The notes under the pieces are model-generated. The model saw only the letters and a program-made list of their open reading frames with translations. It did not search any database and was not told where the DNA came from. From Thermoanaerobaculia bacterium (GTDB taxonomy: Bacteria; Acidobacteriota; Thermoanaerobaculia; Gp7-AA8), in assembly GCA_046594105.1 (NCBI GenBank), contig JBKJQB010000234.1, positions 1-63,150 on the forward strand: a stretch of DNA of 63,150 bases, in the 5' to 3' direction. The position numbers were made by a program, and so were the translations under genes. Of this stretch, positions 1 through 63,150 are shown in pieces. Position 1 is the first letter of the stretch. Every line of letters starts with the position of its first letter.

Positions 1-17
1 CTTGCGAAAAACTCCCC

Positions 18-142
18 AACCGTCATCCTGAGCCGCGCAGACGGCGAAGGATCTGGAACGTCGCAACTGTCGCCAACAACATCCTCGTGATTGCAGATCC
101 TTCGCTTCCCGCCCGCCACCCACGCCGCTCAGGATGACGGTT
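18..142. repeat. Nested inverted-repeat element (GTCATCCTGAG...CTCAGGATGAC type)
   Basis: AACCGTCATCCTGAGC (18-33) pairs with GCTCAGGATGACGGTT (127-142). Inner GCGAAGGATCTG (44-55) pairs with CAGATCCTTCGC (94-105). Confidence 0.8.
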
Positions 143-417
143 CTGGGATTTCTTCGTAGCCTCTGAATGAGGGCACTGCGCCGCGGCTCAGCGATTGATC
201 GCCATCGAATCGAAGTCCGTCGCCGATCTCGGGCTGGAAGGAGGGGAATTGCTCTTGCCAGAGATTGAAGCACCCCGAGGGGCGATTGAGCCTGCCTAAT
301 GCCTAGTGCTGGCTCAGAAGGACGGAGAGGTCGCGTGCCATCCTCTGGATGACCGTGTTCTCGAGAGTGTTGATGGCCGGCGGTTCGCCACCCTCCTTTT
401 GCTATCCTCCTGCTCTC

Positions 418-1515
418 ATGGCAACGGAAGCGCAACCGACCCTGGCAGCGGGTCCGCCCAAACGATTCGTCATCGAGGAGGGATTCCGCTTCCAGCAGGG
501 ACAGACACTCGCTCCCTTCAGCATCCAGTACGAAACGTTCGGGACGCTGAATCACGACCGATCGAACGCCATCCTGGTCTGTCACGCGCTGTCCGCGAGC
601 GCGCACGCTGCTGGGCGCTACTCGGCGGAGGATGAGAAGCCGGGCTGGTGGGACGGGCTGATCGGCCACGGCAAAGGGATCGATCTCGATCGCTACTTTG
701 TGGTCTGCGCGAACATCCCCGGCTCCTGCTTTGGAACCACCTCGCCGTCGAGCGTCGATCCTGCAGAGAGGAGACCCTACGGCTCCCGCTATCCGTGGCC
801 GGTCATCGAGGACATGGTTCATTCGCAGAAATTGCTCCTGGACCATCTGGGCATCAAGCGATTGAAGTCGATTGCCGGGGGATCGCTCGGCGGCATGCAG
901 GTACTGATGTGGGCGGCCTGCTACCCAGAGATGACCGAGTCGATCATCGCTATGGCCGCAGGAGCCGCGGTCCCGGTGCAGGGAATCGCCTGGCACATCA
1001 TCGGACGGAAAATGATCGAGAGCGATCCCCGCTTTCATGGCGGCGACTATTACGATGAAGCGGATCCGCTGCGAGGTCTGCAGGTCGCCCGCATGGTCGG
1101 ACACATGACGTATCTGTCCTCCCGCGCTCTGCAGTCGAAGTTCGCCCGCCGCCGGCGCGGCACCACCCGGCAGTTCGAGATCGATTCGTACTTTGAATAT
1201 CAGGGAAAGAAATTCGCGTCGCAGTACGACGCGAACTCCTACATCCGTGTGCAGGCGGCCATGGACGAGATGGACCTCGAAGAACAGCACGGCTCTCTCG
1301 ATGCCGCGTTCGCGCGCTGGAAGGGCCGCACGCTACTGATCTCATTCGATACAGACTGGCTTTTCCCTGTGGAAGAAGTGGACCGGGTGGAGACCGCCAT
1401 GAAAAACAACGGCACACCGGTCGAGCATGTGCGGATCGCGTCACCCAGCGGTCACGACACCTTTCTAATCGACTACGACCTGATCACGCCACCAGTGCGC
1501 GAGTTCCTGCGCTGA
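418..1515 (+). CDS. metX: Homoserine O-acetyltransferase (MetX family)
   Basis: Motifs LVCHALS, PGWWDGLIG, GGSLGGMQ nucleophile elbow, DWLFP and GHDTFL. ATG at 418 preferred over the ORF-track start at 349. Confidence 0.9.
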   Translation: MATEAQPTLAAGPPKRFVIEEGFRFQQGQTLAPFSIQYETFGTLNHDRSNAILVCHALSASAHAAGRYSAEDEKPGWWDGLIGHGKGIDLDRYFVVCANIPGSCFGTTSPSSVDPAERRPYGSRYPWPVIEDMVHSQKLLLDHLGIKRLKSIAGGSLGGMQVLMWAACYPEMTESIIAMAAGAAVPVQGIAWHIIGRKMIESDPRFHGGDYYDEADPLRGLQVARMVGHMTYLSSRALQSKFARRRRGTTRQFEIDSYFEYQGKKFASQYDANSYIRVQAAMDEMDLEEQHGSLDAAFARWKGRTLLISFDTDWLFPVEEVDRVETAMKNNGTPVEHVRIASPSGHDTFLIDYDLITPPVREFLR

Positions 1516-3982
1516 GGCCGGCCGTGCCGGCCCAGGCGCTGGCGGCGTCGGCGCCGCCGCCGCCGGTGACTTTCTCGCGGTATCCGCACTCGGCGTTGTT
1601 GCAGTACTCGATGTGCCCTTCCTTTTTAGTCTCTTTCTCCAGGAGGAAGGCGGCTCCGCACTTCGGGCAGGGGCGCGGAACGGGGCGACTGTTCAGCGTG
1701 AAGTCACACTTGGGATAGCGCGAGCAGGAGAAAAAGACGCCGCGGCGTGAGCGGCGCTCCACCAGATCCCCCTCGTTGCATTGCGGGCATTTCACGCCGG
1801 TGGGTTTGGCCGCACCGCCGGGCCCGGTGCCGATCTTGCGGATGGTCTTGCAGTCGGGATAGCCGGAGCAGGAGTAGAAGGGGCCGTAACGGCCGCTCTT
1901 CAGAACCATCTCTTTCCCGCAGTTCTCGCAGGGCGGTTGCGGATCGTTGGGGATGTTCGCCTTGAGCAGACGCGGATCTTTGGTGTTCTTGCAGTCGGGG
2001 TAACCGGTGCAGGCGAAAAACTGACCGAAGCGCGATCGCTTCAATTGCATGGGCTTGCCGCACTTGTCGCAAACCACCACTTCGCCATCGGCCTGTTCGG
2101 CGTCGGTGCTGCGCGCGGTTTCTTTGGTGTTCTTGCACTCGGGGTAGTTCGTGCAGGCGAGGAATTCGCCGAAGCGCCCGAACTTGATGGCCATCGGTGC
2201 GCCACATTTCTCGCACTTCTCGTCAGTCTCGACGCCGGTGCGCTTGACCTCGATCATCTCTTTGCCGGCCCGCTCCAGGTCGTGGCTGAACTTGACGTTG
2301 AAGTCGCGCATGGCCTGCGTCCACTCCAGCTTGCCGTCTTCGATCTCGTCGAGATCTTCTTCGAGTTTCGCCGTGTACTTCTCGTCGATGATGTCGCCGA
2401 AGGATTGCTTCAGCAGCCGAGCCACCAGAAGGCCCAGTTGGGTGGGATGGAACTTGCCGTCGTCTTTGTAGGTGTAGTCGCGCGCCTGAATGGTGGTCAG
2501 GATCTGGCCGTAGGTCGAAGGGCGGCCGATGCCGTTCTCCTCCAGCGCTTTGACCAGCGTCGCTTCCGTGAAGCGGGGCGGTGGCTGGGTGAAGTTCTGC
2601 CGGGTATCGAGATTCAGCAGCTTGAGCGCTTCTCCCTCTTCCATCGCCGGAAGGGCCCGTTCATTCTCCGGCTTCTCGTCCTCTTCGGCCGGCTCGACCC
2701 CTTCGACATTCGCGTCCCGGAAGACCGAGAGAAATCCCGGGAACTTCAGCACTTCACCCGAAGCGCGGAAGGTGTACGCCCCGTTGCGGATGTCGACGTC
2801 GGTGACATCGAACAACGCCGGTTTCATCTGCGAAGCCACGAAGCGATCGAAGATCAGCTTGTAGATGTTGTACTCCTCGCGGGTGAGCTGGTTCTTGACA
2901 AGCTCCGGATCGAACTCCGTTGAGGTAGGCCTGATGGCCTCGTGCGCTTCCTGGGCCTGCGCCCCTTTCTTCACTTTGTAGATGTTCGGGGTGTCCGGAA
3001 GAATGCTCGCTCCGTATTTCGCGGCGATGTAGGTCCGCACCTCGCCCAGTGCGTCGTCGCTGACGCGGACCGAGTCGGTGCGCATGTAGGTGATCAACCC
3101 AACGTGCCCGAACGAACCGCCCAGCTCTTTGCCTTCGTACAGCTTCTGGGCAATCTGCATGGTGCGCTTCACCGGATACTTGAAGCGTCGATAGGCTTCC
3201 TGCTGCAGTTTGGAGGTGATGAACGGAGCGGCTGGCGACTGCTTCTTCTCTTTCCGGGCGATCTTCTCGATGGTAAACTCGCCGCTCTTGACGGCCGCTT
3301 CGATGGAACGCGCCAGCTCTTCGTTGCCGATCTCCGCTTTCTTGCCGTCGATCTTGGTCAGCTTGGCGATGAATTGCGGGGGGGATCCGGCGGCCAGCTT
3401 CGCCGCGAAGCTCCAGTATTCATCGGGGATGAATGCCTTGATGGCCTCTTCGCGCTCGGCGATCATCTTCATGGCTACCGACTGCACGCGGCCGGCAGAC
3501 AGTCCACGACGCACTTTGTCCCAAAGCAGAGGCGAGAGCTTGTAGCCGACCAGGCGATCGAGGACGCGCCGGGCCTGCTGCGCGTTCACCTTGTTCATGT
3601 CGATCTCCGTCGGAGACTCGATGGCCTTGATCACGGCGTTTTTCGTGATCTCGTGGAAGAGAACGCGCCGGACCTTCTTGGCGTCCTTGCCCAGAAGGCT
3701 CATGACATGCCACCCGATGGCTTCCCCTTCGCGATCAGGGTCGGAGGCGATGAAGATGATGTCGGCTTTCCTGGCAGCGGCCTTCAGCTCGCTGACCACT
3801 TTCTCTTTCCCTTCCAGCACCTGGTAAGTAGGGAGGAAGGTTTCCTCATCGACACCGAGCTCGCTCTTCGGAAGGTCACGGACGTGGCCCACCGACGCTT
3901 TCACGATGTAATCGCTGCCGATGAACTTGTTGATCGTCTTCGCTTTCGCAGGAGACTCGACGATGACGAGGTGTTTAGCCAT
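1484..3982 (-). CDS. topA: DNA topoisomerase I with five C-terminal Zn-ribbon repeats
   Basis: LVIVESPAKAKTI, DPDREGE, SAGRVQS, catalytic ITYMRTDS, EAHEAIRPT and GIGRPSTY; repeated CxxC...CxxYPxC units. Confidence 0.97.
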   Translation of the reverse strand: MAKHLVIVESPAKAKTINKFIGSDYIVKASVGHVRDLPKSELGVDEETFLPTYQVLEGKEKVVSELKAAARKADIIFIASDPDREGEAIGWHVMSLLGKDAKKVRRVLFHEITKNAVIKAIESPTEIDMNKVNAQQARRVLDRLVGYKLSPLLWDKVRRGLSAGRVQSVAMKMIAEREEAIKAFIPDEYWSFAAKLAAGSPPQFIAKLTKIDGKKAEIGNEELARSIEAAVKSGEFTIEKIARKEKKQSPAAPFITSKLQQEAYRRFKYPVKRTMQIAQKLYEGKELGGSFGHVGLITYMRTDSVRVSDDALGEVRTYIAAKYGASILPDTPNIYKVKKGAQAQEAHEAIRPTSTEFDPELVKNQLTREEYNIYKLIFDRFVASQMKPALFDVTDVDIRNGAYTFRASGEVLKFPGFLSVFRDANVEGVEPAEEDEKPENERALPAMEEGEALKLLNLDTRQNFTQPPPRFTEATLVKALEENGIGRPSTYGQILTTIQARDYTYKDDGKFHPTQLGLLVARLLKQSFGDIIDEKYTAKLEEDLDEIEDGKLEWTQAMRDFNVKFSHDLERAGKEMIEVKRTGVETDEKCEKCGAPMAIKFGRFGEFLACTNYPECKNTKETARSTDAEQADGEVVVCDKCGKPMQLKRSRFGQFFACTGYPDCKNTKDPRLLKANIPNDPQPPCENCGKEMVLKSGRYGPFYSCSGYPDCKTIRKIGTGPGGAAKPTGVKCPQCNEGDLVERRSRRGVFFSCSRYPKCDFTLNSRPVPRPCPKCGAAFLLEKETKKEGHIEYCNNAECGYREKVTGGGGADAASAWAGTAGLSAGTRALVA

Positions 3983-4097
3983 TGAGGAACGCCCAAAACT
4001 CAAGCGGTCACAGCCAAAATTCCTCGCGCGGGCGCTGCGGGCGCGCGCGAAGGAAAGCGAGCTGAACCGGGGCGACGCACAATATCAGAGGGGGAGT

Positions 4098-4192
4098 GGA
4101 AACCAGAAACCAGAAGGCAGAAAGTCGTAGGTCTCCAGATGACGGTGGCTCGTTGTCTTTTTCTGGTTTCTGCTTTCTGGTTTCTAGTTTCC
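4098..4192. repeat. Inverted repeat built from tandem heptamers (AAACCAG)n / (TTTCTGG)n; possible terminator
   Basis: GGAAACCAGAAACCAGAAGGCAGAAA (4098-4123) matches the reverse complement of 4167-4192 with 2 mismatches. It lies directly after the stop of the sigma-54 regulator. Confidence 0.7.
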
Positions 4193-4193
4193 C

Positions 4194-5573
4194 CTACTCT
4201 TCCTCTTCGTCGTCTCCGCCGCCGGCCGCTTTGTACTTTTTTGTCTTGTTGTACAGGGTCTTGTACGAGATTCCGAGAATCTCAGCAGTGCGACGGCGGT
4301 CGCCGTCAGTCATGTGCAACGTCTCTTCAATCACAAGCTTCTCGACCTCTTCCATCGGTTGCCCCAGAGGAATGGTCATCGAATTGTGGCTGCGTCGTTT
4401 CCGCGCGCCCAGGAACTTGTCCGGCAGACACTCCACGGTCAGGGAGGCCGTGCGGGCCATGATGAACGCGCGGTTGATGACGTTGCGAAGCTCGCGGACA
4501 TTGCCAGGCCATTCGTACTGCTGCAGCGCCTCGATGAAATCAGGCTCGATGTCCTCCACCGTCTTCTCTTCCGTCTCGTTGAGCTTCTGCAGGAAGAAGT
4601 GGGAAAACAGCGGAATGTCCTCGAGACGTTCGCGGAGCGGAGGGACTTCGATGGGGAACACGTTGAGCCGGTAGTAGAGATCCTCGCGCAGCTTCCCGTC
4701 GGTGATTGCCTTCAGCGGATCACGATTGGAGGCGGCGATGATCCTTGCGTCGATGTTGATCTCTTCATTGCCACCCACGCGCCGGAACTTTCCTTCTTCC
4801 AGCACGCGCAGCAGTTTGACCTGCAACTCGATCGGCATCTCCGTGATCTCGTCGAGGAAGACCGTGCCACCCTTGGCCATCTCGAAGTAGCCTTCGCGGC
4901 GCTTGATGGCGTTGGTGAAGGCCCCTTTCTCGTGTCCGAAGATCTCCGACTCGATCAGGGTGGGGGAAATCGCGCCGCAGTTGAAGGCGATGAATGGTTT
5001 GTTCCTGCGCCGGGAGAGCGAATGGATGGTGTTGGCAACCACTTCTTTGCCCGATCCCGACTCGCCGACGATGAACACGTTGGCGTCGGTGTTGGCCACC
5101 ATCTCGATCTCTTCGAACAACTTCTGCATCCGGGGAGATTTGCCGACCAGATGACCGAGCGCTCCCATCTTCTGCAGTTGGCGCCGAAGCTCGAGAATCT
5201 CCTGCTTCATCAACTGCTTGTCCTCGACCGTCTTGAGGATCACCTGCAGGCGCGGCAGGTCCACCGGCTTGGTCACGTAGTCCTCGGCGCCTACCTTGAG
5301 GGCCTTGACTGCGGAGTCCACCGTGGCATGTCCGGTCAGGATGACGACCGAAACATCGGGATACACCTCTTTGATGCGATGGAGAAGGTCGAGGCCCGAG
5401 CCGTCGGGCAGTTTGAGGTCGACGATGGCTACGTCGGGGACCAGCTTCGAAACCGAGGCCCAGCCGGCTTTCACCGTGTCGGCTACTTCCGCTTCATAAC
5501 CCCACTCTTCGACGATGTCGGCCATCCCGGCGCTGGTTGCGCGGTCATCGTCTACGATCAAAACTCTCTTCAT
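4194..5573 (-). CDS. Sigma-54-dependent response regulator (NtrC/AtoC family)
   Basis: REC domain (VDDD, DLKLPD), Walker A GESGSGKE, GAFTNA loop, FLDEI, WPGNVREL and a Fis-type HTH. Confidence 0.95.
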   Translation of the reverse strand: MKRVLIVDDDRATSAGMADIVEEWGYEAEVADTVKAGWASVSKLVPDVAIVDLKLPDGSGLDLLHRIKEVYPDVSVVILTGHATVDSAVKALKVGAEDYVTKPVDLPRLQVILKTVEDKQLMKQEILELRRQLQKMGALGHLVGKSPRMQKLFEEIEMVANTDANVFIVGESGSGKEVVANTIHSLSRRRNKPFIAFNCGAISPTLIESEIFGHEKGAFTNAIKRREGYFEMAKGGTVFLDEITEMPIELQVKLLRVLEEGKFRRVGGNEEINIDARIIAASNRDPLKAITDGKLREDLYYRLNVFPIEVPPLRERLEDIPLFSHFFLQKLNETEEKTVEDIEPDFIEALQQYEWPGNVRELRNVINRAFIMARTASLTVECLPDKFLGARKRRSHNSMTIPLGQPMEEVEKLVIEETLHMTDGDRRRTAEILGISYKTLYNKTKKYKAAGGGDDEEEE

Positions 5574-5579
5574 ATTGAC

Positions 5580-6239
5580 CTAGGTGGGGAACTGCAGCCT
5601 CAAAGTGACCTTATCACGATCCTGAGAGGCATTCAGCTCACCTCCATACGTTTCGGCGATGAGGCGTGCGGAGGCCAGCGAAAGGTCCGCGTTCCCTGCA
5701 AGATCGGTGTAGTAGAACTTGAAAATCTTGGTCGGTTCGAAGCTTTCAGAGGCCGGCTCGCCGGTCGCCTGGAGCTCAAAGTGTCCGTCGCCATCGCCGG
5801 CTTCGAAAACGGTGGTCCGGCCTTTAAAAAGCCTCGACACGCCATCAAAAAACTGGCGGAAACACTGCCGGATTCTGGATTGATGTCCCTGAACCGTGAG
5901 AGTGAGAGGATCCATGACCAGGTCGACGCCTGCTTCGGTCGCGATTTCCCGGCAGAGAGGTCCGAGCTCGACGGGCCCTGGCTCGCCTTCTTCTTTCGGC
6001 GGTGTGGAGAGCACGAAGAAGGTGTCGAAAATCTGGGCCATCCGGCGCAGCTCCGTCTCGATCGCTCCGGCGTACCCGGCAAGCTTTTCGTCCGCCTGGC
6101 TCCCGCTCACCTTGCCGACCCGCATGCGAAGTAGCTCGAGATTGAGCACGGCGACATTGAGGGGCGTTTTCAGGTCATGCGCCGTGTCGCTGCTGCGGCG
6201 CAGGTTGGTGGTGGCGAATTTCTCGAGCCAGCGGTCCAT
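5580..6239 (-). CDS. Short HisKA protein with degenerate HATPase domain
   Basis: H-box AHDLKTPLN near the N-terminus, no sensor domain; N and G2 boxes eroded (FFDGVS, NADLSL). Confidence 0.75.
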   Translation of the reverse strand: MDRWLEKFATTNLRRSSDTAHDLKTPLNVAVLNLELLRMRVGKVSGSQADEKLAGYAGAIETELRRMAQIFDTFFVLSTPPKEEGEPGPVELGPLCREIATEAGVDLVMDPLTLTVQGHQSRIRQCFRQFFDGVSRLFKGRTTVFEAGDGDGHFELQATGEPASESFEPTKIFKFYYTDLAGNADLSLASARLIAETYGGELNASQDRDKVTLRLQFPT

Positions 6240-6320
6240 GATTTGGTTCTCACAACGTGCAAGCTTAGGGCCTCGACCTGACAGGAACCGAACGCGCGAA
6301 TCCGTCAGGAGCGGTGAACT

Positions 6321-6737
6321 CTAATGATCGCGACCCAGTCCGATCACCGCGATCGATTCTTCCAGCCGAGCCTCGACCAGCGCGAACTGTGGGTCGTGAG
6401 AACTGAGATCTGCCAGCTCGCGCTCCGCCTGCTGCCTCTCGTCCTCCGCCGCCGCCGCGTCGACCTCTTCTGGCAGGCGGGCCGTCTCCGCCATCACGAT
6501 GACCCTGTCAGGAAGCACCTCGGCGAATCCCCAGGAGAGCACCAGTCGATGCATCGTGGTGCCCACGCGGTAGCGCATCTGCCCGATCTTGAGCGTCGTC
6601 AGTAGCGGGGTGTGCCCCGGCAGGACGCCGATCTCGCCGTCGCTCGCCGGCAGAACGACCTCATCGACTTCGACATCGATGATCTTCCGCTCGCGCGTGA
6701 CGATGGTGAGACTGATTTTAGTCGGGAGATCGGCCAT
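6321..6737 (-). CDS. atpC: ATP synthase F1 epsilon subunit
   Basis: GEIGVLPGHTPL and GFAEV motifs; last gene of the atp operon. Confidence 0.95.
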   Translation of the reverse strand: MADLPTKISLTIVTRERKIIDVEVDEVVLPASDGEIGVLPGHTPLLTTLKIGQMRYRVGTTMHRLVLSWGFAEVLPDRVIVMAETARLPEEVDAAAAEDERQQAERELADLSSHDPQFALVEARLEESIAVIGLGRDH

Positions 6738-6746
6738 GGTTGTCTC

Positions 6747-9126
<2,380 letters not shown>

Positions 9127-9132
9127 GGAGTC

Positions 9133-10671
<1,539 letters not shown>

Positions 10672-10690
10672 AATATCTCCCGAAAATGGC

Positions 10691-11224
10691 TCAGCTTAAT
10701 GAGGCGCGAAATTTCTCGATCTTGCCGACTACGGATGCATCGTAGATCTCGCTTCCAACGCGAGCCACAAACCCACCGAGCAGGGTCGGGTCGACCGTGA
10801 CGTCCATCTCCACCTTCCGCCCGAACTTCGTCTCCAGCGTCTCCCGGAGCGATTCGATCTCTGCCGGACTCGGTTGCGAAGCGGTGCGCACTTCGGCGGC
10901 TACCGTGTTGGTGGCCATGCGGATCATGGCCGACAGCGCGGCGACGATCGCACCCAGGTCGTTGATCCGATGATTGCGGATCAGCAGGCTGACCACTTTG
11001 ACCGCGAGATCCGACAGACCGAGACGCCGGGCGATCTCCGCGCTCACCTGGATCTTCGCCTCCGGCTCAAACCCCGGATTGGCGTACAGCTCCTGAAGAT
11101 CCCCGGCCGACTGGCGAACCTTTTCGAACGCGGCCAGTTCGTCGCGAAGCTTTGATGCTGCCTCAGGCGACTGCACGATATCCATGATCGCCCTGGCATA
11201 GGGGCGGGCGAAACGGCGGATCAA
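10691..11224 (-). CDS. atpH: ATP synthase F1 delta subunit
   Basis: ARPYARA and DPTLLGG...IYDAS motifs; located before atpA. Confidence 0.93.
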
Positions 11225-11874
11225 GAGCGGACCTCGCCGATCGCTCGCACGCTCTCCGCGAACAGGTTGTGACGATCCTGCTCGGTGATTTTCTCGCGGA
11301 GGATCTGTCCAGCGCGCTGAGAGGCCAGCTCCCCTGCGTACTCCGTCAACTCGTGGCGTGCGAGCTTGACGCGATTGTCCACCTCGTTGCGCGCGGTCGT
11401 CAGAATCTTCTGTGCTTCCGCTTCCGCCGCGGCGAGGAGTTCTCGCTTCTGACGCTCACCCTCCACCGCTGCACGCTCGTGGATGGCCCGAACGTCCTGC
11501 TCGATCTGGGTCAGCCTGGCCTGAATATCGGAGGCCAGCGCGTCCGCCTTGGCCCGGCGGGTCTTCGCTTCTTCCGCCTCGCGGCGAACGTTCTCGTGCC
11601 GTTCTGCCAGCGCCTTCTTCACCGGTCCGCCGACCAGCCAGCCCAGAACCCCGATGAACAGGACCACGTTGGCGAGCTTGAGGATCCATCCCGGGATTCC
11701 GAAGTACGTTTTGGGCGCTTCGTTTTCCGCGCCGTGTGCCTCGTGCGGATGAGCGACCTGGTGCACGTCTTTCTCCGCTCCATGGGCTACGTCGTTCGGG
11801 GCATTCCTGGCGTGTTGCGCCGAGAGCGAGACCGGGGCGAGGATCAGAACCAGAGCGAGCAGCAGCCGGCGCAT
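11221..11874 (-). CDS. atpF: ATP synthase F0 subunit b with N-terminal extension
   Basis: Transmembrane helix followed by a long charged helix; operon position; signal-like N-terminus. Confidence 0.88.
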   Translation of the reverse strand: MRRLLLALVLILAPVSLSAQHARNAPNDVAHGAEKDVHQVAHPHEAHGAENEAPKTYFGIPGWILKLANVVLFIGVLGWLVGGPVKKALAERHENVRREAEEAKTRRAKADALASDIQARLTQIEQDVRAIHERAAVEGERQKRELLAAAEAEAQKILTTARNEVDNRVKLARHELTEYAGELASQRAGQILREKITEQDRHNLFAESVRAIGEVRS

Positions 11875-12308
11875 CAGACCGACCTCCCGAGAATCCGTTC
11901 CGCAGCGAGGTGTGCCAGGCCTTCGGACTCTTTCACGATGTTGGTTCGAGCCTCGGCAACGTGCGCCGTCAGCGTGACGTTCGCGCTCTTCACGATCGTC
12001 TCGGCCTCCGCCTGCGTTTTTTGAATGACGGCGTTGCGATGCGTAGCCGCTTCCGCCCGGAATCGGTCGCGCACGCTGGACGCCTCACGCCGGGCCACAT
12101 GGAGTTGCTCTTCCATGCGGGCAGTGGCTTCATTGAAGCGGGCCATGGAGGCCTCATAGACTTCGTTGGCCCCGCGCACCTCAGCCTCGCGCGCTTCCAG
12201 CACCTCGTTGATCGGGCGGAGGAAAAACTTGCTCACGACGATGGAATTGATGAAGAAGATCACCATGATCGCGAGCAGAGATAGATCGGGCGTCAGATTG
12301 ATTTGCAT
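11874..12308 (-). CDS. ATP synthase F0 subunit b' (second peripheral-stalk paralog)
   Basis: N-terminal TM helix, FLRPINEVLEARE motif and coiled coil; first gene of the operon. Confidence 0.85.
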   Translation of the reverse strand: MQINLTPDLSLLAIMVIFFINSIVVSKFFLRPINEVLEAREAEVRGANEVYEASMARFNEATARMEEQLHVARREASSVRDRFRAEAATHRNAVIQKTQAEAETIVKSANVTLTAHVAEARTNIVKESEGLAHLAAERILGRSV

Positions 12309-12456
12309 TCGCGGTTATGGGCCGGGAAAGCTGCGGCGGGCAGACACTTAGCCCTTCCCCAAGGCCGCGGTTGTATACCACACTGGAAAGAACGTTGTCA
12401 CCAGCCGGGTTGTACCCTGTTGATCCCTTAACTGGCAGGCGACTCTGCCGATTGCG

Positions 12457-13017
12457 ATGGCCGACCAGAGCTACAGAAGCATCCTGAAACGGGCGGATCA
12501 ATTCTTCCGCACCACGCTTCAGGAGCAGCCTCAGAACTTCCAGTGCGGCAAGGGCTGCTCGCTCTGCTGTTACGGGCTGTTCGAGATCAGCGCGGCCGAC
12601 GTTCCCGTCCTCGCCGATGGTCTGGCCGCGCTGCAGCCTTCGCAACGTCTGTCCGTCGTTCGCCGCGCGCAGGAGATTCTGGCGGACACCGCACACCCCG
12701 ACCTGCGCGAATGTTCCCGGCGGGAGAAGAAGAAATTCTACGAGCGCACGGCGACGGTTGCCTGCCCCAACCTCGACGCGTCCGGTGCGTGTCTGGTCTA
12801 CGAACACCGGCCGCTGGTCTGCCGGACTTTCGGCCTCCCCATCCGGGACGGGAAGCGTTATCTGGGAGACATCTGCCAGTTGAATTTCGAAGAGGCGACC
12901 GACGGGGAGAAACAGTCTGCTGCCTGGAACCTGCAATGGGAGGATGCCGTCGGAGCTGCGGACGAATACACCATTCCCGAAGCCATCGTCATGATTGCGC
13001 GGATGCGCGATTGGTAG
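12457..13017 (+). CDS. YkgJ family cysteine-cluster (CxxCxxCC) protein
   Basis: CGKGCSLCC and CPNLD...CLVYEHRPLVCR motifs. Confidence 0.88.
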   Translation: MADQSYRSILKRADQFFRTTLQEQPQNFQCGKGCSLCCYGLFEISAADVPVLADGLAALQPSQRLSVVRRAQEILADTAHPDLRECSRREKKKFYERTATVACPNLDASGACLVYEHRPLVCRTFGLPIRDGKRYLGDICQLNFEEATDGEKQSAAWNLQWEDAVGAADEYTIPEAIVMIARMRDW

Positions 13018-13038
13018 CCGCGCTGGACTGGGGCGCGA

Positions 13039-13410
13039 TCAGGCTTTCGCCGCGATGTTGGTGACGTTGCCGCTCTTCTTGTCACCCATCACGCAGTTGC
13101 CTTGAAAGATGGCGCCCTCTTCGATGATCAGAGCCGGCGTATCGACGTCGCTGTAGACCTTTCCATTCCGGTGAATTTCCACGCGCTGCGTCGCCACGAT
13201 CTTGCCGACCACCGTGCCGCTGATGGCGATTCTCCCAACGTGCACATCCCCTTCGATGTGAGCGCTCTCGCCGACGATCAACTCGTTCTTCGACACGATC
13301 TTGCCGGAGAACCTGCCGTCGATGCGCATGGTGTCTTCAAATTCGAGCTCCCCTTTGAAGGATGAGCCCCGGTCGAGAAATCCATTGAGTTCGCCGCTTT
13401 TGTTCTTCAT
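13039..13410 (-). CDS. Bactofilin (polymer-forming cytoskeletal protein)
   Basis: Beta-helix repeats: FKGEL, RIDG, IVGESAHIEGDV, LIIEEGAIFQG. Confidence 0.9.
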   Translation of the reverse strand: MKNKSGELNGFLDRGSSFKGELEFEDTMRIDGRFSGKIVSKNELIVGESAHIEGDVHVGRIAISGTVVGKIVATQRVEIHRNGKVYSDVDTPALIIEEGAIFQGNCVMGDKKSGNVTNIAAKA

Positions 13411-13458
13411 GTTCCTGACTCTCCTGATGATGTTTTGCCTGATGCAGCGCGGCCGGCG

Positions 13459-14319
13459 TCAGCGGCGGCGACCCATCATTTCGTCGACGACGCGGATCAG
13501 TTCTTCCTCGCTCCCATAGCGAACATGGATCACTCCGCCTCGCCGTTTCCGATCGATGTCGACCTTCGTTCGCAACGCCCGCTGGAGCTTCTCCTCGGCG
13601 TCGCGAGTGAACACATCCTTTTCCTTCTCTTTCTTCTCAGCAGTCTTCGTCGAAGTGGCCGAGGCCAGTGTCTCGGTCTGCCGCACGTTCAGGTTGCGGC
13701 GCACCACGCGTTCTGCGAGCTGCTCCTGTTTCTTTGCTGATTCCACCGCCAGCAGCGCGCGCGCGTGGCCCATCGACAGCCGGCCGGCCCCCAGAAGCTT
13801 CTTTACGGAGTCCGGAAGCTTGATCAGGCGGAGAAAGTTCGCCACGGTGGAGCGCTCTTTTCCCACACGCTTCGAGATTTCCTCCTGGGTCAGTCCGAAA
13901 TCCTCGTGCAGCTGGAAGTAGGCGTGCGCCTCTTCCATCGGGTTCAGGTCCTCTCGCTGGATGTTCTCGATCAAGGCAATCTGAAGCGCATCTCCGTCAA
14001 GAAGCATTTCCTTAATGACGGCTGGGATGGAGCGGAGGCCCGCTTTCTGCGCGGCGCGGAAACGGCGCTCACCGGCGATGATCTTATAGCGATCGCCGGA
14101 GCGTGTGACCACGATGGGCTGCACGATGCCGTGCTCGCGAACGCTGCGCGCAAGTTCCTCGATGGAATCTTCATTGAATGTCTTGCGCGGCTGCAGCGGG
14201 TTGGGCTGAATCTGGTCGATCGGAATCTGAGCCAGACCGGCAGCCTGACCGCGCGCCGGTTCGGACCGCTGAGGAATCAGCGCGCCCAGACCGCGCCCGA
14301 GGACTTTTTTCTGATTCAT
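13459..14319 (-). CDS. parB: Chromosome partitioning protein ParB/Spo0J
   Basis: LGRGLGAL, PNPLQPRK, GERRFRA and ENIQREDL motifs. ATG overlaps the parA stop. Confidence 0.97.
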   Translation of the reverse strand: MNQKKVLGRGLGALIPQRSEPARGQAAGLAQIPIDQIQPNPLQPRKTFNEDSIEELARSVREHGIVQPIVVTRSGDRYKIIAGERRFRAAQKAGLRSIPAVIKEMLLDGDALQIALIENIQREDLNPMEEAHAYFQLHEDFGLTQEEISKRVGKERSTVANFLRLIKLPDSVKKLLGAGRLSMGHARALLAVESAKKQEQLAERVVRRNLNVRQTETLASATSTKTAEKKEKEKDVFTRDAEEKLQRALRTKVDIDRKRRGGVIHVRYGSEEELIRVVDEMMGRRR

Positions 14320-15089
14320 GGGAGGACGTTCTCCGCGCGCTGGATGAATTCTCTGGCCAGGCTGACGTAAGCCTCGCTGCCACGCGAACGAATGTCGTAC
14401 AGGATAATCGGTTTCCCGAACGACGGTGCCTCGCCGAGCCGGACGTTGCGCGGGATGACGGTGGCGTAGACCTTCTCCCCGAAGTGACGCCGCACTTCTT
14501 CTGCGACCTGCTTCGCGAGGTTCATCCGGTCGTCGTACATGGTCAGCGCGATTCCCTCGATCTCGAGATTCGGATTCAGTGACTCCCGCACTCGCTCGAT
14601 GGTGTTGAGGAGCTGCGAAGCTCCCTCCAGCGCAAAATACTCGCACTGCATCGGCACCAGGACCGAATCAGCGGCCGTCAGGCCGTTCACTGTGAGAAGA
14701 CCAAGCGACGGAGGGGAATCGATCAGGATGTAATCGAACCGTCCCTTCACGCTTTCCACCGCATTGCGAAGCCGGAACTCCCGCTGCTCGACGCTCCCCA
14801 ACTCGACCTCCGCCCCGACAAGGTCCACCGACGAGGGGGCGATCCAGAGGGTCGGAATCTCAGTCTCACGGATGACCTCGCTCAGAGCGATCTCTTCCAT
14901 GAGAACGGGGTACATCGAATTCTCCTCGTTCTTGCCGATCCCCAAGCCCGAAGTAGCGTTCGCCTGGGGATCCAGGTCGATCAGCAGCACGCGCCGCTCG
15001 CAGGCGGCGATGGATGCCCCGAGATTGATTGCGGTCGTCGTTTTTCCGACGCCGCCTTTCTGGTTCACCAGCGAGACGACTTTCGTCAT
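14316..15089 (-). CDS. parA: Chromosome partitioning ATPase ParA/Soj
   Basis: Deviant Walker A NQKGGVGKTT, DLDPQAN and IPRNVRLGEAPS. ATG overlaps the rsmG stop. Confidence 0.97.
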   Translation of the reverse strand: MTKVVSLVNQKGGVGKTTTAINLGASIAACERRVLLIDLDPQANATSGLGIGKNEENSMYPVLMEEIALSEVIRETEIPTLWIAPSSVDLVGAEVELGSVEQREFRLRNAVESVKGRFDYILIDSPPSLGLLTVNGLTAADSVLVPMQCEYFALEGASQLLNTIERVRESLNPNLEIEGIALTMYDDRMNLAKQVAEEVRRHFGEKVYATVIPRNVRLGEAPSFGKPIILYDIRSRGSEAYVSLAREFIQRAENVLP

Positions 15090-15649
15090 GACTGTTCCAC
15101 GTGAAACTTCATCGTTACCAGGTAATTTGAATCGCCCCTCGGCAGGGTCCAAGCCGCGTCAGGCTGAAAACCGGGAACGGGTTGAGTCTGGCGAGTTCCC
15201 TGAAACAAGGCAGCTCTCCCTTCCGGTTCCATCCAGGCTCTCAACGACGGCAGCCACGTTTCCGGACTGCCGACCGCGCGGGAGGTGACGAGTGAGAAAC
15301 GAAGCTGCGGAGGGAAGCGATCCAGAGCCCTTTCGAGCCTATCACCGTAAATGACCGCGTTCAATCCACACTCCCGCACGACGTGCTTCAAGAAAACCCA
15401 CTTCTTCTGCTCCGATTCGACCAGGTGAAACCGCGCCTCGGGCGACGCGATGGCCATCGGGATCGCCGGCAGTCCACCTCCGCTGCCGAAGTCCAGCACT
15501 TCGCGCTTCGGTTGCAGGAGTTCGGCCGCGGCGAGCGATTCCGCCACATGCGCGTCGAGATTCGCCTTTGCTTCGGGACCGATCAGATTGATCTTTTCGT
15601 TCCAGGAGAGGAGCAGGCGTTTGTACAGGTTCAGCTGGTCTGTGTTCAT
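15086..15649 (-). CDS. rsmG: 16S rRNA m7G527 methyltransferase (GidB)
   Basis: WNEKINL, DFGSGGGLP and TSRAV motifs; lies between mnmG and parA. Confidence 0.93.
   Translation of the reverse strand: MNTDQLNLYKRLLLSWNEKINLIGPEAKANLDAHVAESLAAAELLQPKREVLDFGSGGGLPAIPMAIASPEARFHLVESEQKKWVFLKHVVRECGLNAVIYGDRLERALDRFPPQLRFSLVTSRAVGSPETWLPSLRAWMEPEGRAALFQGTRQTQPVPGFQPDAAWTLPRGDSNYLVTMKFHVEQS
15093..15108. promoter_or_regulatory. parS centromere-like site
   Basis: TGTTCCACGTGAAACT is a near match to the parS consensus TGTT(T/C)CACGTGAAACA. Confidence 0.8.
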
Positions 15650-15713
15650 GACGAGTCGCCCAGCATGGCAAGAGGCGCGGCGACGCGCAACTTCCGCCCG
15701 CGCATAAGAGCAG

Positions 15714-15793
15714 CTAGGAGCCTGCACGGCAGGAAGTCTTGGGGCGTGATCATGGAGGAGCCTTGGGCAACCAGCGCCGCCGGCCGTGCCGGC

Positions 15794-15794
<1 letters not shown>
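15714..15794. repeat. Dispersed ~81 bp repeat, type A, copy 1
   Basis: Matches the reverse complement of 55459-55539 at 75 of 81 positions by manual alignment; ends in GCCGGCCGTGCCGGCC. Confidence 0.85.
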
Positions 15795-17695
<1,901 letters not shown>

Positions 17696-17696
17696 G

Positions 17697-17712
17697 TGTT
17701 TCACGTGGAACA
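17697..17712. promoter_or_regulatory. parS centromere-like site
   Basis: TGTTTCACGTGGAACA, immediately upstream of the mnmG ATG. Confidence 0.88.
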
Positions 17713-17747
17713 CTCGCCCGCGCTGAGGTCATCCCTCCGCAGGGTTC

Positions 17748-19082
17748 TCACTTGCCGATACAGAATTTCGAAAAAATCTCCGCCAGGATCTCGTCGTTGA
17801 GGATGGCCCCGGTGAGGGTGCCAAGCGATCGCGCTGCCCGATGGAGATCGACCAGCACGATCTGCTCTTCGTACCCTTCAGCGATGGAGCGACTGGCCTC
17901 CCTCAAGCCTTCGAGGCACCCTTCGACTGCCAGGCGCTGCCGGTCGTTGATGACGCTCCCGGGCGCCGCGACGAACTGATCGCGTACCTGCTCGTCGAGC
18001 CGCCGGAGCAATTCGTCGACGCCCTTGTCCTCGGTCACGCTGATTCCGAACTCGCCCGCGGGCGCTGGCGCCAGGTCGGTCTTTGTGAAAATGACCTGAG
18101 CGTGGGTGACCCTCGTCAGCTCCAGCCGATCTGCTTCAGTCAACCCGATCTGCGCGTCCACTAAATACAGGACGAGATCGGCGCTTCGAGCGGCCGCTCG
18201 AGCGCGCTCGATGCCGATCCCCTCGACCGGATCCTCGCTTTCGCGGAGGCCCGCTGTGTCAGCGACGGTCACTGGCAACCCGCCGATCTCGAAGGTCTCG
18301 CGAATGATGTCTCGCGTCGTGCCGGCAACGGAAGTCACGATGGCCCGGTCGCTCCCGACCAGCCGATTCAGCAGGCTGGACTTGCCCGCATTCGGCCGCC
18401 CCAGAATGACCGCAAACAGTCCGCTGGACGTCGCTGCCCCGCGCTGGTACGTACGGCTCATCGCCTCCACTTCACCAGTCGCACCCCGGATGACCCGCTC
18501 GAGCTCGACTCGGTCAATGAAGTCATACCCCTCTTCAGAGAAGTCGAGCGTCGCTTCCAGCCGGACGATCGCATCAAGCATGGACCGGCGCACCGATGCG
18601 GCGCGACGACTGAGGTCGCCCTGAAGATTGCCAAGGAGAAGCTGAGCCTGCAGAGCAGTTCGCGAATTGATGAGCTCGGCGATCGCCTCCGCCTGAACGA
18701 GGTCGATTTTTCCGTTCAGCACGGCACGTTCGGAAAACTCGCCGGGCTCAGCATGGCGAGCCCCCAGCGAGACGATTTCCCGGATCGCGCGCTGCACGAG
18801 CGCCGGGTTCCCGTGGAGAGTCAGCTCCATCAGGTCGTTGCCTGTGAAGGACGACGGCCCGAAGAAGGGCGTCAAGACAACGTCGTCCAGAATCGCTCCG
18901 TCTTCTTTCCATAATTCCACATGAACCGCCAAACGCGGCGTGAACGAAGCCCTGCGCGTCAGCGTTTTAAGAATCCTGACGCTGTCCGGACCGTCGATGC
19001 GAATGACGGCCAGCGCGCTTCTGGCGAGGGGCGTCGCAGCGGCGACGATGGTGTCGTCCGGACGCCTCCCCGCTGCACTCAC
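17748..19082 (-). CDS. mnmE: tRNA modification GTPase MnmE (TrmE)
   Basis: DTIVAAATP, GRPNAGKSS, GTTRD, DTAGLR and C-terminal FCIGK. GTG start overlaps the jag stop. Confidence 0.96.
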   Translation of the reverse strand: MSAAGRRPDDTIVAAATPLARSALAVIRIDGPDSVRILKTLTRRASFTPRLAVHVELWKEDGAILDDVVLTPFFGPSSFTGNDLMELTLHGNPALVQRAIREIVSLGARHAEPGEFSERAVLNGKIDLVQAEAIAELINSRTALQAQLLLGNLQGDLSRRAASVRRSMLDAIVRLEATLDFSEEGYDFIDRVELERVIRGATGEVEAMSRTYQRGAATSSGLFAVILGRPNAGKSSLLNRLVGSDRAIVTSVAGTTRDIIRETFEIGGLPVTVADTAGLRESEDPVEGIGIERARAAARSADLVLYLVDAQIGLTEADRLELTRVTHAQVIFTKTDLAPAPAGEFGISVTEDKGVDELLRRLDEQVRDQFVAAPGSVINDRQRLAVEGCLEGLREASRSIAEGYEEQIVLVDLHRAARSLGTLTGAILNDEILAEIFSKFCIGK

Positions 19083-19972
19083 GGCGAAGTCGAAGGAGGT
19101 TCTGCGGCAGATCCGGGCGCCCGCTTGACGATGGCCACCCGCTTGTAGAAACCCTCGCCTCGTGACTCTGTGGCGACGTCGCCCGCGTCCCGCAGCGCCA
19201 GATGGATGATGCGGCGCTCGATGGGAGTCATCGCCGGAAGCAGTTGCTCGCGACCATCCTGCCGGACGCGATCGGCCACTTCCCGTGCTGTCTGTTCGAG
19301 CGCGCCGGTGCGACGCTCCTTGAAGGCATCGCTGTCGAATTCGATGGGCTTCTCCGTCTTGCGACCGACCAGCGCTTTGTTCGCCAGTACCTGGATGGCG
19401 TCGAGCAATTCGCCGTGCTGATCCACCAGCTTGACGGTGTCCCGCCCATGCAGGCGGACAGCGATCTGCTCGTCGTCTTCTGAGGTGCGCACGACGAGCT
19501 CGAGACCCGCGGTTTCGATGAGCTCCTCGCACCACAACCGCACGTCGCGGGCATGCTCGGACTCCGCTCCCTGGGGGGGAACCTCGGCAGCGAATCGCTC
19601 GAAGTCTCCCGATTGCAGCGCTTCATCTTGACGAGGCTCGCGAGAACCTCCACCGCTTCGAGAGCTCCCACCGCCTGATCGCCGCCCTCGGCTGCGGGGC
19701 CGGTCGCCCCGACTGCGGTCGCCAGCCGGCGCCCCGCCCTGCGCGCTCACTGGTTCCCCAACCGAGGATCGCTGCGTAGTCGCGGCTTCCGCGGAGCCCG
19801 TCGCAGCGGTCTGGTTGACTTCGGCCTCGATGACCACATGCTTCACCGCCCCAAGAAACCCGCGCTTCTCCTGGACGACGTGATAGGTCAGTTGGTAGCG
19901 ATCGACACTGAGGGCCTGCGCCGCCAGCGTCAGTGCTTCTTCGAGATTCTTTCCTTCGAATTGCTGAGCCAT
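19079..19972 (-). CDS. jag: Jag/EloR (KhpB) RNA-binding protein (Jag_N, KH, R3H)
   Basis: KRGFLG and R3H motif ERRIIH...ESRGEG; follows yidC. Confidence 0.9.
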   Translation of the reverse strand: MAQQFEGKNLEEALTLAAQALSVDRYQLTYHVVQEKRGFLGAVKHVVIEAEVNQTAATGSAEAATTQRSSVGEPVSAQGGAPAGDRSRGDRPRSRGRRSGGGSSRSGGGSREPRQDEALQSGDFERFAAEVPPQGAESEHARDVRLWCEELIETAGLELVVRTSEDDEQIAVRLHGRDTVKLVDQHGELLDAIQVLANKALVGRKTEKPIEFDSDAFKERRTGALEQTAREVADRVRQDGREQLLPAMTPIERRIIHLALRDAGDVATESRGEGFYKRVAIVKRAPGSAAEPPSTSP

Positions 19973-19990
19973 GTTGTGGTCCTTGTCGCG

Positions 19991-21676
19991 TCAGACGGTC
20001 TGCGTCTCTGCCGGCTGATCCTTCCAGAACTTGTTCATGATCAACTGCTGCAGGATGGTCAGGACATTCTGCATCAGGTAGTAGAGCACCACGCCGGAAG
20101 GCAGCTCTTTAAAGATCCAACCCATGACCAGCGGCATGATGAGGAACATGCGTCTCTGCATGGCATCGCCGGTGGTCGGTGTCATGGCCTGCTGGATGAA
20201 CATCGTGATCATCATCAGCAAGGGAGTGATGTAGTAGGGATCTTTCGCGGACAGGTCGTGGATCCAGAGAATGAACGGCGCGTGACGCAGCTCAATCGCG
20301 TGTGAGAGCAGATTGTAGAAGCCCCAGAGAATTGGTACCTGCAGCGCGAACGGAAGACAGCCTCCGGCAGGATTGATCCCTTCCTGCTGGTAGAGCTTCA
20401 TCATGTCCGCGTTCATCTTCTGCCGCTGGTCGGGGTCGGTCTTCGCCTTCTTGTAGCGTGCCTTGATGGCCTCCATCTTCGGCTGCATCTTCTGCATCTT
20501 CTTCATCGACACGATCCACTTGTGCTGCAGCGGATAGAGCACGATCTTGATCAGAATGGTGAGCACGATGATGGCGAATCCGTAGTTGTGCGTGTACTTG
20601 TTGATCGCGGTGAGCCCGACCAGCAGGAAGCGCGCGATGATGCCGAACATCCCGTACTGGAGAGTCTTTTCGAAACCGTACTGGTCGAGGGTGTACGTCT
20701 CCTTCGGACCGAAGAAGGCCGACCCGGCGAGCTGACCGTCCGGTCCGGCGTTGACGGCGGCGTACAGCTCGCGACGAAGGTCGTTCTTCGCGCCGGCCGG
20801 GACATCGATCGCGTGAATAACGCCTACCGACGGCCTGTCCGGGCGGAGGACCGAGAGGAAATAGTTGTCTTCGATGCCGACGTACTGCACGGTTCCCAGC
20901 AGGCTGGTCTTGTCGGCCTTCTCGCGCGCCACGACCTTCAGGCTGTCGTCGCGCTGCACCACACCATTTCCCGTGATGATGAACTGGCTGTCCTTCTCTT
21001 CGCGCTCCAGCGTACGGATGCCGGGGCCGATGGCGATGCGGTAGGCCGTCGAGGGACTGACGGCGACCTCATAGTGGAAAAGGTACTGGCTCGAAATCCG
21101 GAACGTCTTGGTCACCGAGAGCGAACCGTCGGAGAATCGATACTCCAGAATCCGAGTGCCGCTCTCGGTCCGATCATTCAATTGATAAAGGGCGCTGTTC
21201 GCCTTGCGCGATAGGTTTGCGTCGCTCGACTCGATGGCGAACGGAAAGTCGGTCCGTCCTGCATCGCGTGCCTTGACCAACTCGACCTGGCTGCCGTCTT
21301 TTGCCTGGTAGTTCTTGAGCTGGAACGAGACCAGCGTCGCTCCGCGGTTGGAGAAGCGGGCCACGAAGTTGGGCGCGTCCACGATCGACTCGGTCAACTG
21401 CGAGCCGCCCACGGGGACCACGGCGATCGGGGCTGCGACTGGAGGCTGGCCGATGGAGGTTGCTGCGGCGGTGGAGGTTGCTGCGGCGGTGAGAGGCGTC
21501 GACGTGATTGCCGTTGCCGTCGGGGCCGGGCGGGGCGGGGTCGTCTCCGGGACGAGCGTGGACGCCGCCGGCACGGGACGCTTCATCAGGTCGGGGAATA
21601 GCTTGGGAGCCAAGGCGGCCCAAAGCCAAAGCAGTCCGATGGAGATCAGAACGGCGGAGAAAATTCGTTTTTCCAT
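19991..21676 (-). CDS. yidC: Membrane protein insertase YidC
   Basis: NYGFAII, INPAGGCLP, WIHDLSAKDPYYI and PSGVVLYY motifs. Confidence 0.97.
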   Translation of the reverse strand: MEKRIFSAVLISIGLLWLWAALAPKLFPDLMKRPVPAASTLVPETTPPRPAPTATAITSTPLTAAATSTAAATSIGQPPVAAPIAVVPVGGSQLTESIVDAPNFVARFSNRGATLVSFQLKNYQAKDGSQVELVKARDAGRTDFPFAIESSDANLSRKANSALYQLNDRTESGTRILEYRFSDGSLSVTKTFRISSQYLFHYEVAVSPSTAYRIAIGPGIRTLEREEKDSQFIITGNGVVQRDDSLKVVAREKADKTSLLGTVQYVGIEDNYFLSVLRPDRPSVGVIHAIDVPAGAKNDLRRELYAAVNAGPDGQLAGSAFFGPKETYTLDQYGFEKTLQYGMFGIIARFLLVGLTAINKYTHNYGFAIIVLTILIKIVLYPLQHKWIVSMKKMQKMQPKMEAIKARYKKAKTDPDQRQKMNADMMKLYQQEGINPAGGCLPFALQVPILWGFYNLLSHAIELRHAPFILWIHDLSAKDPYYITPLLMMITMFIQQAMTPTTGDAMQRRMFLIMPLVMGWIFKELPSGVVLYYLMQNVLTILQQLIMNKFWKDQPAETQTV

Positions 21677-21677
21677 T

Positions 21678-21887
21678 TCAAGGGACGGGGTCCCAGCCTC
21701 CAGGGTTCAGCGGGTGACAGCGGACGAGCCGGCGAATACCCAGCCAGACCCCTCGCGCGGCCCCATATTTTTCAATCGATTGCATCGTGTAAATCGAGCA
21801 GGTCGGCTCGAAGCGGCACATCGGTGGCAGGAACGGCGAGATCGCCTTCTTGTAAAACTGCAGCAACGCCAGAAGAGGAGTCCGCAT
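21678..21887 (-). CDS. yidD: Membrane protein insertion efficiency factor YidD
   Basis: ISP...CRFEPTCS and [14 protein letters not shown] motifs. Confidence 0.95.
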
Positions 21888-21890
21888 CGC

Positions 21891-22268
21891 TCATCGGCTC
21901 TTGCCGTCGGGAGCGCCCGCGCGTTGAAGTGCGCGCTGAAGATCGACACTGTAATCCAGATACGAAGCGGCCGCGGCGGCTGGTTTGACGTTGACCACGT
22001 AGTCGAAATGACGCGCGTCCAGCCCCAGCGGTTCGCGCTGACGACGATACGTTTCCCGAGTCCAGCGCTTGAGGCGATTGCGGACCACCGCACCGCCGAG
22101 CTTCTTGGTCGCGGTCACGCCAAGGCGCGAGTGCGCGAGGTCGTTACCCGAGAAGAAGACGACGCAGTATCGGGAAAACATCTTCCGGCCCGCCTCATAG
22201 ACATGCAGAAACTCGCGACGTTTCGCGAGCCTCATGCTTCTGGGCAGGGCCTGCGAAGGCAGCTCCAC
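21891..22268 (-). CDS. rnpA: Ribonuclease P protein component
   Basis: RLAKRREF and RLGVTATKKLGGAVVRNRLKR. Start uncertain (GTG 22268 or ATG 22235). Confidence 0.9.
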   Translation of the reverse strand: MELPSQALPRSMRLAKRREFLHVYEAGRKMFSRYCVVFFSGNDLAHSRLGVTATKKLGGAVVRNRLKRWTRETYRRQREPLGLDARHFDYVVNVKPAAAAASYLDYSVDLQRALQRAGAPDGKSR

Positions 22269-22404
22269 TGATTGCTTCTGCGGGCGCGGGGCCGCGCCAG
22301 TCCGCCGTTCTCGCACGATCAATGCTGCTCGCACCGGGCATTGTCGCAGCCGTCCAGCAGCGGATGCTTCTCTGGCGGCGACAGGAACGCTTGAAGGGGA
22401 CAGG

Positions 22405-22539
22405 CTAGACGGCGAGGCGCTTGCGGCCTTTGCGGCGGCGCCGCGACAGCACTGCCTGACCATCCTTGGTCCGCATCCGGACCAGGAAGCCGTGCGTGCG
22501 TTTGCGACGGCGGTTGTTTGGCTGAAATGTACGCTTCAT
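22405..22539 (-). CDS. rpmH: 50S ribosomal protein L34
   Basis: [22 protein letters not shown]; 44 aa. Confidence 0.98.
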
Positions 22540-22741
22540 GTTGAGTGAACCCTCTGAAAGGAAAGCGGTGAGTGTAGCGCGGTCCGGTATTCGACAAATC
22601 GAACCGCAAGCGACGGGCCTCAACGTGAGCCCCTGGTGCCCTATTCCACGCACCGGTCAAGGCTCCCATCGGTCCTTCTTTCCGTCCGTGGGGATCTCAA
22701 TTCCTTCCCCCAGCAGATCCCTTGGGAGTCGGTTTGTGCTG

Positions 22742-22804
22742 TGCTAGACTCCCGCTCCCGTTTTCCGTCCGCGATTTCCACAGATGTGGAAAAGTTGTGG
22801 ATTT
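22742..22804 (+). promoter_or_regulatory. Putative dnaA promoter followed by three DnaA-box-like sites
   Basis: Extended -10 TGCTAGACT (22742-22750), then ATTTCCACA (22774), TGTGGAAAA (22785) and TGTGGATTT (22796). Confidence 0.65.
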
Positions 22805-22830
22805 TCAGAAGGATAGGCCGTTCCCGCCCG

Positions 22831-24138
22831 ATGAATCTCTGGAAGCAAGTGCTCGACCGTCTGGAGGAGTCCATCGACCGGACGGAGTACGAGAACTGGT
22901 TTGTCCCTACCCGCTTTCTTGCTCAGAAAGGGGACACCATTGACGTGGGCGTTCCCTCCCAGCGGTTCATCGACGTCATCCGCGATCGATACGCCTCCCA
23001 GATTCGCTCGATCCTTGACGAGCTGTCCACCGATCGTCTGAACCTTCACCTCATCGCGGAGCGCCAGGAACCAGGGGCCGAAAGCACACCACAGCTCCTG
23101 CCCCCGGCCGCTGAGCTCCCCTCTTCAATCTTCAATCCCCGCTACCGCTTCGAAACGTTTGTGGTCGGAAAATCCAACGAGCTCGCCTTCGCCGCATCGA
23201 AGTCGATCTCCGAGAATCCCAGCGGCTCGTTCAATCCCCTCTTCATCTACGGAGGGGCCGGCCTCGGCAAGACGCATCTCATTCAGGCCATCGGTCAGGA
23301 GATCCGCAGCAAAGGACGACGGCTGAAGGTGGTCTACATGTCGGCCGACTCATTCGTCACCGAGTTGATCACCTCGATCCGCTACGACCGCATGCAGCAG
23401 TTTCGTGACCGCTACCGGTCGGTCGATGCGTTGCTACTCGATGACATCCAGTTTCTGGCGGGCAAGGAACGGACGCAGGAAGAGTTCTTCCACACCTTCA
23501 ACGCGCTCTACGAAGCGCAGAAGCAGATCGTGTTCACCTCCGACGCGCCGCCCAAAGACATTCCCACGCTCGAGGAACGGCTCCGCTCCCGTTTCGAATG
23601 GGGACTGATCGCCGATATCCAGCCGCCGGACCTGGAAACGAAAGTGGCCATCCTGCGAAAGAAAGCGGAAGAGAAGAAGCTCGACTTGCCCCATGAGGTC
23701 GCGCTGTTCATCGCCGAGCGGGTTCGATCGAACATCCGCGAACTGGAAGGACACCTCAATCGCGTCACCGCATTTGCTTCCCTCACCGGCAATCGGGTGT
23801 CCATCGATCTGGCAAAGGAAGCGCTCAAGGATCTGCTGTCGAAAGACAACAAGCCGATCACATCGACGGAAATCCAAAAGGTGGTGGCAGCGCACTACGG
23901 CATCAAGGTCTCCGATCTGAAATCGAAATCCAATTCGCGGCCCATCGCCTACCCGCGCCAGGTAGCGATGTATATCTGCAAGCAACTCACCGATCTGTCC
24001 TATCCGGAAATCGGCAAGCAGTTCAACAACAAGCACCACTCCACGGTCATGTACTCGGTGGAGAAGATCGAGCAGCTGATGCAGGACGACCAGCAGGTCG
24101 CGCGCACGATTGAGATGCTGACCAAGCAGTTCCGCTGA
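22831..24138 (+). CDS. dnaA: Chromosomal replication initiator DnaA
   Basis: FETFVVG, NPLFIYGGAGLGKTHL, LDDIQF, RLRSRFEWGL and domain IV PRQVAMY. Confidence 0.99.
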   Translation: MNLWKQVLDRLEESIDRTEYENWFVPTRFLAQKGDTIDVGVPSQRFIDVIRDRYASQIRSILDELSTDRLNLHLIAERQEPGAESTPQLLPPAAELPSSIFNPRYRFETFVVGKSNELAFAASKSISENPSGSFNPLFIYGGAGLGKTHLIQAIGQEIRSKGRRLKVVYMSADSFVTELITSIRYDRMQQFRDRYRSVDALLLDDIQFLAGKERTQEEFFHTFNALYEAQKQIVFTSDAPPKDIPTLEERLRSRFEWGLIADIQPPDLETKVAILRKKAEEKKLDLPHEVALFIAERVRSNIRELEGHLNRVTAFASLTGNRVSIDLAKEALKDLLSKDNKPITSTEIQKVVAAHYGIKVSDLKSKSNSRPIAYPRQVAMYICKQLTDLSYPEIGKQFNNKHHSTVMYSVEKIEQLMQDDQQVARTIEMLTKQFR

Positions 24139-24373
24139 GCCTGCGGAAAGGTCCTACGAAAAGCTGTGGAAGGTTCGACCCTCGGTCGGCGTCCCTCCGT
24201 GGCCTGCGGAAATCGCCTGCGTTTTCCGGCGCTTTTCCTCGACGAAACCCGCAGGTTCGCATGAGTGAGAACTGCTATACTTTCGAAACCTTTGCAGCCA
24301 ATCCTGTGTTTTTCCTCACGCACCCACTACCACTACTACTAAAAAGAAATACTCTGTTTTAAGGAAGAGGCGT
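24139..24373. other. Putative replication origin oriC (dnaA-dnaN intergenic)
   Basis: Degenerate boxes TGCGGAAAG, TGTGGAAGG, TGCGGAAAT and TTTTCCTCA (24310), then CTA/CCA trinucleotide repeats (24325-24341) and an AT-rich tract. Gene orientation flips at rpmH/dnaA. Confidence 0.75.
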
Positions 24374-25498
24374 ATGGAGCTCACTGTCGCGAAATCCGAT
24401 CTCCAGAAAGAGCTCCAGCTCTGTCAGGGGGTCGTGGAAAAACGTTCGACCATTCCCATCCTTTCGAACGTCCTTCTGAAGGCTGCCGATGGCCGGCTTC
24501 AGATCGCGGCCACCGATCTCGACGTCACCATCCTCAGCTCCTGTCCGGCGAAGATCACCACGCCCGGCGGCGTCACCATCGAGGCAAAACGACTCTTCGA
24601 TGTGGTTCGTTCTCTTCCCGATGACGACGTGCATATCGCCATGCAGGAAAACAACTCGATGCTCATCGAGTCGGGCACCGCGAAATTCCGCTTGCTCGGT
24701 TTGCCGGCCGATGACTACCCGACCCTTCCGACCGTCAACTCCAGCGACGCGTACATCCTGCCCCTGGCGGAATTGAAGACCATGGTGGGCAAGGTCAAGT
24801 TCGCCATCACGCATGAAGAAACCCGCTTTCAGCTCAACGGAGCGCTGCTGAAGATTCAGCCCTCAAAGATGGAGATGGTGGCCACCGACGGGCATCGCAT
24901 GGCGCTCATCAATTTCCCGCAGGGCAACGGAAAATCGAAATCCGCCGAGCTGACCATCCTGATTCCGAGGAAAGCGCTGGAGGAGATCCTGCGGCTGGAG
25001 TCGGGCGAAGACGGAGTGGTGCGCTTTGGCGTGTCCGAGAACCACCTGTTCTTCGAGGCGGGAGAGCGTCGCTTACTGGCGCGCATGATCGACGTGAACT
25101 TCCCGAACTACATGGAAGTCATCGCCCGCGACAATGACCGGCATGTCATGGTTGACCGCGAGCGTCTCCTGGCGACGATCCGGCGTATTTCGCTGGTAGC
25201 GAACGAACGGACGCGCGCCGTTCGTTTCGACTTTGCGCCTGGGAAGCTCACGGTTTCCTCCACGAATCCGGAACTGGGAGATGCTCGGGAAACAGTTCCC
25301 ATCGACTACGCGGGCAACCCCTTCTTCGTGGGATTGAACGCTGCCTACGTCACTGACTTTCTGAGCGCAGTGGATACGCCGAGCGTGGCCCTCGATCTGA
25401 AGGACGAGAACAGCCAGTGCATCGGCCGCCCGTCGAAGAACGACGATGACCTGCCCTACGAGTACCTCTACGTCGTCATGCCGATGCGGCTGGCCTGA
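24374..25498 (+). CDS. dnaN: DNA polymerase III beta sliding clamp
   Basis: TIPILSNVL, ATDL, ATDGHR and C-terminal VMPMRL. Confidence 0.98.
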   Translation: MELTVAKSDLQKELQLCQGVVEKRSTIPILSNVLLKAADGRLQIAATDLDVTILSSCPAKITTPGGVTIEAKRLFDVVRSLPDDDVHIAMQENNSMLIESGTAKFRLLGLPADDYPTLPTVNSSDAYILPLAELKTMVGKVKFAITHEETRFQLNGALLKIQPSKMEMVATDGHRMALINFPQGNGKSKSAELTILIPRKALEEILRLESGEDGVVRFGVSENHLFFEAGERRLLARMIDVNFPNYMEVIARDNDRHVMVDRERLLATIRRISLVANERTRAVRFDFAPGKLTVSSTNPELGDARETVPIDYAGNPFFVGLNAAYVTDFLSAVDTPSVALDLKDENSQCIGRPSKNDDDLPYEYLYVVMPMRLA

Positions 25499-25564
25499 GG
25501 GAGCGCCCTCGGCGGTGCTGATCAGTCCCCGGGCGACTGCCGGATCCAGGTCCACAGTCCCGTC

Positions 25565-26638
25565 ATGATCCTGCGATCTCTCACCGCTCAGGATTTTCGC
25601 AATCTCGATCAGGCGGAGATTCTTTTTCATCCGCAGGCGAACCTGATCGTGGGCCAGAACGGGCAGGGCAAGACCAACCTGCTGGAGGCCATTTACTTTC
25701 TGGCCACCACGAAGTCGTTTCGGACTTCGAGGATCGGCAGCCTGTTCCGCTTCGGCGCCACCAGCGTCTTTGCCTCCGGCACCCTCCATCGTTTCGGCGT
25801 GGAGAAAACGCTTTCGGTCGGACTGGAAGGAGGCGAGTCGCGACGACGTGCGCTTCTGGTGAATGGCCAGCGGGTCTCTCTCTCCACCTATGTCAACACG
25901 ATGAGCGTCTTCGCCTACTCAGCGGCACGGCTGGAGATCCTGCGTGGGACTCCTGACGAGCGGCGCCGATTCCTCGATCGAGGAATCGCCAGCGTGGATC
26001 ATGGATATCTGGATCGGGTGACCCGGTATGCGCGCGTGCTCAAGCAGCGCAACGCGTTGCTGCAGAGCGGCCACGCCAGCCGATCCGCGCTCGACGCCTG
26101 GGATGAGGAGTTCGTGCAGGCGGCGACGGCGCTGCAGGAGGCCCGCGCGGCCTACACGGTCGCTCTCTTTGACTCGTTCCGGGCCATCGTCCAGGAGCAT
26201 CACTATCGGGTGCCCAACGTACGGATGGACTATCGCCCATCGTCCGTTGTCGAGTTGCGCACCTTGCGACCGCAGGAGCTGCGCGCGCGGGTCTCTCTGG
26301 CTGGTCCTCAGCGGGATTTGCTGGAGTTCACGGTCGACGGCCGGCCCGTTTCGGAGGTGCTTTCCGGCGGTGAGCAGAAGATGATCGTGCTGTTTCTTAA
26401 ATTCGCCAAGCTCGCCCTGTTTCGACGTCGTTACGATGAGCCAGCGTTGTTTCTGCTCGACGACATCGACGCCGAATTGGACCTGGAGATTCTGGAGACT
26501 CTACTCTCTCGTCTACCGCTGGCCACGCAGGTTTTTGCGACCTCGGCGAAGGATCGATTTCTGCGCACGCTGGAAGCAGGACCTCACCGACGCTTAATGG
26601 TTGAAAATGGGCGGGTTACGTTGGCCGGCAATTCGTAA
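25565..26638 (+). CDS. recF: DNA replication/repair protein RecF
   Basis: GQNGQGKTNLLEAI, RRRFLD, GPQRD, SGGEQK and LLDDIDAELD. Confidence 0.95.
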   Translation: MILRSLTAQDFRNLDQAEILFHPQANLIVGQNGQGKTNLLEAIYFLATTKSFRTSRIGSLFRFGATSVFASGTLHRFGVEKTLSVGLEGGESRRRALLVNGQRVSLSTYVNTMSVFAYSAARLEILRGTPDERRRFLDRGIASVDHGYLDRVTRYARVLKQRNALLQSGHASRSALDAWDEEFVQAATALQEARAAYTVALFDSFRAIVQEHHYRVPNVRMDYRPSSVVELRTLRPQELRARVSLAGPQRDLLEFTVDGRPVSEVLSGGEQKMIVLFLKFAKLALFRRRYDEPALFLLDDIDAELDLEILETLLSRLPLATQVFATSAKDRFLRTLEAGPHRRLMVENGRVTLAGNS

Positions 26639-29170
<2,532 letters not shown>

Positions 29171-29262
29171 CGCGCCGCGGCGCACCGGCAGAGTGAACGC
29201 GCGAGAGCTCGGCAACCAGCGATGGTGCCCTGCGACCTCTGCGATGACTACCCAAAAAAACC

Positions 29263-31956
29263 ATGTCTGAATTTGATTACACAGGCCATCAGGAGCCCCG
29301 GAACCCCGTCAACATCGAAGACGAGATGCGCAAGTCGTATCTCGACTATGCGATGTCCGTCATCATCGGTCGCGCCCTCCCGGACGTGCGCGACGGATTG
29401 AAGCCCGTCCATCGCCGGATTCTCTACGGCATGTACGAGCAGGGAAACACCGCCGGCCGCGCCTACAAAAAATCGGCACGCATCGTCGGCGATGTCATGG
29501 GCAAATATCACCCTCACGGGGACAGCGCGATCTACGACTCGGTAGTGCGCATGGCCCAGGATTTTTCGATGCGCTACCAGCTCGTCGACGGCCAGGGGAA
29601 CTTCGGGTCGCTCGATGGCGACAATCCAGCGGCGATGCGTTACACCGAAGTGCGGCTGACGCGCCTGGCCGAAGAGCTCCTGCGCGACGACATCGACAAG
29701 GAAACGGTCGACTTCATCCCCAATTACGACGGGACCGAGCGCGAGCCCTCTGTCCTGCCTGCGAAATATCCGAATCTGCTGGTCAACGGCTCCTCCGGCA
29801 TCGCCGTCGGCATGGCCACCAACATTCCGCCCCACAACCTCGGCGAGGTTATCGACGCCTGTCTGATGATGATCGACAACCCGGCCATCACCACCCGCGA
29901 GCTGATGACTGTCATGCCTGGTCCCGACTTCCCGACGGCCGGCTTCATTCATGGCATCGACGGGATCCGCCAGGCCTACGAAACCGGCCGCGGAATCATT
30001 CAGGTCCGCGCCCGGGCCATCTTCGAGGAATCGAAGCGGCAGGACAAACAGCAGATCGTCGTGACGGAGATCCCGTACATGACGAACAAAGCGCGGCTCA
30101 TCGAGAAGATCGCCGAACTGGTTCGGGACAAGAGGATCGAGGGCATTTCCGATTTGCGCGACGAGTCCGACCGGGACGGCATTCGCGTGGTCATCGAACT
30201 GAAGCGCAACGAAGTGCCGGAAGTTGTTCTGAACAATCTGTACCGCTACACGCAGATGCAGACGACCTTCGGGATCATCTTCCTGGCCATCGTCAACAAC
30301 AAGCCGGAGGTCATGAACCTCCCGACGCTGCTGCGGCACTTCATTGAGCACCGCAAAGAGATCGTGGTGCGACGGACCCGTTTCGACCTGCGCAAAGCGG
30401 AAGACCGCGCCCACATCCTGGAAGGACTGGTCAAGGCGCTCGACGTCCTGGACGAGTTGATTTCGCTGATCCGGGCGAGCGGGACTCCAGGAGAAGCCAA
30501 GAGCGGATTGATCGAGCGCTGGCAGTTCAGCGAGCTGCAGGCCCAGGCCATTCTGGACATGCGTCTGCAGCGTCTGACCGGTCTGGAGCGCGACAAGATC
30601 ACCGCAGAGTACGAAGAAGTGCGCGCGTTCATTCAGCGGCTTCGCGAGATCCTGGCCTCGGAGCAACTGGTCCTGAATATCGTTTCCGGCGAGTTGCGTG
30701 AGATCAAAGAAAACTACGGCGACCCCCGGCGCACCGAGATCGTGCTGCACTCCAGCGACATCTCCATCGAGGACATGATCGCCGACGAGGACATGGTCAT
30801 CACCGTATCGCGCGGCGGATACGTCAAGCGCTCCCCCCTGTCGATGTACCGCTCCCAGAGGCGCGGCGGCAAGGGCCGGATCGGGATGCAGACAAAAGAA
30901 GAAGACATCGTCGAGCATCTGTTCGTGGCCTCCGCTCACTCGTACGTGCTCGTATTCACCGATCGGGGACGGCTGTACTGGCTCAAGGTTCATCAGATTC
31001 CTGAAGTTGCGGCAAATGCACGCGGGAAAGCCATCGTCAATCTGCTGTCGGTGGAGCCCGGCGAAAGCGTTCGCGCCCTGCTCACGGTCAAGGATTTCCA
31101 TGACGCGAAGTACGTGGTCATGGCCACACGGGCGGGCCGGGTCAAGAAAACCGAGCTCACTGCGTTCTCCAATGTCCGGCAGACCGGAATCATCGCCATC
31201 GACATCAATGAAGGTGACGATCTCTATGCGGTCAGGCTGTCTGATGGAAACAGTGAGATCTTCATCGGTACGCACGAAGGCCGGGCCATCCGCTTCGACG
31301 AGGCGGAAGTGCGCCCCATGGGCAGAGGCGCGTCCGGAGTGAAAGGCATCTCGTTGCGAGGCGACGACTATCTGGTGGAAATGGACGTCCTGCGAAAAGG
31401 CGCCGACTCGGTGCCAGTGGATCCGGACTCCGTTCCCGACGACGATTCGCTCGCCGCGGCGGAGCCTGTGGTGGACGAGGCCGATGGATCCGAGGACGAA
31501 CTGGTTGCCAGCGATGATCGCGGTTACATCCTGACGGTGACCGAACGCGGCTTCGGCAAGCGCACTCCCGTCAGCGCCTATCCCGTCCGTCACCGCGGCG
31601 GAATGGGTGTCATGAACTGCCGGATTACCGACAAGAACGGCAAGATCGCCGGCATCTCTCACGTTCTGGAAGACGATCAGCTCCTGCTGATCACCGAACA
31701 GGGAATGCTCATCCGAGTCCCCGTCTCTGGAATCCGCGCCATGAGCCGGAACACCCAGGGCGTTCGCGTGATCAATGTGGAAGACGCAGATCTGGTGGTC
31801 GGCGCGGTCAAGGTAGTGAAAGAAGAGGAAGTGGAAGAGTCGAGTCTGGACCCCGATTCTGCTGAGGATCCGGGAGCTGTGGACGACACTGGGACTGAGC
31901 TGGGCGACGAGAGCCGGGAGCCAGCGGTGGACACGGACGACGACTTGATCCACTGA
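29263..31956 (+). CDS. gyrA: DNA gyrase subunit A
   Basis: HPHGDS, AAMRYTE and the GyrA-box QRRGGKG. Confidence 0.99.
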
Positions 31957-31968
31957 TCTCCGAATTGA

Positions 31969-31994
31969 CGTGGGGCGCGGCCGTCCCCGGCCGC
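31969..31994. repeat. REP-like palindrome (single copy)
   Basis: CGTGGGGCGCGGCCGTCCCCGGCCGC, nearly identical to 55415-55439 and to the reverse complement of 55571-55596. Confidence 0.7.
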
Positions 31995-32127
31995 CCCGTG
32001 AGATCGCTCGTATTCGGCTGCGTTCTCAACCGCGAAAACCTGCAGAATGCGGGCGGTACCTTCCCCCCGCTTCCCGCTTCGATGTTTCTTCACCAAAACC
32101 CGCGGCCGGGCATCGTACAATTCGGGC

Positions 32128-32412
32128 ATGCACAAAATCTCGCGCGAGCGGGTCAACCAGCTCGCGCGCGACCTCCTCGAAGCGATGACGCGCACCAAAG
32201 CGGTCAGCCTGCTCAAGGACCGGGAGATGGTGCGCCAATCCATCGCGCACGCCCTCGCCGATGAGCTGAAGCGCGAAGAAGAGCGCGAGGAAAATGTGCT
32301 GCGCCGGATCGCCACGATCAAGCACGGCCCCACCGTCGGCTCGCGAGACTACGAACAGCTCTTCCGCAAGTACATGGAGGAGGAGTATGTCCGCGAAGGT
32401 CTCGACACATAG
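32128..32412 (+). CDS. DUF507-like small helical protein
   Basis: KISRERVNQLA...EE...GSRDYEQLFRKY pattern recalled for DUF507. TACAAT lies 6 nt before the ATG. Confidence 0.7.
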   Translation: MHKISRERVNQLARDLLEAMTRTKAVSLLKDREMVRQSIAHALADELKREEEREENVLRRIATIKHGPTVGSRDYEQLFRKYMEEEYVREGLDT

Positions 32413-32453
32413 GGTTACGGGAAGGGGCCGGGAACGGCGCCGCGGCCCGAACT

Positions 32454-32777
32454 CTACACGCCGGTGATCTGACCGCCGGATCCGGACTCGTCCTCGTGGG
32501 CGGTCAAGCCGTTCCGCAGCGAGGCGGTGTCGTCATCGTCGTGCATGCTCTGGCGCCAGCGCTGCGCTTTCATGCGCTCGAAGATGCCGCCAGCCTGTCC
32601 CGCAGGAATCCAGCTGTTCCCGCCGCACTTGGGGCAGCGACCTCGGAAGGCAATGTTCTTCCCGCAATCAGGACAGATGATCACCAGCGAGTGGGAGAGC
32701 TCGAACTTCTGCTCCCCTTCCGCGTCCAGATTGTTGAGGAACGCTGCGAGATTTCCAAAAGTCTCTTCGAAGGACAT
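32454..32777 (-). CDS. Hypothetical zinc-ribbon protein
   Basis: 107 aa with CPDC-x9-CPKC; fills the intergenic gap. Confidence 0.65.
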   Translation of the reverse strand: MSFEETFGNLAAFLNNLDAEGEQKFELSHSLVIICPDCGKNIAFRGRCPKCGGNSWIPAGQAGGIFERMKAQRWRQSMHDDDDTASLRNGLTAHEDESGSGGQITGV

Positions 32778-32904
32778 GATGACCCGGCGGGCAGAAGTGC
32801 ACAGCGTATGCCGCTTCTGCCTCAGCTGGGCCCGTCCGGAAGGGCCACGACGCGAGAGCGGCGGGAGCGCCTTCGCTCCCTCGCCCACCACCCACGCCGC
32901 TTCG

Positions 32905-33011
32905 AATGACACGCTGGCGTGTCGTCCGCAATCAAGGCAGCCGAGTGTATGCCGATGAGGCGAAAAATCGTGGCGGACGCTTTTCGAACCACGCAGCCGG
33001 CCGTGCCGGCC
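32905..33011. repeat. Dispersed ~107 bp structured repeat, type B, copy 1
   Basis: Aligns with 50850-50957 (shared CCGCAATC, CCGAGTG, AAAAATCGTGGCGGACGCTTT, GCCGTGCCGGCC). Confidence 0.8.
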
Positions 33012-33015
33012 CGGC

Positions 33016-34518
33016 TCAGAACTGCATCACATCAAATTGCTCGTGATGCAGCGAGTCGTCGGGCTTGAACACGAGATGGATCACCAGGTTCCGCTCGATC
33101 TCTTCAAAGATCGGATCGCTGGCAGCGTGCAGTGTTCCGTACACGATGGGATTTACGCGGACGATGACGTCCTGGCCCTCGTGCAGATCCTTCAGCTTCA
33201 TCAGCTCGCGCCAGATCTCCAGGGCAATGGTCGCGTTGGACTTGATGCGTCCGGTGCCGCCGCAGTAGGGACAGGCCTGGGTTAGCGAACGCTCCAGGCT
33301 CTGGCGCACGCGCTTGCGGGTCATCTCGATCAGGCCGAATTCGGAGATCTGAAGAATCTTGGTCTTGGAGCGATCCTTCTTGATCTCGATCTCCAAAGCC
33401 TCGAAGAGCTTCGCGCGATTGCCGATGTCCTCCATGTCGATGAAATCCAGGACGATGATGCCGCCGAGGTCGCGAAGCCGGATCTGCCGGACGATCTCTT
33501 TCGCCGCCTCCAGGTTCGTCTTGAAGACGGTCTCCTCGAGATTCTTCTTGCCGACGTACTTCCCTGTGTTCACGTCGATGGCCACCAGAGCTTCGGTCTG
33601 GTTGATGACGATGTACCCGCCCGATTTGAGCCACACCTTCGACTTCAGAGCCTTGGCGATCTCCGCGTCGATCCCGAACTCCTCGAAAATGGCCTCGTCG
33701 CGGCGATAGAGGCGGACGCGCGAAACGAGGTTGGGCTGAATCTGGTTCAGAAACTCGACGACCCTCTGGTACTGCTCGACCTCATCCACCCAGACGCTTT
33801 TGAACTCAGGGGAGAGCACGTCGCGGATGGTGCGCAGGATCAGGTCGAGATCATGATGGATCGCGGTCGGTGCCGACACCTTCTCCCCGCGCCGTCGGAT
33901 GTGTTCCCACAGCTCGGTGAGGTACTTCAGGTCGGCGCGAAACTCTTCCTCATCCCGCTCCTCACCCGCAGTACGAACGATGAAGCCGCCGGCGCCGGGC
34001 GGCTTGATGCGCTCGAGCATGTCCTTTAGCCGGATCCGCTCCGCTTCGTTCTCGATTCTGCGGGAGACGCCGACGTGATTGACCGTCGGCATGTAAACGA
34101 GAAAGCGACCGGGAAGGGTGATGTGGCTTGTGATGCGCGCGCCCTTGCCGGCAATGGTGTCCTTGGCCACCTGCACCACGATCTCCTGGCCCTCGCGCAA
34201 GAGATCGGAAATCGAAGCCTCGGGGCGCGCCGGCGCGACGTCCTCGATGTTGAGATCGTCGGGGGCTTCGCTCTCGTACTCCTCGAGATCCTCCACCACA
34301 TCAGAAACATAGAGAAAGGCGTCGCGCTCCAGGCCCAGATCGACGAAGGCCGACTGCATCCCCGGCAGGACCTTGGTGACCCGCCCTTTGTAGATGTTCC
34401 CTACGATGGTGCGCTGCCGGGTCCGTTCGACCCAGAGCTCCACGACCTGCCCCTCATCAAGGACGGCGATCCTGGACTCGTGACGGGTCGCATTGATCAC
34501 AATCTCGCGCGACGACAT
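33016..34518 (-). CDS. rng: Ribonuclease G (Rne/Rng family)
   Basis: GNIYKGRV, PGMQSAFVD, IDVNTG, LRDLGGIIVLDFIDM and CPYC; no RNase E C-terminal scaffold. Confidence 0.93.
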   Translation of the reverse strand: MSSREIVINATRHESRIAVLDEGQVVELWVERTRQRTIVGNIYKGRVTKVLPGMQSAFVDLGLERDAFLYVSDVVEDLEEYESEAPDDLNIEDVAPARPEASISDLLREGQEIVVQVAKDTIAGKGARITSHITLPGRFLVYMPTVNHVGVSRRIENEAERIRLKDMLERIKPPGAGGFIVRTAGEERDEEEFRADLKYLTELWEHIRRRGEKVSAPTAIHHDLDLILRTIRDVLSPEFKSVWVDEVEQYQRVVEFLNQIQPNLVSRVRLYRRDEAIFEEFGIDAEIAKALKSKVWLKSGGYIVINQTEALVAIDVNTGKYVGKKNLEETVFKTNLEAAKEIVRQIRLRDLGGIIVLDFIDMEDIGNRAKLFEALEIEIKKDRSKTKILQISEFGLIEMTRKRVRQSLERSLTQACPYCGGTGRIKSNATIALEIWRELMKLKDLHEGQDVIVRVNPIVYGTLHAASDPIFEEIERNLVIHLVFKPDDSLHHEQFDVMQF

Positions 34519-34526
34519 GAGGCGTG

Positions 34527-34536
34527 ATTGTAGACT
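34527..34536. promoter_or_regulatory. Overlapping divergent -10 elements
   Basis: ATTGTAGACT reads TAGACT on the + strand and TACAAT on the - strand, 7 and 8 nt from the two start codons. Confidence 0.65.
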
Positions 34537-34543
34537 GCGCCTC

Positions 34544-34987
34544 GTGCCTCTCACCATCTACTTCGCCGGCTCCATCAGTGGCGGCCGCGATGACGCCGGC
34601 CACTACCGGACTCTGGTGACGGCGTTGGAAACCGACGGCCATCGGGTCCTGGCGGGAGCGGTCGCTTCGGAATCGGTTGGAGCGGGCGGAGAGGCACTGG
34701 ATGCGGAGGCCATCTTTCAGCGCGATCTTCGCTGGATTGCCGAGGCAGACCTGCTGGTGGCGGAGGTCTCGGTGCCTTCGACAGGAGTGGGATACGAGAT
34801 CGCCACGGCACGCTACCGGTATGGAATCCCGGTGATCTGCCTCTACCGTCCCGCGTACACGAAGCGTTGCACGGCCATGATCGCTGGCGACCGGGAGATC
34901 ACGCTGGTGGCCTACGACCGGGTGGAAGAAGCAGCCCCCGCGCTCCTCCACGCCGTCGCGAAATACATCCCGCCCGGACCCCGTTAA
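34544..34987 (+). CDS. Nucleoside 2-deoxyribosyltransferase family (DNPH1/RCL-like N-glycosidase)
   Basis: IYFAGSISGGR, IFQRDLRWIAEAD and PSTGVGYE motifs. Confidence 0.85.
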   Translation: MPLTIYFAGSISGGRDDAGHYRTLVTALETDGHRVLAGAVASESVGAGGEALDAEAIFQRDLRWIAEADLLVAEVSVPSTGVGYEIATARYRYGIPVICLYRPAYTKRCTAMIAGDREITLVAYDRVEEAAPALLHAVAKYIPPGPR

Positions 34988-35051
34988 GCGCGTTGCCAGG
35001 TTTGACGCCGCCCCCCGCCTTTGCTATTTTGCGGCGCCTTTCGCCAAGTGT

Positions 35052-35127
35052 TCCGGCATAGCTCAGTTGGTAGAGCAACGGACTGTTAATCCGTGGGTCG
35101 TAAGTTCGAGTCTTACTGCCGGAGCCA
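35052..35127 (+). tRNA. tRNA-Asn (GTT)
   Basis: 76-nt cloverleaf: TCCGGCA/TGCCGGA acceptor stem, CTGTTAA anticodon loop, TTCGAGT T-loop, encoded CCA. Upstream TTGACG-17-TATTTT promoter. Confidence 0.97.
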
Positions 35128-35221
35128 TTTGCGCGATCGCCTTCCCTGAAGATCGTGGCCGTCAGTAGGCCTCCGTGATCGAAAACATAAGATCGCGCTT
35201 GCGCCTTGGAGGCGAAAACGA

Positions 35222-35779
35222 GTGGAGATCCCGATTCTCACCGTGGCCGGACTCTGGAACTCAGGGCCACAACACTGGCAGACGCAGTGGGAGTCGAAGA
35301 ATCCGCATTGGCGGAGAGTGGCGCAACGCGACTGGGATCATCCCGACCGCGATGAGTGGGTGGCCACACTGGACGCGGCTGTTCGTCACTGCCCTTCGGC
35401 GCCGCTCCTCGCGGCTCACAGTCTCGGTTGTGCCCTGGTCGCGCAATGGGTGGCGGACCGAGGAGGGCACGGCGTGCGCGGGGCTTTTCTGGTGGCGCCG
35501 AGCGACGTTGAGGCACCTGACTATCCGGTCGAAGGACGCAGCTTCTCGTCGATGGCGCTTTGTCCGTTGCCCTTCCCAAGCGTAGTGATCGCCAGTTCCG
35601 ACGATCCCTATGTGTCCGTGGCGAGGGCGAAGCAGTTCGCTGAGGCGTGGGGCAGCCGGCTCGTCGACATCGGCCCGCAGGGCCACATCAACGGTGCTTC
35701 GGGGCACGGGGTTTGGCCGGAGGGGGAGGCCATGCTCGACCAATTTCTCCAGACGCTGACCCGAGGGCAGAGTTGCTGA
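35222..35779 (+). CDS. RBBP9/YdeN family alpha/beta hydrolase
   Basis: NSGPQHWQ, AHSLG, SSDDPY and GHIN motifs; GGAGG ribosome-binding site. Confidence 0.9.
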   Translation: MEIPILTVAGLWNSGPQHWQTQWESKNPHWRRVAQRDWDHPDRDEWVATLDAAVRHCPSAPLLAAHSLGCALVAQWVADRGGHGVRGAFLVAPSDVEAPDYPVEGRSFSSMALCPLPFPSVVIASSDDPYVSVARAKQFAEAWGSRLVDIGPQGHINGASGHGVWPEGEAMLDQFLQTLTRGQSC

Positions 35780-35798
35780 ACGAATCTTCCGCGCGACC

Positions 35799-36116
35799 TC
35801 AGTTGGAACCGAGAGCGGAGCCTGAGATCAGAGGATCGTGGACATGGTCGAGCATCGCCAGAACCTCTTCGATGCGATCCGATTCCTTCGCATTCCCGGT
35901 CAGCTGAGTTCGTCGGCTCAGCTCCCTGGCGATCCACTCCTGATCATGTGGTCTCGCGCGATAGTGACTGACCAGAGCGATCTCGAACGCATGAAAGTCG
36001 GTATCGCTGTAATCCGCGATTCGTGTGAGCGTGGCCCGCAACGCCATCGCAGGCCAGAACCCGTCGCTTTTTGAGAGACTCACAAGCACGGATTTCGCAG
36101 GAAACGTGCCATTCAA
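35799..36116 (-). CDS. Hypothetical protein
   Basis: ORF fills the gap without overlap; no recognisable motif; start uncertain. Confidence 0.35.
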   Translation of the reverse strand: MNGTFPAKSVLVSLSKSDGFWPAMALRATLTRIADYSDTDFHAFEIALVSHYRARPHDQEWIARELSRRTQLTGNAKESDRIEEVLAMLDHVHDPLISGSALGSN

Positions 36117-36195
36117 TGCGGCCTTGTCGCATAAGGGCGCTTTCTATTTTCGGGGACGGGCGACGCCATTCCTGGACAGGCGGATCGTTGCCGAC

Positions 36196-37185
36196 CTAAG
36201 GAGTGGACGTTGAGGATGTGGATGTCGCCGGGAGCTCCTTGTACTGGAGCGCGATGGAAGCCGTCCCCACTTCCCGGCCATTCACTTCAGCGTGCGGGTA
36301 GATGAAGAAATTGAGCGGCTCGGCCGTGCGTGGCGTCAGGTTCAGGTCGCGGCCCATGGTGAAGTGCACGCGGTCCGGATCGAGATTGCCGAAGAGGTAG
36401 GCCCGGCGAGCCGGATCGCTCGATTTCGAAGCCTCGGAGGGATCGACCGGAATCCAGCCCTTTCCCTTGACGTAGAACTCCGCCCAGCAGTGGTAGCCGG
36501 CCACCGTTCCCGCACCGCCGGTGGCAGTCATGGGAAAGCCGATCACAAAGCGCGAAGGGATTCCCTTGGCGCGGGCCATGGACATGAAGAGCGAGTGGAA
36601 GTCGGTGCAGTTGCCGGCGCGGATGTCACAGGCACGTTCGCTGTCACCCTTTCCCCAGCCGGGGATGGTCTTGTCGTACTTCATGGTGGCCAGAAGGTGG
36701 TCGTAGATGGCCTGGGACTGCTCGATGGGCCCCGTTTTTCCAGCGGTGACTTCGTTCGCCAGTTTGCGCAGCCGAGGTGAGAGCGTGACCATCTTGTCCG
36801 GCTGGAGAGCGCGGCGGATCTCTGCTTTCGTTGCATCGCGATCGGGCAGCGTGGCCTGGGTGATCTCGCGCCGCGTGCCGATGAAATGGACCGGTATGCG
36901 CAACTCGCCCGCGGGAGGGTTCACGATCGTCGTGAAGGCGTAGAGATCGCCGAACTCCTTCTCGGTTTTGCGGCGCCAGTCGTAAGGAGAGTCGATGGTG
37001 ACGGCTTTGATGATCTGTCCATCGCCGCTCACCGGCAGAGGGATCCAGACGCTCATGATCGACGTTCCGGCCGGGATGTCCTTGATCGTGGCGATGTAGG
37101 TCGCCTCGAAACGCTTCACGCTCTCAACGGCGGTTAGCGGAAGAGCGGAAACTGCGAGTGCAAACAAAATGGCAATGCGGCGCAT
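36196..37185 (-). CDS. Secreted transglutaminase-like domain protein
   Basis: Signal peptide; Cys-His-Asp triad in GNCTDFH, HCWAEFY and VDPS; GGAGG ribosome-binding site. Confidence 0.88.
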   Translation of the reverse strand: MRRIAILFALAVSALPLTAVESVKRFEATYIATIKDIPAGTSIMSVWIPLPVSGDGQIIKAVTIDSPYDWRRKTEKEFGDLYAFTTIVNPPAGELRIPVHFIGTRREITQATLPDRDATKAEIRRALQPDKMVTLSPRLRKLANEVTAGKTGPIEQSQAIYDHLLATMKYDKTIPGWGKGDSERACDIRAGNCTDFHSLFMSMARAKGIPSRFVIGFPMTATGGAGTVAGYHCWAEFYVKGKGWIPVDPSEASKSSDPARRAYLFGNLDPDRVHFTMGRDLNLTPRTAEPLNFFIYPHAEVNGREVGTASIALQYKELPATSTSSTSTP

Positions 37186-37397
37186 GGTGAGTCTCCTCCA
37201 GCGGGGCGCGATCTTATCTGAAAAAATGCTGCAAATCGTCCGTTGACAAGTTTCAAATCGATGCGAACTGCAAGGGTTGGCCAGCTTTGGCAGGCGATGG
37301 AAGAAACAGGTGAACGCCTGTGTAGTCATTCGCTTAACCGGGCTTGCGCGGTGCCGTCGTTGTTCCGTACGCAGCAGGAGCGGGGAAATCGCAGAAA

Positions 37398-38801
37398 TCA
37401 CTTCGTGGCTGCGTCCCTGCCAGCGCCGCCGTCCATCGACTGAATCCAGACCGTCTTCACGTTGACGAACTCACGGATTCCGAAGACCCCCAACTCCCGT
37501 CCGAAACCGGAGTGCTTCACTCCTCCGAACGGCACGCGCGGGTCGGAGGCCACCATCGCGTTGACGAATACCTGCCCTGCCTCGATGCCATCGATGAAGC
37601 GCTCCGCTTCCAGCGGGTCGTTCGTCCAGACGCTGGAGCCCAAGCCGAAAGAGGTGTTGTTGGCAATGGCGATGGCCTCGTCAACGTCGCGCACACGAAA
37701 GAGCGAGGCGACCGGTCCGAAGGTCTCCTTCGTAGCCGCGGGAGAGTCCGGCGGGATGGAATCGAGCACCGTCGGCAGATAGAAGTTCCCTCCCCCTTCC
37801 CTCCGCCGGCCTCCGGTGAGCAACCTGGCCCCGGCAGCGACGGACTGACGAACCTGCTCTTCGATGTCCGCCAGGATTTGAGGAGTTGCCAGTGGACCGA
37901 CCTCCGTGCCTTTTTCCATCGGATCGCCGACGCGGAGCGCTTCCATGGCTGCGACGAATTGCCTGGTGAATTCATCCGCGATCGCCTCGTGCAGAATGAA
38001 GCGCTTGGCCGCGATGCAGGACTGCCCGTTGTTGACGATGCGGGCCTTCACGCCGACCTTCACCGCCTGGGCCATATCGGCCGAAGGCATCACGATGAAG
38101 GGATCGCTGCCACCGAGCTCGAGCACGGTCTTCTTGATGCGCTTCGCCGCGATGCTGGCCACCGAGGCGCCTGCCGCCTCACTGCCGGTGAGGGTGGCCG
38201 CCTTGACCCGATCGTCGTTCAGAATTGACGGAATGGCATCGGAGCCGATCAGAAGAGTCTGGAACTCGCCGTCGACGAACCCTGCCTGGCGAAACACATC
38301 CTCGATGGCCAGAGCGCACTGCGGAACATTCGAGGCATGTTTCAGAAGACCGACGTTGCCGGCCATCAGGGCCGGTGCGGCGAAGCGGAAGACCTGCCAG
38401 AAAGGAAAGTTCCAGGGCATGACGGCGAGCACCGGGCCGATGGGCTCGTAGCGGATGAACGTTCGCCAGGCGTCCGTGAGCACCGGCTCGTCGGCGAGGT
38501 AGCGTCCCGCCTCGTCCGCGTAATGCCTGCACACCAGAGCGCACTTGGCAACCTCGGCGATGGCGGCCTCCAGGGGCTTGCCCATTTCGAGAGTGATGAC
38601 TTCTCCCAGTTCGTCCCGGCGCTCTTCGAGGATGTCCGCCGCCCGGCGCATGCGCATTGCTCGCTCTTCAAGACTTCGCCCCCGGTTGACCCGGAAGGCA
38701 TCGATGGAGCGAGATAACGCCGCCTCGATTCCACCCGCATCGAGCGAGGTGAAGGTTTTGATCGTTTTCCCGGTGGCCGGGTTTACCGTCGCAATCGCCA
38801 T
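37398..38801 (-). CDS. NAD(P)-dependent succinate-semialdehyde dehydrogenase-like aldehyde dehydrogenase
   Basis: MPWNFPFWQ, LELGGSDP, GQSCIAAKR, ETFGP and PFGGVKHSG motifs. Confidence 0.9.
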   Translation of the reverse strand: MAIATVNPATGKTIKTFTSLDAGGIEAALSRSIDAFRVNRGRSLEERAMRMRRAADILEERRDELGEVITLEMGKPLEAAIAEVAKCALVCRHYADEAGRYLADEPVLTDAWRTFIRYEPIGPVLAVMPWNFPFWQVFRFAAPALMAGNVGLLKHASNVPQCALAIEDVFRQAGFVDGEFQTLLIGSDAIPSILNDDRVKAATLTGSEAAGASVASIAAKRIKKTVLELGGSDPFIVMPSADMAQAVKVGVKARIVNNGQSCIAAKRFILHEAIADEFTRQFVAAMEALRVGDPMEKGTEVGPLATPQILADIEEQVRQSVAAGARLLTGGRRREGGGNFYLPTVLDSIPPDSPAATKETFGPVASLFRVRDVDEAIAIANNTSFGLGSSVWTNDPLEAERFIDGIEAGQVFVNAMVASDPRVPFGGVKHSGFGRELGVFGIREFVNVKTVWIQSMDGGAGRDAATK

Positions 38802-38884
38802 TTCGATTTCAACCTCTGCTATTCTCGGCAGTCATCCAGCAAGTTTGATGTCCATCACCACCAAACCCTCGGTAAGGAGTTCTC

Positions 38885-41881
38885 ATGAACACTTTGAAAC
38901 CAGCGCGTTTCGTGATCCTGCTGTGCCTGCTCGTTCTGATGCCTGTCGTCTCATTCGCACAGAGCAGCAATGGATCCATCTCCGGTAATGTCACTGACCT
39001 AAGCGGCGGAGCGCTGCCGGGAGTCAGCGTTACCGCGTCCAACATTGCCACCCATGCAACTCGCGTGGCAGTCAGTAATGGGAGCGGCCATTACGACATG
39101 CTCCTGCTGCCGCCCGGAACGTACTCCGTATCGGCTGAACTGGCCGGCTTCCAGGCGGTACGGTACGAACGGATTGTGGTGAACGTCGGGACCGGCACGG
39201 GCCTGAACCTCAAGATGGCGCCGGGTGTCACCGACGTTCTGACGGTTACCGCTTCCGCGCCGCTGGTGGAGACGACGCGTTCCGAGGTCAGCTCAGTGGT
39301 CAACGAAAAGGCCATCCAGAATCTGCCGGTGAACGGGCGCAACTTCCTCGACTTCGTCCTGACCACTCCAGGCGTGGTGCGCGATCCCCGGGGAGGGGAC
39401 ATCAGCTTCGCCGGTCAGAAGGGCACGCTCAACAGCGTCATCGTTGATGGCGCCGACAACAACAACACCTTCTTCGGCCAGTCCCTCGGCCGCACCGGCG
39501 TCCGCGCTCCCTACCAGTTCTCTCAGGACGCGGTGAAGGAGTTCCAGGTCAACACCAACGCCTACTCGGCGGAATTCGGGCGTGCCGGTGGCGCCGTCAT
39601 CAACGTCATCACCAAGTCGGGAACCAACGAGTTCCAGGGCACACTGTTCGATTTCTACCGCGACAAGAAGTACCGGGCGAACGACTACCTGAATCAGCTG
39701 CGCAACCTACCGAAGAGCCCTTACCACTTCGATCAGTACGGTGGAAGCTTCGGCGGGCCGATCGTGCGCGACAAGCACTTCTTCTTCGCCAACTACGACG
39801 CGCAGAGAAACTCGATCCCGAACGCAACATCCCTCGGCGTCTCCGGCGTGCCTTCGAACGTCGCCGCGGCAGACGTGCCGGCGGCGCAGGCCGCACTGCA
39901 GTTCCTTTCCACGAAGGCTCTGGCCTACAGCAACAAGCAGAATCAGGACGTCATCCTGCTGAAGACCGATCACGAGCTTCCCGGCAGCAACCATGTGGCG
40001 ATCCGCTACAACCGCCAGAGCTTCACCGGCGCGAACTTCGAGAATGGTGGATTGCAGAGCGCTGCCGAGCACACCGGCGACTCCGTGGTCCACACCACCA
40101 CGCTGTCCGGGGTGGCCACGTCCATTCTCAAGAACACGCTCTTCAACGAGGTTCGCGCGCAGTACGCCAAGGATCAGGAACCGGGCCGTGCAAACAGCGC
40201 CGACCCTGAGGCGACCATCCGCCAGGGCGGGGCAACCGTTCTGGTCATCGGACGCAACAGCTTCAGCCCCCGCGAGACCACCATCCATCGCGCCCAGATT
40301 GCGGACACCGTGACCTATCTGTTTTCCACCCACACCGTGAAGGGCGGTTTCGACTACAACCGCGACAAGATCTTCAACTTCTTCCCGGGCAACTTCTCGG
40401 GTGTTTACACATTCAACTCGCTGGCGGACTTCACCAACAAGAAGCCGGCCACGTACCTCCAGAACTTTGCTGGCGACGGCACTTCGGGCGGGACGACCCA
40501 TCCGAATCTGACCGATCAAGCGGTGTTCGCCGAAGATCAGTGGCAGGTCATGCCTGCGTTGACTCTGAACCTGGGAGTTCGTTACGACCGGCAGGTCCTG
40601 GCGCAGCCCAGCGTTCGCAATCCCGATGCGAAGCTCCTAGCCGCCGGTCTCGACACCAGCCGGATCCACCAGGACAAGAACAACTTCGCCCCCCGTCTCG
40701 GTTTCGCCTGGACCCCCGGCGCCGACGCCCGCACCGTCGTCCGTGGCGGCTACGGTGTCTTCTACGGCCGCACGCCGGCGATCATGGTGGGCACCGCGCA
40801 TTCGCAGAACGGAATCCAGGTGAAGTCGATCAACTTCCCGGCTGCGCTGGCGCCGGTCTATCCCGGTCGCTTCGATGCGCTGCCATCGGCCCTGGCCAAC
40901 CTGCCGCAGAACATCTTCGTGTTCGCCCCCGACTTTCAGAACCCTCGTATCAGCCAGTCGAGCGTCGGCGTGGAGCGCGCTCTGACGAATGACCTTTCCC
41001 TGGGCGTGAGCTACCAGTACGTGACCGGCAGCTCGCTTCCGCGCACGGTCGACTCGAACATCGGCACCTCCACCATCGTGAACACGCCGATCTTTGATGT
41101 GAACAATGTCCAGATCGGCACCGTCGATCACAAGGTCTATTCGAGTGCGGGGCGACCCTTTCCGACCTTCAACCGCGTGCTCCAGGCCCAGAGCAACGGA
41201 CGTTCGAAATACAACGGCGTGACCCTCGATCTGAACAAGCGCTACTCCGACAATTTCCAGGCCCGGCTGGCGTACACGCACTCCAAGGCCAGAGACAACC
41301 GCCCGGATGCCACCATTGTGGTCGCCGGTGTGGACGACGCCCGTGAGGTGCAGGACGCGAACAACATCGCCGATGACTATTCATTCGGCGATTCCGATGT
41401 ACGGAATCGCGTGGTTCTCAGCGGGGTGTGGAACCTCCACTACTTCGACGCCCTCCAGAGCGCGACCGCGCACGCATTGCTCAGCGGCTGGTCCTTCGCG
41501 GCCATCGCCGCCTACCAGAGCGGACAGCCCTACACGCCGATCATCAACGGTGACTTCAACAACGATCTGAACCGCAGCAACGATCGCGCGCCTGGCTTCG
41601 CCCGCAACTCGCTGCGGCTTCCCTCGCAGGTTTCCATCGATCCGCGGCTGACGCGCGACATTCATCTCTTCGGCGCATCACACCTCCAGCTGATTGCCGA
41701 GGCGTTCAACATCACCAACCGCTCCAATGTGTCGCGCGTCCGGAATACCTACGCGTCGTACTCCGGCGCGACGACCAACAAGCTGACCCTCGGTGCGGTG
41801 AATCCGATCAACGGGTTTCAGTCGGCGTCGGCGACCAGCGGTCCCCGTACGTACCAGTTCGCCGCCAAACTTCTCTTCTGA
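38885..41881 (+). CDS. TonB-dependent outer-membrane receptor (Oar-like)
   Basis: Signal peptide, carboxypeptidase-regulatory-like N-terminus, LPVNGRNF, VKEFQV, TKSGTNEF, NNFAPRLGFAW and terminal Phe. Confidence 0.93.
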   Translation: MNTLKPARFVILLCLLVLMPVVSFAQSSNGSISGNVTDLSGGALPGVSVTASNIATHATRVAVSNGSGHYDMLLLPPGTYSVSAELAGFQAVRYERIVVNVGTGTGLNLKMAPGVTDVLTVTASAPLVETTRSEVSSVVNEKAIQNLPVNGRNFLDFVLTTPGVVRDPRGGDISFAGQKGTLNSVIVDGADNNNTFFGQSLGRTGVRAPYQFSQDAVKEFQVNTNAYSAEFGRAGGAVINVITKSGTNEFQGTLFDFYRDKKYRANDYLNQLRNLPKSPYHFDQYGGSFGGPIVRDKHFFFANYDAQRNSIPNATSLGVSGVPSNVAAADVPAAQAALQFLSTKALAYSNKQNQDVILLKTDHELPGSNHVAIRYNRQSFTGANFENGGLQSAAEHTGDSVVHTTTLSGVATSILKNTLFNEVRAQYAKDQEPGRANSADPEATIRQGGATVLVIGRNSFSPRETTIHRAQIADTVTYLFSTHTVKGGFDYNRDKIFNFFPGNFSGVYTFNSLADFTNKKPATYLQNFAGDGTSGGTTHPNLTDQAVFAEDQWQVMPALTLNLGVRYDRQVLAQPSVRNPDAKLLAAGLDTSRIHQDKNNFAPRLGFAWTPGADARTVVRGGYGVFYGRTPAIMVGTAHSQNGIQVKSINFPAALAPVYPGRFDALPSALANLPQNIFVFAPDFQNPRISQSSVGVERALTNDLSLGVSYQYVTGSSLPRTVDSNIGTSTIVNTPIFDVNNVQIGTVDHKVYSSAGRPFPTFNRVLQAQSNGRSKYNGVTLDLNKRYSDNFQARLAYTHSKARDNRPDATIVVAGVDDAREVQDANNIADDYSFGDSDVRNRVVLSGVWNLHYFDALQSATAHALLSGWSFAAIAAYQSGQPYTPIINGDFNNDLNRSNDRAPGFARNSLRLPSQVSIDPRLTRDIHLFGASHLQLIAEAFNITNRSNVSRVRNTYASYSGATTNKLTLGAVNPINGFQSASATSGPRTYQFAAKLLF

Positions 41882-41899
41882 CCCGATCGTAACGGAATC

Positions 41900-41936
41900 A
41901 AAAAAAAGGCCGCCGGGCAAACCGGCGGCCTTTTTT
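41900..41936. terminator. Bidirectional intrinsic terminator
   Basis: A-run, GGCCGCCGG/CCGGCGGCC stem, T-run, just after the receptor stop. Confidence 0.9.
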
Positions 41937-41981
41937 GTCTGATGCCCCCGAACGCTTCTGCCCCTGAAGGGAGACCATCCC

Positions 41982-42020
41982 TTGACAACCGTAATTAGTA
42001 ACTATACGTTAAGTTACTAA
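41982..42020 (+). promoter_or_regulatory. Sigma-70 promoter with overlapping TetR-type operator
   Basis: TTGACA-17-TACGTT overlapped by the palindrome TTAGTAACT-N8-AGTTACTAA, which ends 2 nt before the ATG. Confidence 0.8.
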
Positions 42021-42022
42021 CC

Positions 42023-42838
42023 ATGGGACGTCCTCCCCGCATCACCCGGATCCAGGTCCTCGAGGCTGCCCGCTCCATCTTTGTTCAGAGAGGTTTTGAG
42101 GCCACCACACTTGCGGAGATTGCCGGCGGTCTCGGCGTGACGCCTGCCGCGGTGCTCCGCCACTGCGGCTCCAAACAGAAGCTGTTCACCATGGCCATGC
42201 AGGGCGCCCCAGTGGAGTTGCCGGAATTCATCGCGGACCTTCGCCTGATCGATCCCTCCACCGATCCCCGGACGGTGCTGCGCAACCTCGCGGAGCGATT
42301 TGTCCCCTTCGTCCAGGCCACGCTCGGCGCGAATCTCGCCGTCTACATGCACGGCCGATCGCAGACCTCCTTCGTCATCCCGTTCGACACCAGCAGCAAC
42401 GACACACCACCGCGGCGCGGCCTCCGCATCGTCACTGACTATTTTCGGCGGGCCGCTAATGCCGGTGTGATGCGCGTTCAGGATCCCCGCGCCGCCGCCC
42501 TCCTCTTCATGGGATCTCTGCAGTCCTACGTATTTCTTCATCAGGTTCTCAACGTCGCCGCGAAACCCTTCCCGCTCTCCATCTGGATCGATCAACTGAT
42601 CGATGTCTGGACCTCGGGAGCCATCGTCACCGGAGGTCGCCATGTCCCTTTCCAGACCGCAACTCGTCAAACGGATTCTGCTTCTCTCCCTCCTGGCAGC
42701 CCTGGCCGTCGCGGCGTTTCTGTGGGTTCGGGCAAGCCGCCGACCGCAGAAGATGGTGGTGTCGGGGACCCTGGAAGCACGGACAGTCAATGTCGGGTCG
42801 TTGTACGGCGGCCGCGTAGTCGCCGTCCTCGTGGATGA
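42023..42838 (+). CDS. TetR/AcrR family regulator
   Basis: N-terminal HTH (GRPP, F..RGFEATTLAEIA). The last ~65 codons overlap the next gene. Confidence 0.85.
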   Translation: MGRPPRITRIQVLEAARSIFVQRGFEATTLAEIAGGLGVTPAAVLRHCGSKQKLFTMAMQGAPVELPEFIADLRLIDPSTDPRTVLRNLAERFVPFVQATLGANLAVYMHGRSQTSFVIPFDTSSNDTPPRRGLRIVTDYFRRAANAGVMRVQDPRAAALLFMGSLQSYVFLHQVLNVAAKPFPLSIWIDQLIDVWTSGAIVTGGRHVPFQTATRQTDSASLPPGSPGRRGVSVGSGKPPTAEDGGVGDPGSTDSQCRVVVRRPRSRRPRG

Positions 42839-43607
42839 GGGCGTCACGGTAACCGCAGGCCAGAGTCTGGTCCGTCTGGAGACCGACACCATTGACCACC
42901 AGATCGCCGAACAGCGCGCCGCGATCGACTCCGCGCGATCGCAGCTGGCCAAGGGGTTGGCTGGCCCTCGTTCCATGGAGATCTCCAGGGCCTCCTCCGT
43001 GGCAGCCAACGACGAGCGCGAGCGCAGGCGGATGGTGGCTCTCTACCGAGCCGGAATCGTTGCGAAGCAGATGCTCGACGATGTGACCACCCGAGCAAAA
43101 ACCTCGGCCGACGATGTGCGGCTGTTGCAGCAGGGGACGAGGAAGGAAGATCTCGACGCCTTACGCGCGGCCTTGGAACAACAGCAACGCCGACTGGAGA
43201 CGCTCCTCCGACAGCGAGCGGAAACCGATGTTCGCTCCAGCGTTGCCGGAGTGGTGCAGTCGTTCGCGCTCCGTCCGGGAGACCTGGTGGCACCGAACCA
43301 GCCAGTTGCCGAGATCCTCGAGTCCAGCCAGTTGTGGGCTCGCGTGTACGTTGCTGAGACGGACCTTGGTCACGTGGTCGTCGGCCAGAAGGTGCGCCTC
43401 CGCATCGATACCGCCCCCGACGTCTGGTTCGCGGGAACCGTCGGTTCGATCAGCAGCAAGGGGGAGTACACCCCTCGAAACATCCAGACGCGAGCGCAGC
43501 GAGCGGAAGAAGTCTTTGCAGTCCGAGTCCTGATCGAACCCGACCCACGACTGAAGGCAGGCATGGCCGCCGACGTCGATCTGGGACTCTCCGAGGGTTC
43601 GAAGTGA
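42642..43607 (+). CDS. HlyD-family periplasmic adaptor (YbhG-like)
   Basis: GGAGG RBS, TM anchor, SGTLEA, VDEG, and EYTPRNIQT motif. Confidence 0.9.
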
Positions 43608-44584
43608 GCACGGAACTGGGGGTGGACGTTCAACAGGTGACGCGCGACTTCGGCAGTTTTCGGGCGCTCGATTCCGTCACACTCCAGGTTCCCCGCGGCC
43701 AGATTTTCGGCCTGCTGGGACCGAACGGCTCAGGGAAATCGACGCTGATCCGGGTCCTGTGCGGGTTGCTGACGCCGACGAGCGGAAATGCCAGGGTCGA
43801 CGGTTTCGATGTGGCGCGGGAAGGCGAGGAGGTACGGCGACACATCGGCTATGTCTCTCAGGCCTTTTCGCTGTATCGCGATCTGACGGTCCAGGAGAAT
43901 CTCGATTTCTTCAGCTCCATCTACCGGCTGAAGGGAGCTGAGCGCAAGGAGCGGATCGAATGGGCCATCGACCTGACTCACATCGGACCGTATCGACACC
44001 GGCTTGCTGGAGCGCTGTCGGGAGGCTGGAAGCAGCGGCTGGCCCTGGCCGCCTCGCTCATGCACAGGCCGCGAGTGATTTTTCTCGATGAGCCGACCGC
44101 GGGGATCGATCCCGTAGCCCGCCGCGAGCTTTGGGATCTGCTCTTCGAGCTCTCTGCTGGTGGCGTGACGATGTTCGTGACCACTCACTACATGGACGAA
44201 GCGGAGCGCTGCGAGTCCGTGGCCTATCTGTACATGTCGCGGTTGATCGTCGCCGGGAGACCGGACGAGCTCAAGAAACTCCCCGAAGTTACACCGGAAG
44301 GAACACGGCGAGTGCAGGCGGAGTGCAGCGAAGGTGTGGCCAGACTGATGACGTCCGCGCGAACGCTCCCCTACGTCCATTCCGCCACGATCTTCGGCAC
44401 GTCATTGCACCTGCTGGTGGCCGCGGATGTCTCGGACTCGAAGCTCGGGAACGACCTTCGAGGTTTTGGGATCGGCGAGGTCAAGCTCAGCGCGATCGAC
44501 CCATCGCTGGAAGACGTCTTTGTCAGGCTGACCGAGACCCGGGGAAAGGAAATCGAGACGGCAAGGCTGGGAGCGAAGTCGTGA
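43604..44584 (+). CDS. ABC transporter ATP-binding protein (YbhF-like)
   Basis: [22 protein letters not shown] and THYMDEAE motifs. Confidence 0.93.
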
Positions 44585-45684
44585 GCGGGTTCGCGGCCGT
44601 CTTCCGCAAAGAACTGACGCAGATGATGCGCGATCGGGCCACGGTGATGTTTGCGCTGGCCATCCCGGTGTTCGAGATGATCCTCTTCGGCGTGATCGAC
44701 ATGAACGCCAAAAATATCCCCACGGCAATCCTCGATCAGAGCCGAACCCAGGAAAGCCGCCAGCTGGTGGAACAGTTCCAGGCCACTTCCTATCTTCGCG
44801 TCGTCGACTACCCCGCCTCGCGTGCGGATCTGCAGCACGCCATCGTTGCCGGGCGCGCGCAAGTGGCCATCGAGATTCCGCCCGACTACGCGCGAAATCT
44901 CTCTGCCGGCCGGCACGCCGACGTCCTGGTGATGATCGACGGATCTGACTCCAGCATCGCCAACTCCGCGCTCGCTGCCGCCAATGGCGTGATCCTGAAC
45001 GAATCCCTTCGCAGATTGATCGAGAGCGCCAGACAAGCACCGATGATCGACGCGCATCCGGTCATGATGTTCAACCCCGACATGCGCAGCGCGAACCTGC
45101 TGATCCCCGGCCTGATCGCCATCCTGCTCACCTTCTCCGGCACGATGCTGTCCGCGTTTGCCATCGTGAAGGAACGCGAGCGCGGGACTCTGGAACAGCT
45201 GATGGTGACGCCGGTATCACCGCTGGCGGTGGTGGTCGGCAAGCTGCTTCCTTACCTCGGGCTGGCCTACGTCCAGCTCATTCTCATCGTCTTCCTGATG
45301 AACGTGTTGTTCCGAGTGCCCATCCACGGAAGCGCCACTCTGCTCATGCTGCTCTCGCCAATCTACCTGATGTCGCTGCTATCGGTTGGTCTTCTGGTGT
45401 CTTCGAGGGCCACGACGCAGATGGAAGCCATGCAGAGAGCGATGGCGGTGATGCTGCCGTCGGTGCTCCTGTCCGGTTACGTGTTTCCGCTCTCCTCACT
45501 GCCGGCACCGCTGCGGGTCGTCTCGTATCTGCTGCCGGCGACGCACTTCATCAAGATTGCACGTGGAATCGTCATCCGGGGAGCAAGCCTGGCTGATCTC
45601 TGGGAGCCGGTCCTCGCTCTGGTGGTGATCTCGGTTGTGCTGGTGGCGGCCAGTGCTCGCGCGTTCCAGAAAACGGTGGCCTGA
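44581..45684 (+). CDS. ABC-2 type transporter permease (YbhR/YbhS-like)
   Basis: [15 protein letters not shown] and multiple TM helices. GTG start overlaps the ATPase stop. Confidence 0.92.
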
Positions 45685-45693
45685 CCGAACGCC

Positions 45694-46436
45694 TCAGCGA
45701 ACGGCGACGATCTGCACGTTCTTGCCTTCCCCTCGCTGGCCGAACCCGGACCCAGCGAACGAAGACTCGTAGCGTGTGACCAGCAGCCGGTCGGCATAGC
45801 GTGAGAACACCCAGGACTGCCTGTTCTTCATCTCACCCTTGAGAAAAAGAAAGCCGGCCGTGCCTCTCTGAATCCGTTCCGCCGCCAGCGGGATGTTGTC
45901 TGCGCCCACCCAGAGTCGCAGCGTGTCGTCCGAAAAATTAACGTGGAACACCGTGGTCGCTTCCGGGTTGAGTCTGGGATTCAGCTTCATGACCAGAAGA
46001 TGGGCCGGGTGCCCCTGCCAGACCGTCTTGCTGTCGCTGATGGGTTTGGCAATCGCCAGCAGACGGAGCATGGCTCGGGCGTAATCGAGATCGTCCGAAA
46101 GAGTGGTCGCGTCGATCTCCGCCAGCGTCGAGCGTACCGGTGTCGACTTCTTCGGATCCCACTGATGCTCCACCGCTTCGGTCGTGGCCCGCTCCAGAAG
46201 TGGCTGGGAAAAGGTGATCCGCAATCCCGTGGGGTCCGCCACGACATCCACCGTTGCCGAACCGTTGGACTCGTTGTTGGCGAATCGCCCCTGCGCTTTG
46301 CGGGACCGCTGCAGCTCGAAGGTGGCGTGGATGGGCGCAGCTCCCCGGAGCGAAGCCAGTGCCGTCCGGATGTCCGCGGTGGTGTCGGCGTTGATGACCG
46401 AGGGACAGAGCAGGAGAGCGATGAGCAGAGGCGTTT

Positions 46437-46440
<4 letters not shown>
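45694..46440 (-). CDS. Hypothetical secreted protein
   Basis: Signal-peptide-like N-terminus, beta-rich; GTG start overlaps the hslU stop. Confidence 0.7.
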
Positions 46441-47840
<1,400 letters not shown>

Positions 47841-47853
47841 GATCAAAGGAGGC

Positions 47854-48393
47854 TCAAAGCGTTTCGACCGTGATGTGGTCGTTGGTGTAGATGCAGATCG
47901 ATGCGGCCACGCGAAGGGCTTCCCCTGCGATTTTGGCGGCGTCCATGTCGGTGTGCTGCAGCAATGCCCGCGCCGCCGCCAGTGCGTAAGGGCCGCCGGA
48001 GCCGATCGCCAGCAGGCCGTCGTCCGGCTGAATGAGGTCGCCCGTGCCGGAGATCAGGTAGGCACGCTCCGCATTGGCCACGATCAGGAACGCCTGGAGC
48101 TGGCGAAGGTATTTATCCATCCGCCAATCCTTCGCCAGTTCGACCACGGAGCGCTCCATGTTGCCCCGGTACTCCTCGAGCTTCGCCTCGAAGCGGGCAT
48201 ACAGCGCGAACGCATCGGCGGCACTTCCGGCAAACCCCGCAAGAATCTTGTCGTGGTAGAGCCGCCGGACTTTCGCCGCCCCATGCTTCATGACCGTGTT
48301 GCCTACCGTGACCTGACCGTCGCCGGCCATGGCCACGGCACCGTCGCGGCGGACACAGAGCACGGTGGTGGCGTGGATGGTGAGCGGTTCCAT
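47854..48393 (-). CDS. hslV: ATP-dependent protease peptidase subunit HslV
   Basis: HATTV propeptide site, GDGQVT, GFAG, IGSGG and CIYTN motifs. Confidence 0.97.
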
Positions 48394-48473
48394 GGCCGGC
48401 AGATCGTATCAAAGAGAGCGGGGACGCTCCGGTGCGGTTCGGTGAACGTCAGCGACCTGTACCGCTTCGTCAG

Positions 48474-49193
48474 TCACTTCCGATACGCGTCAAACTCGAG
48501 GGGTGGTGCGGCGACCAGTTCCCCGAGTGTCGCATGCTCCAGTTTCCAGGCGTGCAGCATCAGCCGCGGCGCCGGCGCGCCTCCGTACCGCCGATCGCCC
48601 ACGACCGCATGTTCGATCGACGCGAGATGGACGCGGATCTGATGCGTTCTGCCGGTCTCGATCTCCGCTTCGATCAAGCGGCCCCCGGCAGGGCGGATGC
48701 TGGTGATCGCGCTCCTGCCTCCGACCTCTGTATCGATGGTCAACGTCTCGCTGAGGGGACGATCGATGGCCGCGAGATAGGTCTTGCGCATCTGGCGGTT
48801 CGCGAATAGCTCGGAGAGCCGCGCGGCGGCGGACCGCGTCGTTGCGAACAGGACAATTCCGCTGGTGGGGGTGTCGATGCGGTGGACCAGGTAGATCTCT
48901 GGCGAGCGCAGGCGGAGCAGTTCCTCCATCGATCGCCGGGAACGATCGGCGGGAGGTTGCGTGGGCATGCCGGCTGGTTTGTTCACGGCAATCCAGTCGG
49001 AGGCCGAGGCGATGATTTCCACCGGCGGAAGGTCGTCATCGACGATTACGATCCGATCGGAATCAGCGGTGTGACGGGAGGCGATGGAGACCGGGCGGTC
49101 GTTGACCAGAATGCGCCGCGCAGCGATCAGCTCCCTGGCCTGGCGGCGGGAGATTTCCGGGAAGCGTGCGGCGATGGCCTGATCCAGTCGCAT
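48474..49193 (-). CDS. RluA/RluD family pseudouridine synthase with S4 domain
   Basis: MRLD, NKPAG, HRIDTPTSG, ETGRTHQIRVH and LHA motifs. Confidence 0.9.
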   Translation of the reverse strand: MRLDQAIAARFPEISRRQARELIAARRILVNDRPVSIASRHTADSDRIVIVDDDLPPVEIIASASDWIAVNKPAGMPTQPPADRSRRSMEELLRLRSPEIYLVHRIDTPTSGIVLFATTRSAAARLSELFANRQMRKTYLAAIDRPLSETLTIDTEVGGRSAITSIRPAGGRLIEAEIETGRTHQIRVHLASIEHAVVGDRRYGGAPAPRLMLHAWKLEHATLGELVAAPPLEFDAYRK

Positions 49194-49229
49194 AAAAAAA
49201 GAAGGACAGACGGGTCAGGTCTGTCCTTC
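49194..49229 (-). terminator. Intrinsic terminator of recA
   Basis: 11-bp stem GAAGGACAGAC/GTCTGTCCTTC followed by T7 on the minus strand. Confidence 0.85.
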
Positions 49230-49267
49230 GGAATCCTATCGCAGGCGACCAGGTCGCCGGATGGGGA

Positions 49268-50344
49268 TCAGCGAGCTGCCGCTTTGCTCACTTTGGCCAC
49301 CGCAGGCTCGGCGGCGCCCCCTTCGATCACTGTGAGCTCGGGAGGGCCGATGCCGAGGGCTTTGCGTACTCTGGCCTCGATCTCGGTAGCCAACTCGGGG
49401 TTCTCTTTGATGAAGAGCTTGGCATTCTCGCGGCCCTGCCCGAGACGCACGTCGCCGTAGGAGAACCAGGAGCCGGACTTCTCGATGATGCGGTGCTCGA
49501 TCCCGATGTCGACCAGTTCGCCCATCTTGGAGATGCCTTCGCCATAGCCGACATCGAACTCGGCGTAGCGGAATGGCGCGGCCACCTTGTTCTTGACGAC
49601 CTTGACCTTGACCCGCGATCCGATCACTTCCTCACCTTCCTTGATCTGGCCGGTGCGGCGGATGTCCAGGCGGACCGAGGAGTAGAACTTCAGGGCCCGG
49701 CCGCCGGTGGTGGTCTCCGGGCTGCCAAACATCACACCAATTTTCTCACGAATTTGGTTGATGAAAACCAGTGACGTTTTTGACTTCGCTAAAATGGCCG
49801 TCAATTTGCGCATGGCCTGAGACATCAGCCGGGCCTGCAGTCCGACGTGGCTGTCGCCCATCTCGCCTTCGAGTTCAGCGCGGGGAACCAGTGCGGCCAC
49901 AGAGTCGATCACGATGAGGTCGATGGCCCCTGAGCGGACCAGCACCTCGGCGATCTCCAGAGCCTGTTCGCCGCTGTCCGGCTGGGAGACCAGCAGGTTG
50001 TCGATGTCCACGCCAAGCTTCCTGGCGTATTCGGCATCCAGTGCATGCTCCGCGTCGATGAATGCCGCCAGGCCGCCCAGCTTCTGGGCCTCGGCGATGA
50101 TGTGCAGCGAGAGTGTGGTCTTTCCTGAGGATTCCGGCCCGAAGATCTCGATGATCCGGCCGCGGGGAATGCCGCCGACTCCCAGCGCCGCGTCGACGCC
50201 GATGGACCCGGTGGAGATGGCGCTGATCGGCACGAATTCCTTCGCGCCGAGCCGCATGATGGCCCCTTTTCCGAACTGACGCTCAATCTGCGTCAGTGCG
50301 GTTTCGCACGCTTTCAATTTGTCAGTGGGAACGCTGCTGCCCAT
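49268..50344 (-). CDS. recA: Recombinase RecA
   Basis: [16 protein letters not shown] and [12 protein letters not shown]. Upstream TTGACG-16-TAGACT promoter. Confidence 0.99.
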
Positions 50345-50595
50345 GTTGGCTGCTCCTTGTTTTCGATCGTGTGGAAGAGAAGAAAGACAGTGGCTCGGAC
50401 CGATGAGTCATCGTGTGGTGAAACGAGTCTAGCGCCCTTTCTGGAGTCGTCAAGAAACTCCACAATGGGTAGTTTTTTCGGGGTGATTTTTCGTGTGAGG
50501 AGGGCTTTCGCGGGAGCGTCACTCATCCGCCTTCGGCCTTCGCTCAAAGTGCGAAAAACCGCTGCTACGAAACTCCCAGGTTTATGCGGATTTGC

Positions 50596-50791
50596 GAGTC
50601 CCGTAGGGACGATTGACCTTAGCCCAGGACTTCAGTCCTGGGTTTGATGCCCCTAAAAAGTGAGTCCCGTAGGGACGATTGAAAACGTCGCAACGAAGCA
50701 TCGTCAATCGTCCCTCCGGGACTCGTCTGGGGGAGCCCCTCAAGTCCCAGGACTGAAGTCCTGGGCTAAGGTCAATCGCGCCTCCGGCGCT
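50596..50791. repeat. BIME-like mosaic of REP-like palindromes
   Basis: GAGTCCCGTAGGGACGATTGA at 50596 and 50662, inverted at 50704. AGCCCAGGACTTCAGTCCTGGG near 50621, inverted near 50746. Confidence 0.85.
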
Positions 50792-50849
50792 TTGCCTCCG
50801 GGCCCGTTTCTTTCTCTCAGGCGCAGCGTGCGCGCTGTCCATTGCTTCT

Positions 50850-50957
50850 AATGACGCGCTCGCGCGTTATCCGCAATCGAAGGCGGCCGAGTGAAGGCGA
50901 CTGAGGCAAAAATCGTGGCGGACGCTTTACGTACCAACGCCGCCAGCCGTGCCGGCC
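50850..50957. repeat. Dispersed ~107 bp structured repeat, type B, copy 2
   Basis: Aligns with 32905-33011. Confidence 0.8.
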
Positions 50958-51009
50958 TCAGGATGACGATCGGGGACTTCTTCGTGCGCTGATGGTTCGC
51001 GATGTCCCT

Positions 51010-52212
51010 TCACGACGTTGGCGAAAGTGCGATCGACGAACCGACCCAGGTGAACTGCTTGTTGAAGTCGACGCCGAGCATTTTCCCGCGGGAGAGGCGC
51101 ACCAGATTCTGAGCCAGGGTCATCGAGGTCGCGCCATCGGGTCGAAGGAACATCATGCGGATCTCGATCTTCACGCCGCCGCCATCCGCTGCTTCGAGAG
51201 CCGGCTCGTATTCGATCTTTTGCTGAACGCACCAGTTGCCGCGCTCCTTCTCCGGAATCGCTGCGAGATCCGCAGCAGTCGGCTCGATGTTCACGCCGCC
51301 GCCGGCGAAGGAGAACAGCGGCTTGAGGACGTAGCGGCGCGAGAAATCGTCCGGCACTCCCTGTAGATCCGAAACAAAAGTCGCCTTCGGCACAGAGGGG
51401 TGATCGAGAAAAGGGAGCGAGTACTTCGACCAGACCCAGTACCAGTTCGGATGCGGTGCCCATTCGACATCGAGGTCATCGCGGTAGTCGAACGGCAGCT
51501 TCGTGCCTTTGTTCGCCAGTTCGTCGAAGACCACTCGGTTGTAGATCCGCTTCACCGGTGTGCCATCGTCGCGAAACAACTGACGGCCGCGCCGGATCAG
51601 AGTCGTGGGATCGACGGCGTCGACATCGAAGAGGATCTTCGTCGCCGCAAAGTCGACATAGGTCTTCTGCTGCAGCGGGTCGAGGTCCATGAGAATCACC
51701 TCGCGCGGATCGTGATCGCCCACGATGGTACGGCGAGCCAGCTCGAGAAAGCCGCTGCGGTCCAGACCGGAGTACCAGCAGGACCATTCGAGATCGAGGC
51801 CCTCCATGGTGCGCATGGCGTCGCGCCAGACATCGCGTTGAACCACCTGCAGGCAGGTCAGCGAAGGGAAGCCCTGCAGCTCGATGAGCTTCGGAACGAG
51901 CACGCCGTTCTCGCGGACGACGGCGAAATCGACCTGGGCAAAGCTCGGCAGCGCGTCCATCCCCGGGGTGTTCCAGCGCTCGGGGATGGCCTGCTTCATT
52001 CGGGCGATGCGGTCGGGGTCGGAGATCTGGCGGACGATGGCGTTCGCCGCCTCGACGATCCGTTCCTTGAAAACATCTGGCAGGAAGAGCGGACTCTCCG
52101 CCAGCCGGAAGCCGAACCGGCAACCGAGCCGCCGCTCCAGTTCATCGGAGTACCACTGGAAACGTTCCGCCGTGATCTGCGCATTGAAGAGCCTGCGGTA
52201 ACGATCCTCCAT
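51010..52212 (-). CDS. Putative circularly permuted ATP-grasp ligase (glutathione/glutathionylspermidine synthase-like)
   Basis: QVDF...PKLIELQ precedes RIYNR and YVLKPLFSFAGGGV...QQKI, the motif order of permuted ATP-grasp enzymes. Confidence 0.65.
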   Translation of the reverse strand: MEDRYRRLFNAQITAERFQWYSDELERRLGCRFGFRLAESPLFLPDVFKERIVEAANAIVRQISDPDRIARMKQAIPERWNTPGMDALPSFAQVDFAVVRENGVLVPKLIELQGFPSLTCLQVVQRDVWRDAMRTMEGLDLEWSCWYSGLDRSGFLELARRTIVGDHDPREVILMDLDPLQQKTYVDFAATKILFDVDAVDPTTLIRRGRQLFRDDGTPVKRIYNRVVFDELANKGTKLPFDYRDDLDVEWAPHPNWYWVWSKYSLPFLDHPSVPKATFVSDLQGVPDDFSRRYVLKPLFSFAGGGVNIEPTAADLAAIPEKERGNWCVQQKIEYEPALEAADGGGVKIEIRMMFLRPDGATSMTLAQNLVRLSRGKMLGVDFNKQFTWVGSSIALSPTS

Positions 52213-52218
52213 GGGCGA

Positions 52219-53229
52219 TCAGGCCGGTTCCGCACCGACGCCGCAGCGATCGAGAACGACGCGCTCGATCTGACGCCGCAGCGGCTCGATCAGGGTGTAA
52301 TGAGAAGTCCGCTGACTCTCTCGCTCCGCCTCACCGTGGAACAGATTCTTCATCGTTGCGGCGCGCTCCCGGTACCAGTCTTCCGTGACCATGTCGTGGG
52401 CGCGCTTTTCCTCGAGCACCGCAAGGATGTGCTCTCGATCGATGATCTCGGGATGAAAGTTGACTCCAAGAATGCGAGGCGTGCCGTCGGGATGACGAGC
52501 CATCTCCATCATGGTCAGGGCGGAGCTGCCCACTTCTTCGAACGCCAGCACAGTGGCTCCCGCCAGGTTGTCTACGACGAGGTCGAATAGCCGGTTGTCG
52601 ACCACGCGGAAGTGCGTTCGATCGGGGAGCTCGGCAGCGAACGCCCGAAAGTACGGATGGGCTCTCGCTTCTTCGGAGAGAGCGTTCATGGGCATTCCGG
52701 AGCTCTTCACCTCTCGCAACTCGGGGTGGGCTGCGCCCGACCAGCGGCAGAGCAGCCCGAAGGAATGGCACACCGCCAGAAGGGTGGCCGTGGGATGGTC
52801 GTGAATGGCTTCGAAAAGGCGGAACAGCGGCGCTTCCCAGTCGGAGGTCTCCTCAATCCCCTGGCTCCACTCTCCGATGCCGTTATTGAAGCGCGGATCG
52901 AGATGGCCGGGACCGCCGGTCCCCAGGAACATCGGAAAGCGTTCGACCGAGGAGGGGAGGTTCGTGGTGCGGCGGATGTCGTAGGAGAGGACGCGTACCC
53001 GGAGGCCCGCCGCTTTCAGTTGAGCGCCGAGTGGCTCGGCCGCTTCGAGGACGACGTGAACCAGCCCATCGTGACCGAGGTTCGGCCAGGAATGATTCAT
53101 GTCCAGGAGAGCCACATCAATTCGATCGGCGCGCTCCGGAGGCTCGGCACCCTCGACGCGAACGTATTCGAAGAACTCGGATCCGTCGTGGATGTCGTGG
53201 TGCGCAGCGGGAGAATCAGACGACGCCAT
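52219..53229 (-). CDS. Class I glutamine amidotransferase-like protein
   Basis: GTGGPG oxyanion strand, AVCHSF nucleophile Cys and NFHPE His-x-Glu. Confidence 0.78.
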   Translation of the reverse strand: MASSDSPAAHHDIHDGSEFFEYVRVEGAEPPERADRIDVALLDMNHSWPNLGHDGLVHVVLEAAEPLGAQLKAAGLRVRVLSYDIRRTTNLPSSVERFPMFLGTGGPGHLDPRFNNGIGEWSQGIEETSDWEAPLFRLFEAIHDHPTATLLAVCHSFGLLCRWSGAAHPELREVKSSGMPMNALSEEARAHPYFRAFAAELPDRTHFRVVDNRLFDLVVDNLAGATVLAFEEVGSSALTMMEMARHPDGTPRILGVNFHPEIIDREHILAVLEEKRAHDMVTEDWYRERAATMKNLFHGEAERESQRTSHYTLIEPLRRQIERVVLDRCGVGAEPA

Positions 53230-54325
53230 GCTCGGTCTCGCGGATGATGTAGTCGACGACGTCATTCAGGTCCTGACGATGTTCATAGGCGGCCAGCTGA
53301 CGGTCGGCGCCGGTCCCTCGCTTCAGGATCTCTTTGACGTAGTGGACCTCGTCGCGCGACCCCAGCTCATCCACGACGTCATCGACGAAGAGCAGCAGCT
53401 CGTCGAGCAACTCAGTGAAGGGCACCTCGGCGCGCTTGCCGAAGTCGATCAGCTTGCCGCCGATGCCGAAGCGCGCGGCCCGCTGTTTGTTCTCGTTGAG
53501 CAGCGAGCGCCGATAGAGGCGCCAGCCCATGTTCTGGCGATACAACTTGTGCAACTTCACGGTGATGGCCTGGAACAGAGCGGCGAAACAGATGGTCTCG
53601 TCGACGCGCATCGGCACATCGCAGATCCGATACTCCAGCGTCGGGAAGAATGGATGCGGCCGGACGTCCCACCAGATCTTCTTCGGGTTGTCGATGCAGT
53701 TGGTGGCGATGAGGGTGTTGACGTATTCGTCGTAGTCGCCGGAGGTCCGGAAATTGTCGGGAAGGCCGGTGCGGGGAAAGCGCTCGAAGACCTTGGCCCT
53801 GTAACTTTTCCAGCCGGTGTTCTTGCCGCACCAGAACGGTGAGTTGACGGAGAGGGCAAAGACGTGCGGCAGGAAGTAGCGCGCCGCATTCATGATCTGG
53901 ATGCGCGTCTCGTGGTCTTCCACCGCCACGTGAACGTGCAGGCCGAACACCAGGTTCGCGCGCGCCAGCATCTGCATTTCGTAGACGAGCTGATCGTAGC
54001 GGGCGTTCTCGGTCATCTGCACGTTCGCCCAGTGCGTGATCGGGTGCGAGCCTGCCGCGCCGATCCGCAGTCCGTTGGCATGCACGAGTTGAATGATCTC
54101 CCGGCGCAACCGGGTGACCTCCACGCGCGCTTCGGCGATGTTCCGGCAGATCGGCGTGCCCACCTCGATCACCGGATCGTGCATCTCCCGTTTGATCTCT
54201 TCCTTCAGCCGCTTCTCACCCTCGGCGAACATCTCCTGGATGTGCGAGCGGAGCTGCCGCGTCTCAGGATCGATGACCTGAAATTCTTCCTCGATGCCGA
54301 GAGTGAATGAAGGTTGAGAGGCCAT
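53216..54325 (-). CDS. Carboxylate-amine ligase, YbdK/GCS2 family
   Basis: FTLGIEEEFQ, FGLHVHV, NSPFW, IWWDVRP, TLEYRICD and ENKQRAARFG motifs. Confidence 0.93.
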   Translation of the reverse strand: MASQPSFTLGIEEEFQVIDPETRQLRSHIQEMFAEGEKRLKEEIKREMHDPVIEVGTPICRNIAEARVEVTRLRREIIQLVHANGLRIGAAGSHPITHWANVQMTENARYDQLVYEMQMLARANLVFGLHVHVAVEDHETRIQIMNAARYFLPHVFALSVNSPFWCGKNTGWKSYRAKVFERFPRTGLPDNFRTSGDYDEYVNTLIATNCIDNPKKIWWDVRPHPFFPTLEYRICDVPMRVDETICFAALFQAITVKLHKLYRQNMGWRLYRRSLLNENKQRAARFGIGGKLIDFGKRAEVPFTELLDELLLFVDDVVDELGSRDEVHYVKEILKRGTGADRQLAAYEHRQDLNDVVDYIIRETEHGVV

Positions 54326-54357
54326 GCCGAAAGCATAACCCAGCACATCGGGTGCGG

Positions 54358-55353
54358 TCAGCGCGCCGTTTTCGGGGCGCCTTTCGACCCGGTGACGAGG
54401 GGTTCACCCGCAGCCTTTGCAGTATTCATGACCGAGGGCCAGTTGCCGGTGAGCTCGAGGGGCTTTCCCGACAGGACGATCTCGATCAGCGTCTCCGCCA
54501 TGTTCTGGACGACCCACTTGAAGTTTTCCTCTCCCACGGAGGCTCGATCGGCGTCGGGAGCACAGTTCATGAAGTCGATGGCGTAGGGGATGCCGCCGCG
54601 CACGGCAAACTCGACCGTATTCATGTCGTAGCCGAGGGCCTCGCAGAGGGCGGAGGCGTCGCGACGGATCTTCGCCTCGAAGGCTGGCTCCATCGGAGCG
54701 GGATCCTGCACGTAACGCTGATCGTGAGGCAGCCGCGGGTCGTACTGCATGATGTGGACGCGGTTGCGGCCGATGACGTAGCAGCGGTAGTAGGCGTCGA
54801 AGTCGATGGCCTCCTGCGCCATCATGGTCAGGTCGCGCGACTGGTCGTAGGCAGAAAAGAACTCGTTGCGATCGTCGCACTTGTAGACGTCCTTCCAGCC
54901 ACCGCCGTACGCCGGCTTCATGAAGATGGGGAAGCCGAGGTACTCGAAGACCTCGTCCCAGTTCACCCATTGCATGTTGCGGAAGGACTGGGAGGTTGTG
55001 TTGGGCGGGTACTCCTTGTGGGGAAGCAGGACGGTTTTCGGAACCGCGACGTCGACCGACTTGGCCACCAGGTTGTCGAAGAACTTGTCGTCGGCCGACC
55101 ACCAGATGGGGTTGTTGACGATCTTCACGCCGGAGGCAGCGGCGCACTTGAGCATGGTGCGGTAGAAGGGGATCTCGTGGCTGATGCGATCGAGGATCAG
55201 GTCGTAGCCGAAGACGCCGTCATCCTTGAGGTAGGAGATCTCCACCGCGCTGGCCTCGACTTTGCCGCTGCCCCGCTTGTTGATCTCCTCGATCAACGCC
55301 CAGGGAAAGGTGTTCTCCATCCCGAACAGCAGTCCAATCTTTTTCGTGGTCAT
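54358..55353 (-). CDS. RimK-like ATP-grasp ligase
   Basis: DDKF, VPKT, FPIFMKPAYGGG, QEAI and VEF...IDFMN motifs. Confidence 0.85.
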   Translation of the reverse strand: MTTKKIGLLFGMENTFPWALIEEINKRGSGKVEASAVEISYLKDDGVFGYDLILDRISHEIPFYRTMLKCAAASGVKIVNNPIWWSADDKFFDNLVAKSVDVAVPKTVLLPHKEYPPNTTSQSFRNMQWVNWDEVFEYLGFPIFMKPAYGGGWKDVYKCDDRNEFFSAYDQSRDLTMMAQEAIDFDAYYRCYVIGRNRVHIMQYDPRLPHDQRYVQDPAPMEPAFEAKIRRDASALCEALGYDMNTVEFAVRGGIPYAIDFMNCAPDADRASVGEENFKWVVQNMAETLIEIVLSGKPLELTGNWPSVMNTAKAAGEPLVTGSKGAPKTAR

Positions 55354-55414
55354 GGCGATCTCCAGGGGGGCGGATCGTAATCAAAAACGCGGCCTGGCGG
55401 CAATGAGAGTCTGG

Positions 55415-55596
55415 CGTGTGGTGCGGCCGTCCCGGCCGCCTCGCGGGGGTCGAGGCTGGGCCGGCACGGCCGGCGGCGCTGGTTGCCCAAGGCTCCGCCA
55501 AGATCACGCTCCAAGACGTTCTGCCGCGCAGGCTCCTAGGAGGCCGTCCTTCGCGACCGGGACCCAGTCTGCGGCCGGGGACGGCCGCGCCACACG
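55415..55596. repeat. Inverted REP-like doublet enclosing type A repeat copy 2 (55459-55539)
   Basis: CGTGTGGTGCGGCCGTCCCGGCCGC (55415-55439) and an inverted copy (55571-55596). Confidence 0.8.
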
Positions 55597-55769
55597 GCCG
55601 CTCAAGGAAGGGTGATCAGCGAGATCGCGAGGGCCTTCTCGGGCATTTTGTTACGCAGACCTTGTTAGGATCGCAACTCGCAGTTGCGGGAGCTAGAGGA
55701 TGCTTCGCCGTATTCGCGGCGCAGAATGGCGAAAGCGGACGGCGCATTCGCCGTGAGGGAGTCACCAAC

Positions 55770-56477
55770 ATGTACCGCGAAAACGTTCAGTGGCACAGCC
55801 CCTCCCTCGGTCGCACGATGGAGTTTCTCTGGTTCGGCAAGTTCGGCCGGCCGGTGATTCTCTTTCCCACTTCCGGCGGCGGTTTCAATGAAAACGAGGA
55901 TTTTCACCTGACGGGAGCGCTGTCAGACAAGGTGGAGCGCGGGGAGATCCAGCTGGTCTGCGTCGATTCCGTCGATCAGGAGAGCTGGTACAACCGCTCG
56001 GTCCATCCGGCCGTGCGGGTCGCGCGGCACGCTCAGTACGACGCGTACCTGCGGCACGAGCTGGTTCCCTACGCCGTGAATCGCTCTCAACGGGAGGACC
56101 TCGCTGTGTACGGAGCGAGCTTCGGCGCCTACCACGCGGCCAATTTCGCCGCGCGCTATCCCGACGTCGTGCGCCGCGCCATCTGTTTCTCCGGCGTTTA
56201 TGACGTCCACTCGTTTCTCGACGGCTACTGGGATGAGAACTGCTACTTCCACTGCCCAGTGGCCTACATCCCGAACCTCGACGCCGAGGGTGCGCGACGG
56301 GTGGCCAGTGTGGAGTGGGTCATCGCCACGGGCGAATACGACTCGCTGGTGCAGCAGAACCGCGACTTCTCCTCCATGCTGAGCGGGAAAGGGATTCCCA
56401 ATCACGCGGAGTTCTGGGGCGGCGTCTTCGGCCACGACTGGCCCTGGTGGCGTGAGCACATCCGGCGCTTGGTGTGA
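55770..56477 (+). CDS. Esterase family alpha/beta hydrolase
   Basis: SPSLGRTM, FPTSGG, GASFG nucleophile elbow, FSGVYD and GHDWPWW. ATG at 55770 follows GGAG. Confidence 0.88.
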   Translation: MYRENVQWHSPSLGRTMEFLWFGKFGRPVILFPTSGGGFNENEDFHLTGALSDKVERGEIQLVCVDSVDQESWYNRSVHPAVRVARHAQYDAYLRHELVPYAVNRSQREDLAVYGASFGAYHAANFAARYPDVVRRAICFSGVYDVHSFLDGYWDENCYFHCPVAYIPNLDAEGARRVASVEWVIATGEYDSLVQQNRDFSSMLSGKGIPNHAEFWGGVFGHDWPWWREHIRRLV

Positions 56478-56562
56478 CGCGCGGCGGGAAACCGCTCGAC
56501 CGCATTGCTCGCGGCTCCACGCAGCGCGCGCGGACAGGTCAAACCTGTCCGCGCGAACGAGG

Positions 56563-57543
56563 TCAGCGAGTGGAGTGGGAGGACGACTTGGCCACCCAGC
56601 TGCGGAAAGTCTCGCCGGAGACGGTTCCGGAGACGGTCACTGAGTCGTCGCTGCGCGAGACGCTGAACTTGCGAAGCACGGAGACGAGATCCGGCGATTT
56701 GTCCTGAACGGCAAGCCGCAGGGCCGACAGACCGCCGCGGATGGTGTCCTCAAGAAGGCCGAGGGTCTCGGTATCGCGGGAGAGGCCGATGGCGGACAGC
56801 TTGAGCGAGTCGCCGGAGTCAGTGGCCCACAGCGCGACGGTGGACATGCTCTTGAGCGCGCCGCCGATCATCTGCGCGGACGATCCGTGATCGCCCATGT
56901 GAGGCGCGCCGGCGAGGCGCTGAGCGCGCGCGACATCGACCAGGACCCACGCCGTGGCGCGAGGATCGATCCGTGCCTGATCGCGACCGAGGCCACTGGC
57001 AGTGCTGAAGCCGGTGCCGCCGGAAGCGCGATTTGCCAGCGCCTCGAGCACAGCCCCTTCGGAACCGAGAACTGCGAGATGCGAATCGGGGAAGGCCACG
57101 ACCATGGGGCCACGATCATGACTGTTGTCGCTGTGTGGAATGAGCAGGTAGGAACCATTCGGCGAAGACTTGCGCGTGGCGCCACGGGTTACCAGAGCGC
57201 TGGAGAGACGCTCGACGTTGAAGCGGCCGTCGGCAGCAATGAGGATGTCCGCCTCGCCGCCGAGGGTGGTGCGCGGTGAGGTGGTGAACACGATCACGTC
57301 GACGTCGCGGGTCGGCTGTAGTCCGGAGTCGCGCAGGAACTTCACCGCGTCGTCATCCATGCTGACGTGCGCCGTCTGCTGAAAGAGAGCGGACGAAAGC
57401 GGGCTGTTGCGCATGTCGGCCAGCCGGACCACCCCGACCGACACCGCGTCGCTGGGGATCAGCGACATTGCGTCATTCTTGGCGAATGCCGCGGGAGCGA
57501 TTGCCAGGATCAGGGCCACAAGGGAAAGCAGGTGCTTCTTCAT
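56563..57543 (-). CDS. Hypothetical exported protein
   Basis: AGGAG RBS and signal peptide ending AFA; 1 nt after the permease stop. Confidence 0.75.
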   Translation of the reverse strand: MKKHLLSLVALILAIAPAAFAKNDAMSLIPSDAVSVGVVRLADMRNSPLSSALFQQTAHVSMDDDAVKFLRDSGLQPTRDVDVIVFTTSPRTTLGGEADILIAADGRFNVERLSSALVTRGATRKSSPNGSYLLIPHSDNSHDRGPMVVAFPDSHLAVLGSEGAVLEALANRASGGTGFSTASGLGRDQARIDPRATAWVLVDVARAQRLAGAPHMGDHGSSAQMIGGALKSMSTVALWATDSGDSLKLSAIGLSRDTETLGLLEDTIRGGLSALRLAVQDKSPDLVSVLRKFSVSRSDDSVTVSGTVSGETFRSWVAKSSSHSTR

Positions 57544-57544
57544 G

Positions 57545-58396
57545 TCAAAACTCCTTTCGTTGGAAAAGCCAGGAAGCGAGAGCGAGGCAGGCGACGCCAA
57601 AGGCCGCGGTCGATAGAAAGGGCGCCCAGCTGAGAGAAGCCGCGATCCTGGCGGGGGCCTGATTGCCCGACACGAAGGCGATGACTGCTCCACCCAGCTC
57701 GGCGGTCTTGGGAACGATCCAGTACAACGTGTTGATCACCCAGGCCTGCCACTCCTTCGAGACGGCGGCCGCGATGCGATCGTGGCCCACCAGCATCAGT
57801 GCGAAGAAGAAGAGACCGTACGTGGACATGATGGAGACACCGGTGGACGAGGTGATCACGCCGACCAGAAACGCAAATGCCATCAGGGTGGCGATGACGA
57901 ACAGGATCACGCCGCCTGCAAAGAAGAAACGCGGATGGACCACGTGCGTCTTCCAGATCACGATCAGCCAGATCGATCCGATCAGGTAGAGCACGTTGCT
58001 GCCGGCCAGAATCAGCCCGGCGACGTACCGGGAAAGGATCAGCTTCAGCCGCGACACCGGCCGGGAGAGATAGAGGTCGATCGTCCCTTTCTCCTGCATG
58101 CGCGGCACGAGGTGCGCCGTGGCGAACACCGCCAGGAAGGTGCAGAGGAAGTAGAGAACTGCGGAGAACCCCGACTCGAATCCAAGGACCAGCTTCTCGA
58201 TGGAGATGGCCTGGTTCATCTCCACGTTCTTCCCGAACAGTCTGGCGCTGGCCAGCGAGCCATCGACGATGTCGAGATTGATCGCTGAGGCGAAGATGAG
58301 AACGAAGATCGAGGAGAGGCAGAAGTAGGCGATCAGCGTCCAGCGCGCTGCAGCCTCACGCATCACGTCTTCGATGTTGGCGATGAGAGCCTTCAT
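57545..58396 (-). CDS. ABC transporter permease
   Basis: EKGTIDLYLSRPVSR motif and about six TM segments. Confidence 0.88.
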   Translation of the reverse strand: MKALIANIEDVMREAAARWTLIAYFCLSSIFVLIFASAINLDIVDGSLASARLFGKNVEMNQAISIEKLVLGFESGFSAVLYFLCTFLAVFATAHLVPRMQEKGTIDLYLSRPVSRLKLILSRYVAGLILAGSNVLYLIGSIWLIVIWKTHVVHPRFFFAGGVILFVIATLMAFAFLVGVITSSTGVSIMSTYGLFFFALMLVGHDRIAAAVSKEWQAWVINTLYWIVPKTAELGGAVIAFVSGNQAPARIAASLSWAPFLSTAAFGVACLALASWLFQRKEF

Positions 58397-59346
58397 AGCT
58401 GCACCTTCATTTGATGGACTTCCGGAGCGCGGATCAGATCGACGAACACATCTTCGAGCGAGGAACGGATGGGAGCGAGCTCGGTGATCAGTCCCCCCGA
58501 AGCGCGCAGCCGATCGACCAGTGCGTTGAGGTGCTGGACTCCCTCGACCGAAAGAACCACGTGCCCGTTGACTCGCTCGGCCCCCGCGCCGGTCTCCCGG
58601 AACGCTGCGAGCAGGGCGTCGTCGACGGGGGAAGCCACCAGTTTGTAACTCGATGTCGGGCGGGTGAGCTCTTCCACCGATCCGCCGACGGCGACCTTTC
58701 CCCGGCGTAGAACCGCCACACGGTCGCAGGTGAGCTCGATCTCGGACAACAGGTGGGAGTTGAGCAGGACCGCGGTCCCCCCCCTCGCTTCTTCGCGGAG
58801 CAGATCGCGGATCTCCCGTCTTCCCACCGGATCGACTCCATCGGTCGGCTCATCCAGCAGGAGCACTTCGGGGGAGTGCACCAGGGCTGCAGCAAGCCCC
58901 AGTCGCTGCGTCATGCCCTTGGAAAACTTCTTGACCCGCACGTCCATCCATTGCGACAGCCCGACCCGCTCCAGCAGAAGGCCGGTGCGCTGAACGATCT
59001 CTTTCGACTCCATCCCCGACATGCGCCCGAAGATGGACAGCGTCTGGCGAGCGGTCAGGTAACCAGGAATGCGATGCCCCTCGGGAAGGTAGCCCACCCG
59101 GCGCCGGCTCTCCGGATCGTGAACGCTGCGGCCGCCAATCCGGGCGTCGCCGGAAGTTGCCCGGGTGAGGTCGAGCAGGATCTTGACCGTGGTGGTTTTC
59201 CCCGCTCCATTAGGACCGAGCAGCCCGAACATTTCGCCTGGCTCCACGGTGAAGTCGATACCGTCGAGGGCAGTGATCGGAGCCTTCCCCATGGAGGATC
59301 GGTAGGTCTTCCGGAGAGCAGACACTTCGATTGCGTGTGGACTCAT
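58393..59346 (-). CDS. ABC transporter ATP-binding protein
   Basis: GPNGAGKTT, FSKGM, LDEPTDGVDP and SHLLSE motifs. Confidence 0.93.
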   Translation of the reverse strand: MSPHAIEVSALRKTYRSSMGKAPITALDGIDFTVEPGEMFGLLGPNGAGKTTTVKILLDLTRATSGDARIGGRSVHDPESRRRVGYLPEGHRIPGYLTARQTLSIFGRMSGMESKEIVQRTGLLLERVGLSQWMDVRVKKFSKGMTQRLGLAAALVHSPEVLLLDEPTDGVDPVGRREIRDLLREEARGGTAVLLNSHLLSEIELTCDRVAVLRRGKVAVGGSVEELTRPTSSYKLVASPVDDALLAAFRETGAGAERVNGHVVLSVEGVQHLNALVDRLRASGGLITELAPIRSSLEDVFVDLIRAPEVHQMKVQL

Positions 59347-59454
59347 GCTTCCTTTCCTCTACGGGCAAACCAGGGAGAGGTTGCGTCCATTGCCTGACGC
59401 GGCTGTTTCATGTGTTGGGTGGTCGTTGGTTCTGTATGATCTCGCACTCGCAAG

Positions 59455-62400
59455 ATGACCGACCGAGCCGTGTTTTTCGACCCCAGCCGCCGGCGATGGT
59501 GGTGGATCAAACGCATCGTGACGCTGCTGGGTCTGGCATCCGTGGCCACGATCAGCGTGTGGTTGATCAGCCTCTTCACCGCTCCGTTGCTTCCGGGGAT
59601 TCTCGGCCTGACCACTCCGATCAGCCGCAGCCTTCAACGCAGCCTTCATTTCTCCCGGCATCAGACGGAGTTGCAGCAGTTCAAACTCAAGAAGGATCGC
59701 GACCGCCTGTTCTCGGAGATTGCGAAAGATCGCCAGCAGAAACAGGCGCGGGCGGCACTTCCTCCGGTGAGCGGAGCGACCGGGATCGTCGCGGCGTTCT
59801 ATGCACCCTGGCAGGAGACGGGGCTGCATTCGCTGCGCGCCAACGCGTCACGGATGACGCACATCCTCCCCGCCTGGGTCCACCTTTCCGAGGATGCCCG
59901 CAGCCTCGATTTTCATGACTGGGATCCCGTCCTGACGCCCCACAACAACGACGTTCTGGAAGTTGCCCACACGAACAATCTGAACATCGTGCCGGTATTC
60001 AGCAACGCGCAGGTCTCCTCGAGTGGATCGGGAGAGTTCGATCCGAAACGCGTCCATCTCTTCCTTTCGGACCCTGTCCTTCAGGAGGCCATCATCCTGG
60101 AGCTCCGGAAGTGGATCCTGACGAATCGGTTTCAGGGCATCAACATCGATTTCGAAAACCTGGAGGATGCGGACTATGCACTGATGATTCCCTTTCTTCA
60201 GCGGATCAAGAGGGCGTTCGCGCCGAACCTGCTGGTAAGCATCGATCTGGAGGCCGACAAACCGCTCGACTGGAAGCTGGCCTCATCGATCTGCGACTTC
60301 GTGGTGATCATGGCCTACGACGAACACTCCCAGAACGATGCGCAGCCGGGCCCCATCGCCTCCATCAACTGGTATCGCGGGGTGGTGCAGCGCGCGTTGC
60401 GCAGCCAGATTCCCCGCGAGAAACTGGTGGTGGGCCTGGCGAACTACGCCTACGACTGGACCGTAGGAAAGGATGGAGCCGACCCGCTGACGTATCAGGG
60501 AGCTCTGCTGCTGGCTCAAAAATACCGGATCGATGCGCGAGAGCCTGGAGCTTTGCCTGAGAAAGCGGAAGACGTCATCGACTTCGACAGCAACTTTCTC
60601 AACCCCACCTTCTGGTATGTCGATGACGAGGGCAAAGACCACGAAGTGTGGATGCTCGATGCGGTGACGGCGGCGAATCAATGGCTGGTCGCCTCCAACT
60701 ATGGCGTTCGGGGAGTGGCCATCTGGGTGCTGGGATCCAGCGATCCATCCATCTGGACGTTCATTCATCGCGATCGCCTCAACGAGCCGCCGAACATGGG
60801 AGTGCTGCGCGACGTGAACTTTCCGTACGAAGTGGAGTTCGTGGGAGAAGGGGAAGTGGCCCACGTGGAGGCCTTGCCGACCAAAGGCTCGCGATCGCTG
60901 GAAGTCGATCCCAGCACCGGTCTGGCCGTCGACGAGAGCTACCATCAATTCCCTACCTCCTTCGTGATCTCCCGCAGCGGGTACCGGCCGAAGATGCTGG
61001 CCCTGACCATCGATGACGGCCCGGCAGAGCCCTACACGGCGCAGATGCTCGATGTGCTGAAGCAGGAGAAAGTCACCGCCACCTTCTTTCTGATCGGCCA
61101 GAACGCGGAGCGGTATCCGCAGCTGGTCAAGCGGATCTGGAGGGAGGGCCATGAGATCGGCAATCACAGTTACACCCACCCGAACATCGGAGCGATTCCA
61201 CTGACTCAGGCGCGACTGGAGCTGAACGCCACGCAGCGGGTGTTCCAGAGCCTGCTGCATCGTTCCACCCTCCTGTTCCGCCCCCCCTACAACGCGGATG
61301 CCGAGCCGACATCGGAAGAAGAAGTACGCCCGGTGGTCCTGGCTTCCAGCCTCAACTACATCACCATCCTGGAGTTTCTCGATCCTCAGGACTGGAACAC
61401 CGAAGAGCGAGGCCCGGATGGTCGCATCCATCACCGGACCGCTGCCGAGATGCTCCGGACGGTGGAGATGCAACTCGACTCCGAGCGGGGAAGCTGCGTT
61501 CTTCTGCACGACGGAGGAGGCAACCGCGCCGAGACGGTGAAGCTGATCCCTCTGATGGTGCGCACGCTGCGCGCGAAGGGCTACACCTTCGTCCCGGTAT
61601 CGGCCCTGATCAATTCGACGCGCGACCTGGTCAATCCGCCGGTCACCAAGTCCGACACCATGATGCTGGCGAACGATCGCGTGGTGTTCGAAGGCATCTA
61701 CCTCTTCGAGCTCTTTCTCAGTGTGGCTTTCGTCTCCGCCATCATTCTGGGAACGGCGCGCGTTGTGTTCGTGACGATTCTTGCTCTCGTCGCGCGCTGG
61801 CGGGAAAAGCGCGCGACGTTTGACGAGACCTACTCTCCCGCTCTGAGTGTGGTCATCGCCGCATTCAACGAGTCCAAGGTGGTGGTGCGAACCATCCAGT
61901 CCGTCCTGGACAACCACTATCCCGACCTCCAGATCATCGTGGTCGACGACGGTTCCACCGATGACACCAGCGAGCAGGTCCAGCAAGCCTTTGCCGGTCA
62001 TTCCTCCGTACGGTTGCTGCGTCAGGAAAACGGCGGGAAGGCCTCCGCCCTCAATCGGGGCATCGCCGCGACCACCGGCGACATCATCATCGCGCTGGAC
62101 GCCGATACCGTCTTCGGGCGCGACACAATCTCCAGACTGGTCCGGCACTTCGCCGATCCGCGCGTCGGCGCAGTGGCTGGCAACGTCAAGGTAGGCAACC
62201 GGATCAATCCGCTCACGCATTGGCAGTCGATCGAGTACGTGACCAGCCAGAACCTCGATCGTCGGGCCTACGCCGCCATCAACTCGGTCACCGTCGTTCC
62301 CGGCGCAGTCGGTGCCTGGCGTCGGGAGGCCATCCTTCAGGCCGGCGGCTACACCACCGACACCATGGCCGAAGACATGGACCTGACCTGGCGAATCCGC

Positions 62401-62997
62401 AGGATCGGGTGGCGGATCGATACCGAGTCCTCAGCGTTCGCGTACACGGAGGTGCCGGATCGTTTCGGCTCCCTGTTCAGGCAACGCTTTCGATGGGCGT
62501 TCGGCACTCTGCAGTGCCTGTGGAAACATCGCCGTGCCATCGGGCGCTACGGGTGGTTCGGGCGGGTGATGCTGCCAGCCCTGTGGCTTTTCCAGATCGT
62601 GTTCCAGGTGCTTTCGCCGTTGGTCGACCTGCAGATCCTCTGGGCGATCATCGGTGCCCTCCATGCATGGCTGCGAGGGCAGCTCACCCACGACTGGCAG
62701 CCGTTGCCGCAGGCGATGACTTCCCTCTATCTGATCGGGTTCATGTACGCGTTCTTCTTTGTGGTGGAGCTGATCGGGTCGCTGGTGGCATTCCGGCTCG
62801 ATCGAGAAGATCCCAAGGTTCTGGTCTGGCTCTTCTGGCAGAGATTCCTCTATCGGCAGCTGATGTACGCAGTGCTCCTCAAGTCGGTGAAGACCGCGGC
62901 ATCCGGCATCCGGACCGGGTGGGGAAAGCTCGAGAGGAAAGGCACGGTGGACTTCGGCGAACGCCCCGAGCTTCCCGCCACCGGACTGCAGCCGTAA
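59455..62997 (+). CDS. Tri-domain GH18-like / polysaccharide deacetylase / GT2 glycosyltransferase
   Basis: GINIDFE and MAYDEH (GH18-like); TIDDGP, HSYTHP, RPPY, LLHD (CE4); DDGS, DADT, AED, QRFRW (processive GT2) plus TM helices. Confidence 0.9.
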   Translation: MTDRAVFFDPSRRRWWWIKRIVTLLGLASVATISVWLISLFTAPLLPGILGLTTPISRSLQRSLHFSRHQTELQQFKLKKDRDRLFSEIAKDRQQKQARAALPPVSGATGIVAAFYAPWQETGLHSLRANASRMTHILPAWVHLSEDARSLDFHDWDPVLTPHNNDVLEVAHTNNLNIVPVFSNAQVSSSGSGEFDPKRVHLFLSDPVLQEAIILELRKWILTNRFQGINIDFENLEDADYALMIPFLQRIKRAFAPNLLVSIDLEADKPLDWKLASSICDFVVIMAYDEHSQNDAQPGPIASINWYRGVVQRALRSQIPREKLVVGLANYAYDWTVGKDGADPLTYQGALLLAQKYRIDAREPGALPEKAEDVIDFDSNFLNPTFWYVDDEGKDHEVWMLDAVTAANQWLVASNYGVRGVAIWVLGSSDPSIWTFIHRDRLNEPPNMGVLRDVNFPYEVEFVGEGEVAHVEALPTKGSRSLEVDPSTGLAVDESYHQFPTSFVISRSGYRPKMLALTIDDGPAEPYTAQMLDVLKQEKVTATFFLIGQNAERYPQLVKRIWREGHEIGNHSYTHPNIGAIPLTQARLELNATQRVFQSLLHRSTLLFRPPYNADAEPTSEEEVRPVVLASSLNYITILEFLDPQDWNTEERGPDGRIHHRTAAEMLRTVEMQLDSERGSCVLLHDGGGNRAETVKLIPLMVRTLRAKGYTFVPVSALINSTRDLVNPPVTKSDTMMLANDRVVFEGIYLFELFLSVAFVSAIILGTARVVFVTILALVARWREKRATFDETYSPALSVVIAAFNESKVVVRTIQSVLDNHYPDLQIIVVDDGSTDDTSEQVQQAFAGHSSVRLLRQENGGKASALNRGIAATTGDIIIALDADTVFGRDTISRLVRHFADPRVGAVAGNVKVGNRINPLTHWQSIEYVTSQNLDRRAYAAINSVTVVPGAVGAWRREAILQAGGYTTDTMAEDMDLTWRIRRIGWRIDTESSAFAYTEVPDRFGSLFRQRFRWAFGTLQCLWKHRRAIGRYGWFGRVMLPALWLFQIVFQVLSPLVDLQILWAIIGALHAWLRGQLTHDWQPLPQAMTSLYLIGFMYAFFFVVELIGSLVAFRLDREDPKVLVWLFWQRFLYRQLMYAVLLKSVKTAASGIRTGWGKLERKGTVDFGERPELPATGLQP

Positions 62998-63025
62998 CCC
63001 GCATTTCTCACACCCATCCTGCTGC

Positions 63026-63145
63026 GGACGCGGAAAGTGGCTCGTCTGCTTCGTTGCGCTCGGAATCGCTCCTCGACGTACCGTCAAGTACGCCGTCGTC
63101 GCGCTTCCTTCGCGCGCCTCGCATCCGAGCCACTCTGCGCGCCCT
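63026..63145. repeat. Structured intergenic element
   Basis: AGTGGCTCG pairs with CGAGCCACT, enclosing CGTAC...GTACG and further imperfect stems; at the window edge. Confidence 0.5.
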
Positions 63146-63150
63146 CGCGA

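Follow-up and report, generated by a model that had tools for sequence, protein, structure and literature searches.

What could be made by a block of genes that brings together three ligases of different architecture and two hydrolases? The question is raised by the locus 51010-56477 of a 63,150-nt stretch of DNA from a Thermoanaerobaculia bacterium (this whole stretch is called the window below), in which four co-directional minus-strand genes (G1-G4) are accompanied by one divergent gene (E). The block encodes three predicted ATP-dependent carboxylate-amine ligases, G1 being a classical ATP-grasp enzyme, G2 a GCS2 enzyme and G4 a permuted ATP-grasp enzyme, and two predicted hydrolases, G3 with a Cys-His-Glu glutamine amidotransferase (GATase) fold and E, a Ser-His esterase. 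No characterised product of the block was found in the searchable literature.

Organization of the locus

The five ORFs listed in a preliminary description of this DNA are all present at the coordinates given there (Table 1), and its gaps (32, -14 and 6 nt) follow from a G2 start at 54325 (the first ATG) and a G3 start at 53229, the latter yielding the 336-aa form that corresponds to the database entry P0121. If the longest ORFs are taken instead, G3 starts at 53265, the G1-G2 gap is 11 nt, and G2 and G3 overlap by 50 nt. The longest ORF of E starts at 55416. Its homologues are 234-237 aa long and their alignment begins at the ATG at 55767, so that the gene most likely occupies 55767-56477 and 55767 is probably the true start. 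This start leaves a divergent intergenic region of 413 nt between E and G1. No Rfam family, riboswitches included, reached the gathering score in this region (55354-55766), and promoter and terminator scans of it yielded no site above chance level. One 19-nt inverted repeat lies between E and G1 (55415-55433 and 55578-55596).

Table 1. Genes and intergenic region of the locus
Feature	Predicted identity	Coordinates	Strand	Evidence
E	PF00756 'putative esterase' family alpha/beta-hydrolase, 236 aa	55767..56477	+	PF00756, profile, homologue lengths
E-G1 region	divergent intergenic region, presumed promoter region, 413 nt	55354..55766	.	
G1	classical ATP-grasp ligase, 331 aa, distantly RimK/LysX-like	54358..55353	-	profile A3, invariant residues
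G2	GCS2/YbdK-type carboxylate-amine ligase, 376 aa (GTG start) or 369 aa (ATG 54325)	53216..54346	-	PF04107, NF010039
G3	class I glutamine-amidotransferase-fold protein, 336 aa	52219..53229	-	AF2 model, Foldseek, VIA
G4	divergent circularly permuted ATP-grasp ligase, 400 aa	51010..52212	-	AF2 model, VIA, hhalign

The three ligases

G1 had been described as a RimK-like ATP-grasp protein. The single sequence gives only weak matches in Pfam and NCBIfam, the best families being RimK, LysX and R2K_2; the RimK-family model TIGR00768 is matched at 3e-6 with 26.8 bits, below its cut-off of 143.4 bits, which places G1 outside that family, and by its sequence G1 is RimK-like in a loose sense only. The ATP-grasp part of the assignment stands. 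A profile of 34 sequences (A3) matches, in positions 129-274, biotin carboxylase 3ouu (3.1e-6) and D-Ala-D-Ala ligase (Ddl) 3r23 (5.3e-6), and the KPxxGGGW loop (K146, G150-152) and the DFxN motif (D260, N263) are invariant. Spanning the central and C-terminal domains, and with the K...GGG loop and the metal motif, the profile places G1 among classical ATP-grasp enzymes; it is also named ATP-grasp in Atlas.

The YbdK/GCS2 assignment of G2 is reproduced with high scores: PF04107 is matched at 5.3e-57 (193.8 bits, cut-off 21) in model positions 1-288 of 291, which makes G2 a GCS2-family member, and the 'carboxylate-amine ligase' model NF010039 gives 515 bits (cut-off 371 bits). G2 is the sole PF04107 match in the genome. 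Like YbdK, the E. coli prototype of GCS2, G2 matches both PF04107 and YbdK-family NCBIfam models, but it scores best on NF010039, while the YbdK-named model NF010040 yields only 219 bits against a cut-off of 425 bits. In a paper on a thiohistidine dipeptide (PMC13674229) YbdK appears in the reference list only, and such a gene cluster is not described.

A single-sequence search with G4 found no Pfam (E up to 0.01), NCBIfam or PDB sequence match, the models PF14403 and PF03738 included. The AF2 model (pLDDT 95) is matched in VIA over its full length by YjfC/YgiC (Z 26), GspS (Z 24), human and soybean (homo)glutathione synthetase (Z 24) and 3n6x (Z 22.8), the GspS/eukaryotic-glutathione-synthetase group reaching Z 20-26 and the chains ranked after it no more than 12. 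The order of the invariant motifs, with E111-x-Q113 (codons 51874-51882) before the VLKP...GGG loop (K297, G304, G306; K297 codon 51322-51324), together with the structure assigns G4 to the permuted ATP-grasp fold of the GspS/eukaryotic glutathione-synthetase type. Moreover, comparison by hhalign of the G4 profile A1 with the profile A5 of four PF14403-positive proteins (95.3% probability, E 2.3e-8, 319 columns) demonstrates homology to genuine PF14403 members. The permuted ATP-grasp fold of 51010-52212, on which the preliminary description had staked its reading, is thus confirmed by Z 24-26 and by the PF14403 homology.

Two groups of solved relatives are relevant to the chemistry of G4. The E. 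coli proteins YgiC and YjfC and the GspS synthetase domain (7uk8, 7uk6, 2io7) superimpose on it with Z 24-26 in 331-345 residues (rmsd 3.2-3.9), and the G4 profile matches the VLKP...G loop of YgiC at 5.5e-4, but the identity is only 10-14% and G4 lacks PF03738. These E. coli genes are not known to accompany GCS2 or esterase genes in operons. Eukaryotic (homo)glutathione synthetases (2hgs, 1m0w, 3kal) have the same permuted fold (366-376 residues, Z 23.5-24.1) and extend a gamma-glutamyl dipeptide, as would fit a GCS2 partner of G4, but they are 11-14% identical to G4 and were not matched at the sequence level. YgiC and YjfC are, according to PMC12568646, peptide-spermidine ligases that join a peptide carboxylate to a polyamine. 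In one representative protein (P0249, 870 aa) a sodium:solute symporter is fused to G4, and in the locus L126 a symporter ORF runs into G4.

The hydrolases

Single-sequence searches with G3 gave no Pfam, NCBIfam or PDB sequence match. The best Foldseek match of its AF2 model (pLDDT 93) is Arabidopsis gamma-glutamyl peptidase 1 (GGP1; 6.5e-11), and the VIA Z is 18.4-19.7 to stand-alone GATases and GGP1, 17.4 to CarA and 16-17 to TrpG/PabA (true amidotransferase domains), and 16.4-16.6 to the gamma-glutamyl-amine hydrolases PuuD and SpuA. C154, H155, H259 and E261 do not vary among 32 sequences (336-aa numbering; codons 52768-52770 for Cys154, 52453-52455 for His259 and 52447-52449 for Glu261). 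These fold matches (Z 18-20) and the invariant Cys/His/Glu set establish the class I GATase/peptidase C26 fold, in agreement with the earlier description of a class I GATase-like protein with this triad. G3 shares both fold and triad with the stand-alone gamma-glutamyl hydrolases of the C26 type (GGP1 9k7k, PuuD 6vtv, SpuA 7d50), but differs from them in lacking a Pfam match and in an additional C-terminal three-helix extension (approximately residues 265-328 of the model). The complex prediction for G2 and G3 from their own alignments (A6, A2) gave 0.00 in both runs, a value informative in neither direction.

The slot between G2 and G4 is variable. In the 80 genome loci found by the G4 profile it holds G3 in 26, an M29 aminopeptidase (PF02073) in 21 and an M61 aminopeptidase (PF05299) in two, the Myxococcota loci L089 and L091; in five the slot gene is absent. 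The G3/M29 label of the slot changes at least three times on the G4 tree. In Bacteroidota the slot is occupied by GATases of 270-280 aa matching PF00117, a model that G3 of the window does not match. Since M29 or M61 enzymes are found in 23 of the 80 loci and the slot is empty in five, G3 is not required for G2 and G4 to work. The replacement of G3 by aminopeptidases and its best matches to stand-alone gamma-glutamyl peptidases suggest that G3 is more likely a putative hydrolase than an ammonia supplier; of the earlier term 'amidotransferase-like', the fold holds, while the amidotransferase role is disfavoured.

E matches PF00756 at 6.5e-11 (42.9 bits, cut-off 22 bits), and a profile of 33 sequences finds esterase 5vol at 1.5e-14. 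G116, S118 and G120 (GxSxG) and H223 are invariant, the codons of the nucleophile Ser118 and of His223 being 56118-56120 and 56433-56435. The divergent Ser esterase of the preliminary description is thus retained, with a revised start. Among solved structures, carbohydrate and feruloyl-type esterases are closest to E. In Terriglobales and Bacteroidota E is the co-directional first gene, and it belongs integrally to the block.

Conservation of the gene neighbourhood

Among the 80 loci, G2 is found in 50, G1 in 47 and E in 45. The upstream flank is at least 7 kb long in 64 loci, and 38 of these carry E, G1, G2, G3 or M29, and G4 (one of the 38, L089, is atypical). The block occurs in at least seven phyla (Acidobacteriota, Eremiobacterota, Gemmatimonadota, Planctomycetota, Myxococcota, Bacteroidota and an Ignavibacteria/Chlorobi-type group); its genes retain 40-80% identity and remain adjacent across phyla. 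The association is far beyond chance, and co-occurrence elsewhere, without which the preliminary reading was to be given up, is clearly observed.

Still, the five genes are no obligate unit, since G4 is alone in 15 of the 64 loci with a sufficient upstream flank, and G1 is found without a G4 match in 35 of the 201 sampled Acidobacteriota genomes (G1 is present in 62 and G4 in 27, all of which also have G1). In four of five genomes with isolated G4, G1 and G2 adjoin elsewhere; G2 and G3 also still adjoin where G4 lies elsewhere. The lone-G4 loci share no common neighbour: G4 lies next to LysR and YceG genes in Blastocatellia, and next to an AI-2E transporter and an SRAP gene in Holophagales. 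Clustering of all flanking ORFs for further conserved partners returned lineage-specific neighbours only, a result confounded by overlapping spurious ORFs in GC-rich DNA.

Comparative genomics had predicted a neighbourhood of this kind before, and the present block is a variant of it. In the study of Iyer, Abhiman, Burroughs and Aravind (Mol Biosyst 2009), small peptides were reportedly predicted as the products of the neighbourhood around PF14403 (CP_ATPgrasp_2), which is said to combine two ligases, a permuted ATP-grasp protein and a GCS2 COOH-NH2 ligase, with an alpha/beta-hydrolase and either an amidohydrolase or a peptidase. By this description, the 38 of 64 loci with all gene types belong to the CP-ATP-grasp/GCS2/hydrolase neighbourhood. 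G4 is homologous to PF14403 proteins, and Acidobacteriota without G4 have a PF14403 protein beside G1 and G2. However, G4 is some 60-80 aa shorter and lacks a Pfam match, and it is located at the 3' end, past the hydrolase slot, whereas the PF14403 protein lies between G1 and G2. The Pfam text for PF14403 is said to name a GAT-II-like amidohydrolase and an M20 peptidase, while the enzymes found here are M29/M61 peptidases or have a class I GATase fold.

Proposed function and alternatives

On balance, family assignments and analogy make it probable by a modest degree that the block is a cassette for non-ribosomal synthesis and turnover of a small peptide. By family chemistry, G2 would couple a glutamate-type gamma-carboxylate to an amine. 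G4 may form an acyl phosphate at the C-terminal carboxylate of the growing peptide and then attach either a polyamine or an amino acid, in the manner of glutathione synthetase and of the peptide-spermidine ligases YgiC/YjfC, and G1 might supply a further residue or make the acceptor. The slot enzyme (G3, elsewhere an M29 or M61 aminopeptidase) would remove an N-terminal (gamma-)glutamyl or aminoacyl residue, while E could cut an ester, a thioester or a C-terminal bond, so that together the steps would allow the cell to build and recycle a small soluble metabolite. These steps are extrapolated from distant relatives with 10-18% identity, and the carbohydrate and feruloyl-type relatives of E fit a pure peptide poorly. 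The preliminary reading had comprised both ribosome-independent building and editing of a gamma-glutamyl-type peptide and reversible protein tagging; the former is retained as the best reading of the family chemistry.

The latter, in which residues would be attached by the ligases to proteins or ribosomal precursor peptides in a RimK-, LysX/LysW- or pupylation-like manner and the hydrolases would strip them, appears improbable. It would agree with the pairing of ligases and hydrolases, which recalls writer/eraser systems, and with the weak best matches of G1: members of the RimK, LysX and R2K_2 families modify, or are predicted to modify, proteins (PMC4431377). Yet the E-G1 gaps of 28-134 nt in five close relatives and internal gaps mostly below 200 nt leave no space for a conserved precursor gene, which makes tagging less likely and agrees with the earlier remark that no precursor peptide is visible; no carrier-protein gene was seen in the blocks either, ORFs of the window being covered systematically from 80 aa upwards. 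Moreover, every solved relative of G4 with Z above 20 acts on small molecules. Glutamine-dependent amidation, with G3 as an amidotransferase subunit channelling ammonia to G2 or G4 and a peptide amide of the NAGGN or MurT/GatD type as the product, is doubtful to a similar degree. The full class I triad of G3, its nearly equal Z to CarA and TrpG/PabA, the adjoining or overlapping of G2 and G3 even where G4 is elsewhere, and the membership of GCS2 enzymes in the glutamine-synthetase-like ligases are all consistent with it, but the M29/M61 substitution, the loci with an empty slot and the peptidase-type Foldseek matches argue against it.

Plain glutathione or homoglutathione seems very unlikely as the product. 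In this scheme G2 would be the gamma-glutamylcysteine ligase, G4 would take the part of a eukaryote-type glutathione synthetase, and G3 would serve turnover as a gamma-glutamyl peptidase. The full-length similarity of G4 to human, yeast and plant (homo)glutathione synthetases, the position of G2 as the only GCS2 protein of the genome and the lack of a bacterial-type GshB (PF02955) at 94.75% completeness speak for it. Two ligases would suffice, however, whereas a third one is conserved with them, as is an esterase; the peptide-polyamine ligases (Z 26) are just as close to G4, which has no sequence-level glutathione synthetase match; and the genome encodes a protein of the BshC family, which is linked to bacillithiol and suggests the latter as the thiol. 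A catabolic or salvage route is given just as slight a chance. In it, an amine or peptide taken up from outside would be gamma-glutamylated and processed and then set free again, as Puu-type pathways do, and no dedicated product would be made. In its favour, G3 resembles PuuD and SpuA, and symporters are joined to G4 in P0249 and L126, but three ligases that consume ATP are a high price for a catabolic pathway, the blocks contain no conserved oxidase or dehydrogenase, and the known Puu-type routes use glutamine-synthetase-like ligases and, as far as we are aware, do not combine GCS2 with two ATP-grasp enzymes.

For the small-peptide cassette, the presence of three ligases implies that a defined tri- or tetrapeptide-like compound should be expected. 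More specifically, and rather speculatively, the product might be a low-molecular-weight compound widespread among soil bacteria, a gamma-glutamyl peptide to which G4 adds an amine or polyamine as a C-terminal cap, similar to glutathionylspermidine. It would have its own recycling enzymes, and unrelated enzymes (C26-type, M29, M61) would have taken the place of the N-terminal exopeptidase on at least three occasions. The block is present in a considerable proportion of soil lineages; the product, if found, would be a new common bacterial metabolite (a thiol, osmolyte or polyamine conjugate), and it would also assign functions to two families invisible to domain libraries, G4 and the acidobacterial form of G3. 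Complete blocks are found in cultured Pedobacter (L135), Mucilaginibacter (L128) and Hymenobacter (L131), and the question of the product is therefore directly testable.

Organization and conservation of the cassette

The cassette is made up of four minus-strand ORFs in one direction (G1 to G4) and one plus-strand ORF, the esterase gene E, according to the ORF list of the window. The previously described spacing (32, -14 and 6 nt) is obtained with the ATG of G2 at 54325 and the start of G3 at 53229. Homologues of E are 234-237 aa long and their alignment begins at the ATG at 55767, so E was taken as 55767-56477. Close homologues bear names that point to an Acidobacteriota source near Thermoanaerobaculia.

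Features of the cassette and of the adjacent parts of the window
Feature	Position	Strand	Description
G1	54358-55353	minus	ORF, 331 aa
G2	53216-54346	minus	ORF, 376 aa; ATG start at 54325
G3	52219-53265	minus	longest ORF, 348 aa; database form P0121, 336 aa, start 53229
G4	51010-52212	minus	ORF, 400 aa
E	55767-56477	plus	start by homologue alignment; longest ORF 55416-56477
hslU, hslV, pseudouridine synthase and recA lookalikes	46437-50344	minus	downstream of the cassette; named from translations alone
Acido-Lenti-1 RNA motif (RF01687), two copies	50597-50642; 50746-50791	minus; plus	scores 55.9 and 54.5 bits (gathering score 37)
376-aa protein without Pfam match, ABC-2 permease, ABC ATPase	56563-59346	minus	
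1180-aa protein	59455-62997	plus	GH18-like domain, polysaccharide deacetylase and family-2 glycosyltransferase

The cassette is real and widespread. Among 201 sampled Acidobacteriota genomes, G4 is found in 27 (counting G000, one of the sample) and G1 in 62 (E up to 1e-30), G1 being present in all 27 G4-positive genomes; these counts partly rest on two unpublished genomes, G152 and G024. A tblastn survey (E up to 1e-5) of 20 of the 26 other G4 loci, omitting those of G152, G024, G095, G141, G010 and G011, detected G2 in 14, G1 in 14 (one cut by the locus edge), E in 11 and G3 in 3 of the 20, with G4 by itself in 6. A scan with the G4 profile, at one genome per species, retained 80 of 584 confirmed loci, assigned by their record titles to Acidobacteriota, Eremiobacterota, Gemmatimonadota, Planctomycetota, Myxococcota, Bacteroidota and Ignavibacteria/Chlorobi-type bacteria, and phmmer searches of their ORFs found G2 in 50, G1 in 47, E in 45, G3 in 26, M29 peptidases in 21 and M61 peptidases in 2.

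The grouping of these genes into one locus in the preliminary description is supported by their co-occurrence elsewhere, tallied in 64 loci whose flank on the upstream side of G4 reaches at least 7 kb: E, G1, G2 and G4 are found together with G3 in 21 loci (the Myxococcota locus L089 being among them only via a second gene set) and with an M29 peptidase in 17, partial sets are seen in 11, and G4 is alone in 15. Cultured strains with a complete cassette include Pedobacter sp. KACC 23697 (L135), Mucilaginibacter sp. SMC90 (L128) and Hymenobacter sp. YC55 (L131). E leads the gene row in Terriglobales and Bacteroidota and runs in the same direction as the rest, which makes it part of the unit. G1 and G2 are neighbours at another site in four of the five checked genomes with an isolated G4, and in the Acidobacteriota genome G040 the separately sited pair also has G3 next to it.

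Ligases

The three ligases had been described as YbdK/GCS2 (G2), RimK-like ATP-grasp (G1) and putative permuted ATP-grasp (G4); the first and the last of these assignments hold, and for G1 the ATP-grasp part stands, while strict RimK membership does not. By its profile scores, G2 is clearly assigned to the GCS2/YbdK-type carboxylate-amine ligases (PF04107, 5e-57; NF010039, 515 bits against a cut-off of 371 bits). Single-sequence matches of G1 are weak (RimK family 3e-6, under the cut-off; R2K_2 0.005), and profile A3, built from 34 G1 orthologues, matches the ATP-grasp core of biotin carboxylase (3.1e-6) and D-Ala-D-Ala ligase (5.3e-6). Together, the weak RimK score and the profile matches identify G1, at the sequence level, as a classical ATP-grasp ligase, with strict RimK-family membership excluded.

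Sequence searches of Pfam, NCBIfam and PDB yielded no match for G3 or G4, and both are named 'hypothetical protein' in their sources; hence, structures of these two proteins were modelled. The predicted G4 model (pLDDT 95) is based on the 53-sequence alignment A1 from a library search (1043 relatives with E of 0.001 or lower). Its best full-length matches are E. coli YjfC and YgiC (Z 26.3 and 26.2). Z is 24.1 both for human and soybean (homo)glutathione synthetase and for the glutathionylspermidine synthetase chain in its synthetase domain, 22.8 for 3n6x, a permuted ATP-grasp protein that is uncharacterised, and 22.2 for Cp1B, an E-64 ligase; chains ranked after this permuted ATP-grasp group have Z of at most 12. 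In A1, the invariant E111-x-Q113 precedes the invariant VLKP...GxG loop at K297, and the G4 profile places this loop on its YgiC counterpart (5.5e-4). The full-length structure matches (Z 22-26) and this motif order confirm the permuted ATP-grasp reading of G4.

In 4 of 12 G1 loci from genomes without a G4 match (L150, L152, L153, L154), G1 adjoins a PF14403 (CP_ATPgrasp_2) protein; L150, L152 and L154 also contain GCS2, and L152, L153 and L154 contain M29, M48 or E. Comparison of G4 with PF14403 proteins from G4-less loci by hhalign gives 95% probability (E 2.3e-8). This profile link, together with the position of PF14403 proteins beside G1, indicates that G4 is a shorter, Pfam-blind relative standing in for the PF14403 ligase.

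The library representative P0249 (870 aa) is a fusion of a sodium:solute symporter (PF00474) with a G4 homologue, and in a Chlorobi-type genome (L126:6548-9182) a PF00474 symporter ORF runs into one. These joins hint at G4 acting on an imported or exported solute, or may be a gene-calling artefact.

Hydrolases

The slot between G2 and G4 is occupied by different genes depending on the lineage. Thermoanaerobaculia and Eremiobacterota have G3 there, whereas the GATase of Bacteroidota and Ignavibacteria is shorter and PF00117-positive. Terriglobales, Gemmatimonadota and others carry a PF02073 (M29) aminopeptidase (ten ORFs read, three of them Pfam-tested), and the Myxococcota loci L089 and L091 a PF05299 (M61) aminopeptidase; in 5 loci the slot is empty. 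The gene order in L089 and L091 is E-G1-M61 peptidase-ATP-grasp_4-G4, the ATP-grasp_4 ligase replacing the in-line GCS2, and in L089 G4 is followed closely downstream by a second G2-G1-G3 set in inverted orientation. On a quick maximum-likelihood tree of G4 (80 rows, the window and 79 loci, one locus with <330 aligned residues having been dropped), the G3/M29 label changes at least three times. Given these repeated swaps with unrelated exopeptidases, the slot enzyme is most simply a hydrolase taking off the N-terminal residue; for a C26-type enzyme this residue would be a gamma-glutamyl group.

The predicted G3 model (alignment A2, 32 sequences; pLDDT 93) has the class I glutamine-amidotransferase fold. 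Among its Foldseek matches, Arabidopsis gamma-glutamyl peptidase 1 comes first (6.5e-11), ahead of DnfC, SMU.1228c and MsGATase. In VIA comparisons, stand-alone GATases and GGP1 reach Z 18.4-19.7, PuuD and SpuA 16.4-16.6, and true amidotransferase domains 16-17.4; for the predicted model, hydrolase and amidotransferase are inseparable by fold comparison alone. C154, H155, H259 and E261 are invariant in A2. A C-terminal three-helix extension (about residues 265-328) is absent from the 270-280-aa Bacteroidota forms. E belongs to PF00756, with invariant Ser118 (GxSxG) and His223, and the nearest solved proteins are esterases (5vol, 1.5e-14). Thus, both the class I GATase-like protein with a Cys/His/Glu triad (C154/H259/E261) and the divergent Ser esterase were recognized correctly from the start.

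G3 paralogues outside the cassette in other Acidobacteriota (L038-L056) have an N-terminal Cys-rich extension with the consensus MPxxC...G...C...C, missing from the G3 of the window.

Proposed pathway and product

What the analysis shows directly is which enzymes are present and how they are conserved; as for the chemistry, we infer that G2 would make a gamma-glutamyl-type amide, G4 would lengthen the peptide carboxylate by an amino acid or a polyamine, G1 would contribute a further residue, and the slot enzyme and E would dismantle the product. The G4 step is read from its relatives, glutathione synthetase and YgiC/YjfC, the latter termed peptidylpolyamine synthetases in an excerpt of PMC12568646. 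According to excerpts of PMC4431377, ATP-grasp and COOH-NH2 ligases that are linked often carry out peptide ligations one after another.

The product is possibly a glutathione-like tripeptide, as no match to GshB (PF02955) was found in the source genome (94.75% completeness) and G2 is its sole GCS2; one BshC-family gene is present there. However, the conservation of a third ligase and of the esterase favours a more elaborate product.

No characterised product of such a cassette was found in the literature searched, most subscription journals lying outside the search. Permuted ATP-grasp, GCS2 ligase, alpha/beta-hydrolase and amidohydrolases or peptidases reportedly occur together in the neighbourhood described by Iyer et al. 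2009 and the PF14403 Pfam entry, which are said to predict that it produces small peptides. We rate the cassette as a variant of this already predicted neighbourhood and not a new category.

Flanking genes

Three genomes of the same family also have recA near G4, at a distance of 3-5 kb. The two Acido-Lenti-1 copies form a 42-nt inverted pair within the 665-nt G4-recA spacer, with shorter repeats of the unit close to them. On the other side of the cassette, the 1180-aa protein looks like an exopolysaccharide synthase and modifier in one chain. The gene of the 376-aa Pfam-less protein is directly downstream of those of the ABC-2 permease and ABC ATPase on the same strand, and its homologue is found near the cassette in locus L013 too.
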